Shown: positions 1-64,000 of the stretch, one piece after another
Layout: every line of letters starts with the position of its first letter
Position numbering within the stretch: the stretch's first letter is position 1
Assembly (NCBI GenBank): GCA_900317305.1
Contig: ONGG01000004.1
Coordinates: forward strand, 40,983 to 104,982
Direction of reading: 5' to 3'
DNA from: an uncultured Prevotellaceae bacterium
GTDB lineage: Bacteria > Bacteroidota > Bacteroidia > Bacteroidales > Bacteroidaceae
Length of the DNA: 64,000 nt
Notes under the pieces: generated by a model
Told to the model about the DNA's origin: nothing
The model's input: only the letters and a program-made list of their open reading frames with translations
The model's database searches: none
Made by a program: the position numbers and the translations under genes

Positions 1-938
1 ATCTCCGCATAGTTCTTGTAGCCCATCAGCTGGGCTTTCTCTGCCCGCAGACGGGCTATCTCCACCACGATGGGGAAGGTGTTGAACGAGCGGCTGCCGT
101 CGGCACGGTGAATGGAGGCCTCATAGACGCGCTTGCGCAACTTGCGGTTCTGAAGGTTGGTGAGAATGGGCTGTTGGGTGGTGTTGATGATCACGATGCA
201 ATAGGGTGTCTTGCTGCCGCGGCTCTCGGCATCTTTCTTGCATTGGGCGATGTCGGCCTCGCTCAGACCAACGAGCTCGTCCTCGCTGTTCACCCACACC
301 AAGGAGTTGTTGGTGGCGTTGGGCAACAGGTCGCCCCACTGCTGCTGGAGTTCGGCGATGCGCAGGTTGATTTCCTTCATGCGTGCCATCTTGTCGTCGG
401 ACAACAGGGCGCCGGAACGGACGAAACTCTTGTAGGTTTCCTCCAACAGCTTCTTGTCCTCTCCCTTCAACTTTTTGTATTGGTGGTCGTACACGTATTT
501 GATGCGCTGGAAGAGTTCTTTGTTGAAGGAGATCTCGTTCTCCAGGTCGGTGAGCAGGGGTGTCACGTTCTTCTGTGTCTCGGCGATCTCGGGTGTCTTG
601 TCGGCACTCACCAGCGCATAGAAGATGCTGGTCACCCTGTCGAGCAGCGCGCCACTCTCCTCAAAGGCCAGGATGGTGTTCTCGAAGGTGGGCTTCTTCT
701 TGTTGGCCACGATACGGGCCACGGCGTCGCGCTGCTCTTGGATGGCAGCCACGATGGCGGGCTGGTAGTCGGAGACTTTGATTTTGCTGAAGTCGGGGGC
801 TCCGAAAGGCAGTGTGCTGGGTTGGAGCAGGGGATTGTTGTCATTGCCGTTGCCACCCATGAGGTCGAGTGGTGCGGCAGGCGACTGCATCATGGCCGAT
901 GCCAGGCCGATGGTAAGGATTGTCTTCACAATGTTCAT
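1..938 (-). CDS. dcp: M3-family metallopeptidase (peptidyl-dipeptidase Dcp-like), 5' part; runs off the left edge
   Basis: Absent from the ORF track because it has no stop in the window. Manual translation from ATG 938: MNIVKTILTIGLASAMM..NNPLLQPSTLPFGAPDFSKI..PTFENTILAFEESG..SFVRSGALL..ARLRAEKAQLMGYKNYAE, the typical Dcp N-terminal half with a signal peptide. The HEXXH motif would lie beyond the edge. Confidence 0.85.
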   Translation of the reverse strand, partial: MNIVKTILTIGLASAMMQSPAAPLDLMGGNGNDNNPLLQPSTLPFGAPDFSKIKVSDYQPAIVAAIQEQRDAVARIVANKKKPTFENTILAFEESGALLDRVTSIFYALVSADKTPEIAETQKNVTPLLTDLENEISFNKELFQRIKYVYDHQYKKLKGEDKKLLEETYKSFVRSGALLSDDKMARMKEINLRIAELQQQWGDLLPNATNNSLVWVNSEDELVGLSEADIAQCKKDAESRGSKTPYCIVIINTTQQPILTNLQNRKLRKRVYEASIHRADGSRSFNTFPIVVEIARLRAEKAQLMGYKNYAE

Positions 939-988
939 AAGTATATAGGTTATAGGATTGATTATTCTTTTGCCTTATCCGCCTTGGT

Positions 989-3814
989 TCATTCCGACAC
1001 GATGTCCTTGTATCTCATCAGGTAGGTGTCGTATTGTGTCTCAAACGGGTGGAAGGGTGCTGCGACGGTCGAGGGATGGTCGAAGAGTTGATGTAGCAGC
1101 ATGGGCACCTTGTCGGCTTCCACGCGGTAGAGATAGAAATCGCCGCTCACGCTGCCCACCGTCTTGGCCAGTACGGGGAAGGCGGTGCGGGCAAACTTCG
1201 GTCCTTGTCCTGAAACGGCGGCATTGTAGCTGAGCACGATGCCGCGGTCGGTCTGCTCGAAACTCACGTTGCCCTGGCGGCACACCATCAGCAGGCCATT
1301 GCCGTCCCTGTCGGTAAGCAGGGCGGCATCCACACCACGGCGGTTGCCCTCGAAATAGAGGTCGTCTTGTTGCAACGCCCAGAACCCATACTTGCCGGCA
1401 CGGAATCTTCCGGGATAGGTGGGCATCACGCCGTTGCCTATCCATTGCACGCGGTCGATGCGTTGGTCGAGCAGGAAGGCCAGCCCTAGTTCCGACAAGA
1501 AAGCGTCGGTGGTGTCGGGAGTGAGGGTGAAGGTGTAGTGCAGGGCGTTGCCCTCTTTCTCGGTGCGGATGTCGGTGGCTATCGGTCCTGCCGTCTTGCC
1601 GTCGGCCGACAGGTGCAGCAGGTAGCGTTCCAGGCGCTTGTCGCCCACTTTCAGGCCCTCGGCCATCGTGGCCTTGCGGCCGGCACGCACGAGCACGCCA
1701 TCTTGTACGAGCGTCATGGCATCGGCAGTTGACTCGGTGAGCGCAGCGAGGATACGGGGCGTGGGGTCGGATGGGTTCACAGGGAGATTTTGTCGGAGGA
1801 ACGTATGGCCCTGCGCATCGCTGACGCTCACCTGGAGCAGGCATATCTTCTCCTTGTTTGGATTCCGGGGAAGGGTCAGCGAATAGTGGGTATGTTCGTG
1901 GGGTGCGCATTGTGGACTGAAGGCTCCGCGGGCCACGGTGTCGCGGTCTTCGGTGTAGGCCCAGACGAAGGTCACCTGGTCTTTCAGGTCGATGAAGTCG
2001 TAGCGGTTGACGATATCGAGCACCAGGGCACTCTCGCTGGTGGTCAGCACGCTGTCGGCGATGAAAGCGCGTGCGTAGTTGTGCTGCAGCTCATAGTAGT
2101 TGGGCAGCGGGGTGCGGTCGGCATAGAGCAGACCGTCGGTGCCCTTGTTGCCAAACATCTCGAATCCGCCTTCATTCGAGGTGAACACGCGTTCCTCATA
2201 GCCATAGCGGTCGGTCAACTTTTCCCTGAAGGGCATGCCTTGGTCTACCCATTCCCATACGCTGCCTCCGGCGATGCCAGGCGTACGCTCGATAATCTCC
2301 CATTGTCGGTCGTGGTCCTCGAGCGAGATGCCCAGGGTGTGGCAATACTCGGTGAAGATGACGGGGCGGTCGCAGTGCTGGTAGAATCCGGCTATCTGAC
2401 CGGTGGTGGGGTAGTGGGGCGAATAGATGGGGGCCTGTGAAGGAAATCCCTTGGCTTTGTCGCCCTCGAAGAACCTGCGGAAATAACTGCCCACTTGTGG
2501 ATAGCAGTAGGGGCGTGAGGGGTCGAGCTCTTCTTTCACGTAGTTGCCCAACTGCACGCAGATGTCGGTAAGTGGGTTCTCGTTGCCCAGGCTCCATATC
2601 AGCACCGAGGGGTGGTTCTTGTCGCGGCGTATGGTGGCTTGGGCGCGCTGTTGGAGAATGGGGTAATAGGAGGGGTCGGAGAGATGCTTGTCGCCGAAGC
2701 CGAAGGGCACCTCGTCGATGATGTAAAAGCCCAGCGAGTCGGCCAGTTCATAGAAGCGGGGCTCGCGGGGGTAGTGCGAGGTGCGGATGTAGTTCACCGA
2801 GGCTTCCTTCATCAGTTTCATATCCCGGAGGATACTGGCCTCGTCAATCACCTTCACCGTCTGAGGGTCGGTGGAGTGGCTGGTCACGCCGCGCAATTTG
2901 ATGGGCTGGCCGTTGAGTTTCAGGATATTGCCGTCGATGGTCAGTTCGCGGAAACCGAACTTGTGCTCAAAGGTCTGAAGTGTTCTCCCTTTTTGTGTCA
3001 GGGTGGTGCGGAGGGTATAGAGGTAGGGTGTCTCGGCGGTCCAGAGATGGGGTTGGTCTACCTTGGTCGTTCCCACCTTGTGGCCCTGGGCATCGAGAAT
3101 CTCATGGGTCACCTTTGTGGCCTTGGTGGCATGGGCTACAGCAGTGGCCACATTCACCTCGCCGTTGTTCTTGGTGGTGATGGTCAGGTCGCTCAGGTGG
3201 GTGTCGGGTACGGCCATCAGTGTCACGTCACGGATGATGCCGCTGGGTGCCCAGTCGTCGTTATAGTCGAAGTCGCTGCCCGGAAAATCGGTGATGACGC
3301 GCATGGCCAACTGCTGTGGCGCATTCCATCCCTTCCCCTTTTGTTTCGAGGGAATGAGGTAGTCGGTGATGTCGAAAAGGGCGGTGTTGTATCCCGAATT
3401 CCAGGAGTCCACATAGTGGTCGTTGATCCACAGGTCGTAGCCATAGAGCACGCCGTCCATGCGGAGCACGATGCGCTGGCCCTTCCATTCCTCGGGAATG
3501 GTGAATGTGGTGCGGTAGTAGCCGGTCAGGGGACTGGCACTGTCATATTTCGGTTTGCAGAGTCCATAGGCTTCCCAGCATCCTGGTACGGGAATCTTGG
3601 TCCAGCTGTCATCGATGGCTGGAATGGACTGATGGAGGACGCCTTCGGCACAGACCACGATTTCACCAATCACTTTGATGTCCCACTCTCCGTTCAGGCT
3701 TTTCTTCATTGCCGGGTCGGTCACGGGCAGGATGCCGTGAAAGGCGTCTTCTGTCTGGGCAGATGAGCTGAGAGCAAGTACCGCCAGCAGCAAGAGCAAC
3801 AGGTGTCTTTTCAT
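989..3814 (-). CDS. GH2 beta-galactosidase-like glycoside hydrolase, secreted
   Basis: 941 aa; signal peptide; SLNGEW sugar-binding domain start; IRTSHYP; NHPSVLIWSLGNE (acid/base); TEYCH (nucleophile). Confidence 0.9.
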   Translation of the reverse strand: MKRHLLLLLLAVLALSSSAQTEDAFHGILPVTDPAMKKSLNGEWDIKVIGEIVVCAEGVLHQSIPAIDDSWTKIPVPGCWEAYGLCKPKYDSASPLTGYYRTTFTIPEEWKGQRIVLRMDGVLYGYDLWINDHYVDSWNSGYNTALFDITDYLIPSKQKGKGWNAPQQLAMRVITDFPGSDFDYNDDWAPSGIIRDVTLMAVPDTHLSDLTITTKNNGEVNVATAVAHATKATKVTHEILDAQGHKVGTTKVDQPHLWTAETPYLYTLRTTLTQKGRTLQTFEHKFGFRELTIDGNILKLNGQPIKLRGVTSHSTDPQTVKVIDEASILRDMKLMKEASVNYIRTSHYPREPRFYELADSLGFYIIDEVPFGFGDKHLSDPSYYPILQQRAQATIRRDKNHPSVLIWSLGNENPLTDICVQLGNYVKEELDPSRPYCYPQVGSYFRRFFEGDKAKGFPSQAPIYSPHYPTTGQIAGFYQHCDRPVIFTEYCHTLGISLEDHDRQWEIIERTPGIAGGSVWEWVDQGMPFREKLTDRYGYEERVFTSNEGGFEMFGNKGTDGLLYADRTPLPNYYELQHNYARAFIADSVLTTSESALVLDIVNRYDFIDLKDQVTFVWAYTEDRDTVARGAFSPQCAPHEHTHYSLTLPRNPNKEKICLLQVSVSDAQGHTFLRQNLPVNPSDPTPRILAALTESTADAMTLVQDGVLVRAGRKATMAEGLKVGDKRLERYLLHLSADGKTAGPIATDIRTEKEGNALHYTFTLTPDTTDAFLSELGLAFLLDQRIDRVQWIGNGVMPTYPGRFRAGKYGFWALQQDDLYFEGNRRGVDAALLTDRDGNGLLMVCRQGNVSFEQTDRGIVLSYNAAVSGQGPKFARTAFPVLAKTVGSVSGDFYLYRVEADKVPMLLHQLFDHPSTVAAPFHPFETQYDTYLMRYKDIVSE

Positions 3815-5949
3815 CGTATTTGCTTGTATATGAGGTCGATCTTGGTGTATTTGCGCTCTTTCTGGTTGTTCCAGTGCTCAAAGAGTCCAAGAGGTTGCTC
3901 CAGGGGCTTGCCGTCTTGCTTGTAGACGGTGCCGCTGGGGGCATTGGGGATGGAGGCGGCCTCGCGCAGGTACTCGTCGCAGTAGTTCAGGCTGCCGAAT
4001 TCGGGCCACTCACCGATGAGGATGTCCATGCCCACGGCATCGCAGGCCACCTCGTCTTGTGAGACGATGATTGAGCAGGCCCAGTCGCCGTTGAAGGGTT
4101 CTTTCTGCCACTTCGGGGCAGGAGCTCCGTTCACGTCGCGCGACCCGTAGGTGCCGTCGATGAGGAATAGCAGGGTCTTTTGTCCCATGTTCTTGTGGGC
4201 CATGAAGTCGACGAAGGTCTTGTAGCCGGGCTTGCCGTGACGCTTGTCTTGACTCACGTTGTTGTGGGCATTCTGTCGCCAAAGCAGGTTGATGTCGGTG
4301 GCGCCATACCAGTTCTTGCCGGTCAGGGTGACACCCGGTCCCGAATGGGTCTTCAGCAGGGCGCTGTTGATGAGGTAGTCGGCGTCTACGATGCATTTGG
4401 CCAGGCCACGGGCCATCTTGCCGTTCTCTTCCGAGTAGACAATCTGCTCGGGGTAGTACTCGCATTTCTGTCGGCCGTCGCCACCGATGTTGTCGATGAA
4501 CACCACGTTGGGAAACTCGCGGTGTATCTTGTTGTAGATGCTGTCGGTGATGGCACGGCTGGGTTCACAGAGGATGATGTCGCGCTGGCGTATACCGCCC
4601 TCGTTCACCAAGGAGCGCACCAGTGCAAGGGTGAGGAAAGGCGACGAGTTCAACTCTATCGTATCGTGGTGGGTAATGGCGTTGTTCAGGTTGAGTTTCA
4701 CGGCTATCGTCTCGCCTTTCCGGTATCCGCGGTTGCCACGCCCATGGGTCTTGTTGAAGTGCTTGAAGAGGGCTTTCCATGCCTTTTGTGGGGTGGGGGC
4801 TCCAGTGAGTTGCACCACGGCCTCGCGAACCATCGCGTCGGCCTTCGACTGGTCGTTCCATCGGTCTTCCACCCACAGACCGGTCCGGCCGTCCCACTTG
4901 GCTACACCAGGACTGTGTATCCACGCCACACGGCCGGGATGGATGCCACGGCCTACACCGATAGGTTCGTTAGGCCCGACAAACTGTTTGGGTCTGACGG
5001 GGTTGAATTCGCCGAAGAACAACCGGTCACGGTTCACGGCCTCGCTCAGCGGCTGGATGGTGGTAGAGGGACCAAGGTCGGGCGATACCCAGGAGCGGAG
5101 TTGCCACACCACCTTGCCGTCCTTGTCAATCTCCACGGCCTGCACGGGGGCATTGGCGGTGTCCATAGGGGTTTTGTTCCACTCGTTATACCAGTTGTTG
5201 ATGAGATGGTGCCCGTCCTTCAGCCTCACAGTCTTCTGTGGTTGGGTCACGCCATATTCGGTGGTGTTGGTCTGCCATACGGTCTCGCCCATGCGGGTGA
5301 TTTCCTGGATGAGGCCCTTGCGGCCGGTGATGAGCAGGTTGCCTTTGGGCAACTCCTGTGCCGACCAGGGCAGCAGTCCCGTCCAACGGTCCACTTCCTT
5401 GCCATCACAAGTGTATTCGTTCACCATGCCCAGTCCCATGTTGGCCACGAGCAGCGTGCCACGCGAGGTGAGGCGGGCATTCCTGAACTGTCCATGCACG
5501 GAGCCTTTCTCCGAGACGGGCTGCTCAAACTCGCGTACGATTCTTTTCGAAGGTATCTCCATCACCACGGCCTTGGCGGGATGTCCGTTCTGCACAAATA
5601 CCACATGGGTGCGGCCGATGGGCTGGATGGTGTGGATCTCTGTGCCTTCAGGGGCATCGTAGTGCCATACCACCTGGTTGTCCTGGGTCACCTCGGCGAT
5701 GCCGTATTGGTGGGCCATCAGGATATGTCCGTCGGTCATCAGTATGGCGTCGCTGATCTCGCCACGCCATTCTTTGTTCCAGTACGACCATGCCACCTGG
5801 CCGTCCTTGACGATAAACATTCTCATCTGCTTGCTTTGGCCGGCGTAGAAGAAGTCGTGGCGGCCAAGGCTCTCGTCGACTGCCGACTGCGCCATGGCAA
5901 AAATGCTCCACATAAGAAGGGCCAGCAGTGTGTAGATTTGTTTTTTCAT
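3811..5949 (-). CDS. Secreted fusion: N-terminal beta-propeller-like repeat domain + C-terminal DUF362 domain
   Basis: 712 aa; signal peptide; repeated G(x)VVW blades in aa ~25-300; DUF362-like motifs GETIAVKLNLN and DYLINSALLKTHSGPGVTLTGKNWYG. The stop overlaps the GH2 start by 4 nt. Confidence 0.7.
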   Translation of the reverse strand: MKKQIYTLLALLMWSIFAMAQSAVDESLGRHDFFYAGQSKQMRMFIVKDGQVAWSYWNKEWRGEISDAILMTDGHILMAHQYGIAEVTQDNQVVWHYDAPEGTEIHTIQPIGRTHVVFVQNGHPAKAVVMEIPSKRIVREFEQPVSEKGSVHGQFRNARLTSRGTLLVANMGLGMVNEYTCDGKEVDRWTGLLPWSAQELPKGNLLITGRKGLIQEITRMGETVWQTNTTEYGVTQPQKTVRLKDGHHLINNWYNEWNKTPMDTANAPVQAVEIDKDGKVVWQLRSWVSPDLGPSTTIQPLSEAVNRDRLFFGEFNPVRPKQFVGPNEPIGVGRGIHPGRVAWIHSPGVAKWDGRTGLWVEDRWNDQSKADAMVREAVVQLTGAPTPQKAWKALFKHFNKTHGRGNRGYRKGETIAVKLNLNNAITHHDTIELNSSPFLTLALVRSLVNEGGIRQRDIILCEPSRAITDSIYNKIHREFPNVVFIDNIGGDGRQKCEYYPEQIVYSEENGKMARGLAKCIVDADYLINSALLKTHSGPGVTLTGKNWYGATDINLLWRQNAHNNVSQDKRHGKPGYKTFVDFMAHKNMGQKTLLFLIDGTYGSRDVNGAPAPKWQKEPFNGDWACSIIVSQDEVACDAVGMDILIGEWPEFGSLNYCDEYLREAASIPNAPSGTVYKQDGKPLEQPLGLFEHWNNQKERKYTKIDLIYKQIR

Positions 5950-6244
5950 GTAAGTGTAGGTGTAGTTTTGGTTAGTTGTCTATTTTTCGGGTATCAATTT
6001 ATTCCACAAAAATAGTAAAAAAACAGTGAAAAACAAATTGCTTGACAAAATTGAGGGTAAAATGATTATATTTCAATGTTTTTTCTCGATGGCTCCATTC
6101 GACTTGTTAGCAATATTCCACATTTTTTATAAAGCTGAAACATACGGCTCCGCCTATTGTTTATCCTTACAAAAAAACACTTGTCGGTCGCTATGGGCTG
6201 ATGTGACTTGTACTGTTGTTCACACTTTCACTCATCCAAACGAA

Positions 6245-7906
6245 TCACATGTTACTCCTGTCTTGATACTCATCATAGTCGATGGAGTGCAGCACGATGC
6301 GGTGGCGGTTTTTGTCGTAGTTGACGTTGACAAAGCTGCGTGAGGGCGAGAAAGCGCTTGTGCTTATTCCTGCCACATCAAGTAATGTGTGCCCAATGTC
6401 GTCGGCACAGATGGGATAGTGCTTGGCTTCTTCCAATCTTTGCCTGAGTGATGGGTGGCCTGCGGTGAATGTGGGAGAGAGCCAAACCAGCAAGGGAATG
6501 CGTATCTGATAATTCAAGTCGGGCGACGATTCGGCATTGCCATGCCCCATGTAGTTGCGAAGTTCGTAAATCTCTTCTCCATGGTCGGGGAAATAGAATA
6601 CACAGCAATTGGTGTGCTCGAATTTCTTGATAATCTTGTCAATAACATAGTCGTTGTAAAGGGTGGCATTGTCGTAGTGGGCGATGGTGGCACGTTGGTC
6701 CTCATTGTATTTCTTGTCGTAGTCACTAGCCCTGAACTTGCCGAAAGATTGGGGATAGTCTGCCTCATAATCAAAATGCTGCCCCTGAAGGTGAATGATA
6801 TATAGGGTAGGACTGTCGCTCATCTCAATGTCATCCACCATGTCGCCATCGTATTGGTATTCTCTTGTGTTACGGTAGTCGAAAAGAATGTCAGAAAGTT
6901 CCTTGTCTGACAAAAATGATATGCCCGAACCGATGGAGTATTGATTGTCGTACATCATGGTGCGATAGCCCGCAGCTTTGAAACAGGCAGGGAAAAGAGG
7001 TGTCGTAGCGAAATCCACACCCTGAGCGTTGAGTGAGAAATCGGCCGCCATTGACGCCGAGGTGGCATCATGCAAGGTCACGGCATTGTCGAACACCACC
7101 ATACTGCCGTCTTTCACCCTCTCAGCCAACAAAGGGTTTGTCGCTTTCTCGTAACCATAGAGCGAGGTATGGTACACGCTGTGCGATTCGCCGATGATAA
7201 CGATAATGGTTGGAAAGTCGGAAGACTTGGCACTCGCTTCCACGTTTTTGCAGACATCGCGTAAGAGCACGATGTCGCTGTTCTTCTGCTTGAGTTGGTA
7301 GATAGAGTAGCCCAGTCGTGTGAGTGTGGTGTGCTGGGGTATCGACATGCCATCTCGGTATCGTAGAAACCCATATCCTCCATATAGTGCTAGTCCCAAT
7401 CCTGTCAGAGAGAAAAGAAAGGCAGGGATGGTGTAGCGGGTTTTTGAGAAAAGGGTGGATAATCCATAAATGATGGCTAATAGGACGGCCAATAAAGCTA
7501 GGACAATTAGTATTTGGATGGGTGGAAGATAAGTGTTGAAAAACGACAAGGCCTCTTCGCGGTTGGTTTCGCCAATGATGTTGACGACGCCTTGATTGAG
7601 GAACGAGTTGAATCGGAAGAGCAGGAAATACTCACACGCTATCAGAATGCTGTGAAGCAGGGTGATAAGCACTACATATAATTGCTTGATGCTTTTCTTC
7701 GTGAGGACAACATAGATGGCACTCTCTATATACGCGATAAAAGCCGAGAGAAAAAAGACGCTGAAATAGGTGAATGGCATGTTGTCTTCACTTGTCACTA
7801 CATAGTTCGACACCAGGTTGAGTAGGAATACAAACATGTAAAACCAACCCTTGACGGGTCGGGTGCATAGCATATAGATCTTGTAGAGCAGTCCTTTCGC
7901 CTTCAT
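6245..7906 (-). CDS. Phosphoethanolamine transferase (EptA/MCR-like sulfatase-fold family)
   Basis: About 5 N-terminal TM helices; IIVIIGES (metal Glu), catalytic Thr in HDATSAS, HLQGQH, PDHGE, GHG. Start moved to ATG 7906 because a -7 promoter box overlaps the 7939 start. Confidence 0.88.
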   Translation of the reverse strand: MKAKGLLYKIYMLCTRPVKGWFYMFVFLLNLVSNYVVTSEDNMPFTYFSVFFLSAFIAYIESAIYVVLTKKSIKQLYVVLITLLHSILIACEYFLLFRFNSFLNQGVVNIIGETNREEALSFFNTYLPPIQILIVLALLAVLLAIIYGLSTLFSKTRYTIPAFLFSLTGLGLALYGGYGFLRYRDGMSIPQHTTLTRLGYSIYQLKQKNSDIVLLRDVCKNVEASAKSSDFPTIIVIIGESHSVYHTSLYGYEKATNPLLAERVKDGSMVVFDNAVTLHDATSASMAADFSLNAQGVDFATTPLFPACFKAAGYRTMMYDNQYSIGSGISFLSDKELSDILFDYRNTREYQYDGDMVDDIEMSDSPTLYIIHLQGQHFDYEADYPQSFGKFRASDYDKKYNEDQRATIAHYDNATLYNDYVIDKIIKKFEHTNCCVFYFPDHGEEIYELRNYMGHGNAESSPDLNYQIRIPLLVWLSPTFTAGHPSLRQRLEEAKHYPICADDIGHTLLDVAGISTSAFSPSRSFVNVNYDKNRHRIVLHSIDYDEYQDRSNM

Positions 7907-7936
7907 TGGTGATAGCAATAGTATGGAAAGTGGTGC

Positions 7937-7944
7937 CAAAGTTA
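7937..7944 (-). promoter_or_regulatory. Bacteroidetes -7 promoter box (TAACTTTG) for the pEtN transferase
   Basis: Exact TAnnTTTG on the minus strand, 30 nt upstream of ATG 7906. Confidence 0.6.
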
Positions 7945-8028
7945 GTGCAAGTTGGGTGGAACACCAAGTAAACGAACAAGTTTTTGTAAATAATAATGAG
8001 AAAACGTTCGCCGATGGATTTTATTTAG

Positions 8029-8036
8029 TATCTTTG
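8029..8036 (+). promoter_or_regulatory. -7 promoter box (TATCTTTG) for the histidine phosphatase
   Basis: Exact TAnnTTTG in the AT-rich divergent spacer. Confidence 0.55.
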
Positions 8037-8175
8037 TAGTCGGCAATTGTTTCTTTCTCCAGAACAAGAAAATCAAAAATGCCGCTGTTTAATGTCATGG
8101 TCCGAATCGTCGGACAGCATATACCATCTCGAAATTATCAATTATTCATCAATAACATTCTTAACTGTAGAATCC

Positions 8176-9438
8176 ATGAAAAAATTCCTACACATTCTGG
8201 TTCTCGTACTCTGTGCCAATCTGGCATGGGGACAGGGTACTCCGGCCCTCGAACAACTCAAGGCCGACCCTCGAAAGGCGTATGGCAATGATTATCCCTA
8301 TTCAATGGTCACACACCAGCTCACAAAGGCACCGAAGGGATACAAGCCTTTCTACATCAGTCATTATTCAAGGCATGGGTCGCGTTATTATTGGACCGAC
8401 CGGCTCTATATCACGCTCGATACCTTGATGACCAAGGCTCACGAAAAGCATCTGCTCACTGCCGAGGGCGAGGCGTTCTACAAGAAGTTCATGGCAGCCA
8501 AAGAGGAACTGATGACGGGCGTGAGCGAACTCACCCAACTGGGATGGGAACAGCATCAGTTCATCGCACGCAATATGTACAACAACTTCCCCGAAGTATT
8601 CAAAAAAGGTGGCAACGTGCTGGCCATCTCCTCGCTTTCGGGGCGCTGTGTGCTCAGTATGTCGGCTTTCTGCCAGGAACTCGTGCAGTGTAATCCCAAG
8701 ATCGAGATCCGTGAGCAGTCGTCACGATTCACCCTCGATGGCGTGGTGCCTACCGACAGACAGAACCCAATCAAACACAAGTTCCCGAAAGCCAAGCCCA
8801 AATTTGAGGCAAACCGCGATAAGTTCAAAAGCGATGATTCGCTCGGCGACAAGGTCGTCCAACGCGTCTTCACCAGCACCGAGGGACTGCCTGGCAACCC
8901 GCGCCGCTTGGGAAACAGTCTGGTCGACCTCTACACCACGCTCCCAAGTATCGGACATGAGGGCATGATGGGCAATATCGTTACCGACGAGGAAATCGTG
9001 CAAAGATGGGAAGGCTCCAATCTGGGCTCCTACACCTGGGTGTTTGAACCACAGTATGAGACGATTCCTATCCTGCAGGACATTCTCAAAAAGGCCGAGG
9101 CCAAAATCAACGGCACCAACGACCGTATAGCCGACTTGCGTTTCGGGCACGACACCTGCCTCGGACCGCTTACCGTGTTGATGGGCATCAATGGCGCCGA
9201 CCGTGACCCGGCCGATCCTTATGAGGTGAAAAACTGCTACCAGAACTGGGAAACGTGCAAGGCATCCAACTTCCAGCTCATTTTCTATCGTGGAAAGAAA
9301 TCCTCCGACGATATCCTCGTGAAATGCCTGCTCAATGGCGAGGAAGCCACGCTGCCTGTGAAAACCGACAACTTCCCATACTATAAGTGGTCGGATTTCC
9401 GCGACTTCTACACCGCAAAAATCAATTCGGTGAAGTAA
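8176..9438 (+). CDS. Histidine acid phosphatase (branch 2, phytase/MINPP-like), secreted
   Basis: SHYSRHGSRY (RHGxR) and RFGHDT (HD) motifs; signal peptide from ATG 8176 (MKKFLHILVLVLCANLAWG). Confidence 0.85.
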   Translation: MKKFLHILVLVLCANLAWGQGTPALEQLKADPRKAYGNDYPYSMVTHQLTKAPKGYKPFYISHYSRHGSRYYWTDRLYITLDTLMTKAHEKHLLTAEGEAFYKKFMAAKEELMTGVSELTQLGWEQHQFIARNMYNNFPEVFKKGGNVLAISSLSGRCVLSMSAFCQELVQCNPKIEIREQSSRFTLDGVVPTDRQNPIKHKFPKAKPKFEANRDKFKSDDSLGDKVVQRVFTSTEGLPGNPRRLGNSLVDLYTTLPSIGHEGMMGNIVTDEEIVQRWEGSNLGSYTWVFEPQYETIPILQDILKKAEAKINGTNDRIADLRFGHDTCLGPLTVLMGINGADRDPADPYEVKNCYQNWETCKASNFQLIFYRGKKSSDDILVKCLLNGEEATLPVKTDNFPYYKWSDFRDFYTAKINSVK

Positions 9439-9508
9439 GCGGGACTACAGAAAATGGGGCTTGCTGGCTACGTCACGCTCACTACCATCCAATACTTGAT
9501 TCTGAAAT

Positions 9509-9538
9509 ACGGAGGCTCCTGGTAAAAGGGGCCTCCGT
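9509..9538. terminator. Hairpin between convergent phosphatase and fucosidase genes
   Basis: acggaggctcct / aggggcctccgt stem; no strong U-tract. Confidence 0.55.
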
Positions 9539-9553
9539 GTGTGATGTATGTGC

Positions 9554-11176
9554 TCATTTCTTGATTCTGAGCACAGGTGCTATTGCGTTGACGGGGGGAG
9601 GGAGTGTCACCTCCAGACCCTCGGCAGTTTGCCTCACCTTCAGTCGGCCATAGCCCAGCAGATAGGCGCTGGTGATGCGCTTCGGCAGGTAGGTGTTGCC
9701 CTTGCGTAGCGACTTGATGACAAGTTTTCCATCCGAGGGCCACCCCATGGCGGTGATATAAAGATTCTTCTTCGTCTGGTTGAAACGGATGTCGCGGGCA
9801 TCCATGTTGGCGTACTGACCGTCGTTGAACCCTTGGGCCTGAAGGGCGATGGCTTTCTTGGCCACAGGGCCCTCGCCGAAGACATTCCACGGACGTGTGC
9901 CGAAAATACTCTCTCCATTCACGGTCATCCACGCTTCAAGGTCATCGAGTATCTTAGCCTCCTTCTCGTCATAGGTGCCGTCAGCACGGAGAGGGATGCT
10001 CAACAGCAGATTGCCGTTCTTCGACACGATGTCTACAAGTTGCTTCACCACGGTAGCGGCACTTTTGTATCTCCCCGACTCGTATATGCCGGTGTTGTAG
10101 TGCCATCCACCAATGCAATTGCAGGTCTGCCAGGGCTCATCAATAATCTCGTTGGGGGCACCGCGCTCCACGTCCCAAGTCAGGGCCTTTCGCTGGTCGG
10201 CATCGAGTATCTTGCCGAAAACCACCGCACGGGGGTTCTTGTTGTATAAGTGGGTGGCAATGCGGAGACCACAGTCGCTGATGGGGTAGAAGGGGAGTAC
10301 CGTCACGTCGAAATAGATGAGGTCGGGATTGTAGCGGTTGATGGCATCGAGAGTGCGGTCGTAGAAGTTGTCGACAAACTCCTGCGAGGGCGGAAAGGCA
10401 CCATGCGACCAGTCCCACTGCGAGTGGATGGCATTGTTGGCCCAAGAGCGCTCGCTTTGGGGATGGTTCTGGGCATAGAGCTGCTGGGGGTCGTAACCTT
10501 CCCACCATTTGCCTTTGCCGTCGGCTTTTGTCAGCCTGCCGTCATAGTATACGCCGGCTTTCCTGCCGTTCATGTCGTAGCGTTGCGAAGTCTCATACCA
10601 GGTCCAGGCATGGTCGGCATGGAAGGAGATTCCAAGGGGAAGACCGGCCTTCTTCGCTGCTTCGGCCCATCCCTCAAGGATGTCTTTGTGCGGGCCGATG
10701 TTCTTCGAGTTCCATGGTTGGTATTTCGAGTCCCATAGGTCGTAGTTGTCGTGATGATTGCCCAGCACAAAGAAATATTTGGCCCCACACCGTTTGTAAC
10801 GGGCCACCAGACTGTCGGGATTCCATTTCTCGGCTTTGAAAAGCGGCAATATGTCCTTGAAACCGAATTCCGACGGGTGGCCGTAGTGTTCCACATGGTA
10901 TTTGTATTGGTCGCTGCCCTCTATATACAACCCGCGGGCCATCCAGTCGCCAGAGCCTTCCACACATTGGGGACCCCAGTGGGCCCAAATTCCAAACTTG
11001 GCATCGCGGAACCATTCGGGAGTCTGGTGTTTCCGCAGCGACTCCCAGGTGGGCTCAAACTTGCCCCTCTGCATTTTCTCGTGTGTCTCATTCACCACCA
11101 CCTGATAGTTCTGGGCCATCAGCAAGACCGACGAGAGGCCCATGAAAATGAGTGTGATAACAGTTTTCTTTTTCAT
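9554..11176 (-). CDS. GH29 alpha-L-fucosidase
   Basis: PEWFRDAKFGIWAHWG, HHDN, YFD (nucleophile Asp), DIVSKNGNLLL; signal peptide from ATG 11176. Confidence 0.92.
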   Translation of the reverse strand: MKKKTVITLIFMGLSSVLLMAQNYQVVVNETHEKMQRGKFEPTWESLRKHQTPEWFRDAKFGIWAHWGPQCVEGSGDWMARGLYIEGSDQYKYHVEHYGHPSEFGFKDILPLFKAEKWNPDSLVARYKRCGAKYFFVLGNHHDNYDLWDSKYQPWNSKNIGPHKDILEGWAEAAKKAGLPLGISFHADHAWTWYETSQRYDMNGRKAGVYYDGRLTKADGKGKWWEGYDPQQLYAQNHPQSERSWANNAIHSQWDWSHGAFPPSQEFVDNFYDRTLDAINRYNPDLIYFDVTVLPFYPISDCGLRIATHLYNKNPRAVVFGKILDADQRKALTWDVERGAPNEIIDEPWQTCNCIGGWHYNTGIYESGRYKSAATVVKQLVDIVSKNGNLLLSIPLRADGTYDEKEAKILDDLEAWMTVNGESIFGTRPWNVFGEGPVAKKAIALQAQGFNDGQYANMDARDIRFNQTKKNLYITAMGWPSDGKLVIKSLRKGNTYLPKRITSAYLLGYGRLKVRQTAEGLEVTLPPPVNAIAPVLRIKK

Positions 11177-11229
11177 ATCGTTGTGATTAGATTTAGGTAG
11201 TTTTTTGTCCATATAGAGTGGGATACAGG

Positions 11230-11724
11230 TTAATCATCTAGGTCGTTGTTGTCATAATACCCTGCTTCGTAGCCGTCCTCATAGCCTTCCTCGTAGTCAC
11301 GCCGCTTCTTGCCTTTGTATCGGCATGCGTCGTCGTATTGCCCTCCGTAGCCATTGTCTCCCACAGCGTCGTCCTCGCCATCGTCATACCCATTGTCGTA
11401 GCCTTCTTGGTATTCGCGCGACAAGGTGACTTTTTTCACGGGCGAAGGCATGGATGATGGCTGGGCTTTTTCCTTGGTGGGTGAATGGTCTTCAGGCAGC
11501 AGTGATGGTGGAACGGTGGCTTCCGATGATGACGGGGGCACCTCCGAATCAGGTGTAGACAGAATGTTGGGAGCGGACTGATGCGGGATGACGCCCGAGT
11601 CGACAACACCCATTTCTGGTTCCCAAGTCTCTTTGGCCTCACGCTGTCGGTTACAAGCCGTGATGAGTGTCAAGGCCAGGAATGAAATGGGGCCAATTGC
11701 GTATCTCAAAAAAGTGTATTTCAT
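11230..11724 (-). CDS. Hypothetical lipoprotein with P/S-rich linker and acidic xxGY repeats
   Basis: Lipobox LITAC; C-terminal YQEGYDNGYDDG and YEEGYEDGYEAGYY; has its own promoter. Confidence 0.7.
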   Translation of the reverse strand: MKYTFLRYAIGPISFLALTLITACNRQREAKETWEPEMGVVDSGVIPHQSAPNILSTPDSEVPPSSSEATVPPSLLPEDHSPTKEKAQPSSMPSPVKKVTLSREYQEGYDNGYDDGEDDAVGDNGYGGQYDDACRYKGKKRRDYEEGYEDGYEAGYYDNNDLDD

Positions 11725-11747
11725 ATCGGACCTTTTGTGGTAGACCA

Positions 11748-11778
11748 CAAAGATACGGATTTTTTCGAGAACTTCAAA
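11748..11778 (-). promoter_or_regulatory. Full Bacteroidetes promoter TTTG-N19-TATCTTTG
   Basis: -33 at 11775-11778 and -7 at 11748-11755 on the minus strand, upstream of ATG 11724. Confidence 0.7.
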
Positions 11779-11791
11779 ACATTGAAGCCAT

Positions 11792-13450
11792 CTACTTTCC
11801 ATGCACGTCGCTCACTGCGCGTCCGCTTGGTTCGTTTTTCCCACGGAACGAGACATCCCATTCTAGGGCGATGGAGGTGGAGCAGGCCACGCTGGCCTCG
11901 CTGGGCACACTCCTTGCCGCACTGTCGCTGGGGAAATGTTCGGCAAAGATGCTACGGTAGTAGTACTCCTCCTTGTTTCTTGGTGGATTGATGGGGAACC
12001 GCTCGGCGGCATGCGCCATCTGCTCGTCGCTTACCGCCTCGGCGGTGATTTGTTTCAAAGTGTCGATCCATGAGTAGCCCACACCATCGCTGAACTGCTC
12101 CTTCTGCCGCCACGCCACTTCCTGCGGGAGCATGTCGGCGAAGGCTTCGCGCACGATACGTTTCTCCATGGTCTTGCCAGGGCACATCTTGGCCTCGGGA
12201 TTCACACGCATGGCCACATCAAGGAATTCCTTGTCAAGAAACGGCACTCGTCCTTCCACACCCCAGGCCGAGAGGCTCTTGTTGGCGCGCAGGCAGTCGT
12301 AAAGGTGCAGTTTGGAGAGTTTGCGCACAGTCTCCTCATGGAAGGCCTTGGCCGACGGGGCCTTGTGAAAATAGAGATAACCTCCGAAAATCTCGTCGGC
12401 TCCCTCGCCAGAGAGCACCATTTTGATGCCCATCGACTTGATGACCCTGGCCAGCAGGTACATGGGTGTGGAGGCGCGGACGGTGGTCACGTCGTAGGTC
12501 TCGATGAAATAGATGACGTCGCGCAGTGCGTCGATACCCTCCTGTATGGTGTAGTTGATCTCGTGGTGCACGGTGCCGATGTGGTGGGCCACCATCCGTG
12601 CCTTTTCCAGGTCGGGCGCTCCTTTCAGTCCTACGGCAAAACTGTGCAGGCGTGGCCAGTAGGCGCGGGTTTGCATGTTGTCCTCAATGCGCTTCTCGCT
12701 GTATCTCTCGGCGATGGCGGATATGACCGAGGAGTCGAGACCGCCGCTGAGCAGCACACCATAGGGCACGTCCGACATCAGCTGTCGCCTGACGGCATCC
12801 AGAAGGGCGTCGCGAACGGCCTCCACACTGGCGTCGTTGCCTTTCACCGCATCATATTCCATCCAGTCGCGATGGTAATATCTTTTCATGCCTGGCGTCT
12901 TGCTCCAATAATAGTGCCCAGGTAGGAAAGGCTCGTATCGCTCGCATTGTCCCTCCAGGGCTTTCAGTTCGGAGGCCACATAGATGGTGCCGTCGGCATC
13001 ATAGCCGATATAAAGCGGTATCACGCCTATCGGGTCGCGGGCTATCAGGAACGCGTCTTCTTCCTCATCGTAGAGCACGAAGGCGAAGATGCCACTAAGG
13101 TTCTCCAGAAAGTGAATGCCCTTCTCCCGGTAGAGAGCCAGGATCACCTCGCAGTCGCTGCCGGTCTGGAAGGTGTAACGTCCGGCATACCTCTCCCTGA
13201 TTTCCTGGTGGTTGTAGATTTCACCATTCACGGCGAGCACTTGTCGGCGGTCGCTGGAGTAGAGGGGTTGTCGGCCCGACTCGGGGTCCACGATGCTCAG
13301 TCGCTCATGGGCAAGGATGGCGCTGCCGCCGCTGTAGATGCCGCTCCAGTCGGGACCGCGGTGACGTATCTTCTGACTCATGCGCAGTGCTTTCTGGCGC
13401 AGTTCTGATGTCTGTCTGTCAATGTTCAATATGGCTACGATTCCACACAT
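11792..13450 (-). CDS. asnB: Asparagine synthetase B (glutamine-hydrolysing)
   Basis: MCGIV Ntn Cys, HRGPD, AHERLSI, NGEIYN, LSGGLDSS, SGEGADE, RQKEQFSDG; E. coli-type length of 552 aa. Confidence 0.96.
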   Translation of the reverse strand: MCGIVAILNIDRQTSELRQKALRMSQKIRHRGPDWSGIYSGGSAILAHERLSIVDPESGRQPLYSSDRRQVLAVNGEIYNHQEIRERYAGRYTFQTGSDCEVILALYREKGIHFLENLSGIFAFVLYDEEEDAFLIARDPIGVIPLYIGYDADGTIYVASELKALEGQCERYEPFLPGHYYWSKTPGMKRYYHRDWMEYDAVKGNDASVEAVRDALLDAVRRQLMSDVPYGVLLSGGLDSSVISAIAERYSEKRIEDNMQTRAYWPRLHSFAVGLKGAPDLEKARMVAHHIGTVHHEINYTIQEGIDALRDVIYFIETYDVTTVRASTPMYLLARVIKSMGIKMVLSGEGADEIFGGYLYFHKAPSAKAFHEETVRKLSKLHLYDCLRANKSLSAWGVEGRVPFLDKEFLDVAMRVNPEAKMCPGKTMEKRIVREAFADMLPQEVAWRQKEQFSDGVGYSWIDTLKQITAEAVSDEQMAHAAERFPINPPRNKEEYYYRSIFAEHFPSDSAARSVPSEASVACSTSIALEWDVSFRGKNEPSGRAVSDVHGK

Positions 13451-13500
13451 ATTTTTCTCCTCTTTTTATTAATTGAAGTCTCACATTCGCTCAATTTCTT

Positions 13501-13613
13501 GAAGTTCAAAAGTTCTGGAGTGCAGAAAAAATTGTCCGAATTCACCTCGTCGGTCTCAATGACCGTTTGCTATAGTAATGTCTGAACTCCTGAACTCCTG
13601 AACTTCTGTAACT
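13501..13613 (-). repeat. Inverted-repeat/octamer element, copy A (REP/MITE-like)
   Basis: 26-bp imperfect TIRs: 13501-13526 versus the reverse complement of 13581-13606 (4 mismatches). CTGAACT(C/T) octamer array at 13582-13613. Homologous to 36895-37006. Confidence 0.75.
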
Positions 13614-13625
13614 ATTGCACTCCTC

Positions 13626-15326
13626 TCAACTAGAGTATGATAGATAAAGATAATTGGTCTGGGCTGGGTATTCTGCCGCTAGGGTGTCAATCTGGTTCAC
13701 GGTGGGCACGATGCCCAGTTCCTGGCGCCAGCCGCGTACGAGCAGACCGGCCTCTTCCATGCTCATGTGCGATTTCAGGCCTATGGCTCGGCCTATCTGG
13801 AAGTCAGTGAATCCATATACCTTGGCTTCCTTGAGCAGGTGGGCCAATACTGGAATTTCCAGGTATTCCAACAGTTCGGAGGGTTCCATATACGTGGTGA
13901 GTTCGGCGATTTGTGACTGCTCACGGAGGCGCTGGTCGATGTCAACGATGTGCTTCATCTTTTGCAGAAACCAACGGTCGATCATTGTCAGCTGGTGTAT
14001 CTGCTCGATGGTGTTGCCACGTTGCAGGGCTTTCGACACAACGAAGATGCGCATGTCGGTGGGCTCATGCAGGGCGCTCTCGATGTCTTTGATTTTGATC
14101 TCATGGTTCTCCACGAAGCCATGCATGCCCTGACCGATCATGCGGAGCCCTTTCTGCAGGGCCTCCTCGAAGGTGCGGCCTATGGCCATCACCTCGCCCA
14201 CGCTTTTCATCGAGGAGCCCAACTGCCGTTTCACACCATGGAATTTCGTCAGGTCCCATCGTGGAATCTTGCAAACCACGTAGTCGAGCGCGGGTTCGAA
14301 AAATGCCGATGTGGTCTTGGTGACGGCGTTCTTCAGTTCGAAAAGACCGTAGCCCAGTCCGAGTTTAGCGGCCACGAACGCCAGCGGGTAACCGGTGGCC
14401 TTGGAGGCCAGTGCCGACGAACGGCTCAGACGGGCGTTCACCTCGATTACCCGGTAGTCTTCCGACTGGGGGTCGAGGGCATACTGCACGTTGCACTCGC
14501 CCACGATGCCAATGTGGCGGATAATCTTGATGGCGAGGGCACGCAACTTGTGGTACTCCGAGTTGGTGAGGGTCTGCGAGGGAGCCACCACGATGCTCTC
14601 GCCGGTATGGATTCCCAGTGGGTCAAGGTTCTCCATATTGCATACGGTGATGCAGTTGTCGTAATGGTCGCGCACCACCTCGTACTCTATTTCCTTCCAG
14701 CCTTTCAGCGATTTCTCCACGAGCACCTGGTCGGAGAACGAGAAGGCTTCCTCGGCCTGACTCATCAGTTGCTCGTCGTTGTCGCAGAATCCGGAGCCCA
14801 GACCGCCAAGGGCGTACGAGGCACGAAGTATCACGGGATAGCCCAGTGCTGCCGCGGCCCGTTTCACCTCAGCCACCGTCGAGCAGGCCTCGCTCTTGAT
14901 GGTCTTCACGCCGATTTCATCGAGTCGCCTCACGAAGAGGTCACGGTCCTCGGTATCGATGATGGCCTCGACGGGTGTGCCCAGCACGCGCACGCCATAG
15001 CGTTCGAGCACCTTGTTCCTGAAGAGTTCAACGCCGCAGTTCAGGGCGGTCTGTCCGCCAAACGAGAGCAGGATGCCGTCGGGGCGCTCCTTCTCGATGA
15101 TGCGTTCCACGAAATGGGCGCTGATGGGTTGGAAATACACCTTGTCGGCGATGTCTTTCGAGGTCTGCACGGTGGCGATGTTCGGGTTCACGAGGATGGT
15201 CTCGATTCCCTCCTCGCGCAGTGCTTTTAGGGCTTGGGCCCCGCTGTAGTCAAATTCGCCGGCCTGACCGATTTTCAGTGCTCCGCTGCCCAATAGCAGC
15301 ACTTTCTTGATGTCGTTGTTGATCAT
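13626..15326 (-). CDS. carB: Carbamoyl-phosphate synthase large chain, N-terminal half only (truncated or split)
   Basis: [23 protein letters not shown], one ATP-grasp domain ([21 protein letters not shown]) and the oligomerisation domain, ending [20 protein letters not shown] at 566 aa. Full CarB is ~1070 aa, and only ~175 bp separate this stop from asnB. Confidence 0.9.
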
Positions 15327-15329
15327 GTC

Positions 15330-16451
15330 CTATCGGGTGTTTTTTAGCATTTGGAGAAACTCGTCGAAGAGGAATTCTGTGTCGACGGGGCCTGAGCAAG
15401 CCTCGGGATGAAACTGTGCCGACATCCATGGATGGCTCTTGTGGCGGATGCCTTCGTTCGACCCGTCGTTCATATTGACGAATAGGGGCTCCCAGTCATC
15501 GGGCAGGGTGTGGGGGTCAACGGCATAACCATGATTCTGCGAGGTGATGAAGCAGCGGTTGGTGCCCACCTGCCGAACAGGCTGGTTGTGGCTGCGATGG
15601 CCATATTTCAGTTTGTAGGTCTGTGCTCCCGCTGCTTTGGCCAGTAATTGGTTGCCGAGGCAGATGCCCATGAGGGGGCGCACGGGGGTAGCGCAGAGGA
15701 ACTTCCTGATGTTGGCCACGGTGCTCTCGCACAGGTCGGGATTTCCAGGACCATTGGCCAGGAACAGCCCGTCGAACGGCAACGGGTTGAATTCATAGTC
15801 CCAGGGCACGCGCACCACCTCGATGCCCCGTCGGATGAGGCAACGTATGATGTTGGCTTTCACGCCGCAGTCCACCAGCACCACACGATACTCCTTCTTT
15901 CCATGCGAGGGGTAGGTGACCACCTCGTGGCAACTCACCCGCTCCACCCAGTTCACGCTGCCATAGTCGGCTTCTTCCTCGGCCTCATTCTGGATGGTGG
16001 TGGCCTCATGGTTCCCTTTTTGGTCGATGACGATGCGTCCTCTCATCACGCCGTGTTCGCGCAGTATCTTCGTCAGTCGGCGGGTGTCTATCCCGGTGAT
16101 GGCGGGCACCTGTTCTCTCTTCAGCCATTCCGAGAGCGACTCCTGTGCGTTCCAGTGTGAGTAGGCTGTGCTGTAGTCGGCCACCACGAGTGCCGCCACG
16201 TGGATGCGGTCGCTCTCCATGAAGAGAGGAAGGCCGTTGGTGTCGGCTTCTGTAGATGGAACACCATAGTTGCCTATCAGTGGATAGGTGAGGGTGAGTA
16301 TCTGCCCCGCATAGCTGGGGTCGGTCAGACTCTCGGGGTAGCCGGTCATGGCGGTGTTGAAGACCACCTCGCCAGTGGCGCCGCACTCGTATCCAAACGA
16401 TTGTCCGGTGAAGAGGCTCCCGTCGTCAAGTATCAGTGTTGCTGGTCTCAT
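15330..16451 (-). CDS. carA: Carbamoyl-phosphate synthase small chain
   Basis: GEVVFNTAMTGYPESLTDPSY, GICLGNQ (catalytic Cys), HNQP, QFHPE. Confidence 0.96.
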   Translation of the reverse strand: MRPATLILDDGSLFTGQSFGYECGATGEVVFNTAMTGYPESLTDPSYAGQILTLTYPLIGNYGVPSTEADTNGLPLFMESDRIHVAALVVADYSTAYSHWNAQESLSEWLKREQVPAITGIDTRRLTKILREHGVMRGRIVIDQKGNHEATTIQNEAEEEADYGSVNWVERVSCHEVVTYPSHGKKEYRVVLVDCGVKANIIRCLIRRGIEVVRVPWDYEFNPLPFDGLFLANGPGNPDLCESTVANIRKFLCATPVRPLMGICLGNQLLAKAAGAQTYKLKYGHRSHNQPVRQVGTNRCFITSQNHGYAVDPHTLPDDWEPLFVNMNDGSNEGIRHKSHPWMSAQFHPEACSGPVDTEFLFDEFLQMLKNTR

Positions 16452-16458
16452 ATCTGTG

Positions 16459-18240
16459 TCAACATTCTTTTTGTTGCTCGTTTTCGATAAAGTTCACGAA
16501 GGCTTGGTTCACCAGTCGGATGCCGCCAGGGGTGGGGTAGTGGCCAGAGAAATACCAATCGCCAGGATGGTGCCGGCAGGCTTTGTGCAGTCCGTCGATG
16601 CTCTGGAATACCAGTTCGATAGGGGTCTCCATCCCTGCAGGCCGCAGCATCTCCACAATTTTGCGGTTGATGTCCTCGGTGGTGAAGGGGGCGTAGATGT
16701 CGCGCACGTGGTTGATGGCTTGGGTGTCGTTTTTGCACTGCAGGTAGACATCGTGAATGAGGCTCTGCATGCCTCGTTCCCTCAACAGGTCGATGGCGGC
16801 TCGGAATGCACAGAGTTCCTCAAGCCTCGACATGTCGATGCCGTAGTAGTCGGGATAGCGGATCTGGGGTGAGCTCGACACCATCACGATTTTCCTGGGG
16901 TGCAGCCGGTCGAGAATCTTGAAGATGCTCTCCTTGAGGGTGGTGCCCCGCACAATGCTGTCGTCGATAATCACCAGGTTGTCCTCGTACGGCGTCAGGC
17001 AGCCGTAGGTGATGTCGTAGACATGGGCCGCCAGGTCGTTGCGCTCGTTGCCTTCGGTGATGAATGTGCGCAACTTGATGTCTTTCCACACCACTTTCTC
17101 TATCCTCACGTCGTGGTTCAGTCGCCTCAGGCCGTCGGTCATGCCGTAGAAGGCCACCTCGGCGGTGTTGGGGATATAGCTGAACACCGTGTGCTTCACG
17201 TCGCCCTCAATGGCTTTCATGATGGGCATGGTGAGTTGCTCGCCCAGCCTTTTGCGCTCTTGATGGATGTCGCGGTCGGAACCGCGGCTGAAATAGATGC
17301 GCTCAAAACAGCATGCGCTGTATTTTTGAGCGGGCAGTATCTGTTCCAGCCTCACCTTGCCGCTCTTGCCGATGATCAGCGACTCTCCGGGGCGCAACTC
17401 ATGGATGTCGTCGGTCTTTAGGTCGAATGTGGTCTGTATCACTGGGCGCTCGCTGGCCACTACCACCACCTCGCTGTCTTGATAGTAGAAGGCTGGCCGG
17501 ATGCCCCAAGGGTCTCTTACGGCAAACATCTCGCCCGACCCGGTGATACCGCACATCACATAGCCGCCATCGAAATGGGGCATGGTGGTGCGGAGCACGT
17601 TGGCCATCTCCACATGGTCGTCGATATATTGGGTGATGGCCTCGGCCTCGAGTCCTTTGGCCTTGGCCTCGCCGAAGAGCCGTTCCACTTCGCGGTCGAG
17701 CCGGTGGCCCATCAGTTCAAGGGTGATGTAGGAATCGCCGTATAGGCGGGGCGATTGTCCCTGATGGGTGAGCAGCTCGAACACCTTGTCGATGTTGGTC
17801 ATGTTGAAGTTGCCGCATAGGCAGAGGTTTTTTGCGCGCCAGTTGTTGCGGCGGAGGAAGGGGTGCACGTAGGTCAGCCCGCTCTTCCCCGTCGTGGAGT
17901 AGCGCAGGTGACCCATATAGAGTTGACCGGAGAAAGCGGTTGATGGCTCTTCTTGGCGGTTGCCGGCGGCAGAGGCTTCTCCTATCCGTTTGAAGACTTC
18001 GGTGATGGCGTCCTTGCCCTCGGCGCGCTCCCTGAACATGTATTCTGTCCCCACGGGGGCTTCCAGGTCGACGCAGGCCACGCCGGCACCTTCCTGGCCT
18101 CGGTTGTGCTGCTTCTCCATGAGCAGGTAGAGTTTGTCGAGTCCGTATTGGCCGATGCCGTATTTCTTCTGGTAGTATTCCAGGGGTTGAAGCAGGCGTA
18201 TCATCGCCACGCCGCACTCATGTTTCAGTTGTTCCACCAT
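16459..18240 (-). CDS. purF: Amidophosphoribosyltransferase (Bacteroidetes type)
   Basis: Short propeptide then HE|CGV; HNRGQEGAG; GHLRYST; PRPP loop VIIDDSIVRGTT; RYPDYYGIDM. Confidence 0.92.
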   Translation of the reverse strand: MVEQLKHECGVAMIRLLQPLEYYQKKYGIGQYGLDKLYLLMEKQHNRGQEGAGVACVDLEAPVGTEYMFRERAEGKDAITEVFKRIGEASAAGNRQEEPSTAFSGQLYMGHLRYSTTGKSGLTYVHPFLRRNNWRAKNLCLCGNFNMTNIDKVFELLTHQGQSPRLYGDSYITLELMGHRLDREVERLFGEAKAKGLEAEAITQYIDDHVEMANVLRTTMPHFDGGYVMCGITGSGEMFAVRDPWGIRPAFYYQDSEVVVVASERPVIQTTFDLKTDDIHELRPGESLIIGKSGKVRLEQILPAQKYSACCFERIYFSRGSDRDIHQERKRLGEQLTMPIMKAIEGDVKHTVFSYIPNTAEVAFYGMTDGLRRLNHDVRIEKVVWKDIKLRTFITEGNERNDLAAHVYDITYGCLTPYEDNLVIIDDSIVRGTTLKESIFKILDRLHPRKIVMVSSSPQIRYPDYYGIDMSRLEELCAFRAAIDLLRERGMQSLIHDVYLQCKNDTQAINHVRDIYAPFTTEDINRKIVEMLRPAGMETPIELVFQSIDGLHKACRHHPGDWYFSGHYPTPGGIRLVNQAFVNFIENEQQKEC

Positions 18241-18295
18241 TTGTTCTGTATGTGATTGTTCTTGTTTTCCAGTGATGCCGCTGTCGGCACAGTCG

Positions 18296-19894
18296 TCACC
18301 CTATGCATGCCTTTACGAACGACATGAACAGCGGATGGGGATGGAGTACGGTCGATGAGTATTCGGGGTGGAATTGAGTGCCAATATACCATTTCAGGTG
18401 GGGAACTTCCACGATTTCCACGAGTTCGGTGGCGGGGTTGATGCCCACGCAGCGCATCCCGTGCCCCTCCAATTCTTCCTTGTATCGGTTGTTCAGTTCG
18501 TAACGGTGTCGGTGGCGCTCCCGGATGAGCTGCTCGCAGCCGTAGGCTTGCCAGGTGCGGCTGTCTCTCACCAACTCACATTCATAAGCGCCCAGGCGCA
18601 TTGTCCCGCCCATCTGTGTGATGGTTTTCTGCTCTTCCATCATGTCGATCACGTTATGAGGAGTCTGCGGAACCATCTCGCTGCTGTGGGCGTCGGCATA
18701 GCCAAGCACGTTTCGGGCATATTCCACCACCATCATCTGCATGCCCAGACAGATGCCGAAAGTGGGGATGTCGTGCGTGCGGGTGTATTCGGCGGCGATG
18801 ATTTTGCCATCGATACCACGCTGGCCAAACCCAGGACAGATGACGATGCCCGACATGCCAGCCAGTTTCTCAGCCACATTGTCCTTGGTGATGTGCTCGC
18901 TGTTGATGAACGTGGCCTTCACCTTTCGGTCGTGGTAAGTGCCGGCATGAGCCAGACTCTCTAAAATGCTCTTGTAGGCGTCTTGCAGGTCATATTTCCC
19001 CACCAGTCCGATGTGCACAATCTCGGTGGCGTTTTTCCTGCGCTCCAGGAACGACCGCCACGGCCCCAGTTCGGGTGTCGGCCCCACCGTCATGTCCATC
19101 TTGCGGAGGCAGATGCTGTCCAACCCCTGCCGCTGCATGTTTACGGGCACCTCATAGATGCTGGGCAGGTCCTGACTCTGTATCACAGCCTCGACGTCGA
19201 CATTGCAGAAGTGGGCTACCTTGGCACGGATATCGTCGTTCAGTTCATGCTCAGTGCGCAGCACGAGCACCTCGGGCTGGATGCCCAGACCCTGTAGTTG
19301 CTTCACGCTCGTCTGCGTGGGCTTTGTCTTCAACTCTCCGGCGGCAGCCAGATAGGGCACGTAGGTGAGATGCACGTTCAGCGCCCTCCTCCGGCCGAGC
19401 TCCCATCTCAGCTGCCGGATGGCCTCGAGGAAGGGTTGGCTCTCAATGTCGCCAATGGTGCCGCCGATCTCGGTAATGACAAAGTCGAGAGGCTGTTTTG
19501 TGGCGTTGAGCTGTATCCTGCGCTTGATCTCATCGGTGATGTGGGGCACCACCTGGATGGTCTTGCCCAGATAGTCACCCCGGCGCTCACGCTCAATCAC
19601 GCTCAGGTAGATGCGCCCGGTGGTCACGCTGTTGTCGCGTGTGGTCTCAATGCCCGTGAACCGTTCGTAGTGACCCAGGTCGAGGTCGGTCTCCATGCCG
19701 TCGGCCGTCACGTAGCACTCTCCGTGCTCGTAGGGATTGAGTGTGCCGGGGTCGATGTTGATGTAAGGGTCGAATTTCTGTATCGTTATCCTATACCCCC
19801 GGGCCTGGAGCAGTTTGCCCAACGAGGCAGAGATGATGCCTTTTCCCAGCGACGAGGCCACGCCTCCTGTAATAAAGATGTATCTTGTTTCCAT
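18296..19894 (-). CDS. pyrG: CTP synthase
   Basis: TGGVASSLGKG, KTKPTQ, GICLGMQ, QFHPE; likely start METRYIFIT at 19894. Confidence 0.96.
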   Translation of the reverse strand: METRYIFITGGVASSLGKGIISASLGKLLQARGYRITIQKFDPYINIDPGTLNPYEHGECYVTADGMETDLDLGHYERFTGIETTRDNSVTTGRIYLSVIERERRGDYLGKTIQVVPHITDEIKRRIQLNATKQPLDFVITEIGGTIGDIESQPFLEAIRQLRWELGRRRALNVHLTYVPYLAAAGELKTKPTQTSVKQLQGLGIQPEVLVLRTEHELNDDIRAKVAHFCNVDVEAVIQSQDLPSIYEVPVNMQRQGLDSICLRKMDMTVGPTPELGPWRSFLERRKNATEIVHIGLVGKYDLQDAYKSILESLAHAGTYHDRKVKATFINSEHITKDNVAEKLAGMSGIVICPGFGQRGIDGKIIAAEYTRTHDIPTFGICLGMQMMVVEYARNVLGYADAHSSEMVPQTPHNVIDMMEEQKTITQMGGTMRLGAYECELVRDSRTWQAYGCEQLIRERHRHRYELNNRYKEELEGHGMRCVGINPATELVEIVEVPHLKWYIGTQFHPEYSSTVLHPHPLFMSFVKACIG

Positions 19895-19969
19895 TTCCCT
19901 ATTGATGATGCTAAAGTCACAGTATCGCCTTTTCTGGTCGTGAAATAACAATATGTACAATTGTCGGTG

Positions 19970-19977
19970 CGAAAGTA
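19970..19977 (-). promoter_or_regulatory. Near-consensus -7 box (TACTTTCG) for the pyrG-purF-carA-carB'-asnB run
   Basis: One mismatch to TAnnTTTG; 75 nt upstream of pyrG. Confidence 0.4.
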
Positions 19978-20153
19978 CTGCTTTTTGTAAGAATTGCTGG
20001 AATAATTGTGTCGTTTTGTTTCTTGAAAAACTAATGTTGTGATAATTTGTTGCTATTGATTGCGTTTTTGCTTACAAATTGATAATTGTCTGTGTGGTTT
20101 TTGTTCAATATGAAAGCAGGCTGAAATTCTATTGAATAAAATGTCACGATAAT

Positions 20154-20185
20154 TTTGATAAATCTAACATTTTGTTTTAACTTTG
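20154..20185 (+). promoter_or_regulatory. Full Bacteroidetes promoter TTTG-N20-TAACTTTG for gltB
   Basis: -33 at 20154-20157, -7 at 20178-20185, 41 nt before the gltB ATG. Confidence 0.7.
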
Positions 20186-20226
20186 CACTTGGTTTTGAAC
20201 ATTTTGAAAGAATTGATTAGGAAAAT

Positions 20227-23200
20227 ATGGCAGATTGTAAATCAGTAACATCCAAGAGTGGACTATATCAAAGTCAATATGAGCATGACGCTTGTGGCGT
20301 GGGAATGATCGTGAACATCCACGCTGGCAAAAGCCATCAGTTGGTCGACGACGCCTTGCGTGTGCTTGAGAACATGCGCCATCGGGGTGCCGAGGTGGGC
20401 AAGGATGGCGATGGTGCAGGCATCATGATCCAGATACCACACGAGTTCATCCTTTTGCAGGGTATTCCCGTTCCTGAGAAAGGTAAGTATGGCACCGGCT
20501 TGGTGTTCTTGCCCAAAGATGAGAAAAAACAAGCCGCTATCCTCTCTATCATGATCGAGGAGATAGAGCGTGAGGGATTGCAACTCATGCATCTGCGCAC
20601 TGTGCCCACCAACGCGGAGTGCCTGGGCGAGTCGGCCAGGGCAACCGAACCCGACATCAAGCAGGTGTTCATCACCGGGGTGAGCGACGACAGGGTGGAG
20701 TCGCTTCCACGAACATTATATATAATTAGGAAAAAGATAGAGAGGAGAGTCACCGATGCCGATTTCTACATCTGCTCGCTGAACAACCAGAACATCGTCT
20801 ATAAGGGCATGCTCTCGTCGGTGCAGGTGCGACAGTATTTCACCGACCTCACCAATCCATACCTCACCAGCGGACTGGCCCTGGTTCACTCACGATTCAG
20901 CACCAACACGTTCCCCACATGGAGTCTCGCACAGCCTTTCCGGTTGTTGTGTCACAATGGTGAGATCAACACCATCAGGGGAAACCGCGGGTGGATGAAG
21001 GCCCGCGAGAGCGTCCTCAGTTCGGAGGCCCTGGGCGATATCAGGAACATCTCGCCCATCGTCCAGGAGGGTATGTCCGACTCAGCCTCGTTGGACAACG
21101 TGCTCGAATTCCTTGTGATGTCGGGACTGTCACTCCCACATGCCATGTCGGTGCTCGTGCCCGAGTCGTTCAACGACAAGAACCCCATCAGCGAGGACCT
21201 CAAGGCTTTCTACGAGTATCACTCCATTCTCATGGAACCATGGGACGGACCGGCGGCGCTCCTGTTCTCGGATGGCAGGTTCGCGGGTGGAATGCTCGAC
21301 CGCAACGGACTGCGTCCAGCCCGTTACACCATCACCAAGAACGACACGATGATTGTGGCATCCGAGGTGGGCGTGATGGACTTCGACCCTACCGAGATTG
21401 CTGCCAAGGGACGGCTGCAGCCGGGGAAAATCCTACTGATCGACACGCAGGAGGGGAAAATCTATTACGATGGGGAAATCAAGAAGCAACTGGCAGGCGA
21501 GCATCCTTACCGGGAGTGGCTCTCCACCAACCGTATACAATTGGAGAAAATAAAGAGCGGTCGGCATGTGGAGAATGGCGTCGCCCACTTGTTTCAGAAA
21601 CAAATCCTGTTTGGCTATGGCGAGGAGGACATTTCCTCGACCATTATCCCGATGGCTATCAACGGACAGGAACCCACAGCCTCGATGGGTAACGACACAC
21701 CACTGGCGGTGCTGAGCGAGCGTCCGCAGACGTTCTTCAACTATTTCCGCCAGCAGTTCGCACAGGTCACCAACCCCGCCATCGACTCTATCCGCGAGGA
21801 ACTGGTCATGTCGCTCACGGAGTATATCGGACGAGTGGGAACGGGTATCCTCAATCCCGATGAGACGAACTGCAAGATGGTGAGGCTGCCCCATCCCATA
21901 CTCAACAATACCCAGCTCGACATTCTCTGCAACATCCGTTATAAAGGATTCAACACCATCAAACTACCCATCCTTTTTGATGGCAGGAGAGGAACGGAAG
22001 GACTGCGCGACGCACTCGACGCACTCTGCCATGAAGCGGAGAAATCGGTCGACGAGGGATACAACTACATCATTCTCACCGACCGTGATGTCGACGAGCA
22101 GCATGCCGCCATACCCAGTCTGCTGGCCGTTTCGGCAGTACACCATTACCTCATCTCGGTGGGCAAGCGCGTGCAGACGGCGCTCATCGTTGAGTCGGGC
22201 GAGATCAGGGAGACCATGCATGCTGCGCTGCTGCTGGGATATGGGGCCTCGGCGCTATGCCCATACATGACGTTTGCTATCCTCGACGATTTGGTGCGTC
22301 GCCATCAAATACAGGAAGACTATGCCACGGCAGAGAAAAACTATATCAAAGCCGTGAAGAAGGGCCTCTTCAAAATCATGGCCAAGATGGGCATATCGAC
22401 CATTCGCAGTTACCGGGGCGCAAAGATCTTCGAGAGCATCGGACTGAGCGAGAGCCTTTTGAGAACGTATTTCGGAACGGAGGTGAGCAGCATTGGTGGT
22501 ATCGGACTGGAGAAAATCGCTGCCGACGCCATCGCCATGCACCATAATGCCTATGCGATGGGTGTTGACGACACCGAGCCGACTTTCTTGCCCAATCAGG
22601 GACAGTTCCATTGGAGGCGCGACGGCATCAAGCATGCCTGGAACCCCGAGACAATAGCCACCCTGCAGTTGGCCACCCGTACCGGCAATTACCAGAAATA
22701 CAAGGAATATAGCCGTTTGGTCGACCAGAAGGAGGCCCCCATCTTCATCCGCGACTTCATGGGATGGAAGAGCAATCCAATCCCACTCGACGAGGTGGAA
22801 CCAGTGGCTGAGATTGTGAAGCATTTCGTGGCCGGCGCCATGTCGTTTGGCGCGTTGAGCAAGGAGGCCCATGAGGCCATTTGCCTGGCCATGAACAAAC
22901 TGGGCGGCCGAAGCAACACCGGTGAGGGAGGCGAGGATGCCCAGCGCTTCCATGCTGCCGTCGATGGCATCAGCCTCAACTCGAAGACGAAGCAGGTGGC
23001 CAGTGGACGCTTCGGCGTCACCACCGAATACTTGGTGAATGCGGAGGAAATACAAATCAAGGTGGCACAGGGTGCGAAACCTGGCGAGGGAGGACAACTC
23101 CCGGGCTTCAAGGTCGACGAGGTGATTGCAAAGACCCGCCACTCCATACCGGGCATCTCGCTCATCTCGCCGCCACCACACCACGACATCTACTCGATAG

Positions 23201-24750
23201 AAGACCTGGCGCAACTCATCTTCGACCTGAAGAATGTGAATCCGAAGGCGGCGGTCAGCGTGAAACTCGTGGCCGAGAGTGGTGTGGGCACCATCGCCGC
23301 CGGTGTGGCGAAGGCCAAGGCCGACCTCATCGTCATCAGTGGCGCTGAAGGAGGAACAGGGGCTAGTCCGGCGAGCAGTATGCGCTTCGCTGGCATCTCG
23401 CCAGAGATCGGACTGAGCGAGACCCAGCAGACACTGGTGCGAAACGGACTCCGCAGCCAGGTGCGCCTGCAGGTCGACGGACAACTGAAGACAGGCCGCG
23501 ACGTGGTGCTCATGGCTCTGCTGGGTGCCGAGGAGTTTGCCTTTGGCACGGCAGCACTCATCGTTCTGGGGTGCGTGATGATGCGCAAATGCAACCTCAA
23601 CACCTGTCCCATGGGAGTGGCCACGCAGAATCCCGAACTACGAAAGCATTTCATTGGGAGATATGAGTACCTGGTCAACTACTTCTCATTCATCGCTCAG
23701 GAGGTGCGTGAATACCTGGCCGAGATGGGCTTCAGGAGTCTTAACGACATCGTTGGACACACCGAACTGATTGATACCAAAAACACGGTGCTCGACTTGC
23801 ACCGACTCTTGTACAAAGAGGAGGGCATACTGCGTTTCAAGGGAGATGTGCGACAGCCCAATGTTCCTCTGGGAATGGACAATGTCGTCCTCGACAAGCA
23901 GATGCTCGACGCCGCTTCGAAAGTCTTCGCTGCCCAGGATGGGAAACAGTCGGGAAGCGAGGCTGTCACGGCACAAGTGAACCTTGATTACGCCATCAAG
24001 AATACCAACAGGGCAGTAGGTGCGATGCTCTCTGGCGCCATCGCCAAGAGATTCGGACTGGCCGGATTGCCCGACGATACCGTCAACGTGAAGTTCAAGG
24101 GCTCGGCCGGACAGTCGTTCGGTGCTTTCCTCGCCCATGGCGTGAGCTTCAAGCTCGAAGGCGAGACCAACGACTATTTCGCCAAGGGCTTGTGTGGCGG
24201 ACGAATTGCTATCCTGCCGCCAACAAGGGTCAACTTTGCCGCACAGGATAATATCATAGCAGGAAACACCGGACTCTATGGAGCCACCAGTGGCGAACTC
24301 TACGTCAATGGCAAGGTGGGAGAACGTTTCGGCGTGCGCAACTCTGGGGCCATCGCTGTCATCGAGGGTGCTGGAGACCACTGTTGCGAGTATATGACAG
24401 GTGGCAGGGTGGTCGTACTGGGTGAGACCGGCCGAAACTTCGCCGCAGGTATGTCGGGAGGCGTGGCCTATGTGTGGGACAAGAACCACACCTTCGACTA
24501 TTTCTGCAATATGGACATGGTGGAGATCAACCTGGTGGAAGACAGCGTCTCGCGTAAGGAACTCCACGAACTCATCCGCCAGCATTATCTCTTTACGGGT
24601 TCCAACCTCGCACGCACACTGCTCGACGAATGGCCACAGGTGGTCGACGACTTCATACAGGTGGTTCCCATCGAGTACAAGAGCGTGCTCCAGGAGGAGC
24701 AGATGAGGAAACTCCGACAGAAGATTGCCGACATGCAACGCGATTACTAG
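20227..24750 (+). CDS. gltB: Glutamate synthase large subunit
   Basis: EHDA|CGVG Ntn start, HSRFSTNT, IKVAQGAKPGEGGQLPG, PPPHHDIYSIEDL, CVMMRKCNLNTCP (3Fe-4S), EGAGDHCCEYMTGG. Confidence 0.98.
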   Translation: MADCKSVTSKSGLYQSQYEHDACGVGMIVNIHAGKSHQLVDDALRVLENMRHRGAEVGKDGDGAGIMIQIPHEFILLQGIPVPEKGKYGTGLVFLPKDEKKQAAILSIMIEEIEREGLQLMHLRTVPTNAECLGESARATEPDIKQVFITGVSDDRVESLPRTLYIIRKKIERRVTDADFYICSLNNQNIVYKGMLSSVQVRQYFTDLTNPYLTSGLALVHSRFSTNTFPTWSLAQPFRLLCHNGEINTIRGNRGWMKARESVLSSEALGDIRNISPIVQEGMSDSASLDNVLEFLVMSGLSLPHAMSVLVPESFNDKNPISEDLKAFYEYHSILMEPWDGPAALLFSDGRFAGGMLDRNGLRPARYTITKNDTMIVASEVGVMDFDPTEIAAKGRLQPGKILLIDTQEGKIYYDGEIKKQLAGEHPYREWLSTNRIQLEKIKSGRHVENGVAHLFQKQILFGYGEEDISSTIIPMAINGQEPTASMGNDTPLAVLSERPQTFFNYFRQQFAQVTNPAIDSIREELVMSLTEYIGRVGTGILNPDETNCKMVRLPHPILNNTQLDILCNIRYKGFNTIKLPILFDGRRGTEGLRDALDALCHEAEKSVDEGYNYIILTDRDVDEQHAAIPSLLAVSAVHHYLISVGKRVQTALIVESGEIRETMHAALLLGYGASALCPYMTFAILDDLVRRHQIQEDYATAEKNYIKAVKKGLFKIMAKMGISTIRSYRGAKIFESIGLSESLLRTYFGTEVSSIGGIGLEKIAADAIAMHHNAYAMGVDDTEPTFLPNQGQFHWRRDGIKHAWNPETIATLQLATRTGNYQKYKEYSRLVDQKEAPIFIRDFMGWKSNPIPLDEVEPVAEIVKHFVAGAMSFGALSKEAHEAICLAMNKLGGRSNTGEGGEDAQRFHAAVDGISLNSKTKQVASGRFGVTTEYLVNAEEIQIKVAQGAKPGEGGQLPGFKVDEVIAKTRHSIPGISLISPPPHHDIYSIEDLAQLIFDLKNVNPKAAVSVKLVAESGVGTIAAGVAKAKADLIVISGAEGGTGASPASSMRFAGISPEIGLSETQQTLVRNGLRSQVRLQVDGQLKTGRDVVLMALLGAEEFAFGTAALIVLGCVMMRKCNLNTCPMGVATQNPELRKHFIGRYEYLVNYFSFIAQEVREYLAEMGFRSLNDIVGHTELIDTKNTVLDLHRLLYKEEGILRFKGDVRQPNVPLGMDNVVLDKQMLDAASKVFAAQDGKQSGSEAVTAQVNLDYAIKNTNRAVGAMLSGAIAKRFGLAGLPDDTVNVKFKGSAGQSFGAFLAHGVSFKLEGETNDYFAKGLCGGRIAILPPTRVNFAAQDNIIAGNTGLYGATSGELYVNGKVGERFGVRNSGAIAVIEGAGDHCCEYMTGGRVVVLGETGRNFAAGMSGGVAYVWDKNHTFDYFCNMDMVEINLVEDSVSRKELHELIRQHYLFTGSNLARTLLDEWPQVVDDFIQVVPIEYKSVLQEEQMRKLRQKIADMQRDY

Positions 24751-24798
24751 AACCCATCGACGACGAACAACAAACCACGAAAAGAGGAGATTAGACAT

Positions 24799-26154
24799 AT
24801 GGGAAACCCAAAAGCATTTTTAGAGATTCACCGCCAGGAGGCGGGCTACAGGCCTTTGCACGACCGAATCCATGACTTTGGCGAGGTGGAGCAGACACTC
24901 AATACCCGTGAGCGGAAACTGCAAGCCAGCAGGTGTATGGACTGCGGTGTGCCTTTCTGCCATTGGGCTTGTCCGTTGGGCAACAAACCGCCGGAGTGGA
25001 ACGACGCACTCTACAGAGGAGAGTGGGAACGGGCCTACCACCTGTTGAGTGCCACCAATCCGTTTCCTGAGTTCACCGGCCGTGTGTGCCCGGCGCTGTG
25101 CGAGAAAGCGTGTGTGCTCAATCTCGTCACCCATGAGCCTACCACCAACCGCGAAGACGAGGCGGCCATCACCGAGGCGGCTTTCCGCGAGGGGTATGTC
25201 AAGGTGCGCCACCCCAGGCGCAATGGCATGAAGGTGGCTGTGATCGGGGCAGGGCCGGCAGGACTGGCCGCCGCTCACGACCTCAACCTGAAAGGATATG
25301 CCGTGACGGTCTTCGAGAAGGAGGAGGCGGCAGGCGGACTGCTCCGGTGGGGAATACCCAACTTCAAGTTGAACAAGGCCATCATCGACCGCCGACTGAG
25401 GTTGTTGGAGCAGGAGGGTGTCTCGTTCCATTATGGCACGATGGTGACATGGAATGAAGGCAAGCCTGTGCTCGACGAGGTGTTTGATGCCTATGTCATC
25501 GCCACGGGCACTCCCACGGCACGCGACCTCCGTGTTCCCGGACGCGAACTGCGTGGTGTGCACTTCGCCTTGGAGTACCTCGCTCAGCAGAATCGTGTGC
25601 TTGCTGGCGTAGAGTTCACGAAAGAGGAGCGAATCACTGCCCGTGGAAAGGATGTGCTGGTCATCGGTGGTGGCGATACCGGAAGCGACTGCATCGGAAC
25701 GGCTCACCGACAGGGATGCAAAAGCGTCACGCAGATCGAGATCATGCCCAAGCCAGTGGAGGGACCTGTCGACCCCAAGAACCCATGGCCCAACTTCCCC
25801 CGTACGCTGAAGACTTCGTCGAGCCATGAGGAAGGATGTGTGAGAAGATGGAACATCAACACCCTCGAGTTCATCGGAAAAGATGGCAGACTCACACATG
25901 TCAGAATACAGGAGATAGACTGGGAACCCAACCCTGAGGGGGGAAGGCCCATCATGGTGGAGAAAGGCAAGCCCGAACTCATCAAGGCCGAACTCGTGTT
26001 GCTCGCCATGGGATTCCTCAAACCCGAACATCCACAATATGCACCTAACGTATTTGTTTGTGGCGATGCAGCCAACGGAGCCTCGCTCGTGGTCAGGGCG
26101 ATGGCCAGTGGCAAGCAGACTGCCGAGAAAGTGAACCAATTCCTTGCAAAATGA
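24799..26154 (+). CDS. gltD: Glutamate synthase small subunit
   Basis: [42 protein letters not shown]. Confidence 0.96.
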
Positions 26155-26960
26155 CAACAATTCCTTTCACCAAGATGCACGGGGCCGGAAACGACTATAT
26201 CTATGTCGACCAGTCGGTCTGCCATATCGGCAATCCCTCGGAGGCTGCCGTCTGCTGGAGCGACAGGCATAAGGGTATAGGCTCCGACGGACTGGTTCTC
26301 ATCGACAGGTCGCCAGTGCCCGAGGCCGACTTCTCGATGCGTATCTTCAATGCCGATGGCAGCGAGGCCATGATGTGTGGCAATGCATCAAGGTGCATAG
26401 GGAAATACTTGTATGAGCGCAAACTCACCGACAAGACCGAAATCAGGCTGCTCACCCTCTCGGGAGTGAAAACCCTATGGCTGAATGTCGTTGAGGGCAG
26501 GGTGGGGAGCGTGGCGGTGGATATGCTCGAGCCCGAGTTTGCCGATGCCTCCTTGTTCAATCCTGGGGCCGATCCTGGAGTGGGCGTCTTCGTCTCGATG
26601 GGAAATCCTCACTATGTCATCTTCACCGACGATGTGGACAGGGTGGACGAGATGGGTAGGATGCTTGAGAACCATGCCGCATTCCCGCAACGGTGCAATA
26701 TCGAATTGGCCCAGGTACTCGACGATGCCACCCTGCGTACCCGGGTATGGGAAAGAGGTAGTGGCATCACGATGGCTTGTGGCACGGGGGCATGTGCCAC
26801 AGCCGTGGCGGCCGCCCTCACTCACCGCACAGGCAGAAAGTCAACAATCGTGATGGATGGAGGCGAGTTGGACATCGAGTGGAGGGCCGACAACCATGTC
26901 GTCATGACTGGTCCGGCCGAATTCGTCTTCGATGGAGAAATCTTTCTGCCAACGACGTGA
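26151..26960 (+). CDS. dapF: Diaminopimelate epimerase
   Basis: [49 protein letters not shown]; ATGA overlap with the gltD stop. Confidence 0.96.
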
Positions 26961-27025
26961 CCTCAGAAAGTGAGAATAGGGTCTGCACACCCTGAATCAA
27001 GAAGAAACTTGAAAACAAAAGAAAT

Positions 27026-28261
27026 ATGGCTTTAGTAAATGAGCATTTTTTGAAACTGCCAAACAACTACTTGTTTGCGGATATCGCTAAGAAAGTGAAC
27101 GCTTTCAAGGTGACGCATCCCAAGACCGACGTCATCTCGCTGGGGATAGGCGATGTCACCCAACCGCTCTGCCCAGCCGTTGTCGAGGCCATGCACAAGG
27201 CGGTGGACGAGATGGGAAGAACGGCGTCGTTCCGTGGCTATGGACCCGAACAGGGCTACGACTTCCTGCGCGAGGCCATCCTGAAAAACGACTTCCTGCC
27301 AAGGGGTATCCATCTCGACATCGACGAGATATTCATCAACGACGGGGCAAAGTCGGATACGGGAAACATCCAGGAACTCATCCGGTGGGACAACTCCATC
27401 GGCGTCACCGACCCCATCTATCCCGTCTATATCGACTCCAATGTGATGATCGGAAGGGCTGGGGTCAGAGGCGACGACGGACGGTGGTCGAACGTGGTTT
27501 ATCTGCCCTGTACGGCAGAGAATGGCTTCGTGCCGCAGATTCCCGACGACCGACATGTCGATGTCATCTATCTCTGCTACCCGAACAACCCCACCGGAAC
27601 GGTCATCTCGAAGAAGGAACTGAGAAAATGGGTGAACTATGCGCTGAAGAACGATACGCTCATCTTCTACGACGCAGCCTACCAGGCATATATCACCGAT
27701 CCCGACATACCGCACAGCATCTATGAGATAAGGGGGGCACGCAAATGCGCCATCGAATTCCACTCCTACTCGAAGACGGCAGGGTTCACAGGGGTGAGAT
27801 GTGGCTATACCATCGTTCCCAAAGAACTTACGGCCGCTACCCTTGAGGGGCGGAATATCCCCCTCAACCCGCTTTGGAACCGCAGGCAATGCACCAAGTT
27901 CAATGGAACAAGCTATATCTCTCAAAGGGCTGCCGAGGCCATCTATACACCTGAGGGCAAGCAGCAGGTAAGGCAGACCATCCGCTATTATATGCAGAAC
28001 GCGCACAAGATGCTCGAAAGCCTGAGACGACTCGGCTACGAGGTATACGGAGGCGAGAACGCACCCTATATCTGGATGCGTGTGCCGGCAGGCACGGGGT
28101 CGTGGCAGTTCTTCGAACAACTGCTCTATGGGGCAGGCGTGGTATGCACGCCAGGAGTGGGCTTCGGTCCGTCGGGCGAGGGCTATGTGCGGTTCACGGC
28201 TTTCGGAAGCCATGAGGCTACCGATGAGGCTTTGCAAAGAATTGAGAATTGGACAAAATAG
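27026..28261 (+). CDS. dapL: LL-diaminopimelate aminotransferase
   Basis: [43 protein letters not shown] (PLP Lys), TPGVGFG. Confidence 0.95.
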
Positions 28262-28289
28262 GTAATAATCATCAAAAAAAAGATCAATT

Positions 28290-30506
28290 ATGGAGGCATT
28301 AAGATTTCAGGTTGTCGGCGAGGCTTTCAAGAAAAAGCCCCTCGACGTGATAACACCCAGTGAGCGACCAGCCAAGTATTTCGGCAAGAAGGTCTTCAAC
28401 CGCGAGAAAATGTACAAGTACCTGCCCAAGGAGGTCTATGAGCAGATGGTTGATGTGATGGACAATGGGGCCCGGCTCGAACGCAACGTGGCCGATGCCG
28501 TGGCCGAGGGCATGAGGCAGTGGGCCATCGAGAATGGCGTCACCCATTACACCCACTGGTTCCAGCCACTCACCGAGGGTACGGCCGAGAAGCACGACTC
28601 GTTCATAGAGCACGACGGAAAGGGTGGCATGGTGGAGGAGTTCACCGGCAAGTTGCTCGTGCAGCAGGAACCCGACGCATCGTCGTTCCCCTCGGGTGGC
28701 ATACGCTCCACCTTCGAGGCAAGAGGATACTCGGCATGGGACCCCACCTCGCCCGTCTTCATCATCGACGACACGTTGTGTATTCCCACCGTGTTCATCA
28801 GTTACAGCGGCGAGGCCCTCGACTACAAGGCACCTCTGCTTAGAGCACTTCACGCAGTGAGTGTGGCGGCTACGGAGGTATGCCACTATTTCGACCCGTC
28901 GGTCAAGAAGGTAACCTCTAACCTGGGGTGGGAACAGGAGTATTTCCTCGTCGACGAGGGACTCTATGCCGCAAGGCCCGACCTGCTGCTCACCGGACGT
29001 ACGCTCATGGGGCACGACTCGGCCAAAAACCAGCAGATGGACGACCATTACTTCGGAAGCATTCCCGAACGGGTGGCAGCGTTCATGCGCGAACTGGAGA
29101 TCGAGGCACTCCAATTGGGCATTCCCTGCAAGACAAGACACAACGAGGTGGCGCCCAACCAGTTTGAACTCGCACCTGTCTTCGAGGATACCAATCTCGC
29201 TGTCGACCATAACATGTTGCTTATGTCGGTCATGAAACGTGTGGCTCGCAAACATGGTTTCCGCGTGTTGCTTCATGAGAAACCATTCGCAGGAATCAAC
29301 GGAAGCGGAAAGCACAACAACTGGAGCTTGTCCACCGACAATGGGGTGCTCCTCCATGCTCCCGGGAAAACTGCCGAGCAGAACCTGCGGTTCGCCACCT
29401 TCATCGTAGAGACCCTCATGGGTGTCTACAAGCACAACGGACTGCTGAAAGCCAGCATCATGTCGGCCACCAACGCTCACCGACTGGGAGCCAACGAGGC
29501 GCCTCCAGCCATCATCTCGTCGTTCCTCGGAAAACAGCTCACCGAACTGCTCGACCATATCGAGATGGCCGACAGGGAAAACCTCTTGGTAATGGACGGC
29601 AAACAGGGTATGAAGATGGATATCCCCGAGATTCCCGAACTGCTCATCGACAACACCGACCGCAACCGTACGTCGCCCTTCGCCTTCACCGGAAACCGCT
29701 TCGAGTTCCGTGCCGTGGGCAGCGAGGCCAACTGTGCCTCGGCGATGATTGCCCTCAACAGTGCCGTGGCCGAGGCCCTCGTGTCGTTCAAGAAAAGAGT
29801 GGATGCCCGTATCCCCGAATTCGCCAAAAAACTGGAGGGAACAGGACACAATGCCACATTCCATGCCATCATCGACGTGCTGCGCGACGATATCAAGACC
29901 TGCAAGCCCATCCGCTTCGATGGCAACGGGTATAGCGACGAATGGGTGATAGAGGCCGAAAGGCGTGGTCTCGACGTCGAGAAGTCTTGTCCGAAGATCT
30001 TCGACCGGTATCTCGATGAGGAGAGCATACAGATGTTTGAGCAACTGGGCGTGATGACCCGGAAGGAACTCGCTGCGCGAAACGAGGTGAAGTGGGAGAC
30101 CTACACCAAGAAAATACAAATCGAGGCGCGTGTGCTTGGCGACCTCTCCATGAACCACATCATCCCGGTGGCCACCCGATATCAGTCGCAGCTCCTCGTC
30201 AATGTGCAGAATATGGCGGCCATCTTCTCGCCCGAGAAGACCAAGCAACTCTCCGCGCGCAACATCAAACTGATTGAGGAGATCGCTGAGCGCACCTCCA
30301 CCATCGAGCGACAGGTAGAGGAATTGGTCAACGCAAGGAGAATGGCAAACAAAATAGAGAGTGAACGCGAGAAAGCTATTGCTTACCACGACTCCGTGGA
30401 GCCCAAGCTCGACGATATACGATACCAGATTGATAAGCTGGAACTGATCGTCGACGATAGTTGCTGGCCTCTGCCAAAATATCGAGAACTGCTGTTTATA
30501 AGGTAA
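28290..30506 (+). CDS. glnN: Glutamine synthetase type III
   Basis: HWFQPLT, FEARGYSAWD, HNEVAPNQFE, EKPFAGINGSGKHNNWS, DRNRTSPFAFTGNRFEFRAVGS; 738 aa. Confidence 0.96.
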   Translation: MEALRFQVVGEAFKKKPLDVITPSERPAKYFGKKVFNREKMYKYLPKEVYEQMVDVMDNGARLERNVADAVAEGMRQWAIENGVTHYTHWFQPLTEGTAEKHDSFIEHDGKGGMVEEFTGKLLVQQEPDASSFPSGGIRSTFEARGYSAWDPTSPVFIIDDTLCIPTVFISYSGEALDYKAPLLRALHAVSVAATEVCHYFDPSVKKVTSNLGWEQEYFLVDEGLYAARPDLLLTGRTLMGHDSAKNQQMDDHYFGSIPERVAAFMRELEIEALQLGIPCKTRHNEVAPNQFELAPVFEDTNLAVDHNMLLMSVMKRVARKHGFRVLLHEKPFAGINGSGKHNNWSLSTDNGVLLHAPGKTAEQNLRFATFIVETLMGVYKHNGLLKASIMSATNAHRLGANEAPPAIISSFLGKQLTELLDHIEMADRENLLVMDGKQGMKMDIPEIPELLIDNTDRNRTSPFAFTGNRFEFRAVGSEANCASAMIALNSAVAEALVSFKKRVDARIPEFAKKLEGTGHNATFHAIIDVLRDDIKTCKPIRFDGNGYSDEWVIEAERRGLDVEKSCPKIFDRYLDEESIQMFEQLGVMTRKELAARNEVKWETYTKKIQIEARVLGDLSMNHIIPVATRYQSQLLVNVQNMAAIFSPEKTKQLSARNIKLIEEIAERTSTIERQVEELVNARRMANKIESEREKAIAYHDSVEPKLDDIRYQIDKLELIVDDSCWPLPKYRELLFIR

Positions 30507-30540
30507 TACTTAGCCTATTTTCCTATTTTTCGATGTAAGG

Positions 30541-30573
30541 TGGTGCCCGTCGCTGTGATAGCGGTGGGCATCA
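30541..30573 (+). terminator. Stem-loop after GS-III
   Basis: tggtgcccgtcgct / agcggtgggcatca with G-U pairs. Confidence 0.55.
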
Positions 30574-30753
30574 TTGGTTAAAACCGTATGGTTATGCAGC
30601 CTTCACTCATTTTTTGTATGACTCCCGCTGTTCTATCTAAAAAAAACTAAAAAACTTGTCCACTTCATTTAAATTACCGACATTTGCACGCTGAAAACGG
30701 AGAATCATGTTTCATCCGGATTTTTGTAACTCAAATCAGTTCTATACAGCAGG

Positions 30754-33495
30754 ATGCAAAACCTATTTATCCTATGTGCGGCATTCTTCCTTTTCTCAAT
30801 GGGAGCGAAGGCCGACAATGAGAGGACGAAGGATCCCGAAAACCCAGTCGACTCTCAGTTTGTGTGGCAAAAAAGTCTCGATGAGGTCGTGGTGACCGGA
30901 CAGGGTAGTGCTGTGTCGAAAAGACGGCTCTCCTCGAATATCACCAAACTCTCGGCCGATGACTTGAAACTCTTTCCCACCGACCGCATCGACCAGATGC
31001 TGCAAAACGCGGTGCCTAACATGCAAATCACGCTTACCACCGGCCAGCCTGGCACCACCTCTATTATCAAATCACGCGGTATTTCCTCTGCCTTTACCAA
31101 TTCCACCCCTGTCATCTATGTGGATGGCGTGAGGGTCGATAACCTCAATACGGGCGCTTCGCTCTTCAATGTGATGAACAATGCCTATGGCAACATCAAT
31201 GGACAGACGGCGGCTTCGAGCGCAGTGGGCGACATCCCCATGGAGAACATCGACCATATCGAGTATGTGCCTGGTGGAGCGGCAACCACACTGTATGGCT
31301 CCGACGCGGCCAATGGCGTCATCCAGATTTTCACGAAAAACCATGGCTCGGGACGCTTCAATGCGTCGTTCACCACGCAGGTGGGCATCGATGTGGCCAA
31401 CTCGCAGTTCTATCATTTCGACCGCACCAAGGAACTGCTTCACCAGACGGGCTTCCAACAGAAGTATGGTCTGGCGTTCTCGGGCGGCACGGAGCAACTG
31501 GGCTACTCGTTCGGGGCCAGCATGAGCCAGAACACGGGCACCATCATCCACGACGGCAATGAGCAGAAGAAATACGATATTCGTTTCGGCTCTTCCGTAA
31601 AACTCAACTCCATGCTCAAATACACCAACTCCTTCGGTTTCGTGGCCGAGGACTACAAGCGCAACCGTAATGGCAACCAAGGCTACTATACCGGATTGTG
31701 GTTCGCTGAGGGTGCGGCGGCAGCCAATTTCACCTATACGGCTGCCGATGGGACGCAACGCAATTTCCCCGCCGACATCGATGCGGCATCGGCCTATGAG
31801 TTTGAGCAGATGAAGGCTTTTGTGTCGCAGGCCGAGGCCATGCAAGACCACAAGGAGGAAATCAAGCGTTTCCAGACCTCACAGCAACTGGAGTTCACGC
31901 CAATCAGAAACCTCTCTTTCCATGCCACTTTGGGTGTTGACTACCGCTACAACACCGACAAATTGGTGGAGACCAACCGCTACCTCATCCATACGCAGAT
32001 GAAGCCGGCGGGAACCACCGATGCGGGCAGCGTGTCGAACTACGACAGAAACTATTATGGTATCACGGGCGAACTCAACGGGCAGTGGAAACTCTACCGT
32101 GATGAGTGGCTCAGCAATATCCTCACAGCGGGATTCCAGTATTTCAGCACACACGATCATCAGAGTTTCTATAAAGGACAGAACGTGCGCGACGGAGCAC
32201 GCATCATGACTGGTGCGGGCACCACCAGTGCCGACGAATGGCTGAGTTACCTCCACAACTATGGTGTCTATGTGCAGGACAATGTGGGCATCTTCAACCG
32301 TTATTACCTCGACCTCGGACTGCGTGTCGACTACAACACGGCGTTCGGCGACCAGGTGGGATGGCAGGCTTATCCCAAGATCGGCCTTTCCTACATCATC
32401 TCTGATGAGCCATGGATGCAGAACCTGGTCCAGGAAGGATGGGTCAACTCGCTCAGGCTCTTGGCCAACTATGGTGTGGCGGGCAGCTATCCTCCCGCTT
32501 TCGAATACCAGCGCACCATCGAGGTGAGCTCGTATCTCGACAAGCAGGCCAACACGTTTGGAAAGAACGGCAACCCCAACCTGGGCCCCGAGAAGAAACA
32601 CTCGCGCGAGATAGGTTTCCAAGGCGCGTTTTTCCATAATGTGCTCAATCTGGGACTTACCTATTACAATGCCATCACGATGGATGCGCTGTTCAGCGTG
32701 CCCACGTTGCCGTCGTCAGGACAGAGCAGTTCTTACCTGGCCAATATCGGCAGAATCCGCAACAAGGGATTCGAGTTCTATTTCGGCGTCAACATCATCG
32801 ACAACAAGGACTGGGGACTGAGCCTGCGTGGTTCGCTCAACTCCAATACCAATAAGGTGCTCTCTACCGGAGGCGTCGTGCCATTTGCCATCGGCGGCTT
32901 CTCTTCGCGCACCATCGTCACCATGGTAGAGGAGGGCAAGTCGGTGGGATTCCTCCGTGGCACGGCCACCACGCTCAATGCCGACGGCACAGTGAAAGAG
33001 ACGCTTTACAACCAAGACCTGGGCCGCACGATACCTACCGTCTACGGCAATTTCGCCATCTCTGCCCACTGGCGCCAGCTTAACTTCACACTTACCGGCG
33101 ACTACCAGACGGGGGCTTATGTGCACTCTTTCGACCGGCAGTTCCGGTTCGCCAAGAACATCAAGGACGATGCCATTCCCCAGGCGGCACTCGATGGAAC
33201 CACCCAGGCGAAGACATGGCTCAACTTCACCAACTTCTTTGTCGAGAAGGCCGACTTCTTGAAAATCAGGAACATCGGGGTCGACTACACGTTCGCCTTC
33301 CCCAATTTCGTGCTGCGCACGCTCAACCTGGCTTTCAATGTCTACAACCCCATCTCTATCACCAGCAGCAGTGTGGACCCCGAGGCTGTGCTCTCGGGAG
33401 CGCGCACCCAGGGCGCCGTGGCCACGGGCGGACTCAGTTACAGCAGTTACAGTCTGCCGCGGCAGTATGTGCTCACGGCGAAACTGAGTTTTTAG
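30754..33495 (+). CDS. SusC/RagA-like TonB-dependent transporter (short form)
   Basis: TonB box-like LDEVVVTG; plug GQPG..IKSRG, PVIYVDGVR, ATTLYGSDAANGVIQIFTK; GNPNLGPE; C-terminal Phe (KLSF). Confidence 0.92.
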   Translation: MQNLFILCAAFFLFSMGAKADNERTKDPENPVDSQFVWQKSLDEVVVTGQGSAVSKRRLSSNITKLSADDLKLFPTDRIDQMLQNAVPNMQITLTTGQPGTTSIIKSRGISSAFTNSTPVIYVDGVRVDNLNTGASLFNVMNNAYGNINGQTAASSAVGDIPMENIDHIEYVPGGAATTLYGSDAANGVIQIFTKNHGSGRFNASFTTQVGIDVANSQFYHFDRTKELLHQTGFQQKYGLAFSGGTEQLGYSFGASMSQNTGTIIHDGNEQKKYDIRFGSSVKLNSMLKYTNSFGFVAEDYKRNRNGNQGYYTGLWFAEGAAAANFTYTAADGTQRNFPADIDAASAYEFEQMKAFVSQAEAMQDHKEEIKRFQTSQQLEFTPIRNLSFHATLGVDYRYNTDKLVETNRYLIHTQMKPAGTTDAGSVSNYDRNYYGITGELNGQWKLYRDEWLSNILTAGFQYFSTHDHQSFYKGQNVRDGARIMTGAGTTSADEWLSYLHNYGVYVQDNVGIFNRYYLDLGLRVDYNTAFGDQVGWQAYPKIGLSYIISDEPWMQNLVQEGWVNSLRLLANYGVAGSYPPAFEYQRTIEVSSYLDKQANTFGKNGNPNLGPEKKHSREIGFQGAFFHNVLNLGLTYYNAITMDALFSVPTLPSSGQSSSYLANIGRIRNKGFEFYFGVNIIDNKDWGLSLRGSLNSNTNKVLSTGGVVPFAIGGFSSRTIVTMVEEGKSVGFLRGTATTLNADGTVKETLYNQDLGRTIPTVYGNFAISAHWRQLNFTLTGDYQTGAYVHSFDRQFRFAKNIKDDAIPQAALDGTTQAKTWLNFTNFFVEKADFLKIRNIGVDYTFAFPNFVLRTLNLAFNVYNPISITSSSVDPEAVLSGARTQGAVATGGLSYSSYSLPRQYVLTAKLSF

Positions 33496-33510
33496 CATGC
33501 TGTCTTCAAA

Positions 33511-34965
33511 ATGTGCATAAGCAAAGGTTTAATGACGAAGATGATGAAACCAAAATACATACCCATCATGATGGCTGTGGTGTTGCTGGGCAGTTGCGAC
33601 CTGGTGACGCCCGACGAGATTATCAATCCCAATGTCGACGAGTCGACGTTCCTGAAGTCCGACAACCCTATGGAGACATGGGTCAACGGCACCGAGAAGG
33701 AGTTCGCCCTGCATATGTCCGACTTCGTGGAACTCATGGAAATCCTGTCCGACAACTATTTCAACAACTACACACGGTCGAGCAAGGTGTTCGACGTGCC
33801 ACAACTGCTCTATACTGACGCCGACGTCACCAAACTGCAGCGCCACGTGGGGGCACTGCGCGAGATGGCCGACTATGGACTGACAAAGGTGGCCGAGGCC
33901 GATCCCAATGCCACAGACGCACAGCGGTTCCAACTGCTTTATATCAAGGCCTACTCTTTCTTGCTGGCGGGCGACTTTTTCCGTGCCTTGCCTGTGGAGA
34001 ACGGTGGCGAAGCCGTGGAGTGGGGTGGTCAGTTGGAGAAAGCCATCAAAGTGCTCGACGAGGCACTGCCCTTGGCAAAGAGCAATGACGAGAAAGCGTT
34101 CATCCATACGCTCTATGCCCGTGCGGCCCACCGTTTGGGAAACAGCCAGATGGCTGCCGACCATGCCCGCCAGGCACTTTCGGCCTCGTCCAACTTCTGC
34201 AGACAGGTGAGGTTCGACAACAAGAACGGGGTGCTCAACGGAGCACAGGAGGCCATCTGGAGCGACTGGTTCCAACCGCTGCCCCGCCTCGATTTCCTCG
34301 ACCCGAAATACTTCCAGATGAATAGCGACGACCAGTGCCCCATCACCATTGCGAAAGCCGAGGAGAACTATCTGATTCTGGCCGAGGCGGCACTGGCTTC
34401 CAATAAACTCGACGAGGCCAAGGCGCAACTCACCAACCTGCTCGGTCTGGTGAAGAGCCGTCCGGTGCAGACCGATATCAACGACCAACTCGAGGGGCGC
34501 TACAATGGTGGACTGAAGGCTTTCCCCAACGACCCGGCCTATCGGGTGCAGGCTTCGCCTGACGATTCCTTGCGCGTGGGGCTCATCATCGACCGCCGCC
34601 CGCCCTTCTTCGTCTCCATACCTTATATCTCGGGTACTTCGGTGACGCAGGCGATGATCGACGGTCTCGACAATCATGACAGTGCGCTCGAACTGCTCTA
34701 CCTCATGCGCCAGGAGATATTCTTCGCCGAGGGAAGGCGCCCTGCCGACTTAGGAATCCGGCTCCCGCTCTGCGAGGTGGAGGCGGCCAATGTCTCCGAT
34801 GCGGCCCGCTTCACCGAGGCGCACATCCCCTCGTTCATACCGCTGAATTATGGTCTCGACGACTTCACTGTCGACGATATGGCCAAGACCGTGACCATCA
34901 AATATAATATGAACCGTGTCATCGTGCAGAATGCCCGTTCGGCCGATGTGGCACCTTTTGAATAA
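33511..34965 (+). CDS. SusD/RagB-like outer-membrane lipoprotein
   Basis: Lipobox VLLGSC; TPR-like helices (ARAAHRLG, ENYLILAEAAL); MRQEIFFAEGRRPADLG resembles the SusD R-x-E-L-x-x-EG-R motif; directly after SusC. True start may be 33532-33544. Confidence 0.8.
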   Translation: MCISKGLMTKMMKPKYIPIMMAVVLLGSCDLVTPDEIINPNVDESTFLKSDNPMETWVNGTEKEFALHMSDFVELMEILSDNYFNNYTRSSKVFDVPQLLYTDADVTKLQRHVGALREMADYGLTKVAEADPNATDAQRFQLLYIKAYSFLLAGDFFRALPVENGGEAVEWGGQLEKAIKVLDEALPLAKSNDEKAFIHTLYARAAHRLGNSQMAADHARQALSASSNFCRQVRFDNKNGVLNGAQEAIWSDWFQPLPRLDFLDPKYFQMNSDDQCPITIAKAEENYLILAEAALASNKLDEAKAQLTNLLGLVKSRPVQTDINDQLEGRYNGGLKAFPNDPAYRVQASPDDSLRVGLIIDRRPPFFVSIPYISGTSVTQAMIDGLDNHDSALELLYLMRQEIFFAEGRRPADLGIRLPLCEVEAANVSDAARFTEAHIPSFIPLNYGLDDFTVDDMAKTVTIKYNMNRVIVQNARSADVAPFE

Positions 34966-34971
34966 ACTGCT

Positions 34972-36291
34972 ATGTGCCTACACCTCTCACACTCACGGCT
35001 GGTGATGACGCTGATGGCCTGTGTCATGTGCCTGGGACTGCGTGCCCAGACCCCATCAGGTGTTCATCCGAAATACGTCATCCTCATCACCATCGACGGA
35101 CTGCGTGCCGAGATGGTGGACGACCCGCTCATGCCCTCGCCATTCCTGAAGATGATGAGCCAAGAGGGTTTGCGTATAGGAAAGGTAATCGGTGTGCCGC
35201 CGGCAGCCACCTATCCATCGCACACCACCCTCGTCACCGGCGAGGTGCCGGCCAGGCACCGGGTATTCTACAACCGCCCGTTCTTGTGGAACAAGGACAC
35301 GGCGCGCATCAGCTATTGGTATGCCGACAGCATAGCCGTGCCCACAATCTGGCAGCGGGCGCACGAGAAGGGGATGAGGACGGCGTCGCTCTTCTGGCCT
35401 ACGTCTACCAACAGTCCATACATCGATTATAATGTGCCTGAATTCTGGTCGCTCGACTATAGCTGCGACCAGATGGAATACATCAAGCCTTCGTGCACAC
35501 CACTGGGTATTCTTGACGAACTGGAACGAAATGCCTGTGGAAAACTCGATACCATCACCTATCAGGCGGGGTCGCTGCAGCGCGATGGGCGTACCGCGGC
35601 CATGGCCAATTACCTGATGAACCATTACCAACCACGACTCACCACCATCCATCTTATCACCACCGACTACAGCCAGCATGCCCTGGGAACGCAGAGCCAG
35701 CAGCTCCTTCAGGATATGGCGAGCGCCGACCATGCCGTTGGCACCATTATCGAGAACCTCAGGCTCACCCACCGACTCGACAGCACGGTGGTCATCGTCA
35801 CTGGCGACCACGGCTTCTGCGACTATAGTCAGACGCTCAGTCCCAACATCTGGCTTACAAGGGCCGGTTTGCTCAGTCCGCAACCCGGAGGTGAGTGGAA
35901 GGCGTGCTTCTATGCGGGGGGAAACACTTGTTTCCTCTATTTGCGCAAGGGCAATGACAAGAAGACGCTCAGGCGCATCCGGCAGATGCTCGACAGGCTT
36001 CCCGACGACCAGCGCCGGCTTTTCCGCATAGTGGAGAAGGAGGAACTTGTAGAGAAAGGGGCCGACCCTGCCGTGGCCTTGGCGCTGGAGCCCATCGTGG
36101 GAGTGGCGATGACCAACAACCGCACGGGTGAGGTGGTGGAACAGCGCAGGGGCGGCACGCACGGATTCCTGAGCGGACAGGATGCCACTACGCTCATCGC
36201 CTATGGGGCTGGCATCAATCCCGGCCATCAGGATGTTATCCGGCAGACTGCTATTGCCCCCTGGATACTACAGCTTCTGGGGATAGACTGA
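34972..36291 (+). CDS. Nucleotide pyrophosphatase/phosphodiesterase (alkaline-phosphatase superfamily), secreted
   Basis: ITIDGLR (Zn Asp), TYPSHTTLVTG (catalytic Thr), TTDYSQH, TGDHG, GGTHG; signal peptide. Confidence 0.88.
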   Translation: MCLHLSHSRLVMTLMACVMCLGLRAQTPSGVHPKYVILITIDGLRAEMVDDPLMPSPFLKMMSQEGLRIGKVIGVPPAATYPSHTTLVTGEVPARHRVFYNRPFLWNKDTARISYWYADSIAVPTIWQRAHEKGMRTASLFWPTSTNSPYIDYNVPEFWSLDYSCDQMEYIKPSCTPLGILDELERNACGKLDTITYQAGSLQRDGRTAAMANYLMNHYQPRLTTIHLITTDYSQHALGTQSQQLLQDMASADHAVGTIIENLRLTHRLDSTVVIVTGDHGFCDYSQTLSPNIWLTRAGLLSPQPGGEWKACFYAGGNTCFLYLRKGNDKKTLRRIRQMLDRLPDDQRRLFRIVEKEELVEKGADPAVALALEPIVGVAMTNNRTGEVVEQRRGGTHGFLSGQDATTLIAYGAGINPGHQDVIRQTAIAPWILQLLGID

Positions 36292-36334
36292 TACCGAAGA
36301 CAACCTTTACGAATATCATTAATCATTTAAGCCT

Positions 36335-36880
36335 ATGATAGACCAAATTATCCAATTCAACAAACAATTCGTGGAATCGAAGGGATACGAGAAGTTCATT
36401 ACCGACAAATATCCCAACAAAAAACTGGCTGTGCTCTCGTGCATGGACACCAGACTCACCGAACTGCTTCCAGCAGCACTGGGACTGAGGAATGGCGATG
36501 CGAAGATGATCAAGAACGCAGGCGGACTGGTGATTTCTCCTTTCGACTCTGCCATGCGAAGCCTCATCGTGGCCATCTACGAACTGGGCGTGGAGGAGAT
36601 CATGGTGGTGGCTCATTCGAATTGTGGGGCCTGCCACATGAGTTTCGACCATTTCCATCACGAGATGATAGGGCGGGGGGTGACCGAGGAGACGCTCAAC
36701 ACCATCCGCAAGTGTGGCATCGACCTGAACACATGGCTTGAGGGATTCAAAGACACGCCCGAATCGGTGCGAAAGACTGTAGAGACCATCAAGACTCATC
36801 CGCTCGTGCCACGCGACATCGTAGTTCGCGGATTCATCATCGACTCCGAAACCGGTAAGCTCGACGAAATCACTTGCTGA
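36335..36880 (+). CDS. Beta-class carbonic anhydrase
   Basis: SCMDTR and AHSNCG supply the Cys/His/Cys Zn ligands and the Asp-Arg dyad; IKNAGG. Confidence 0.92.
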   Translation: MIDQIIQFNKQFVESKGYEKFITDKYPNKKLAVLSCMDTRLTELLPAALGLRNGDAKMIKNAGGLVISPFDSAMRSLIVAIYELGVEEIMVVAHSNCGACHMSFDHFHHEMIGRGVTEETLNTIRKCGIDLNTWLEGFKDTPESVRKTVETIKTHPLVPRDIVVRGFIIDSETGKLDEITC

Positions 36881-36894
36881 CGACAAGTCCCGAC

Positions 36895-37006
36895 GGAGTT
36901 CAGACATTATGATAACCTATAGTCGTTGAACCAACGAATTGAGTTGCGGACTAATGTCTGAACTTCTAAATGTCTGAACTCCTGAACTTCTGAACTTCTG
37001 AACTCC
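36895..37006 (+). repeat. Inverted-repeat/octamer element, copy B
   Basis: ggagttcagacatta (36895-36909) pairs with taatgtctgaacttc (36952-36966). Period-8 array ctgaactt/ctaaatgt/ctgaactc/ctgaactt/ctgaactt/ctgaactc at 36958-37005. Confidence 0.78.
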
Positions 37007-37013
37007 TTAATTT

Positions 37014-37646
37014 ATGGAAGATACATTCAAAGTGTTCGATATCGGGAAATGGGATAGAAAAGATATGTACTACCATTTCTCAAGACTGAGGTTGCCCCAC
37101 TATATGGTGGCTACGAACATCGATGTCAGCCGGTTGCTGGAATACAAGCGTGAGCACGGCCTCTCTTTCTATCTCTCGTTGGTATACCTCGTGACAAAGT
37201 GCATGAACGGCATAGAGGAGTTTCATCTGAGAGTCAGGGATGGCCAGGTGGTCAGATACAAGCAGATAGAGACCAATTTCACGCACAGAAAGCCGGGCGA
37301 AAGGGTGTTCCTTTTCCACACCGCCCGATTCGAGGGCTCGTTGGACGAATACGTGAAAAAGACTTCACGTGAGATAGCCCTCCAGACATCTTTGTTCGGT
37401 GGCATGGGCGACTTGCCCAACGTGGCCTATTGCACTTGTACGCCAACGCTCGAACTCACGGCATGCACCAACCCGGGTATGGAGGATCCCAATGATGCCA
37501 TACCAAGGGTGAATTGGGGAAAATATGTCATGCGTGATGGCCGGTGGATGCTCAATATGTCTATCATGGCCAATCACCGGTTCATCGATGGCTACCACCT
37601 GGAGCAGTTCTTCAACAGCCTGCAGGAAGAAATCAATAGGTTGTAG
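37014..37646 (+). CDS. Chloramphenicol acetyltransferase (CatA)-family O-acyltransferase
   Basis: 210 aa; WDRKDMYYHF; PRVNWGKY; ANHRFIDGYH (catalytic His, Asp). Confidence 0.82.
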   Translation: MEDTFKVFDIGKWDRKDMYYHFSRLRLPHYMVATNIDVSRLLEYKREHGLSFYLSLVYLVTKCMNGIEEFHLRVRDGQVVRYKQIETNFTHRKPGERVFLFHTARFEGSLDEYVKKTSREIALQTSLFGGMGDLPNVAYCTCTPTLELTACTNPGMEDPNDAIPRVNWGKYVMRDGRWMLNMSIMANHRFIDGYHLEQFFNSLQEEINRL

Positions 37647-37670
37647 CCCGAAGAAAAGCCTGCCGAAGGG

Positions 37671-39545
37671 TCATCCATATATCTGCTCGTACCACTTCTG
37701 GAATACATAGAGGTTCCACAACTTGTTCTTGTGGTTCTCTTTTCCCGTGAAGTGCTCGTGCAGCACATGCTGGATGAAGTCGTAGTCGAAGAGGCCTTGC
37801 CGCTCGATGTGCTCCTTGCCGGTAAGCCGTTCCAGGTCTTCGCGGAGGTCCTCACGCAACCAGTGGTCCACGGGCACGTCGAATCCTTTTTTGGAAAAGT
37901 GGATGGTGGCCTCAGGCAACAGGTCCTTGAAAGTCTCCTTCAGGATGTATTTCTTGTTGCGGCCGTGCTGCTTCAGGCCGTCGGGCATGCTCAGTGCCAG
38001 TTCCAGAATGCGGCTGTCGATGAACGGGGTGCGGTTCTCCAGTGAGTTGTACATGCAGGCACGGTCAACCTTGGGGAACATGCATCCTTCCAATACGCTT
38101 TCCACATCGAGCAACTGCTGCTTTTGCAGATAGGAGAAACGGTCGCTGATGGCATCGTAGCGTTTCTCGTAAAGAGGCTTGATGTCCTGATACATCTCAG
38201 GCTTGAGCAATGTCTTGCGCTGGTCGTCATTGAATCCCAGGCAGAGCATGTCGTAATAAAGGCCAAAACCGCTTTTCTGCGACGAGCGGATAATCTTCTT
38301 TACCTTTCTGAGCAGGTTGTTGGTGTAGCCGTTAATCGGACAGCAGTCCACCATCTTCTCGAAAGCCATACGCAACACCTTGGGCACGCGCTTGTAACGA
38401 CGTGAGTAGTAGTCGGCCAGATATTTCTCGTAGCCGGCGAACAGCTCATCGGCACAGTCGCCGGTGAGAACGAATTTCACGTCCTTACGGGCCAACTTCG
38501 ACACATAATAGGAAGGAATGGCAGAGGAGTCGCCAAAAGGCTCGTCGTAGTAGGCGAGCAACTCGTCGAGATCGTGAATCACGTCCTTGTATTCAAGGAT
38601 GTACTTCGTGTGCTTCGACCCGATGTGGCGGGCGAGCAACTCGGCACGGTGGGTCTCGTCGCATTCCCGTTCGTTGAAACCAATGGAGAAGGTGCGGATG
38701 GGCTCGTCGGACAATTGGTTCATCAGACAGCAGATAATGCTCGAGTCGATACCGCCGCTGAGAAAGGCTCCGGCAGGAACGTCGGCCACCAGGCGCTTCT
38801 TCACCGAGTCGGTCAGCAACTCTCTCAGGCGTGCTTTCGCTTCTTCTTCGGTGATGTCCTGTGGTTGGATGGTTTCCTGCAACCGATAGTAGGTATGGGT
38901 GGTGGGGGTGTGGTCGCTGCCTATCGTGGTCCAGGTGCCGGGCATCATCTTGCGTACAGGCTCGTAGATGGAGTAGGGGGCTGGGATATAGTCGAGGCTG
39001 AGGAACAGGTTCAGGGCTGTCTTGTCGATGGCGAAATGTTGCTCACGGGGATTGAAGGCCTTGAGTTCGGAGGCGAAACGGTAACCGTCTTCATCATGGA
39101 TATAGTAAAGGGGCTTCTCTCCGAAACTGTCGCGGGCTATATGCACCTCATCGCTCCGCTGATCGTAGATGGCAAAGGCATACATCCCTTCCAACTTCTC
39201 CAGACAGGCACGGATGCCGTAATGAAGGTAGGCCTGCGCTATCACCTCGGTGTCGCTGTTGGTGTAGAATGTCGCACCTTGGGCGGCCAACTCCTCACGC
39301 AATTCCTGGAAATTGTAGATTTCGCCGTTGTATACGATGACGATGTTGCCATTGTCGATGGTCAGGGGCTGATGACCTGTCTTGATGTCGATGATGGAGA
39401 GCCGGCGGTGCGACAGGGCCACACGACCTTTCACAAACACACCGCTGTCGTCCGGACCACGACGTGTCATCCTGTCGTTCATATCCCTGATGGTTTGCTC
39501 GTCGGCCTCACCATGATAGCGTATGATTCCTGCTATTCCACACAT
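37671..39545 (-). CDS. Second AsnB-family glutamine amidotransferase (polysaccharide/cell-envelope type)
   Basis: MCGIAG, RRGPD, NGEIYN, FLSGGIDSS, TGDCADELFAGY, SLENRTPF, KKGFDVP; 624 aa long form. Confidence 0.88.
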   Translation of the reverse strand: MCGIAGIIRYHGEADEQTIRDMNDRMTRRGPDDSGVFVKGRVALSHRRLSIIDIKTGHQPLTIDNGNIVIVYNGEIYNFQELREELAAQGATFYTNSDTEVIAQAYLHYGIRACLEKLEGMYAFAIYDQRSDEVHIARDSFGEKPLYYIHDEDGYRFASELKAFNPREQHFAIDKTALNLFLSLDYIPAPYSIYEPVRKMMPGTWTTIGSDHTPTTHTYYRLQETIQPQDITEEEAKARLRELLTDSVKKRLVADVPAGAFLSGGIDSSIICCLMNQLSDEPIRTFSIGFNERECDETHRAELLARHIGSKHTKYILEYKDVIHDLDELLAYYDEPFGDSSAIPSYYVSKLARKDVKFVLTGDCADELFAGYEKYLADYYSRRYKRVPKVLRMAFEKMVDCCPINGYTNNLLRKVKKIIRSSQKSGFGLYYDMLCLGFNDDQRKTLLKPEMYQDIKPLYEKRYDAISDRFSYLQKQQLLDVESVLEGCMFPKVDRACMYNSLENRTPFIDSRILELALSMPDGLKQHGRNKKYILKETFKDLLPEATIHFSKKGFDVPVDHWLREDLREDLERLTGKEHIERQGLFDYDFIQHVLHEHFTGKENHKNKLWNLYVFQKWYEQIYG

Positions 39546-39589
39546 ATTCTCTTCTTTTTTCTACATAAAACGTGATTTTCGCGGATATA

Positions 39590-40960
39590 TTATCTGATCA
39601 CGAATTTCTTCCCTTGCCTGATGTAGACACCTTTGTCGAGTTGACGTGGTTCGTCAACGCGCATGCCCTGGAGATTGTACATGGCTTCGCCGGCGGAGGG
39701 AGCGATGGCGCTGGTGCTGATGCCGTCTTCCGATGGGCGGGGATATATCTCGTTGATGCCTTCCATGGCATAGGTGCCGAACACGCTCAGGCGGCTGCGG
39801 TCAATGATGGTCATCGTGCCCTTGGTGCCGTTCTGGTTCGGACTGTTGATGTCCCACGTCATGGGCACCATGCCCCCCATCTCCTTGCACAGCCGGTGCA
39901 GTTCGCGGTAATGCGACTTGATGGAGGCGTTGTGCTTCTCCTGGCTCTCGCCGCTAAGACCCGATAGGTCGCGCCAGTTGGCGCCAAACTCACCGATGAC
40001 CACAGGGTAGCCTTTGTCCACGAAGTGGGTCTGCATCTTCTGCAACTGGCTCTTCATCTCTGCTTCCTCACCCCATGTGGCATTGTGCTGCGAACCGCTA
40101 TGGTGGTTGCCCTCTCCCCAGTAGTAGAACACCTTGCCCCACGACTCGTCCTTCTCCATGCCCCAGAATTGCCAGGGATTGTAGTAGTGAACCTCGATGG
40201 CCAACTTGCCTTCCACAATGTCGGTGGGCATCTTGCCCGACATGAAGTTGCAGGTGTGGTCGATGTTGGTCGACGGTCCCTGTACCACGAGCACGCGCTG
40301 GGTGTTGTTGCCCCCAGTGGCACGTACGGCATCGACGAAGGCCTGGTTGTACTGGATGAGGTTGTTGGTGGCCGACTGGTTGTCGGCATTGGGCTCGTTC
40401 AGTCCGGCAAAGAGCAGACGCTCGTCATAGTCCTTGAATGTCTCGGCTATTTGGGTCCAGAGGGTCTTCAGGATGTGCTTGTTGTTCTCGATGGTGGTGG
40501 GGTTGGTGTCCTTGATGTGCTCTTCCAACCAACCTCCGTCCCAGTGGTCGTTGAGTACCACGTAGAGCCCCTCGTTCATGCAGTAGTCAACCACCTCTTT
40601 CACCCGCGACAGCCATGCCGCGTCTATCTGGTAGGTAGTGGCGTCGGAGATATGGCCGAAAGCCCATGCACAGGGTATGCGCACACTCTTGAAACCAAGA
40701 CTCTTCACATAGGTGATGATTTCCTGGGTGGTCTTGGTGCCCTGCCAGCCCGTCTCGGCGGCTAGGCCTCCCTTGTTGTTCCATAGCGCGCCGCCTGTCC
40801 AACTGGTGGTGGCCTCGAAGGTATTGCCCAGGTTCCAGCCGGGCGACATGTCGTTGATGATTTCGGTGGCGGTGCGCGACATGCCATCCTGGGCCTTGAT
40901 GCCCATGCAGCAGAGGAATGCTATTGCCGCACAGAGTGTGAATTTTTTGAAACTCAGCAT
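39590..40960 (-). CDS. GH5 endoglucanase (GH5_4-like) with T9SS-type C-terminal domain
   Basis: GWNLGNT, RIPCAW, LNDHWD, LNEP (acid/base), IGEFG (nucleophile); CTD YNLQGMRV..KGVYIRQGKKFVIR. The start could be 40990. Confidence 0.88.
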   Translation of the reverse strand: MLSFKKFTLCAAIAFLCCMGIKAQDGMSRTATEIINDMSPGWNLGNTFEATTSWTGGALWNNKGGLAAETGWQGTKTTQEIITYVKSLGFKSVRIPCAWAFGHISDATTYQIDAAWLSRVKEVVDYCMNEGLYVVLNDHWDGGWLEEHIKDTNPTTIENNKHILKTLWTQIAETFKDYDERLLFAGLNEPNADNQSATNNLIQYNQAFVDAVRATGGNNTQRVLVVQGPSTNIDHTCNFMSGKMPTDIVEGKLAIEVHYYNPWQFWGMEKDESWGKVFYYWGEGNHHSGSQHNATWGEEAEMKSQLQKMQTHFVDKGYPVVIGEFGANWRDLSGLSGESQEKHNASIKSHYRELHRLCKEMGGMVPMTWDINSPNQNGTKGTMTIIDRSRLSVFGTYAMEGINEIYPRPSEDGISTSAIAPSAGEAMYNLQGMRVDEPRQLDKGVYIRQGKKFVIR

Positions 40961-41019
40961 ATTATATTGTTCTTTATTGAAGTTTCGCATTCGCTCAACT
41001 TGTGTTGAATTTTTTTTTA

Positions 41020-42078
41020 TTACTTGTCAATATGGTTTGGTGCGAAGATGCGGTCGCGAAGGCGCTTCAGGTCTTTCTTCGCCTTTATAGCGGCTTCCTC
41101 ACCTCGCTTGATCATCAGTCCGATGCTTTCTTCGCTGAAACTCGATACGCCAAACTCCAGCAGGTTGGGACGGATGTACACATCGGCCAACTCACGGTTC
41201 TCGTTGGCTTTCTTCCAGTCGGGACGCGACACCAGCCAGTCGAGCAGACCGCCAATGCCAAACTCCTCTTTCAGCGAGAAATCACGGTCTTTATGGTCTT
41301 CCTGCTCCAGGTCGATGGCTATCACCACATCGGCTCCCATGGCCAGTACCACGTCTACGGGCAGGTTGTTGAGCATGCCGCCGTCTACCAAGGTGTGCCC
41401 CTTCCATCTTACTGGCTTGAAAGCACCAGGGATAGCCATGCTGGCACGCATCGCCAATTCCAGTTCGCAACTGTCCATAATCACTTCCTTATGGGTCTTG
41501 ATGTCTACGGCCACGCAGCGGAAGGGGATGGGCAGGTCGTCGAAACTTCTCACTCCATCGTAATGGCGGGTGAGGCTGTCGAGCATCGTGGTGATGCTGT
41601 CACCGCTCAGGCCAATGCCATAGGCCCCTTCGTTGTCGCTGACTTTCCTGCCACGGTTGATGGGGAAGCCGAATACATAAGTGGTGTTGCCCTCTTGCCT
41701 GAAAATGTCGCCGCTGTATTTGTCGTTGCGGCCGCCTATCAGCGAGAGCCATCTCTGGCGGCGGAATATGGTGTCGAGTGCCTGGGCGTCGTAGCCAATG
41801 GCATAGAGGCCACCCACTATCGACCCGATGCTCGTGCCTGCGATATAGTCGATGGGGATGCCCATCTCCTCGATCACTTTCAGCACGCCAACCTCGGCGG
41901 CTCCTCTCGCACCACCACCTCCCAGCGCCACGCCCACGCGTAGCCGCTTGCCCTTGTCGGGCATCACATTCAGACTTCCCCCCTCCTCCCAGGGGTAGGG
42001 GGAGGTTGCCTCTCCCGTCATGCAGTGCCCGGAGAGGCAGCCAAACAATATGATGATGGTCAGAATTCTCGTCTTCAT
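41020..42078 (-). CDS. Patatin-like phospholipase, exported
   Basis: GGGGARG, GTSIG (catalytic Ser), LVDGG (Asp); signal-like N-terminus. Confidence 0.9.
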   Translation of the reverse strand: MKTRILTIIILFGCLSGHCMTGEATSPYPWEEGGSLNVMPDKGKRLRVGVALGGGGARGAAEVGVLKVIEEMGIPIDYIAGTSIGSIVGGLYAIGYDAQALDTIFRRQRWLSLIGGRNDKYSGDIFRQEGNTTYVFGFPINRGRKVSDNEGAYGIGLSGDSITTMLDSLTRHYDGVRSFDDLPIPFRCVAVDIKTHKEVIMDSCELELAMRASMAIPGAFKPVRWKGHTLVDGGMLNNLPVDVVLAMGADVVIAIDLEQEDHKDRDFSLKEEFGIGGLLDWLVSRPDWKKANENRELADVYIRPNLLEFGVSSFSEESIGLMIKRGEEAAIKAKKDLKRLRDRIFAPNHIDK

Positions 42079-42118
42079 GTCATGCAGTGGATAATGGCTT
42101 GGAAATAGCCTTTGGCGT

Positions 42119-42499
42119 TCAGTTCTCGGTCACCACTTCTGCGTCGTCGAGGTTCAGGGGATGGTCGCGCCAGTATTGTTCCTCGTCGAACGACACCTGA
42201 GGCACCACGTCGTCGTAGTCCTGACGGAAGTAGATGTCGGGGTCGGGATCAGGGTCGGCAATCTCGTCAGGGGCAATATAGTAGTGGTAGCGAGAGAACT
42301 CCTCGGTCACACGACTCTTGTGCAGTCCCGGACTGTATCCCTCGTAGTCGTGATACACGGCGGGCTTGCTCTTGTCGCGATGGCCTAGCATGTCGATGAC
42401 CCGGCGGAGCGTGGTACGGTCGCAGCCCGTCAGCAGCATCGCTGCCAACAGACAGGCAAGGCCTGTGGCCATTCCTCTCATTCTGTGATGTCGTATCAT
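42119..42499 (-). CDS. Hypothetical small lipoprotein
   Basis: Lipobox MLLTGC; acidic DPDPDPD repeat; -7 box TATTTTTG at 42556-42563. Confidence 0.6.
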   Translation of the reverse strand: MIRHHRMRGMATGLACLLAAMLLTGCDRTTLRRVIDMLGHRDKSKPAVYHDYEGYSPGLHKSRVTEEFSRYHYYIAPDEIADPDPDPDIYFRQDYDDVVPQVSFDEEQYWRDHPLNLDDAEVVTEN

Positions 42500-42971
42500 C
42501 TTCTTACAGGCTATTCGATAGAACCCTCCTTTTTGGTGGTCGTGTCAATGGTCTACAAAAATACGCTAAATAATTGAAATATGTGCGCTTGTCAACTTAT
42601 TTTTTTTCATCAGTGTCGGTGGTGACTCTCACTCAAAAGAAAACCTAACAGGTGATTTCGTGAAAGCAAATGTCCAAATCCACAATCAAGCGTGGGATGA
42701 GCTGCTGGTAAAATACCCGTTTGGGATAACTTTTGACGACGGCTTTTTGCAAAAGTTTCCGTAAAAGTCAAAGTATAAAATTAGATAAATACTTGAACGA
42801 AATGATATAATAATCTAATTTTTAGATTTATACATTCAAGAACTTAAAGTGTTTTATTATATTTTTCGTGCAACGTTTTGGAATTCATTGTTTACCAAAA
42901 ATCTTTTCTCAATTCTTCAACCATTTGCTTTTTTTTCTTCCCTTTCTTTTCTCGTTCTCGTAAAAAGTTTG

Positions 42972-42979
42972 TAGATTTG
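42972..42979 (+). promoter_or_regulatory. -7 box (TAGATTTG) for nrdJ
   Basis: Exact TAnnTTTG, 112 nt before ATG 43092; supports 43092 over the 43008 start. Confidence 0.6.
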
Positions 42980-43091
42980 CATTCCATTTCAATCCTACCG
43001 GCGGCCCTTGTTTTTCGATAAAGATAACTGGTGCCCCATTATTTGTTTAACTTCTTTTTCTGTGGGGCAACGACCTCACTTCCAATTAAGC

Positions 43092-45638
43092 ATGAACCAA
43101 CAGAAAACCTTCTCCTATGACGAAGCCTATGCCGCTTCGCTCGACTATTTCTCAGGCGACGAACTTGCCGCACGTGTATGGGTGAACAAATACGCCATGA
43201 AAGACAGCTTTGGGAATATTTACGAAAAGTCGCCCGAGGACATGCATTGGCGTATCGCCAACGAGATAGCACGCATAGAGAACAAATACCCCAATCCTAT
43301 TACCGCAGAGCAGGCTTTCGAACTGCTCGACCATTTCAGGTATCTGGTACCGGCTGGCAGCCCGATGACAGGCATCGGCAACAACCTCCAGGTGGCATCG
43401 TTGTCCAACTGCTTCGTCGTGGGACTCGATGGCAATGCCGACTCGTATGGTGGCGTGATGCTCATCGACCAAGAACAGGTGCAGCTCATGAAGCGTAGGG
43501 GTGGAGTGGGGCACGACCTCTCGCACCTCAGGCCTAAAGGCTCGCCTGTGAACAACTCCGCGCTCACCAGTACGGGACTCGTGCCCTTTATGGAACGATA
43601 CAGCAATTCCACCCGCGAGGTGGCACAGGATGGGCGTCGTGGGGCACTGATGCTCACCGTCAGCATCAAGCATCCCGACAGTGAGGCTTTCATCGATGCC
43701 AAGATGACCGAGGGCAAGGTGACGGGTGCCAACGTGTCGGTGCGCATCGACGATGAGTTCATGAGGGCTGCTGTCAACAAAGAGCAGTATGTGCAGCAGT
43801 TCCCCGTCGACAGCGACCACCCTGTCTTCACGAAGAGCATCGAGGCCAAGGACCTGTGGGCGAAAATCGTGCACAATGCTTGGAAAAGTGCCGAACCCGG
43901 CGTGCTCTTCTGGGATACCATCATCCGCGAAAGCATCCCCGACTGCTATGCCGACCTGGGCTTCCGCACCATCTCCACCAATCCTTGTGGAGAGATACCG
44001 CTTTGTCCTTACGACTCATGTCGGCTTCTTTCCATCAACCTCTACTCGTATGTCGACAATCCCTTCACACCCGAGGCCAAGTTCAATTTCGACAAGTTCT
44101 CTAAGCACGTCGCCCTCGCTCAGCGTATCATGGACGACATCGTGGACCTTGAACTGGAGAAGATCGAGTGCATCATGGAAAAGGTGAAAAACGACCCGCA
44201 AGACGATGAGGTGAAGCGGGCAGAGTATCACCTGTGGGAGAAAATCTACCACAAGAGCGGACTGGGACGGCGCACGGGAGTGGGCATCACCGCTGAGGGC
44301 GACATGATAGCCGCACTCGGACTGAGATATGGCAGTGAGGAGGCCACACGGTTCTCCGTCAACGTACACCGGACTCTGGCACTCAGCGCTTATGGCTCGT
44401 CGGTGACTATGGCCAAGGAGAGGGGCAAGTTCTCCATCTACGACGCCAAACGCGAGGAGAACAACCCGTTTGTGAAGAGAATCAAGGAGGCCGACCCGAA
44501 ACTCTACGACGATATGGTGAAATACGGGCGCCGCAACATTGCTTGTCTCACCATCGCCCCAACGGGTACTACCAGTCTCATGACCCAGACCACCAGCGGT
44601 ATCGAACCGGTGTTCATGCCCGTCTACAAACGCCGCAGGAAGGTCAATCCAGGCGACGCCAACGTGCATGTCGACTTTGTCGACGAGGTGGGCGACTCGT
44701 TCGAGGAGTACATCGTCTACCATCCCAAATTCCTCACGTGGATGAGAATTAACGGACTTGACACCGAGAAACGCTACACCCAGGAGGAAATCGACCAGTT
44801 GGTGGCACAGTCGCCTTATTACAAATCCACGGCCAATGACGTCGACTGGCTCATGAAGGTGAGGATGCAGGGCGAAATCCAGAAATGGGTCGACCACTCC
44901 ATCAGCGTGACGGTCAACCTGCCCAACAATGTCGACGAGGAGTTGGTCAACAAACTCTACATCGAGGCTTGGAGGTCGGGATGCAAGGGATGTACCATCT
45001 ACCGCGATGGCAGCAGGTCCGGAGTCATGGTGGCCGTCGAGAAGAAGAAGGCCAAAAATGAGGAACCACCCATCTGCAAGCATCCCGAGGTGACCGAGGT
45101 GAGGCCACAGACCCTGGAGTGCGACGTGGTGAGATTCCAGAACAACAAGGAGAAGTGGGTGGCCTTCGTCGGTTTGCTCCATGGCTATCCCTACGAGATA
45201 TTCACCGGACTTCAGGACGATGACGAGGGCATCGTGCTGCCTAAGACCGTCACCAAGGGCAAAATCATCAAGCAGACCAACGAGGACGGCACCCATCGGT
45301 ACGACTTCCAGTTTGAGAACAAAAGGGGGTATAAGACCACTGTTGAGGGACTGAGCGAGAAGTTCAACCCCGAATATTGGAACTATGCGAAACTCATCTC
45401 CGGAGTGCTGAGATACAGGATGCCTATCGAGCATGTCATCAAGCTCGTCAGTTCGCTGCAACTCAAGAGCGAGAGCATCAACACTTGGAAAAACGGTGTG
45501 GAGAGAGCCCTCAAGAAGTATATCGTCGACGGAACGGTGGCCAAGGGACAGAAATGCCCCGAGTGTGGCAACGAGACGCTTGTCTATCAGGAGGGATGCC
45601 TCATCTGCAAGAACTGCGGTCACTCAAAATGCGGATAG
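43092..45638 (+). CDS. nrdJ: Class II (adenosylcobalamin-dependent) ribonucleotide reductase
   Basis: SLSNCFV, STNPCGEIPL (thiyl-radical Cys), RRTGVG, TIAPTGT, QKWVDHSISVTVN, C-terminal CPECG..CKNCGHSKC; no class I beta subunit adjacent. Confidence 0.92.
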   Translation: MNQQKTFSYDEAYAASLDYFSGDELAARVWVNKYAMKDSFGNIYEKSPEDMHWRIANEIARIENKYPNPITAEQAFELLDHFRYLVPAGSPMTGIGNNLQVASLSNCFVVGLDGNADSYGGVMLIDQEQVQLMKRRGGVGHDLSHLRPKGSPVNNSALTSTGLVPFMERYSNSTREVAQDGRRGALMLTVSIKHPDSEAFIDAKMTEGKVTGANVSVRIDDEFMRAAVNKEQYVQQFPVDSDHPVFTKSIEAKDLWAKIVHNAWKSAEPGVLFWDTIIRESIPDCYADLGFRTISTNPCGEIPLCPYDSCRLLSINLYSYVDNPFTPEAKFNFDKFSKHVALAQRIMDDIVDLELEKIECIMEKVKNDPQDDEVKRAEYHLWEKIYHKSGLGRRTGVGITAEGDMIAALGLRYGSEEATRFSVNVHRTLALSAYGSSVTMAKERGKFSIYDAKREENNPFVKRIKEADPKLYDDMVKYGRRNIACLTIAPTGTTSLMTQTTSGIEPVFMPVYKRRRKVNPGDANVHVDFVDEVGDSFEEYIVYHPKFLTWMRINGLDTEKRYTQEEIDQLVAQSPYYKSTANDVDWLMKVRMQGEIQKWVDHSISVTVNLPNNVDEELVNKLYIEAWRSGCKGCTIYRDGSRSGVMVAVEKKKAKNEEPPICKHPEVTEVRPQTLECDVVRFQNNKEKWVAFVGLLHGYPYEIFTGLQDDDEGIVLPKTVTKGKIIKQTNEDGTHRYDFQFENKRGYKTTVEGLSEKFNPEYWNYAKLISGVLRYRMPIEHVIKLVSSLQLKSESINTWKNGVERALKKYIVDGTVAKGQKCPECGNETLVYQEGCLICKNCGHSKCG

Positions 45639-45641
45639 CCG

Positions 45642-46022
45642 ATGATGAGGTTTGACGAGGGAATTGTCTCCCTGAAGCAGATGAGGGTCTTTGCCCGTCA
45701 TGGAGTGCTGCCACAAGAGCAGGCCACAGGAGGCGAGTATGTCGTCTCCCTCTTCGTGAGGGTGGACTTTTCCAAGGCCATGCTCACCGACAGCATCGAC
45801 GATACCGTCAACTATGCCAGGCTCGTGCAGGTGGTCAAAGACGAAATGGCCATTCCCTCGCAGCTCCTCGAGCATGTGGCAGGACGCATCGCCAAGAAGG
45901 TGTGCGGCAACTTCCCCAATGTCGACGAATTGTGGGTGGAAATCGAGAAAGTCAACCCTCCTCTGAGAACGGCGTGTAGGGCGGCAAGTGTAAAACTTCA
46001 TGTGACAAACGACAAAACTTGA
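45642..46022 (+). CDS. folB: Dihydroneopterin aldolase
   Basis: ARHGVLPQEQ, DTVNYA, LLEHVA, EKVNPP; 126 aa. Confidence 0.9.
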   Translation: MMRFDEGIVSLKQMRVFARHGVLPQEQATGGEYVVSLFVRVDFSKAMLTDSIDDTVNYARLVQVVKDEMAIPSQLLEHVAGRIAKKVCGNFPNVDELWVEIEKVNPPLRTACRAASVKLHVTNDKT

Positions 46023-46053
46023 TGCTTTTGGTGGTTTTTTGACCGAAATTCAT

Positions 46054-46061
46054 TACCTTTG
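46054..46061 (+). promoter_or_regulatory. -7 box (TACCTTTG) for amidase-MCE
   Basis: Exact TAnnTTTG, 21 nt before ATG 46083. Confidence 0.6.
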
Positions 46062-46082
46062 CATCCGACATCTATATTGGAA

Positions 46083-47990
46083 ATGCGATACAAAGTTTTA
46101 TTTATCTTCATCATAGGCTTGCTCGCCGTCATCCCAACCTTGGCAGCCGGAAAATTCACGCTCGTCATCGATGCCGGGCATGGAGGCCACGACTCGGGGG
46201 CTCCGGGGGCCATCTCCAAGGAGAAGGACATCAACCTGAAAGTGGCGCTGGCTTTTGGCAAACTAGTGGAGCGGAACTGCTCCGATGTCAAGGTCGTCTA
46301 CACCCGCACCACCGATGTGTTCGTGCCGCTGATCGAAAGGGCCAACATCGCCAACCGCAACAAGGCCGACCTTTTCATCTCTGTGCACACCAACGCACTC
46401 GACGGAGGGAAAATCTCACGCGGATTCGAGACCTATACACTGGGTATGCACCGGGCCAACGACAACCTCAATGTGGCCAAACGCGAGAACTCGGTGATCC
46501 TTATCGAGAAAAACTACAAGCAGCGGTATGCCGGATTCGACCCGAATTCGGCCGAAAGCTACATCATGTTCGAACTCATGCAAGACAAGAACATGGCAAA
46601 TAGCGTGAATCTGGCCAAACTCATACAGAGCGAGGTTTGCTCTATCAGCGGTAGGGTGAACAAGGGGGTCCACCAGGCTGGGTTCCTCGTGCTGAGAGAG
46701 ACGTCGATGCCGAGTTGCCTCATCGAACTGGGATTCATCACCACACCCGACGAGGAGAAATACTTGAATACCGCCGACGGGCAGAACACCATTGCCATGG
46801 GCATCTACAACGCCTTCTTGAAATACAAGAAGCGCTATGGCGCCACAAAGCTTTCCGAGAATGATGGAGATGCAGATCATGCTAACGACCATCTGCTGGC
46901 ACAGAATGAGCCACCCACGACTCCTCCGTCCACACCGCCAGTAACCCCCAAGAACAAGGTAAAGACCAGTCAAACTCCTTCCGCTCCTGTCGCTCCAAAA
47001 ACAGAGAAGGACCAAGCCTCAACTTATCAGGAACAGACCACCCCGGTGAGACCTTTCATCGAGGAAGACAGCGCTTCTGTCACACAGTATACCAGTCAAA
47101 GGGCTGTGAGAACCACTCCGTTTGCCACAACCCCACCGGCACAGCCTCCAAGGACTTCTGCTGAAGGCCTCGTGGCACAGGCTACAACGCAACAACCGGT
47201 AAGTCCGCCTGCCACCGCTTCCCCAAGGCCCCAACCTAGTCACACACCTACTACCACCACCCCAAATCCTCTTTCTACTCCTCCTGCATCAGTATCTCCT
47301 GCAGCCCCTGCTCCCCCAAAAACTCCCAATAGCACCCCAACTCCTCAAAAAACCGCTATACCTTCCTCTAACGCTATCCCCCAACAGGGTGCTCCTACGG
47401 CTGCTCAGCCCCAGCCTCAAGTACAACAACCGCAACCTCAGGCTCAGCCCCAGCAACCCCAACCCCAACCTCAGGTTCAGGCTCAGCCTCAGCCTAAATC
47501 CCAACCCCAGCCTCAGCCCCAGCAACCCCAGCCTCAGGTTCAGCCCCAGCTACCTCAGGCTCAGCAACCCCAGCCTCAGATTCAGGCACAGCCCCAGGTT
47601 CAACCTCAACCCCAGGCTCAACCTCAGCCTCAGCAACCCCAGGCTCAGCCCGCGGTTCCGGAGAAACCCGCCGTTCCTGTGCAGCCTGCAGTTCCTTCTG
47701 AACCGGGTGGACGGCCTATTTTCAAAGTGCAGATTGCTGCAAGCAGCCAACAGTTGCCTACTGACCATGAGGTGTTTAAGGGCGTGCAGAACGTGGATGT
47801 GTATGTGGAAAACGACCTTTTCAAATATACTGTCGGAGCAACACCCGACTTCGAGGAAATCAGCCAACTGCGCAAAACGGTCAGCGAGCAGTTCCCCCAA
47901 GCTTTTATCATCGCTTTTCGCGACGGTGAGAAGATAGCCCTCGCACAAGCCATCAGAGAATACAAAAACGCCAAACAAAAAATAAAGTAA
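46083..47990 (+). CDS. N-acetylmuramoyl-L-alanine amidase (Amidase_3) with long P/T/Q linker and C-terminal putative peptidoglycan-binding domain
   Basis: IDAGHGG, KEKDINL, FISVHTNA, LIELGF; C-terminal FKVQIAAS..FKYTVG..FPQAFIIAF. Confidence 0.92.
   Translation: MRYKVLFIFIIGLLAVIPTLAAGKFTLVIDAGHGGHDSGAPGAISKEKDINLKVALAFGKLVERNCSDVKVVYTRTTDVFVPLIERANIANRNKADLFISVHTNALDGGKISRGFETYTLGMHRANDNLNVAKRENSVILIEKNYKQRYAGFDPNSAESYIMFELMQDKNMANSVNLAKLIQSEVCSISGRVNKGVHQAGFLVLRETSMPSCLIELGFITTPDEEKYLNTADGQNTIAMGIYNAFLKYKKRYGATKLSENDGDADHANDHLLAQNEPPTTPPSTPPVTPKNKVKTSQTPSAPVAPKTEKDQASTYQEQTTPVRPFIEEDSASVTQYTSQRAVRTTPFATTPPAQPPRTSAEGLVAQATTQQPVSPPATASPRPQPSHTPTTTTPNPLSTPPASVSPAAPAPPKTPNSTPTPQKTAIPSSNAIPQQGAPTAAQPQPQVQQPQPQAQPQQPQPQPQVQAQPQPKSQPQPQPQQPQPQVQPQLPQAQQPQPQIQAQPQVQPQPQAQPQPQQPQAQPAVPEKPAVPVQPAVPSEPGGRPIFKVQIAASSQQLPTDHEVFKGVQNVDVYVENDLFKYTVGATPDFEEISQLRKTVSEQFPQAFIIAFRDGEKIALAQAIREYKNAKQKIK
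47406..47652 (+). repeat. Low-complexity (QP)n coding repeat in the amidase linker
   Basis: About 80 codons made almost entirely of CAG/CAA/CCT/CCC with recurring cagcctcag / cagccccagcaaccc units. Confidence 0.85.
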
Positions 47991-47994
47991 AAAG

Positions 47995-48924
47995 ATGAAA
48001 GGAATAACTAAACAGGTGAAAATCGCCTTAGTTGCCATCGTGGGAATCGTACTCCTTTTCTTCGGGATGCAGTTCCTGAAGGGTTTGTCGCTCTACACAT
48101 CAGATAAAACCTACTACGTATCGTTCCAGAATGTCAACGGTCTCTCGGAGTCAAGCCCCATCAAGGAAAATGGCTACCCTGTGGGCAGTGTGAGAGACAT
48201 CAACTACGATTATAACAATCAAGGACAAATCATTGCCGAGGTGGAGATTGACAAAGATCTGCGGTTGCCAAAGGGAACGGTTGCGGAAATCTCCAGCGAC
48301 TTGCTTGGAAATGTGCAGGTCAACCTCATCTTAGGCCAGAAATCCGACGGCTTCATCGAGGAGGGAGAGACCTTTGAGGGAAGACTCGACGAGGGCGCCA
48401 TGGGAAAAGTGAAGGGCATGATACCGCAAATCGAGGAAATGATGCCCAAACTGGATGCCATACTTGCCTCCATCAACTACATCCTCGCCGACCAGTCTAT
48501 CGTCAGTACTTTGCACAACGCCAATCAGGTAACTGGCAACCTCACAAAGACCACGCAAGATATCAACTACCTGATGTCCGACCTCAAGAAAGAGATGCCT
48601 GGCATTATGGGAAAGGCCGACGGCGTGCTTCAACAGGCCGGAACGGCAGTGGGTAGTGCCAACTTGGTGATGGGGAATGCAGAACGGCTCACCAACAACC
48701 TCGCGTCGCTCGACATGCAGACCACACTCGCCGAACTCAACCAGACACTCGCCAACCTCAAGGCCTTCACCGATCAACTCAACCATGGCGAGGGCACAGT
48801 GCCCAAACTGCTCAACGACCGGGATATCTACGACAAGCTCGATGCGACGATCTCCCATGTCGACTCTCTCATGATCGACCTCAGGCAGCACCCGAAGAGA
48901 TATGTCCACTTCTCGGTGTTCTGA
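47995..48924 (+). CDS. MCE/MlaD family protein
   Basis: N-terminal TM, F..VNGL..SSPIKENGYPVGSV, AEISSDLLG, coiled C-terminus ending HPKRYVHFSVF. Confidence 0.88.
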   Translation: MKGITKQVKIALVAIVGIVLLFFGMQFLKGLSLYTSDKTYYVSFQNVNGLSESSPIKENGYPVGSVRDINYDYNNQGQIIAEVEIDKDLRLPKGTVAEISSDLLGNVQVNLILGQKSDGFIEEGETFEGRLDEGAMGKVKGMIPQIEEMMPKLDAILASINYILADQSIVSTLHNANQVTGNLTKTTQDINYLMSDLKKEMPGIMGKADGVLQQAGTAVGSANLVMGNAERLTNNLASLDMQTTLAELNQTLANLKAFTDQLNHGEGTVPKLLNDRDIYDKLDATISHVDSLMIDLRQHPKRYVHFSVF

Positions 48925-48934
48925 TAACGTAACG

Positions 48935-48977
48935 GCAACCCTGACAAGACACGAAACTGATGGCTTGGCAGGGTTGC
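48935..48977 (+). terminator. Stem-loop after the MCE gene
   Basis: gcaaccctgacaag / cttggcagggttgc (1 mismatch). Confidence 0.55.
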
Positions 48978-49396
48978 TTGTATTAGAATGGTTGACTTGA
49001 TGTGGCATCTTTTTTTTCATAGGCAAAAAAACGCATTGATTTGATAAAATAGATATTGTCTAAATAAAGCGCTCCATAGAATTCACTTTATCCAATTCTC
49101 CAAAATGCGTATGCCTTAGGCGTTTCCGTGTTCATTATCATTTACGTCAACAGCGGTGGCGTTTCTCTATGACTATGGCATAAGTCTCAATAACACAACA
49201 ACTTGCAAAAATCCAAATGTAAATTTTTTTTCTTCTTGTTACTCACCCTCTTAAGTATCCAATTTTAAGTGATTTACGAAGAATGGTTAACATTAAGCAT
49301 AAATCCATCATTTGTATTTCACAAAAAAAATTCCGATATTTGCATTCGATTTCTGAGGGGAGTGAGAGCCCCTCGCCTTTTCAAAACAAATAGTCA

Positions 49397-50806
49397 ATGA
49401 AGTATAGTCCAGCACAACTCTGGCAACAAAGCCTTCATCTCATTAAAGGCAATGTGACGGAGCAACAATATGAAACTTGGTTCAAGCCAATTGTCTTCGA
49501 GTCGTATTCACCGGCTACGATGACAATCCTGGTACAGGTACCTAGTCCTTTCGTATATGAGTATCTGGAGGAGAACTTCGTCGACTTGATTGGAAAGGCG
49601 CTGAAAAGATTTTTTGGGAATAACGTAAGGCTCACCTACAGGGTCATCACCGACAAGACTAATAATAAGGATATGGTGCTGCAGTCAGACAATGCGCAGG
49701 ACAATATCCAGCAGGTACAGCCAAGAGAGAAGGCCAACCAACCTTATAGTCTGCTCGACGCCGCCCAACTTCAACCCATCGACTCTCAACTCAACCCGCA
49801 ACAGACTTTCGAAAACTTCATCGAAGGCGACAGCAACAAACTGCCAAGGGCGGTGGGACTGTCTATTGCAGAGAATCCTTCCACCACTCAGTTCAACCCC
49901 ATGTTCGTCTTCGGACCTTCGGGCTGTGGAAAGACGCATCTCATCAATGCCATCGGAGTAAGGATAAAGAAACTCTATCCGCAGAAGAGGGTGCTGTATA
50001 TCAGTGCACGTCTGTTCCAGGTGCAGTTCACCAATGCCATCCGCTTCAACACCATCAACGACTTCATCAATTTCTACCAGACCATCGACGTGCTCATCGT
50101 CGATGACATACAGGAGTGGATGACCTCGCAGAAAACGCAAGATACGTTCTTCCATATCTTCGACCATCTTTTCCGCACAGGGAAGAGGGTTATCCTGGCC
50201 TGCGACCGCCCACCCGTCGACCTTCAGGGAATGAACGAGCGGCTCATTACCAGATTCAGTTGCGGACTCATCGCCGAACTCGAGCGGCCCGACGAGAAAC
50301 TTTGCCTCGATATCCTCAACGCAAAGATTCAGCACGACGGACTCAATATTCCCAGCGATGTGGTGGAGTATATCGCACAGACCGCCAACGGAAGTGTGAG
50401 AGACCTCGAGGGTGTGGTCAACTCGCTCATGGCCTATTCCATTGTCTATAATACCAGTATCGACATGCGACTGGCCGAGAGCCTGATCAAACGTTCGGTG
50501 AAGGTAGATAACAATCCGCTCACCATCGATGATATTCTCGAAAAAGTGTGTGCCCACTTCCATGTGGCTCCCGAGGATGTGAGCGGAAAGAGCAGGAAAC
50601 GCGACTTCGTTGTCGCCAGGCAGGTGTCGATGTACCTGGCCCAGAAGCATACCAAAATGCCGGCGTCAAGAATCGGAAAACTCATCGCCGGGCGCGACCA
50701 CTCCACGGTGCTCCATAGTTGCGAGAAGGTGGAGGAGAGGATGCGCACCGACCAGAAATTCCAAGACGATATCATCAGCATTGAGAATTCGTTCAAACTT
50801 AAATGA
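49397..50806 (+). CDS. dnaA: Chromosomal replication initiator DnaA
   Basis: TFENFIEGDSN, GPSGCGKTH (Walker A), LIVDDIQ (Walker B), SVRDLEG, GRDHSTVLHS. Confidence 0.98.
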   Translation: MKYSPAQLWQQSLHLIKGNVTEQQYETWFKPIVFESYSPATMTILVQVPSPFVYEYLEENFVDLIGKALKRFFGNNVRLTYRVITDKTNNKDMVLQSDNAQDNIQQVQPREKANQPYSLLDAAQLQPIDSQLNPQQTFENFIEGDSNKLPRAVGLSIAENPSTTQFNPMFVFGPSGCGKTHLINAIGVRIKKLYPQKRVLYISARLFQVQFTNAIRFNTINDFINFYQTIDVLIVDDIQEWMTSQKTQDTFFHIFDHLFRTGKRVILACDRPPVDLQGMNERLITRFSCGLIAELERPDEKLCLDILNAKIQHDGLNIPSDVVEYIAQTANGSVRDLEGVVNSLMAYSIVYNTSIDMRLAESLIKRSVKVDNNPLTIDDILEKVCAHFHVAPEDVSGKSRKRDFVVARQVSMYLAQKHTKMPASRIGKLIAGRDHSTVLHSCEKVEERMRTDQKFQDDIISIENSFKLK

Positions 50807-50827
50807 TAACTGACACTCTAACTTCTG

Positions 50828-50860
50828 AAAAGGGGGATGTAGCGATACATTCTCCTTTTT
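50828..50860 (+). terminator. Intrinsic terminator after dnaA
   Basis: aaaagggggatgta-GCGA-tacattctccttttt; GNRA loop with a U-run. Confidence 0.7.
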
Positions 50861-50920
50861 CGGTGATGATTTGTAATGCCATCGTGCTTCTCGTAGTCAG
50901 CCAGGTAAATTTTCTGATTC

Positions 50921-52096
50921 ATGAATAGGAAGAATGCGGCTATATCTGTATTGTTGTTGGTGAGTCTGGGACATCTGTTAAACGATATGTTCCAGGCCGT
51001 AATACCATCAATCTACCCGATGATCAAAGAATCGTTGGGACTGAGTTTCATGCAGATAGGTGCCATCACGCTCACCAATCAGATCACGTCGTCGCTTTTG
51101 CAGCCGGTAGTGGGCTATCTGTCCGACAAGCATCCTCGCCCCTACCGATTGGTCGTAGGCATGTGCTTCACGCTGACCGGACTGTTGCTGCTTTCCGCAG
51201 CAGGCAGTTTCCCGTTGGTGCTGCTGTCTGTCGCCTTTGTGGGTGTCGGTTCCTCGGTGCTTCATCCAGAGTCTTCAAAGGTGGCACGGTTGGCTTCGGG
51301 TGGTGCGAAAGGCATGGCGCAGTCCATATTCCAGATAGGAGGGAATGTCGGACGTGCGCTCGGACCTGTGGCCGTGGCGCTGATTGTAGTGCCTCACGGG
51401 CAAGGCAGCATCCGTTGGTTTGCCGTCCTCGCGTTGCTTGCCGTATGGGTATTGGCAAGAATCGGACGATGGTATAAGAGCCAGATTGAACAATATGTGG
51501 GTGGCAAGTCAAAATTCGATTTGGAGAATGAGAGCCACCTTACACGACGTCAGATCGTCGTCGCCCTGTTGGTGCTGTTGGTGCTGATGTTCTCCAAAGA
51601 CTTCTACACCGCCAATATACAGAACTACTTGACTTTTTATATGATCGACAAGTTCGGACTCAGCGTCACGGCGTCGCAATATGTGCTGTTCGCTTTCCTC
51701 GTTTCCACTGCAGTAGGCTTGCTGGTAGGTGGTGAGGTGGGCGACCGCTACGGACGGAAGTATGTCATCTGGGTGAGCATCCTTGGGTCATCGCCCTTCG
51801 CCCTTCTGCTCCCATATTGCAATCTTACCTGGACTATCGTTCTTGTCATTCTGGTAGGAATGGTGATGTCGTCGGCCATGTCGGCCATCCTTGTCTATGG
51901 CACCGAACTGCTCCCTGGCAATGTGGGCATGATTTCAGGGGCCTTCTTCGGATTGTCGTTCGGACTGGGTGGCATAGGCTCCGCGCTCTTTGGTTGGCTT
52001 GCTGATGTTTCCAGCATTCAGTATGTGTTCCAACTTACGGCTTTCCTTCCATTGCTTGGAATCGTGACCTATTTCCTGCCGAATATAAAAGAATAA
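50921..52096 (+). CDS. MFS transporter, fosmidomycin-resistance (Fsr)-like
   Basis: GHLLND, LQPVVGYLSD, SSVLHPESS, QIGGNVG, VGDRYGRK; about 12 TM helices. Confidence 0.85.
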   Translation: MNRKNAAISVLLLVSLGHLLNDMFQAVIPSIYPMIKESLGLSFMQIGAITLTNQITSSLLQPVVGYLSDKHPRPYRLVVGMCFTLTGLLLLSAAGSFPLVLLSVAFVGVGSSVLHPESSKVARLASGGAKGMAQSIFQIGGNVGRALGPVAVALIVVPHGQGSIRWFAVLALLAVWVLARIGRWYKSQIEQYVGGKSKFDLENESHLTRRQIVVALLVLLVLMFSKDFYTANIQNYLTFYMIDKFGLSVTASQYVLFAFLVSTAVGLLVGGEVGDRYGRKYVIWVSILGSSPFALLLPYCNLTWTIVLVILVGMVMSSAMSAILVYGTELLPGNVGMISGAFFGLSFGLGGIGSALFGWLADVSSIQYVFQLTAFLPLLGIVTYFLPNIKE

Positions 52097-52114
52097 ACGT
52101 ATCACGTTTGGGCA

Positions 52115-52302
52115 TAAAAAATATGCATCTGTTCTCACGAACAAATGCATACCTTATAACTTACTAAAATAAATTAACTCAAAGATGTCGACTCTCTCGA
52201 GGGGACTTGCCTCACAAATGTGAGGTTTAGCGAAAATTATTATTGTCTTTGTCTAAATCGCGTCAATTTTAAGGGTTGTTTTTACAACCATTCTCTTTTT
52301 TA
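52115..52302 (-). ncRNA. Candidate stand-alone small RNA (~190 nt)
   Basis: Full promoter upstream, hairpins at 52274-52289 and 52210-52225, a U-rich stretch, and a terminator at 52123-52150 followed by a U-tract; longest ORF noticed is 12 aa. Confidence 0.6.
52123..52150 (-). terminator. Intrinsic terminator (minus-strand polarity)
   Basis: Minus strand atgcatttgttc-gtga-gaacagatgcat followed by atttttt. Confidence 0.75.
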
Positions 52303-52307
52303 CGTCG

Positions 52308-52339
52308 CAAAGGTATAAAAATTGGCGCACTTTTGCAAA
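52308..52339 (-). promoter_or_regulatory. Full Bacteroidetes promoter TTTG-N20-TACCTTTG with no downstream protein gene
   Basis: -33 at 52336-52339, -7 at 52308-52315 on the minus strand. Confidence 0.72.
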
Positions 52340-52445
52340 TATTGTGCAACTTATTTTTTCTATTTCTGACATTTTGCTGTTGTGCTCGTGCACAGATGCG
52401 AACGCATCAACCAAACGATATAAAAATCGTACATTTCTTGCATTT

Positions 52446-53051
52446 TTATTGCAATTTTTGGTGCATCATTTTGCGCCATTTGACAAAACCGAGGATGGCA
52501 ATCACCACATACAAGCCATAAAGGCCGGCCTTGAAGGGGATGTCTTTGTATATGTAGAGTGCACAGGTCACCACGTCGACTGCTATCCAGATGAGCCATT
52601 GCTCAAGGTATTTCCGGGCAAGGGCCCACATGCCCACAAAACTCAGGGCGGTGGTGAAACTGTCGGCAATGGGGACCGACGAGTCGGTCTGGGTGGCGAG
52701 CAGCCACCAGATGATTCCCCAGATGGCTAGGGTGGCAATGGTCCAGGGCATGATGAGGCTACGCTTGAAATGCGTCACCGGCAGTTCTTTCTTGTCGGAT
52801 GCTGCACCGGCCTTGCCCTTGAGGAATTTCCAGTTCACGAAGCCATATACGGTCATGGCGATGTAGTAGAACTCCATGCCGCAGTCGGCATACAGTCCCT
52901 TGTCGTAGTAGAGCACGATGTCGAGTGCCTGCATCACGAATCCCACCAGCCACAGCCAGACGCTCGCCTTGTATTCCAGCAGGATGTAGGCGAGCCCCAG
53001 CAGTGTGGTGGCGATGTCGAGGAAATGGTCCTCAAGGAATGTGGTGTCCAT
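52446..53051 (-). CDS. pnuC: PnuC-family transporter (thiamine PnuT by context)
   Basis: YADCGMEFYY, DSFTTALS, ARKYLEQWLIWIAVD; downstream of the TPP riboswitch and TBDR. Confidence 0.9.
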   Translation of the reverse strand: MDTTFLEDHFLDIATTLLGLAYILLEYKASVWLWLVGFVMQALDIVLYYDKGLYADCGMEFYYIAMTVYGFVNWKFLKGKAGAASDKKELPVTHFKRSLIMPWTIATLAIWGIIWWLLATQTDSSVPIADSFTTALSFVGMWALARKYLEQWLIWIAVDVVTCALYIYKDIPFKAGLYGLYVVIAILGFVKWRKMMHQKLQ

Positions 53052-53057
53052 AGCGGC

Positions 53058-55436
53058 CTACCATCTAAGGGTGACATTGGCCATACTGGTGAAGCCGGCC
53101 ATGGGGATGAAGCCTATCTGGTAGTAGCGGTTGTCGTTGCCATGGCCGTAGCTCTCGCAGATGGCGGAGTAGACCCAGCCGCTGCCAGCATAACGGCGGT
53201 TGAACACATTGTTGAAGTTCAGGCCGATGGTCACTTCTTTCAAGCCAATGGCCTTGCTTACCTTCGACGTGTAGCTCAGGTTTAGGCTCGAGGTGCTGTA
53301 GCAGGGCAGCGAGCGGTCGTTGTTCTCGGTGTTGTCGAGATACTGGCGGCTCACGAAGTTGGTGTGCCATACGGCCTGGAACCCTTTCTTGTGCAGGGTG
53401 ATGAATCCGTTGAGGATGGCCGAGGGCGAGAAGGCGAGGGTAGAGTTGTCGTAGTGTATCGTCTGGCTGCCATTGTCCCAGTCTTCCACCACCTCGTCGA
53501 AGTCCTTGACCTTGTTCTTGCTTAGGGCAGCGTTGCCCTCGATGCTCAGCCATGAGGTGGGGGCGTAGCCGGCACTCAATTCCACACCCATGCGGTAGGA
53601 GTCCTTGATGTTCGTGGTCAGGTTCTCGCCGATGTCGCTCACCTCTCCGGTCTGCACAAACTGGTCGGTATAGTCCATATAGTAAAGGTTGAGGCCGGCA
53701 TGCCAGCGCTCGCCGGTATAACTGTAGCCTGCCTCGAAGTCGAGCAGTTTCTCTGCTTTGGGGGCAGGGTAGCTGCCATTGTCGGTGAAGTTGTTGCGCT
53801 CCGGTTCCCTGTTGCTCGTGGCCACCGAGAAATAGGCATGGTGGTTGTCGGTCTTGTAGCTCACGCCGCCCTTCAGGTTAACGAAGTCATAGGTCTTGTC
53901 GATGTCGAGACGCTGGTTGGTGTAGGTGCCGTCCTCATTCTCGTAGAATTTGTCGTTGATGCCGTCGGTGGTGTAACCCACATGGCGGTATTGGGCGTCA
54001 CCAAAAAGGCTGAGGTAGGGGGTGATCTTGAACGCTGCCTTCACGTAGCCGCTATAGTCGTTTTTCTCGGCGTCCGAATCATAATAGGTGTATTTGCCAC
54101 CCGAGAGCAACTTGCGGCTCAGTTCGGGATGGGCGATGTAGGTGAGGTGGCCGAAGTGGTTGCCCTTGAAGCGCTGCAGCGACGTGCCGCCCATGACGTC
54201 CCACCGGTCGGCGGTGTAGTTGGCGTTCCACACCAGACCGTAGGTGTCTTGCTCCAGGCCTTTCTTGCGGATGAAGTCGGTGCGTTTCACGGTCTTCCCA
54301 TCGCTGGCAGTGAAGTTGGCCAGTCCGAATTTCTTCAGTTTGTTGTTGTATCTGAACTCATTATAGTAGCCGTAGCCATGGGTGTAGTGCAGCGAGGCCG
54401 TCGTATTCAGGTGTTGGCTCACCTCCCAGGTGAACGAGAGGAAGTTGTGGCTCTGCCAGAAATTGTCGGTGGCCTGGCGCCAAAGGCTGCCGTCGGCCAG
54501 GCGGTAGCGCTCGGTCAGGTAGTGGCCATCGGCATTGCGGGCGAAGTCGCCGTCGGCGTTGTAGACCATGGTCTCATAGAGGGTGTTGTATTTCCCCAGT
54601 CCGGCCTCATACATGTCCTTGTAGGTGCGGATGCCGGTCTTGGCGCCATAGGTGCCGTCCATAATCGAGAGGTCGTTGTCGCCGGCCGTCACGCCATTCC
54701 ATGCCTGGCCGGTCTTCTCGAAGTTGCCGAAGTTCTTGTATTGGATGCTGAACTTGTCAGTCAGGTAGCGCAGGCCCCCGAAATAACTGCCCGAACGGCC
54801 ACCCGTGCCATGGATATAGCCGTCGGTATTGGTCTCGTGGTAGGCGCCTTCTATCACCATATGGTTCCACAGCACACCCGTGCTGAAACTGCCACCCACG
54901 TTGTAGGTGTTGTACGACCCGTAACTGGCACTCAGTTCGGCAGACGGGGTGAGCGAAGCCGCTTTCGACGATAGCGAGATGCTGCCGCCAAAGGCACCGT
55001 CGCCGTTAGTCGACGAGCCTACGCCTCGTTGTATCTGCACGTTGCCCAGCAGCGAGGAGTAACTGTTCATGTTGGCCCAGAACACGCATTGGTCCTCGGG
55101 CGAGTTGAGGGGCACACCGTCGAGAGTCACGTTGATGCGCGAGTCTCCGGCACCGCGGATGCGCATGTAGGTGGTTCCGGTGCCCAGGCCGTTCTCGCTC
55201 CAAGCCAGCACGCCTGGGGTTTGGGTGAAGAGGAAAGGCAGTTCCTTGCCGGTCTTCGAGAATTCCTGCAGTTGGGCTTTCTTGATTTGCGACGTGGCGT
55301 ATGGAGCCCCTTGCTGGCCGCGCACGCCTTTCACCACTACTTCGGTGAGTTCCTCCAGACGCAATGAGTCGGGAGTCTGTGCCATCATGGGTGCCGTCAT
55401 CGACAGTATGGCACAAGTGAAAACGAATCTTTTCAT
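53058..55436 (-). CDS. TonB-dependent receptor, thiamine uptake by context
   Basis: LTEVVVKG, RIRGAG..RINVTLDGVPLN, VQIQRGVGSSTNGDGAFGG; C-terminal W; controlled by a TPP riboswitch. Confidence 0.9.
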   Translation of the reverse strand: MKRFVFTCAILSMTAPMMAQTPDSLRLEELTEVVVKGVRGQQGAPYATSQIKKAQLQEFSKTGKELPFLFTQTPGVLAWSENGLGTGTTYMRIRGAGDSRINVTLDGVPLNSPEDQCVFWANMNSYSSLLGNVQIQRGVGSSTNGDGAFGGSISLSSKAASLTPSAELSASYGSYNTYNVGGSFSTGVLWNHMVIEGAYHETNTDGYIHGTGGRSGSYFGGLRYLTDKFSIQYKNFGNFEKTGQAWNGVTAGDNDLSIMDGTYGAKTGIRTYKDMYEAGLGKYNTLYETMVYNADGDFARNADGHYLTERYRLADGSLWRQATDNFWQSHNFLSFTWEVSQHLNTTASLHYTHGYGYYNEFRYNNKLKKFGLANFTASDGKTVKRTDFIRKKGLEQDTYGLVWNANYTADRWDVMGGTSLQRFKGNHFGHLTYIAHPELSRKLLSGGKYTYYDSDAEKNDYSGYVKAAFKITPYLSLFGDAQYRHVGYTTDGINDKFYENEDGTYTNQRLDIDKTYDFVNLKGGVSYKTDNHHAYFSVATSNREPERNNFTDNGSYPAPKAEKLLDFEAGYSYTGERWHAGLNLYYMDYTDQFVQTGEVSDIGENLTTNIKDSYRMGVELSAGYAPTSWLSIEGNAALSKNKVKDFDEVVEDWDNGSQTIHYDNSTLAFSPSAILNGFITLHKKGFQAVWHTNFVSRQYLDNTENNDRSLPCYSTSSLNLSYTSKVSKAIGLKEVTIGLNFNNVFNRRYAGSGWVYSAICESYGHGNDNRYYQIGFIPMAGFTSMANVTLRW

Positions 55437-55481
55437 TTTACCTTATATAAAATATACGATAAGGGGAGAGGAGAAGATAAG

Positions 55482-55553
55482 TATCCCTACGCCGGCATTA
55501 TCCGGATCAGGTATGAGGGTATGATCTCAGCCCGAAACATCGGGCACCCCTTA
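55482..55553 (-). promoter_or_regulatory. TPP riboswitch aptamer
   Basis: Minus strand AAGGGGTGCCCGATGTTTCGGGCTGAGATCATACCCTCATACCTGATCCGGATAATGCCGGCGTAGGGAT contains the CTGAGA, TACCC, ACCTGA and GATAAT-GCGTAGG hallmarks; -7 box TAATTTTG at 55576-55583. Confidence 0.96.
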
Positions 55554-55650
55554 GCCTACATTCTGTAGGCCGCTGCAAAATTACGTTTTTTTTCGCGAAT
55601 ACAAGCATCCTTGGCCTTTTTTTCGCGTTTTCGGGCCTTCAAAGAAAAAA

Positions 55651-55685
55651 ATCGCCCATCCGTTCAGAATACACGGATGGGCGAT
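55651..55685 (-). terminator. Intrinsic terminator of the GH94 gene
   Basis: Perfect 13-bp stem atcgcccatccgt / acggatgggcgat with a minus-strand U-tract. Confidence 0.8.
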
Positions 55686-55712
55686 AAATTCGTCGGATGG
55701 TCGTGCCAGGGA

Positions 55713-58160
55713 CTATTCGCCCATGACAACGGTCACCTCGTGGCTGCCGGGAGTATAATGAATCACGTTGCCCTCGATGAGCGCGCCGTCAACCTCTACG
55801 CTGGCCACACCCTTGCTCACCCCCTGTGGGTTGCTGATGCGGATGCGGTACTCGGCGTCGCGGAACTTGCGCTTCACCGAATATTCCTGAGCGGTGCTGG
55901 GCAGACAGGGGTCGATGAGCAGACCGTCGTAGTCGGGCTTGATGCCAAGGATATACTGACTCACGGTGAGCCACATCCATGCGGCCGTTCCGGTGAGCCA
56001 ACTGTTCTTGCCCTCACCCGGACGCGCGGCATCCTTGCCGGCCACCATCTGGCAGTTCACATAAGGCTCCACCTTGTGCAGCGTACTATATTTCTCCTCC
56101 ACATAGCTGGGCAGAATCTTGCGGTAGTGACTCCAAGCGTCGTCGCCACGGCCAGCGAGGGTCTCGCCGATAATCACCCAGGGGTTGTTGTGGCAGAAGA
56201 TGCCGGCATTCTCCTTATAGCCTTCAGGATAGCTGCTGATCTCGCCATACTCGTAGACATACTTCGTGAAGGCGGGGTTGTTGAGCACGATGCCATGCTC
56301 ACACTCCAGGTATTTCTTCACCGAGTCGAGCGACTTCGTCACCATGCCTTCCTCAGCACCAATGCCGGCCATCGTGCACCATCCCTGACTCTCGATGAAG
56401 ATCTTGGCCTCGTCGTTCTCCTTCGAGCCAATCTTCCTGCCGTAGAAATCGTAGGCGCGCAAATACCACTCGCCGTCCCAGCCGTCGCGTTTCACGGCTT
56501 CCACCATCTCGTCCACGTGCTTCTGGGCACGGGCAGCCTCGGCTTCATTGCCCACACGGCGGCAAAGGGCCACATACTCGTTGCCGGTCACCACGAACAG
56601 TCCGGCTATCATCAGACTCTCGGCCTTCGAACCCTCGGTCTTGTTTTCTGTGGTTTGGAACGACTCGTTGGGGTCCCAGGAGAAGCAGTTCAGGTTCAGA
56701 CAGTCGTTCCAGTCGGCACGTCCGATAAGGGGCAGTTTATGCGGACCCAGGTTCTCCACCACATGGTCGAACGATACGCGCAGGTGCTCCATCAGCGACA
56801 CCTCGCTGCCAGGCTGGTTGTCGAAGGGCACAGGCTCGTCGAGGATGCTGAAGTCGCCAGTCTCCTTGATGTAGGCCACTGTTCCAAAGATGAGCCAACA
56901 GGGGTCGTCGTTGAAGCCGCCGCCGATGTCGTTGTTGCCTCGCTTCGTCAGGGGTTGGTATTGGTGATAGCAGCCACCGTCGGCAAACTGGGTCGAGGCG
57001 ATGTCGATGATGCGTTGGCGGGCACGCTCGGGTATCTGGTGCACAAAGCCCACAAGGTCTTGGTTGGAGTCGCGGAAGCCCATGCCACGGCCGATGCCAC
57101 TCTCGAAGAACGAGGCCGAGCGCGACATGTTGAAGGTCACCATGCACTGGTATTGGTTCCAGATGTTCACCATGCGGTCCAACTTGTCGTTGCCGGTGTC
57201 CACCACATAGATGTCGAGCAGGGCGTCCCAGTAGGCTTTCAGTTCGGCAAAGGCGGCATCCACCTTCTCAGTGGTGTCGAAGCGGGCGATGGTCTCCAGG
57301 GCCTTGGCCTTGTTGATGACCTGAGGGGCGATGAATTTCTCGTCTTGGGCGTTCTCCACATATCCCAGCACGAACACCAGGTCGCGCTGCTCGCCGGGAG
57401 CGAGGGTCACCTCGATATAGTGCGAGGCAATGGGACTCCACCCGTGGGCGTGACTGTTGCGTGGGCGGCCCTCCATCACGGCGTCGGGACAGTCGAATCC
57501 GTTGTAGAGACCCACGAAGGTCTCTCGGTCGGTGTCGAAACCATCGATGGCGGTGTTCACACTGTAGTAGGCATAGTGGTTGCGGCGCTCGCGGTATTCG
57601 GTCTTGTGGTAGATCACCGAACCTTCTATTTCCACCTCACCGGTAGAGAAGTTGCGCTGGAAATTCTCCATGTCGGTGGCGGCGTTCCACAGACACCACT
57701 CCTCCAGCGAGAAGAGTTTCAGTGTGCGGGGGGCATTGGTGGTGTTGGTGAGCGTCAGTTTCTGCACCTCGCACCAGCTCTTCAGTGGAACGAAGAACAG
57801 CACGCTGGCCTCTATCCCGTCCTTGGCCGAGGTGATGCGGGTGTAGCTCATACCATGACGGCACTCATAGTGGTCGAGTGGGGTCTTGCAGGGTTTCCAT
57901 CCGGGATTCCAAACGGTGTCGCCGTCTTTGATGTAGAAGTAGCGGCCACCGTTGTCCATCGGCACATTGTTGTAACGGTAACGGGTCAGACGACGGAACT
58001 TGGCATCCTTGTAGAACGAATAGCCGCCTGCGGTATTCGAGATCAATGAGAAGAAGTCCTCATTGCCCAGATAGTTGATCCAGGGCCATGGGGTCTGAGG
58101 GTCGGTGATGACATACTCGCGGTGCTCGTCATCGAAATGTCCGTATTTCTTGTTTTCCAT
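55713..58160 (-). CDS. cbp: GH94 cellobiose phosphorylase
   Basis: [50 protein letters not shown] (catalytic Asp), [21 protein letters not shown]; 815 aa; no signal peptide. Confidence 0.9.
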
Positions 58161-58224
58161 TTTTTTATATAAGGTATTGAAATATCGCTTTCGCGCTTCT
58201 TCTATAGTTCAGGAGTGAAAAGGG

Positions 58225-58956
58225 TTATTTGGAGATTTTCTTGCCTTTGGGGTCAAACCTGAACGAACTGCCGTCGAAGTGGATCTTGTAGGAGAGCGAG
58301 TCCTTTGCGTCGGTATACTCCAGCATCTCGATGTTGTTGCCCTCTACGGGGAACACCATGGTCAGCTGACCGTAGATACAGTCCATTGCCTTGGCCACTT
58401 TCTGTGCCACATTGGGATTGGGCACCAGCTCGCGCTTCGAGGGGTCGAAGTCGAAGAAGGCTACCACACGCTCAGGACGGTTGGGGGCTTCCACAAACTG
58501 CTCCATCAGCACGCCAAGCATCTTGTGGCCGTCCTGACAGGTCCACACCTTGCCCGTGGTGGCTGAGCTCAGTTCGGCGGTGGTGGCCACTTTCATAAAG
58601 TCTGCTCCGACAGGGGCGTCTACGGTGAAGCTGTCTTTCTCGGCATTGAAGCCTTGCTCGTCGAGCAGGTAGCGCATCATCTTGCGGTTGCCTTTGAAGT
58701 CAAGATAATTCTTGCAGAAAGCCCGCATCAGGGTCTTCACATTCACGTCACCGGCACTCACGGGGATGACCATTCCCGACCAGGTCGACGACATCAGGTC
58801 CAGTCCCGATTCTTGAATGGTGTCGCAACGGGCCTCCTCGGCTTGCAGCTGCTCCATCGTGAAGTCATCGGCAGGAGCGTCTACTTTCTTGTCTGTACAT
58901 GCGGTGAATGCCATCGCGGCAGTGGCGATGACACCAAGTAACAATGCTTTTTTCAT
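58225..58956 (-). CDS. Hypothetical lipoprotein
   Basis: MKKALLLGVIATAAMAFTAC lipobox from ATG 58956; full promoter TTTG-N20-TATTTTTG at 59024-59055. Confidence 0.7.
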   Translation of the reverse strand: MKKALLLGVIATAAMAFTACTDKKVDAPADDFTMEQLQAEEARCDTIQESGLDLMSSTWSGMVIPVSAGDVNVKTLMRAFCKNYLDFKGNRKMMRYLLDEQGFNAEKDSFTVDAPVGADFMKVATTAELSSATTGKVWTCQDGHKMLGVLMEQFVEAPNRPERVVAFFDFDPSKRELVPNPNVAQKVAKAMDCIYGQLTMVFPVEGNNIEMLEYTDAKDSLSYKIHFDGSSFRFDPKGKKISK

Positions 58957-59271
58957 AAACGTTGGTTGGTTTTGTAAATAATTATGGTTTTGTATTGTTT
59001 TTGTTTCTGGGTTGAACAGAAAGCAAAAATACAAATAATTGACATCTGCCACAAAAAATCGATTATTAATTATGTTTTTTTATACAATCATTTTGCTTTC
59101 TGTCGGGTTTGTGATGCCTTTGCCCAAGGCGCATGTTCCTCCGAGGGGCACTGCGTATGTCTTCGTAGTGTGCCTGGTCTGACTTCTCGCCCCAGCTGGG
59201 CCGAGAATACCAGTGCTGAATGTCTGGCATATCGATGCTGCGGTTTCGAGGAAAAATAATCGAAGATTTAT

Positions 59272-59302
59272 TTTGCAACGTGTGGTGCTTTGATTATCTT
59301 TG
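59272..59302 (+). promoter_or_regulatory. Full Bacteroidetes promoter TTTG-N19-TATCTTTG for glnA
   Basis: -33 at 59272-59275, -7 at 59295-59302; supports the ATG 59334 start. Confidence 0.7.
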
Positions 59303-59333
59303 CAAAAGATTTAACTTCAACCTAATTCGCACT

Positions 59334-60839
59334 ATGAACAACTCACACTTGTCAATGAATGCCAACCCGTTGGTGGCATTCCTACAAAAACCAGCTACCG
59401 ACTTTACTAAGGCCGACATCATCCGCTATGCTGAGGAAAACGGTATACGAATGATCAATTTCATGTACCCGGGAGGCGACGGCAAACTCAAGACACTCAA
59501 CTTCGTCATTACCGATAGGGAATACCTCGAAACCATCCTCACCTGTGGCGAGAGGGTCGACGGCAGCAGCCTCTTCTCTTTCGTGCAGGCCGGAAGCAGC
59601 GACCTCTATGTCATACCGCGGTTCTCCACCGCTTTCCTCGACCCCTTCGCCGAGATTCCCACCATTGCCATGCTCTGCTCTTTCTTCGACAAAGACGGAC
59701 AACTGCTTGAGAGTGCGCCCGAGCATACGCTCGCCAAAGCATGCAAGGCGTTCACCAAAACCACGGGAATGGAGTTCCACGCCATGGGCGAACTCGAATA
59801 TTACGTTATCTTCGACGACGACCATCAGTTTCCTGCCATCGACCAGCACGGATATCACGAGTCGGCTCCTTATGCCAAGGCCAACGAGTTCCGTGCCAAG
59901 TGCATGACCTACATCGCACAGACGGGCGGACAAATCAAATACGGACACTCCGAAGTGGGCAACTTCGTGCTCGACGGCAAGGTGTACGAGCAAAACGAGA
60001 TTGAGTTCCTGCCGGTCAGGGCCGAGAATGCGGCCGACCAACTCATGCTGGCCAAATGGGTTATACGCAACCTGGCCTATCGCATGCAGCTCAACGTCAC
60101 TTTCGCACCCAAGATCACTACCGGAAAGGCGGGATCAGGACTGCATATACACATGCGCATGATGCGCGACGGGAAAAACATGATGCTCCACAATGGCCAA
60201 CTCTCCGATGAGGCCAGGAAGATGATTGCCGGCATGATGCTGCTCGCGCCCAGCATCACCGCCTTTGGCAACAAGAATCCCATGTCCTACTTCCGACTCG
60301 TTCCTCATCAGGAGGCACCCACCAATGTGTGCTGGGGCGACCGCAACCGATCGGTGCTCGTCAGGGTGCCACTGGGATGGACAGCCGATGTCGACATGTG
60401 CGGAAAGGTGAACCCCAACGAACAGCCTTCGCACTTCGACACGTCGATGAAACAGACCGTCGAGATGAGGTCGCCTGATGGATCGGCCGACCTCTATCAA
60501 CTCATCGCCGGACTGTGTGTGGCCTGCCGTACAGGATTCGAGATGGAGGGCGCGCTGCAACTTGCCGAGCAGACCTATGTCAATGTGAATATTCACGACC
60601 AGGCCAATGCCGAACGTCTGGCACAACTCTCCAGTCTGCCCGACAGCTGCGTTGCCTCGGCCGACTGCCTGGACCAGCAACGTTCTTATTATGAGAAAGA
60701 TGGCATCTTCAGTCCTGCCATGATCGACAGCATCATCTCTCATCTCCGTGCCTTCGACGATCGCAACCTGCGCAAGCAGGTAGAGGCATACCCCGATGAG
60801 GTGCAAAAACTAGTCAACACCTATTTCCACTGCGGATAG
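59334..60839 (+). CDS. glnA: Glutamine synthetase type I family
   Basis: VDGSS, GELEYY, HSEVG, EIEF, TFAPK..GKAGSGLHIH, RLVPHQEAP, NRSVLVRVP, EMRSPD. Confidence 0.88.
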   Translation: MNNSHLSMNANPLVAFLQKPATDFTKADIIRYAEENGIRMINFMYPGGDGKLKTLNFVITDREYLETILTCGERVDGSSLFSFVQAGSSDLYVIPRFSTAFLDPFAEIPTIAMLCSFFDKDGQLLESAPEHTLAKACKAFTKTTGMEFHAMGELEYYVIFDDDHQFPAIDQHGYHESAPYAKANEFRAKCMTYIAQTGGQIKYGHSEVGNFVLDGKVYEQNEIEFLPVRAENAADQLMLAKWVIRNLAYRMQLNVTFAPKITTGKAGSGLHIHMRMMRDGKNMMLHNGQLSDEARKMIAGMMLLAPSITAFGNKNPMSYFRLVPHQEAPTNVCWGDRNRSVLVRVPLGWTADVDMCGKVNPNEQPSHFDTSMKQTVEMRSPDGSADLYQLIAGLCVACRTGFEMEGALQLAEQTYVNVNIHDQANAERLAQLSSLPDSCVASADCLDQQRSYYEKDGIFSPAMIDSIISHLRAFDDRNLRKQVEAYPDEVQKLVNTYFHCG

Positions 60840-60849
60840 GGCAGTGTGT

Positions 60850-61581
60850 CTATAAAAACTGTTCTGCCCGCTTTAGGTCCTCTGGAGTGTCGATGCCCAC
60901 GGTCTCGATGTCGGTGAGGGCCACGCGGATGCGGTATCCGTTCTCCAACCACCTCAGCTGTTCCAGACTCTCCGCTTTCTCCAGCGGCGACTGGGGCAGC
61001 TTTGTCACCTCCTGAAGCACCTCGCTGCGGTAGGCATAGAGCCCCAGGTGCTTCAGATAGGGGTAGTGCTCCAGCCATTCACTGCGCTCCATGCCACGCA
61101 CGTAGGGTATCACGCTCCGGCTGAAATAGAGGGCAAAACCACGCTTGTCGGTCACAATCTTGGGCGAGTTGGGATTCTCCACTTGTTCCATCTCGGCAAA
61201 TGGCTTGCCCAGGGTGGCAATCTGTGTCTCAGGGTCGTCGAAGCAATGGCAGAGCGACGCTATCTGCTCGCGGCGGATGAAAGGCTCGTCGCCCTGCACA
61301 TTCACCACCACATCGTAGTCACCGCCTATTTTCCTTACCGCCTCGGCGATGCGGTCGGTCCCGCTCTTGTGGTCGGGCGAGGTCATCACCACCTTGCCGC
61401 CAAACTCTTCCACAGCATGGTAGATACGCTCGTCGTCGGTGGCCACGAAGCAGTCCTCCAGCACTCCCGATACCTGTTCATATACCCGTTCTATCACGGT
61501 CTTGCCACCCAAAATGGCCAATGGCTTGCCAGGAAAGCGAGTAGATGCATACCTGGCAGGGATAATTCCGATAAATCTCAT
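60850..61581 (-). CDS. kdsB: 3-deoxy-manno-octulosonate cytidylyltransferase
   Basis: [53 protein letters not shown]. Confidence 0.96.
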
Positions 61582-61745
61582 AGAAGTCACATTATAATTA
61601 TTGTGCTGATGCTCGCACTGCTATTTGTTCTTTAAATTAACAGCGAAGATAAAGAAAATGTCTTTAAATTGTGGGCGTTATGGTCTTTTTTTTCATGAAA
61701 AACCAATTTTTCTTTCAAAAGAGATGCCAATAAATATTTTTTTCA

Positions 61746-61753
61746 TACCTTTG
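61746..61753 (+). promoter_or_regulatory. -7 box (TACCTTTG) for the terminal island
   Basis: Exact TAnnTTTG, 125 nt before ATG 61879. Confidence 0.55.
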
Positions 61754-61878
61754 TGCGATTTATGTCCTATCGATCTTCACCACACGGGTTGAGATTGTCT
61801 AGGGGATATAGTGTGTAAAAGGCTTTATGCCCACATTAATCAAATCCTTTTTGATAAAAATATTAAATTCAGATAAAC

Positions 61879-63174
61879 ATGAATAAGTTTTTTACCTTTT
61901 TGTTTGCATTGCTTGCCTTTGGTGGTACCATTAAGGCACAATCTGATGATACTGATAATAAGATAAACGGTCTTTTTTCTATTGGTACTGATAATTTGGC
62001 TGAAATTATAAAAGGTGACGAATGTTTCGTTGTGGTTAATATTGATACTCATGATATGATTTTGAGAAATTCTCAATTCATTATTACTCTCCCGACAGGA
62101 GTGAATGCTGCTAAAGATTCCAATGGGACTGTTGATGTTATGATTGGTTCCGATCAGCCATCATCAAATCGTGGTGTACCATATTATGAAGTATCTGCTG
62201 TTCAAAATGTCAATAATCCACAAGAGATTCATATTTTGATTAAAAATGATAAAAATTCTCTACCTGTTGTTGACGGTGAACTAATGCGTCTATATGTTAC
62301 AATTAATGATGATGTTTCAGTAGGTTCAGTGTTGAACGGTGGTTCTATGTCTAATATTATGATTTCTAATGTTGATGCTAGTGTTGCATATACTCAGGAT
62401 GATTTCCCTTTCACCATCAAAGTAGGTGGGGGTGGGATTATCACTTATAAGGATTCTGAGAATATTGAAGATTTTGTACCTGCCAATAACGTCAACGTGA
62501 ATGTGCAGCGTGCAGTGAGAGGTGGTGCGTGGAATACCATCTGCTTGCCATTCAATATGACGAATGTACAGATTTCCCAAGTCTTTGGTAGTGATACAAA
62601 GGTAGCCGATTTTACTGGATGTGAGACGGTGAAATCGGGAAACAAGGTAATTGGCATAAAAGTTCAGTTTACTCAGGTTTCGGAAATGATAGCTCATCAT
62701 CCTTACATTTTGAAATCGGCTAATGAATTCACAGAAAATGGTTTCACAGTCAATGGCGTTAATATAGTAAGAATGGCTGATTCAGGAACGCCTCAAACAG
62801 GTTCGGATGGAAATCTATTTATTGGTGTTTATGCTCCAATAGCAAATCTTGGTAGCATAGATAACCCTGTGGCTTTCATCAGCAGCAATAAATTTTATTA
62901 TGCAACAGGTAATTCCTCATTGAAGGGCTTCCGTGGCTATTTCGACTTCAAGGATCTAAAAGATTATATCAGTGGCCTTACTGCGGCATCCAACCTCAGT
63001 TTCTTTGTTGATGGTGAGGAGGCTACCTCTATAGATGGCGTTACCACGACAACTCTTCCTGTAGAAGGTGTGTATGATTTGCAAGGCCGCAAGGTAGAGA
63101 TAGGTGATAACGGTATTGATGGCTTGCAGAAAGGCATCTACATCATCAATGGAAAGAAGGTTACCGTTAAGTAA
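61879..63174 (+). CDS. AT-rich secreted/surface protein with a possible cohesin-like N-domain and T9SS-type CTD
   Basis: Signal peptide; beta-rich N-domain; WNTICLPF and SLKGFRGYF motifs typical of Prevotella surface proteins; CTD GVYDLQGRKV..KGIYIINGKKVTVK. Confidence 0.75.
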   Translation: MNKFFTFLFALLAFGGTIKAQSDDTDNKINGLFSIGTDNLAEIIKGDECFVVVNIDTHDMILRNSQFIITLPTGVNAAKDSNGTVDVMIGSDQPSSNRGVPYYEVSAVQNVNNPQEIHILIKNDKNSLPVVDGELMRLYVTINDDVSVGSVLNGGSMSNIMISNVDASVAYTQDDFPFTIKVGGGGIITYKDSENIEDFVPANNVNVNVQRAVRGGAWNTICLPFNMTNVQISQVFGSDTKVADFTGCETVKSGNKVIGIKVQFTQVSEMIAHHPYILKSANEFTENGFTVNGVNIVRMADSGTPQTGSDGNLFIGVYAPIANLGSIDNPVAFISSNKFYYATGNSSLKGFRGYFDFKDLKDYISGLTAASNLSFFVDGEEATSIDGVTTTTLPVEGVYDLQGRKVEIGDNGIDGLQKGIYIINGKKVTVK

Positions 63175-63199
63175 TTGTTCAATGAAAAGGAAATTTGAG

Positions 63200-63403
63200 A
63201 TGAAGACGAATTATATCAAACCAGAAATAGAAATACTTGTTATTGCTTTTGGAACATCTATCTTGCAAGATTCAATTACTGGCCTCACTGGTAATATTTC
63301 AGGGGATGATGGAATTGTCAGTGGTGACAATGGGGGCAATGGTAATGGCTTAACAGGTGATATCAACAGGATTTACCTCTGGGATGATCCTGACAACGAA
63401 TAA
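63200..63403 (+). CDS. Small peptide (67 aa) with YxxP-type leader and Gly/Asp/Asn-rich tail
   Basis: MKTNYIKPEIEILVIAFGTSILQDSITGLTGNISGDDGIVSGDNGGNGNGLTGDINRIYLWDDPDNE; alternative start 63182. Confidence 0.7.
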   Translation: MKTNYIKPEIEILVIAFGTSILQDSITGLTGNISGDDGIVSGDNGGNGNGLTGDINRIYLWDDPDNE

Positions 63404-63441
63404 TGTATCTGAAAGTCATAGGGCTTGATGATTTTCTAATC

Positions 63442-63480
63442 AACAGCAATCACAACCTCATTTTGGATGTGGTTGCTGTT
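63442..63480 (+). terminator. Stem-loop after the small peptide
   Basis: aacagcaatcaca / tgtggttgctgtt stem followed by a U-rich stretch. Confidence 0.6.
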
Positions 63481-63513
63481 GTTGTTCATTGAGATGATAT
63501 CACTTACATGCAA

Positions 63514-64000
63514 ATGAAGAATAGATTTTCCTTTTCGCTTCTTTTTCTGATAGTGGCTTTGTCTTCCCTCGCTGCTGATGCTTTCGAGGTGGAAGGTGTA
63601 TGGTATGAGTCAACATCCGAATCGACGGCGATGGTGATAGAAAAACCATCATCTGGTTCAGGTGGCACGAGCATTATCATCAGGAACTGTTACGAGGGTG
63701 ATATCGTCATCCCGCAAACTGTAACATATCAAGATGTGACGTATGTGGTGACTGCCGTGAAAGAGGGCACGTTTAGGAATTCTAATCGCTTGACATCAGT
63801 GTCACTGCCTGCCTCATTGATAGAGGTGGGGACCGCTCCTTTTGCCGATTGTCCTAACCTGACATCTGTCATGGTAGATGCCGGGAATCCTGCTTTTTCT
63901 GATGCCGATGGCTTGTTTTACGATAAGGACTTGACCACGCTTATTGCTTGCCCTGGGGCAAAAGAAACAATCGATGTTATACCATCTACGGTAAGAGTAA
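63514..64000 (+). CDS. BspA-type leucine-rich-repeat surface protein, 5' part; runs off the right edge
   Basis: Absent from the ORF track. Manual translation: MKNRFSFSLLFLIVALSSLAADAFEVEGVWY..YEGDIVIPQTVTY..VTAVKEGTFRNSNRLTSVSLPASLIEVGTAPFADCPNLTSVMVDAGNPAFSDADGLFYDKDLTTLIACP. Confidence 0.85.
   Translation, partial: MKNRFSFSLLFLIVALSSLAADAFEVEGVWYESTSESTAMVIEKPSSGSGGTSIIIRNCYEGDIVIPQTVTYQDVTYVVTAVKEGTFRNSNRLTSVSLPASLIEVGTAPFADCPNLTSVMVDAGNPAFSDADGLFYDKDLTTLIACPGAKETIDVIPSTVRV

Follow-up and report, generated by a model that had tools for sequence, protein, structure and literature searches.

In enterobacteria, the small RNAs (sRNAs) MicL and DapZ are embedded in the 3' untranslated region (3'UTR) of an mRNA and have a promoter of their own. 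Such sRNAs are Hfq-dependent, and the Bacteroidota do not have Hfq. The Prevotella-2 RNA motif (Rfam RF03043) is a candidate sRNA. In Bacteroides, the seed-sharing paralogous sRNAs GibS and FopS repress susC-like mRNAs at the start codon; they bind A-rich translation initiation regions of their target mRNAs and are modulated by RbpB, a protein that binds single-stranded regions of sRNAs (PMC11697453). ScnR125 of Segatella copri was detected by northern blot and classed as 3'-derived (El Mouali et al., 2024, bioRxiv 10.1101/2024.04.05.588293). A review of October 2026 lists SrcF as the sole functionally characterised sRNA of Prevotella/Segatella (PMC13750123).

Here, we describe a locus in a 64,000-nt stretch of DNA (the window) from an uncultured Prevotellaceae bacterium. 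Judged by its sequence, it is a real and conserved non-coding sRNA gene that lies outside every Rfam family. At this level, it has the general make-up of such genes, i.e., an own promoter and a Rho-independent terminator around a short non-coding transcript. With somewhat more than even confidence, we consider it a conserved Prevotella gene for an sRNA of ~188 nt in the 3' region of a thiamine-uptake operon, and the product most likely a riboregulator that acts in trans with an unpaired tract as its seed.

Anatomy and genomic setting

The features of the locus are collected in Table 1. A promoter had been proposed on the minus strand at 52339-52308 in a first-pass annotation, and it was found there: the -33 element and the -7 box are 20 nt apart and constitute a full Bacteroidota -33/-7 promoter. 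The pattern TTTG-N19-21-TAnnTTTG occurs six times in the window vs. 0.26 expected, and six or more occurrences were found in none of 100 shuffles. A sigma-70-based scan detected neither promoter nor terminator; Bacteroidota promoters fall outside its consensus, and the terminator hairpin was missed because of the loop and stem rules of the scan.

From 5' to 3', the RNA consists of a variable hairpin (H1), an unpaired block with AAUUUUCGC, two conserved hairpins (H2 and H3), the second of which is capped by CUCGNGAG, the tract (CU)UUGAGUUAAUUUAUUUUAGUAAGU, and the terminator. H1 and H2 are located where they had been annotated, but H3 had been overlooked. Similarly, the terminator is indeed a hairpin followed by six U in minus-strand polarity, but its stem, which is preceded by an A-tract, measures 14 and not 12 bp; and the A/U-rich tract is present, but its important part begins further 5' than had been quoted, at CUUUGAGUUAAUUU (52184). 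A 191-nt RNA folds with -50.8 kcal/mol (z = -5.2), with equally good folds in none of 200 shuffles, and the core UUGAGUUAAUUU of the tract is predicted to be unpaired in the fold. An intramolecular pairing of CGCUAAA with UUUAGU was considered and rejected, as it is not kept in sequences of the S. paludivivens type. A 6S-like RNA was rejected as well, since the rod-like fold is absent.

Table 1. Features at the sRNA locus and in the upstream operon (window coordinates).
Feature	Position	Strand	Basis or remark
TPP riboswitch	55561-55467	-	Rfam RF00059, 69.1 bits
TonB-dependent receptor	55436-53058	-	Pfam TonB_dep_Rec/Plug
PnuC-family transporter	53051-52446	-	Pfam NMN_transporter
Riboswitch-receptor-PnuC operon upstream of the sRNA	52446..55561	-	Strand of the sRNA
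Spacer from pnuC stop codon to sRNA promoter, 106 nt	52340..52445	-	Two 5-bp hairpins, no U-tract, z = 0.38
-33 element TTTG of Bacteroidota-type promoter	52336..52339	-	Sequence
-7 box TACCTTTG (TAnnTTTG)	52308..52315	-	Sequence
Predicted sRNA transcript, ~188 nt	52115..52302	-	5' end predicted from promoter, 3' end from U-tract
5' hairpin H1, GGUUGU-AAAA-ACAACC	52274..52289	-	Overlaps small ORF 52291-52253
Conserved unpaired block AGACAAUAAUAAUUUUCGCUAAA	52226..52248	-	70-90% column conservation in 34 sequences
Hairpin H2, CCUCAC-AUUU-GUGAGG	52210..52225	-	Paired in 100% of 15 sequences
Hairpin H3, GUC-CC-CUC-GAGA-GAG-UC-GAC, GNRA loop	52187..52206	-	100% paired
Unpaired A/U-rich tract AUCUUUGAGUUAAUUUAUUUUAGUAAGUUAUA	52155..52186	-	Proposed seed/binding region
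Invariant core UUGAGUUAAUUU of unpaired tract	52182-52171	-	At least 97% conserved in 34 pnuC-linked sequences
Intrinsic terminator: 14-bp stem with one U.G and GUGA loop (52151-52122), U6 tract (52121-52116)	52115..52151	-	Sequence and fold

The riboswitch, the TonB-dependent receptor gene and pnuC follow each other in an order that we take to be that of the Bacteroidota thiamine-uptake operon. An intrinsic terminator was sought in the spacer between pnuC and the sRNA promoter (52340-52445) and is absent. In 31 of the 42 loci collected (designated L; genomes are designated G), the RNA shares the strand of the receptor-PnuC operon and is found 85-250 nt past it, with dnaA as the gene that it mostly faces, and 26 of 29 loci show no terminator-like site in the interval between pnuC and the RNA, the sites flagged in the other three being weak or doubtful. 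Since pnuC is not followed by a terminator, the RNA probably also forms the 3' end of the thiamine-uptake operon. Like an sRNA embedded in a 3'UTR, it is situated on the same strand as and directly past a coding sequence, from which no terminator separates it. It resembles MicL and DapZ in its location at the 3' end of an operon, in having the terminator in common with this operon, and in the presence of an own promoter; dual biogenesis is therefore possible. However, the promoter is located after the stop codon here, whereas it is inside the coding sequence in the MicL/DapZ type. Transcription would be driven by the own promoter, which is of the sigma-ABfr type, and delimited by the strong intrinsic terminator; besides, because no terminator separates pnuC from the sRNA, the RNA is probably also produced from the operon transcript, via read-through or processing. 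The latter route would tie the sRNA level to the thiamine status of the cell. The earlier view of an independent regulatory sRNA is supported by the promoter box and terminator present in the homologues and by the covariation of the helices (see below), but the gene cannot be considered fully independent of pnuC.

The convergent neighbor in the window is an MFS gene, which ends at 52096 and is preceded by dnaA. This gene is inserted between the sRNA gene and dnaA only in the window and in its closest relative, the rumen metagenome-assembled genome (MAG) RUG602, whose PnuC is 92% identical. An antisense effect on the convergent MFS mRNA had been put forward in the first-pass annotation; it would be exerted via overlapping 3' ends. 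The stop codon of the MFS gene is ~19 nt away from the 3' end of the RNA and the terminator is a weak one when read in the plus orientation, so that an MFS read-through transcript would be fully complementary to the RNA. Since the MFS gene occupies this position in two loci only, with dnaA or something else in the others, the conserved features of the RNA cannot have evolved for it, and regulation of the neighbor in this way is hardly conceivable. A riboswitch or 5' leader was rejected, because the next gene, MFS in the window and dnaA elsewhere, is convergent.

A convergent arrangement of pnuC and dnaA is found throughout the genus, even where the sRNA is lacking (L028-L031, L003, L011, L024), and the synteny with pnuC could be mere vertical inheritance at a stable dnaA-pnuC junction. 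In many Prevotella without the RNA, including the S. copri complex and G017, pnuC ends in a plain terminator facing dnaA; G017 is the species with the closest PnuC, and yet it lacks the RNA. As the RNA is absent from many Prevotella, its distribution is patchy.

The element might be considered a cis-acting 3' end that mainly terminates and stabilizes the receptor-pnuC mRNA, possibly also as a bidirectional terminator that serves the convergent gene, with the promoter-like box being irrelevant. The scarcity of other terminators between pnuC and the hairpin (none in 26 of the 29 loci), the conserved position after pnuC, and the stem flanked by an A-tract and a U-tract are consistent with such a role. 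As the whole explanation, however, it is improbable: 130 nt of covarying upstream structure and an invariant unpaired 12-mer are superfluous for a mere terminator; the full TAnnTTTG box is kept at a fixed distance by every homologue whose upstream sequence is available; siblings that share the tract reside at unrelated loci; and the plain pnuC terminators of many Prevotella, those of the S. copri complex included, do without such an element. Moreover, at one locus (L074, CAMNIN010000017.1), the sRNA gene has the opposite orientation to the operon; it lies ~400-500 nt upstream of, and divergent from, the receptor gene and is still intact there, with own promoter and terminator.

A separate, conserved hairpin-like element was observed after the pnuC stop codon, in the window at ~52375-52405 of the minus strand, with counterparts in L004, L006, L016, L100, L101-L103, and L068. 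It reads UGUGC-N-GCACA or GUGUACGCACAC/GUGUGCGUACAC, followed by A(A/U)UGUUA but not by a U-tract, and is located ~90-100 nt upstream of the -7 box of the sRNA. It could be a 3'-end or processing signal of the mRNA or a binding site for a regulator.

Distribution, conservation and covariation

Homologues of the RNA were found in ~30 species of Prevotella/Segatella by BLAST, a covariance model and an exact-pattern scan. A first BLAST search in 60 relatives yielded no match, because the carriers are patchily distributed, and neither did a search of a plasmid collection. In contrast to the first search, loci collected via PnuC and a BLAST search of 400 genomes revealed homologues at 75-94% identity. 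The exact 22-mer TTGAGTTAATTTATTT(T)AGTAA was found among 185,579 species genomes in 22 Prevotella/Prevotellaceae records, besides three chance matches; the carriers include Segatella albensis, S. paludivivens, Prevotella sp. DNF00663, and many rumen MAGs. The covariance model R1, which was built from a curated alignment of 15 sequences and whose E-values are rough, matched 34 of 401 genomes of the genus, revealing two more distant groups, B and C, and gave no match in any other of 35 genera of the family. The pnuC-linked type is present in ~25 genomes of the genus. These searches indicate that the gene is specific to the genus Prevotella in the GTDB sense, which includes Segatella.

The core of the RNA is 84-98% identical at the nucleotide level vs. 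68-92% for pnuC, the receptor gene and dnaA. Across 34 sequences, conservation peaks in the unpaired UUGAGUUAAUUU, in agreement with the earlier suggestion that the A/U-rich unpaired tract is the functional region. Within the U-runs of the tract, 1-nt indels are found (UUUAUUUUAG, UUUAUUUAG or UUUAGUUUUAG), which excludes coding there. All 23 homologues for which the upstream sequence is available have a TAnnTTTG box, which precedes the tract by 89-138 nt; such a box is present in the more distant groups B and C, too. In the 43-sequence alignment, all members end in a GNRA-capped terminator. H1 is the variable part and is replaced by unrelated hairpins or by nothing in L037, L071, L074, L080, L038, and L042. 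The unpaired block between H1 and H2 ends in AAUUUUCGCUAAA, and its AAUUUUCGC recurs in groups A and B; the block is possibly a second contact region. The apical CUCGNGAG of H3 is nearly invariant, and the apical module of this hairpin is present also in groups B and C and in the Rfam motif Prevotella-2. Many promoters of group A (L033-L037, L065, L071, L080, L085), but not that of the window, have (A)GTGATAGAT(T/A) directly upstream of the -33 element, which may be a binding site for a regulator.

All three helices show covariation. In the curated set of 15 sequences, the three-helix structure has 94.6% of its cells paired, with compensatory changes in 10 of 25 pairs; none of 500 shuffles did as well, and none of the slid registers came close. 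In a model-fitted alignment of 43 sequences, which itself leans towards the structure, 23 of the 25 pairs covary. For H2, these figures are two pairs with compensatory changes in the 15 sequences and five of six covarying pairs in the 43; the basal pair of H3 occurs as G-C, G-U and A-U in the 15 sequences; and all 13 pairs of the terminator covary in the 43. MAFFT and RNAalifold recovered the terminator only in part from a mixed set because of misalignment, which was solved by using the curated subset and the covariance model.

A small open reading frame (ORF) of 12 codons had been spotted from ATG 52291 to TAG 52253 (MVVKTTLKIDAI), and it is present. It might be translated, which would make the transcript a micropeptide mRNA or a dual-function RNA. 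ATG ORFs beginning with M(V/I)VK(T/S/N)(T/P)L(K/N) are found in eight close relatives, and L065 has kept the ORF whilst the overlapping hairpin is degraded. However, the ORF is limited to a sub-clade, being missing, or replaced by unrelated short ORFs, in L037, L071, L085, L080, L074, L038, and throughout groups B-D. The stretch of the RNA that the ORF overlaps is the least conserved one, the C-terminal part of the ORF occurs in two frames (IDAI* vs. ...SDLDKDNNNFR*), and all six changes observed in the first eight codons are non-synonymous. Neither in-frame conservation nor purifying selection, as expected of a small protein, was found for the ORF at 52291-52253, which is unlikely to be coding; a function of the locus via a micropeptide, one of the alternatives in the first-pass annotation, can be given very little credence.

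A sibling sRNA, Prevotella-2 and ScnR125

A comparison with Rfam had been recommended, as had the searches for conservation and covariation described above. At gathering score, Rfam 15 gave the TPP riboswitch (55561-55467) as its sole match in the window and none on the sRNA; in a local search of the sRNA up to E = 10, only chance-level matches with E ≥ 0.9 were obtained. One family in this search deserves comment, i.e., RF03043 (Prevotella-2), which scored 20.4 bits (E = 3.2) over model positions 66-96, corresponding to the terminator hairpin only; membership is set by a gathering threshold of 72.1 bits over the whole 116-position model, of which the window RNA falls short.

Genuine Prevotella-2 copies (77-90 bits) are present in three genomes (G068, G243, G292) that also carry the pnuC-linked RNA, at other loci; they consist of a CUCGUGAGGG hairpin, UUGAGUUAAC and a GUCGUGAGAC terminator. 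The Prevotella-2 motif resembles the window RNA in its succession of a hairpin, a GCUCGUGAGGG-capped hairpin, an unpaired AAAGUUGAGUUAACUU and a GUCGUGAGAC terminator, and in its confinement to Prevotella, but its tract departs from that of the window RNA after UUGAGUUAA.

A second sRNA gene was found in the genome to which the window belongs (G000), on contig C9 at ~5590-5700 of the minus strand, and likewise at locus L123 (~1090-1240 of the minus strand). This sibling, group D, consists of a TAATTTTG box, a small CUAAUC/GAUUAG hairpin, an invariant AUUAGUUUUUUUAGUGGUUAAUUUAGUUUUAGUAAGUAU and a GNRA terminator, and its tract GUUAAUUUAGUUUUAGUAAGU almost equals that of the window RNA. Rfam gave no match on the sibling locus. 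A 21-mer of the sibling is present in 69 of the 401 genomes of the genus, with no matches for a reversed control pattern, and ~38 nt of the sibling are invariant across very distant species. An exact search with the 21-mer locates contig C9 but not the window locus: of AUUAGUUUUUUUAGUGGUUAAUUUAGUUUUAGUAAGUAU, only the 3' 20 nt are matched by the window RNA, with a 1-nt deletion, and the 5' half is missing.

In genomes of the S. copri complex, the reverse primer of the ScnR125 riboprobe matches the terminator of the sibling, and in two of them both ScnR125 primers match, 418-419 nt apart. Based on these matches, the sibling lies in the ScnR125 probe region of the S. copri complex, as the 3' part thereof. 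Its internal box at the ScnR125 locus of S. copri is TATCTTTG. Like the window RNA, the sibling in the ScnR125 region is located at the 3' end of an upstream gene, is preceded by a TAnnTTTG promoter of its own, and has a 5' hairpin that varies as well as an A/U-rich unpaired tract adjoining a GNRA-capped terminator. The tracts are nearly identical (GAGUUAAUUUA-UUUUAGUAAGU in the window RNA vs. GUGGUUAAUUUAGUUUUAGUAAGU in the sibling). Unlike the window RNA, the sibling is located away from pnuC, lacks H2, H3 and the AAUUUUCGC block, and possesses an additional invariant 5' half, AUUAGUUUUUUUAGUGG. It is also far more widespread, being found in 69 of the 401 genomes of the genus vs. ~25 for the pnuC-linked type. 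The sibling, together with the layout and tract of Prevotella-2, therefore identifies the window RNA, by its sequence, as belonging to a group of Prevotella sRNAs with a common seed.

The unpaired tract as a putative seed

The sRNA most likely base-pairs in trans, with the invariant tract as its seed, which would be common to the RNA and at least one sibling in the same genome. A conserved single-stranded stretch suited to this role is provided by UUGAGUUAAUUU, which was traced in 34 sequences and recurs in the siblings. By analogy, the pairing may resemble that of GibS and FopS at A-rich translation initiation regions. The window RNA and GibS/FopS of B. thetaiotaomicron are alike as Bacteroidota sRNAs from an Hfq-less phylum, with canonical sigma-ABfr promoters, a single-stranded seed common to the paralogues and a Rho-independent terminator. 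In contrast, there is no similarity in sequence or model; the seed of FopS is located at the 5' end, whereas the proposed seed of the window RNA directly precedes the terminator; and FopS is present in 14 copies per genome vs. one to three for the window RNA.

Extended complements of the tract were sought in the genome, and none was found besides the antisense strand of the gene itself. Exact k-mer complements in the genome were restricted to this antisense strand, AT-rich chance matches and the margin of a repeat element. When duplex energies were computed against 4,654 crude translation-start windows of one genome, nothing outstanding emerged, and the genome-wide RNAduplex output was dominated by gappy GC-rich artefacts. 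The receptor gene, pnuC, dnaA and the MFS gene are at the 11th to 93rd percentile of the duplex energies and, hence, are not predicted targets. The best contiguous pairing, 15 bp upstream of a gene for a putative glycerophosphotransferase, belongs to an AT-rich locus and may be a compositional chance match.

The repeat element is a multi-copy intergenic repeat, which is found in the window at 40982-40999 of the minus strand, at L154 and at more than 30 other sites in G000. In this genome, GTTGAGCGAATGCGAAACTTCAA occurs ~34 times and AGTTCAGAAGTT ~99 times, and long forms of the repeat include a large inverted repeat. Some copies start just past a stop codon with (AAT)TAACTCAAC, which is complementary to UUGAGUUA(AUU) of the sRNA core, and three of the four complements of at least 11 nt to this core in the genome fall in the repeat. 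Rfam gave no match on it.

Invariance over 20-38 nt exceeds that of a typical seed and would fit a protein-binding platform, too. The RAGU repeats of the tract and the CUCGNGAG loop might bind, titrate or recruit an RNA-binding protein, for which an RRM-type Rbp, a KH protein and ribosomal protein S1 are candidates. RAGU motifs (GAGU, UAGU, AAGU) recur every 4-6 nt in the tract, and the sibling has four to five UAGU; the invariance, which spans 20 nt in the window RNA and ~38 nt in the sibling, extends across species in which PnuC is only ~50% identical; the searches for complementarity yielded no target; and RbpB of Bacteroides does bind single-stranded sRNA regions (PMC11697453). However, no binding motif is known for any RNA-binding protein of Prevotella, classic sponges have many sites whereas there are one to three genes per genome here, and a conserved unpaired tract adjoining the terminator is the standard layout of a base-pairing sRNA. 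A role as sponge or platform is therefore considered unlikely, and base-pairing in trans remains the preferred reading.

A broader proposal, made tentatively and more doubtful than not, is that the pnuC-linked, ScnR125-like and Prevotella-2 RNAs use the GUUAAUUU tract to steer a common core regulon or to dock a protein that substitutes for Hfq; the member in the window would then feed the thiamine status into this system.

In the rumen and in the gut of non-westernised humans, Prevotella and Segatella predominate. The locus described here defines an sRNA family that is structured and covaries, has an invariant unpaired tract and occupies a fixed site behind the thiamine-uptake operon, with one or more siblings in each genome; the R1 model could seed a corresponding Rfam family. 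It ties together Prevotella-2 of Rfam and ScnR125, which were unconnected so far, and offers a concrete entry into post-transcriptional control in a genus without Hfq. Furthermore, it suggests a possible link between the supply of vitamin B1 and a wider regulon.
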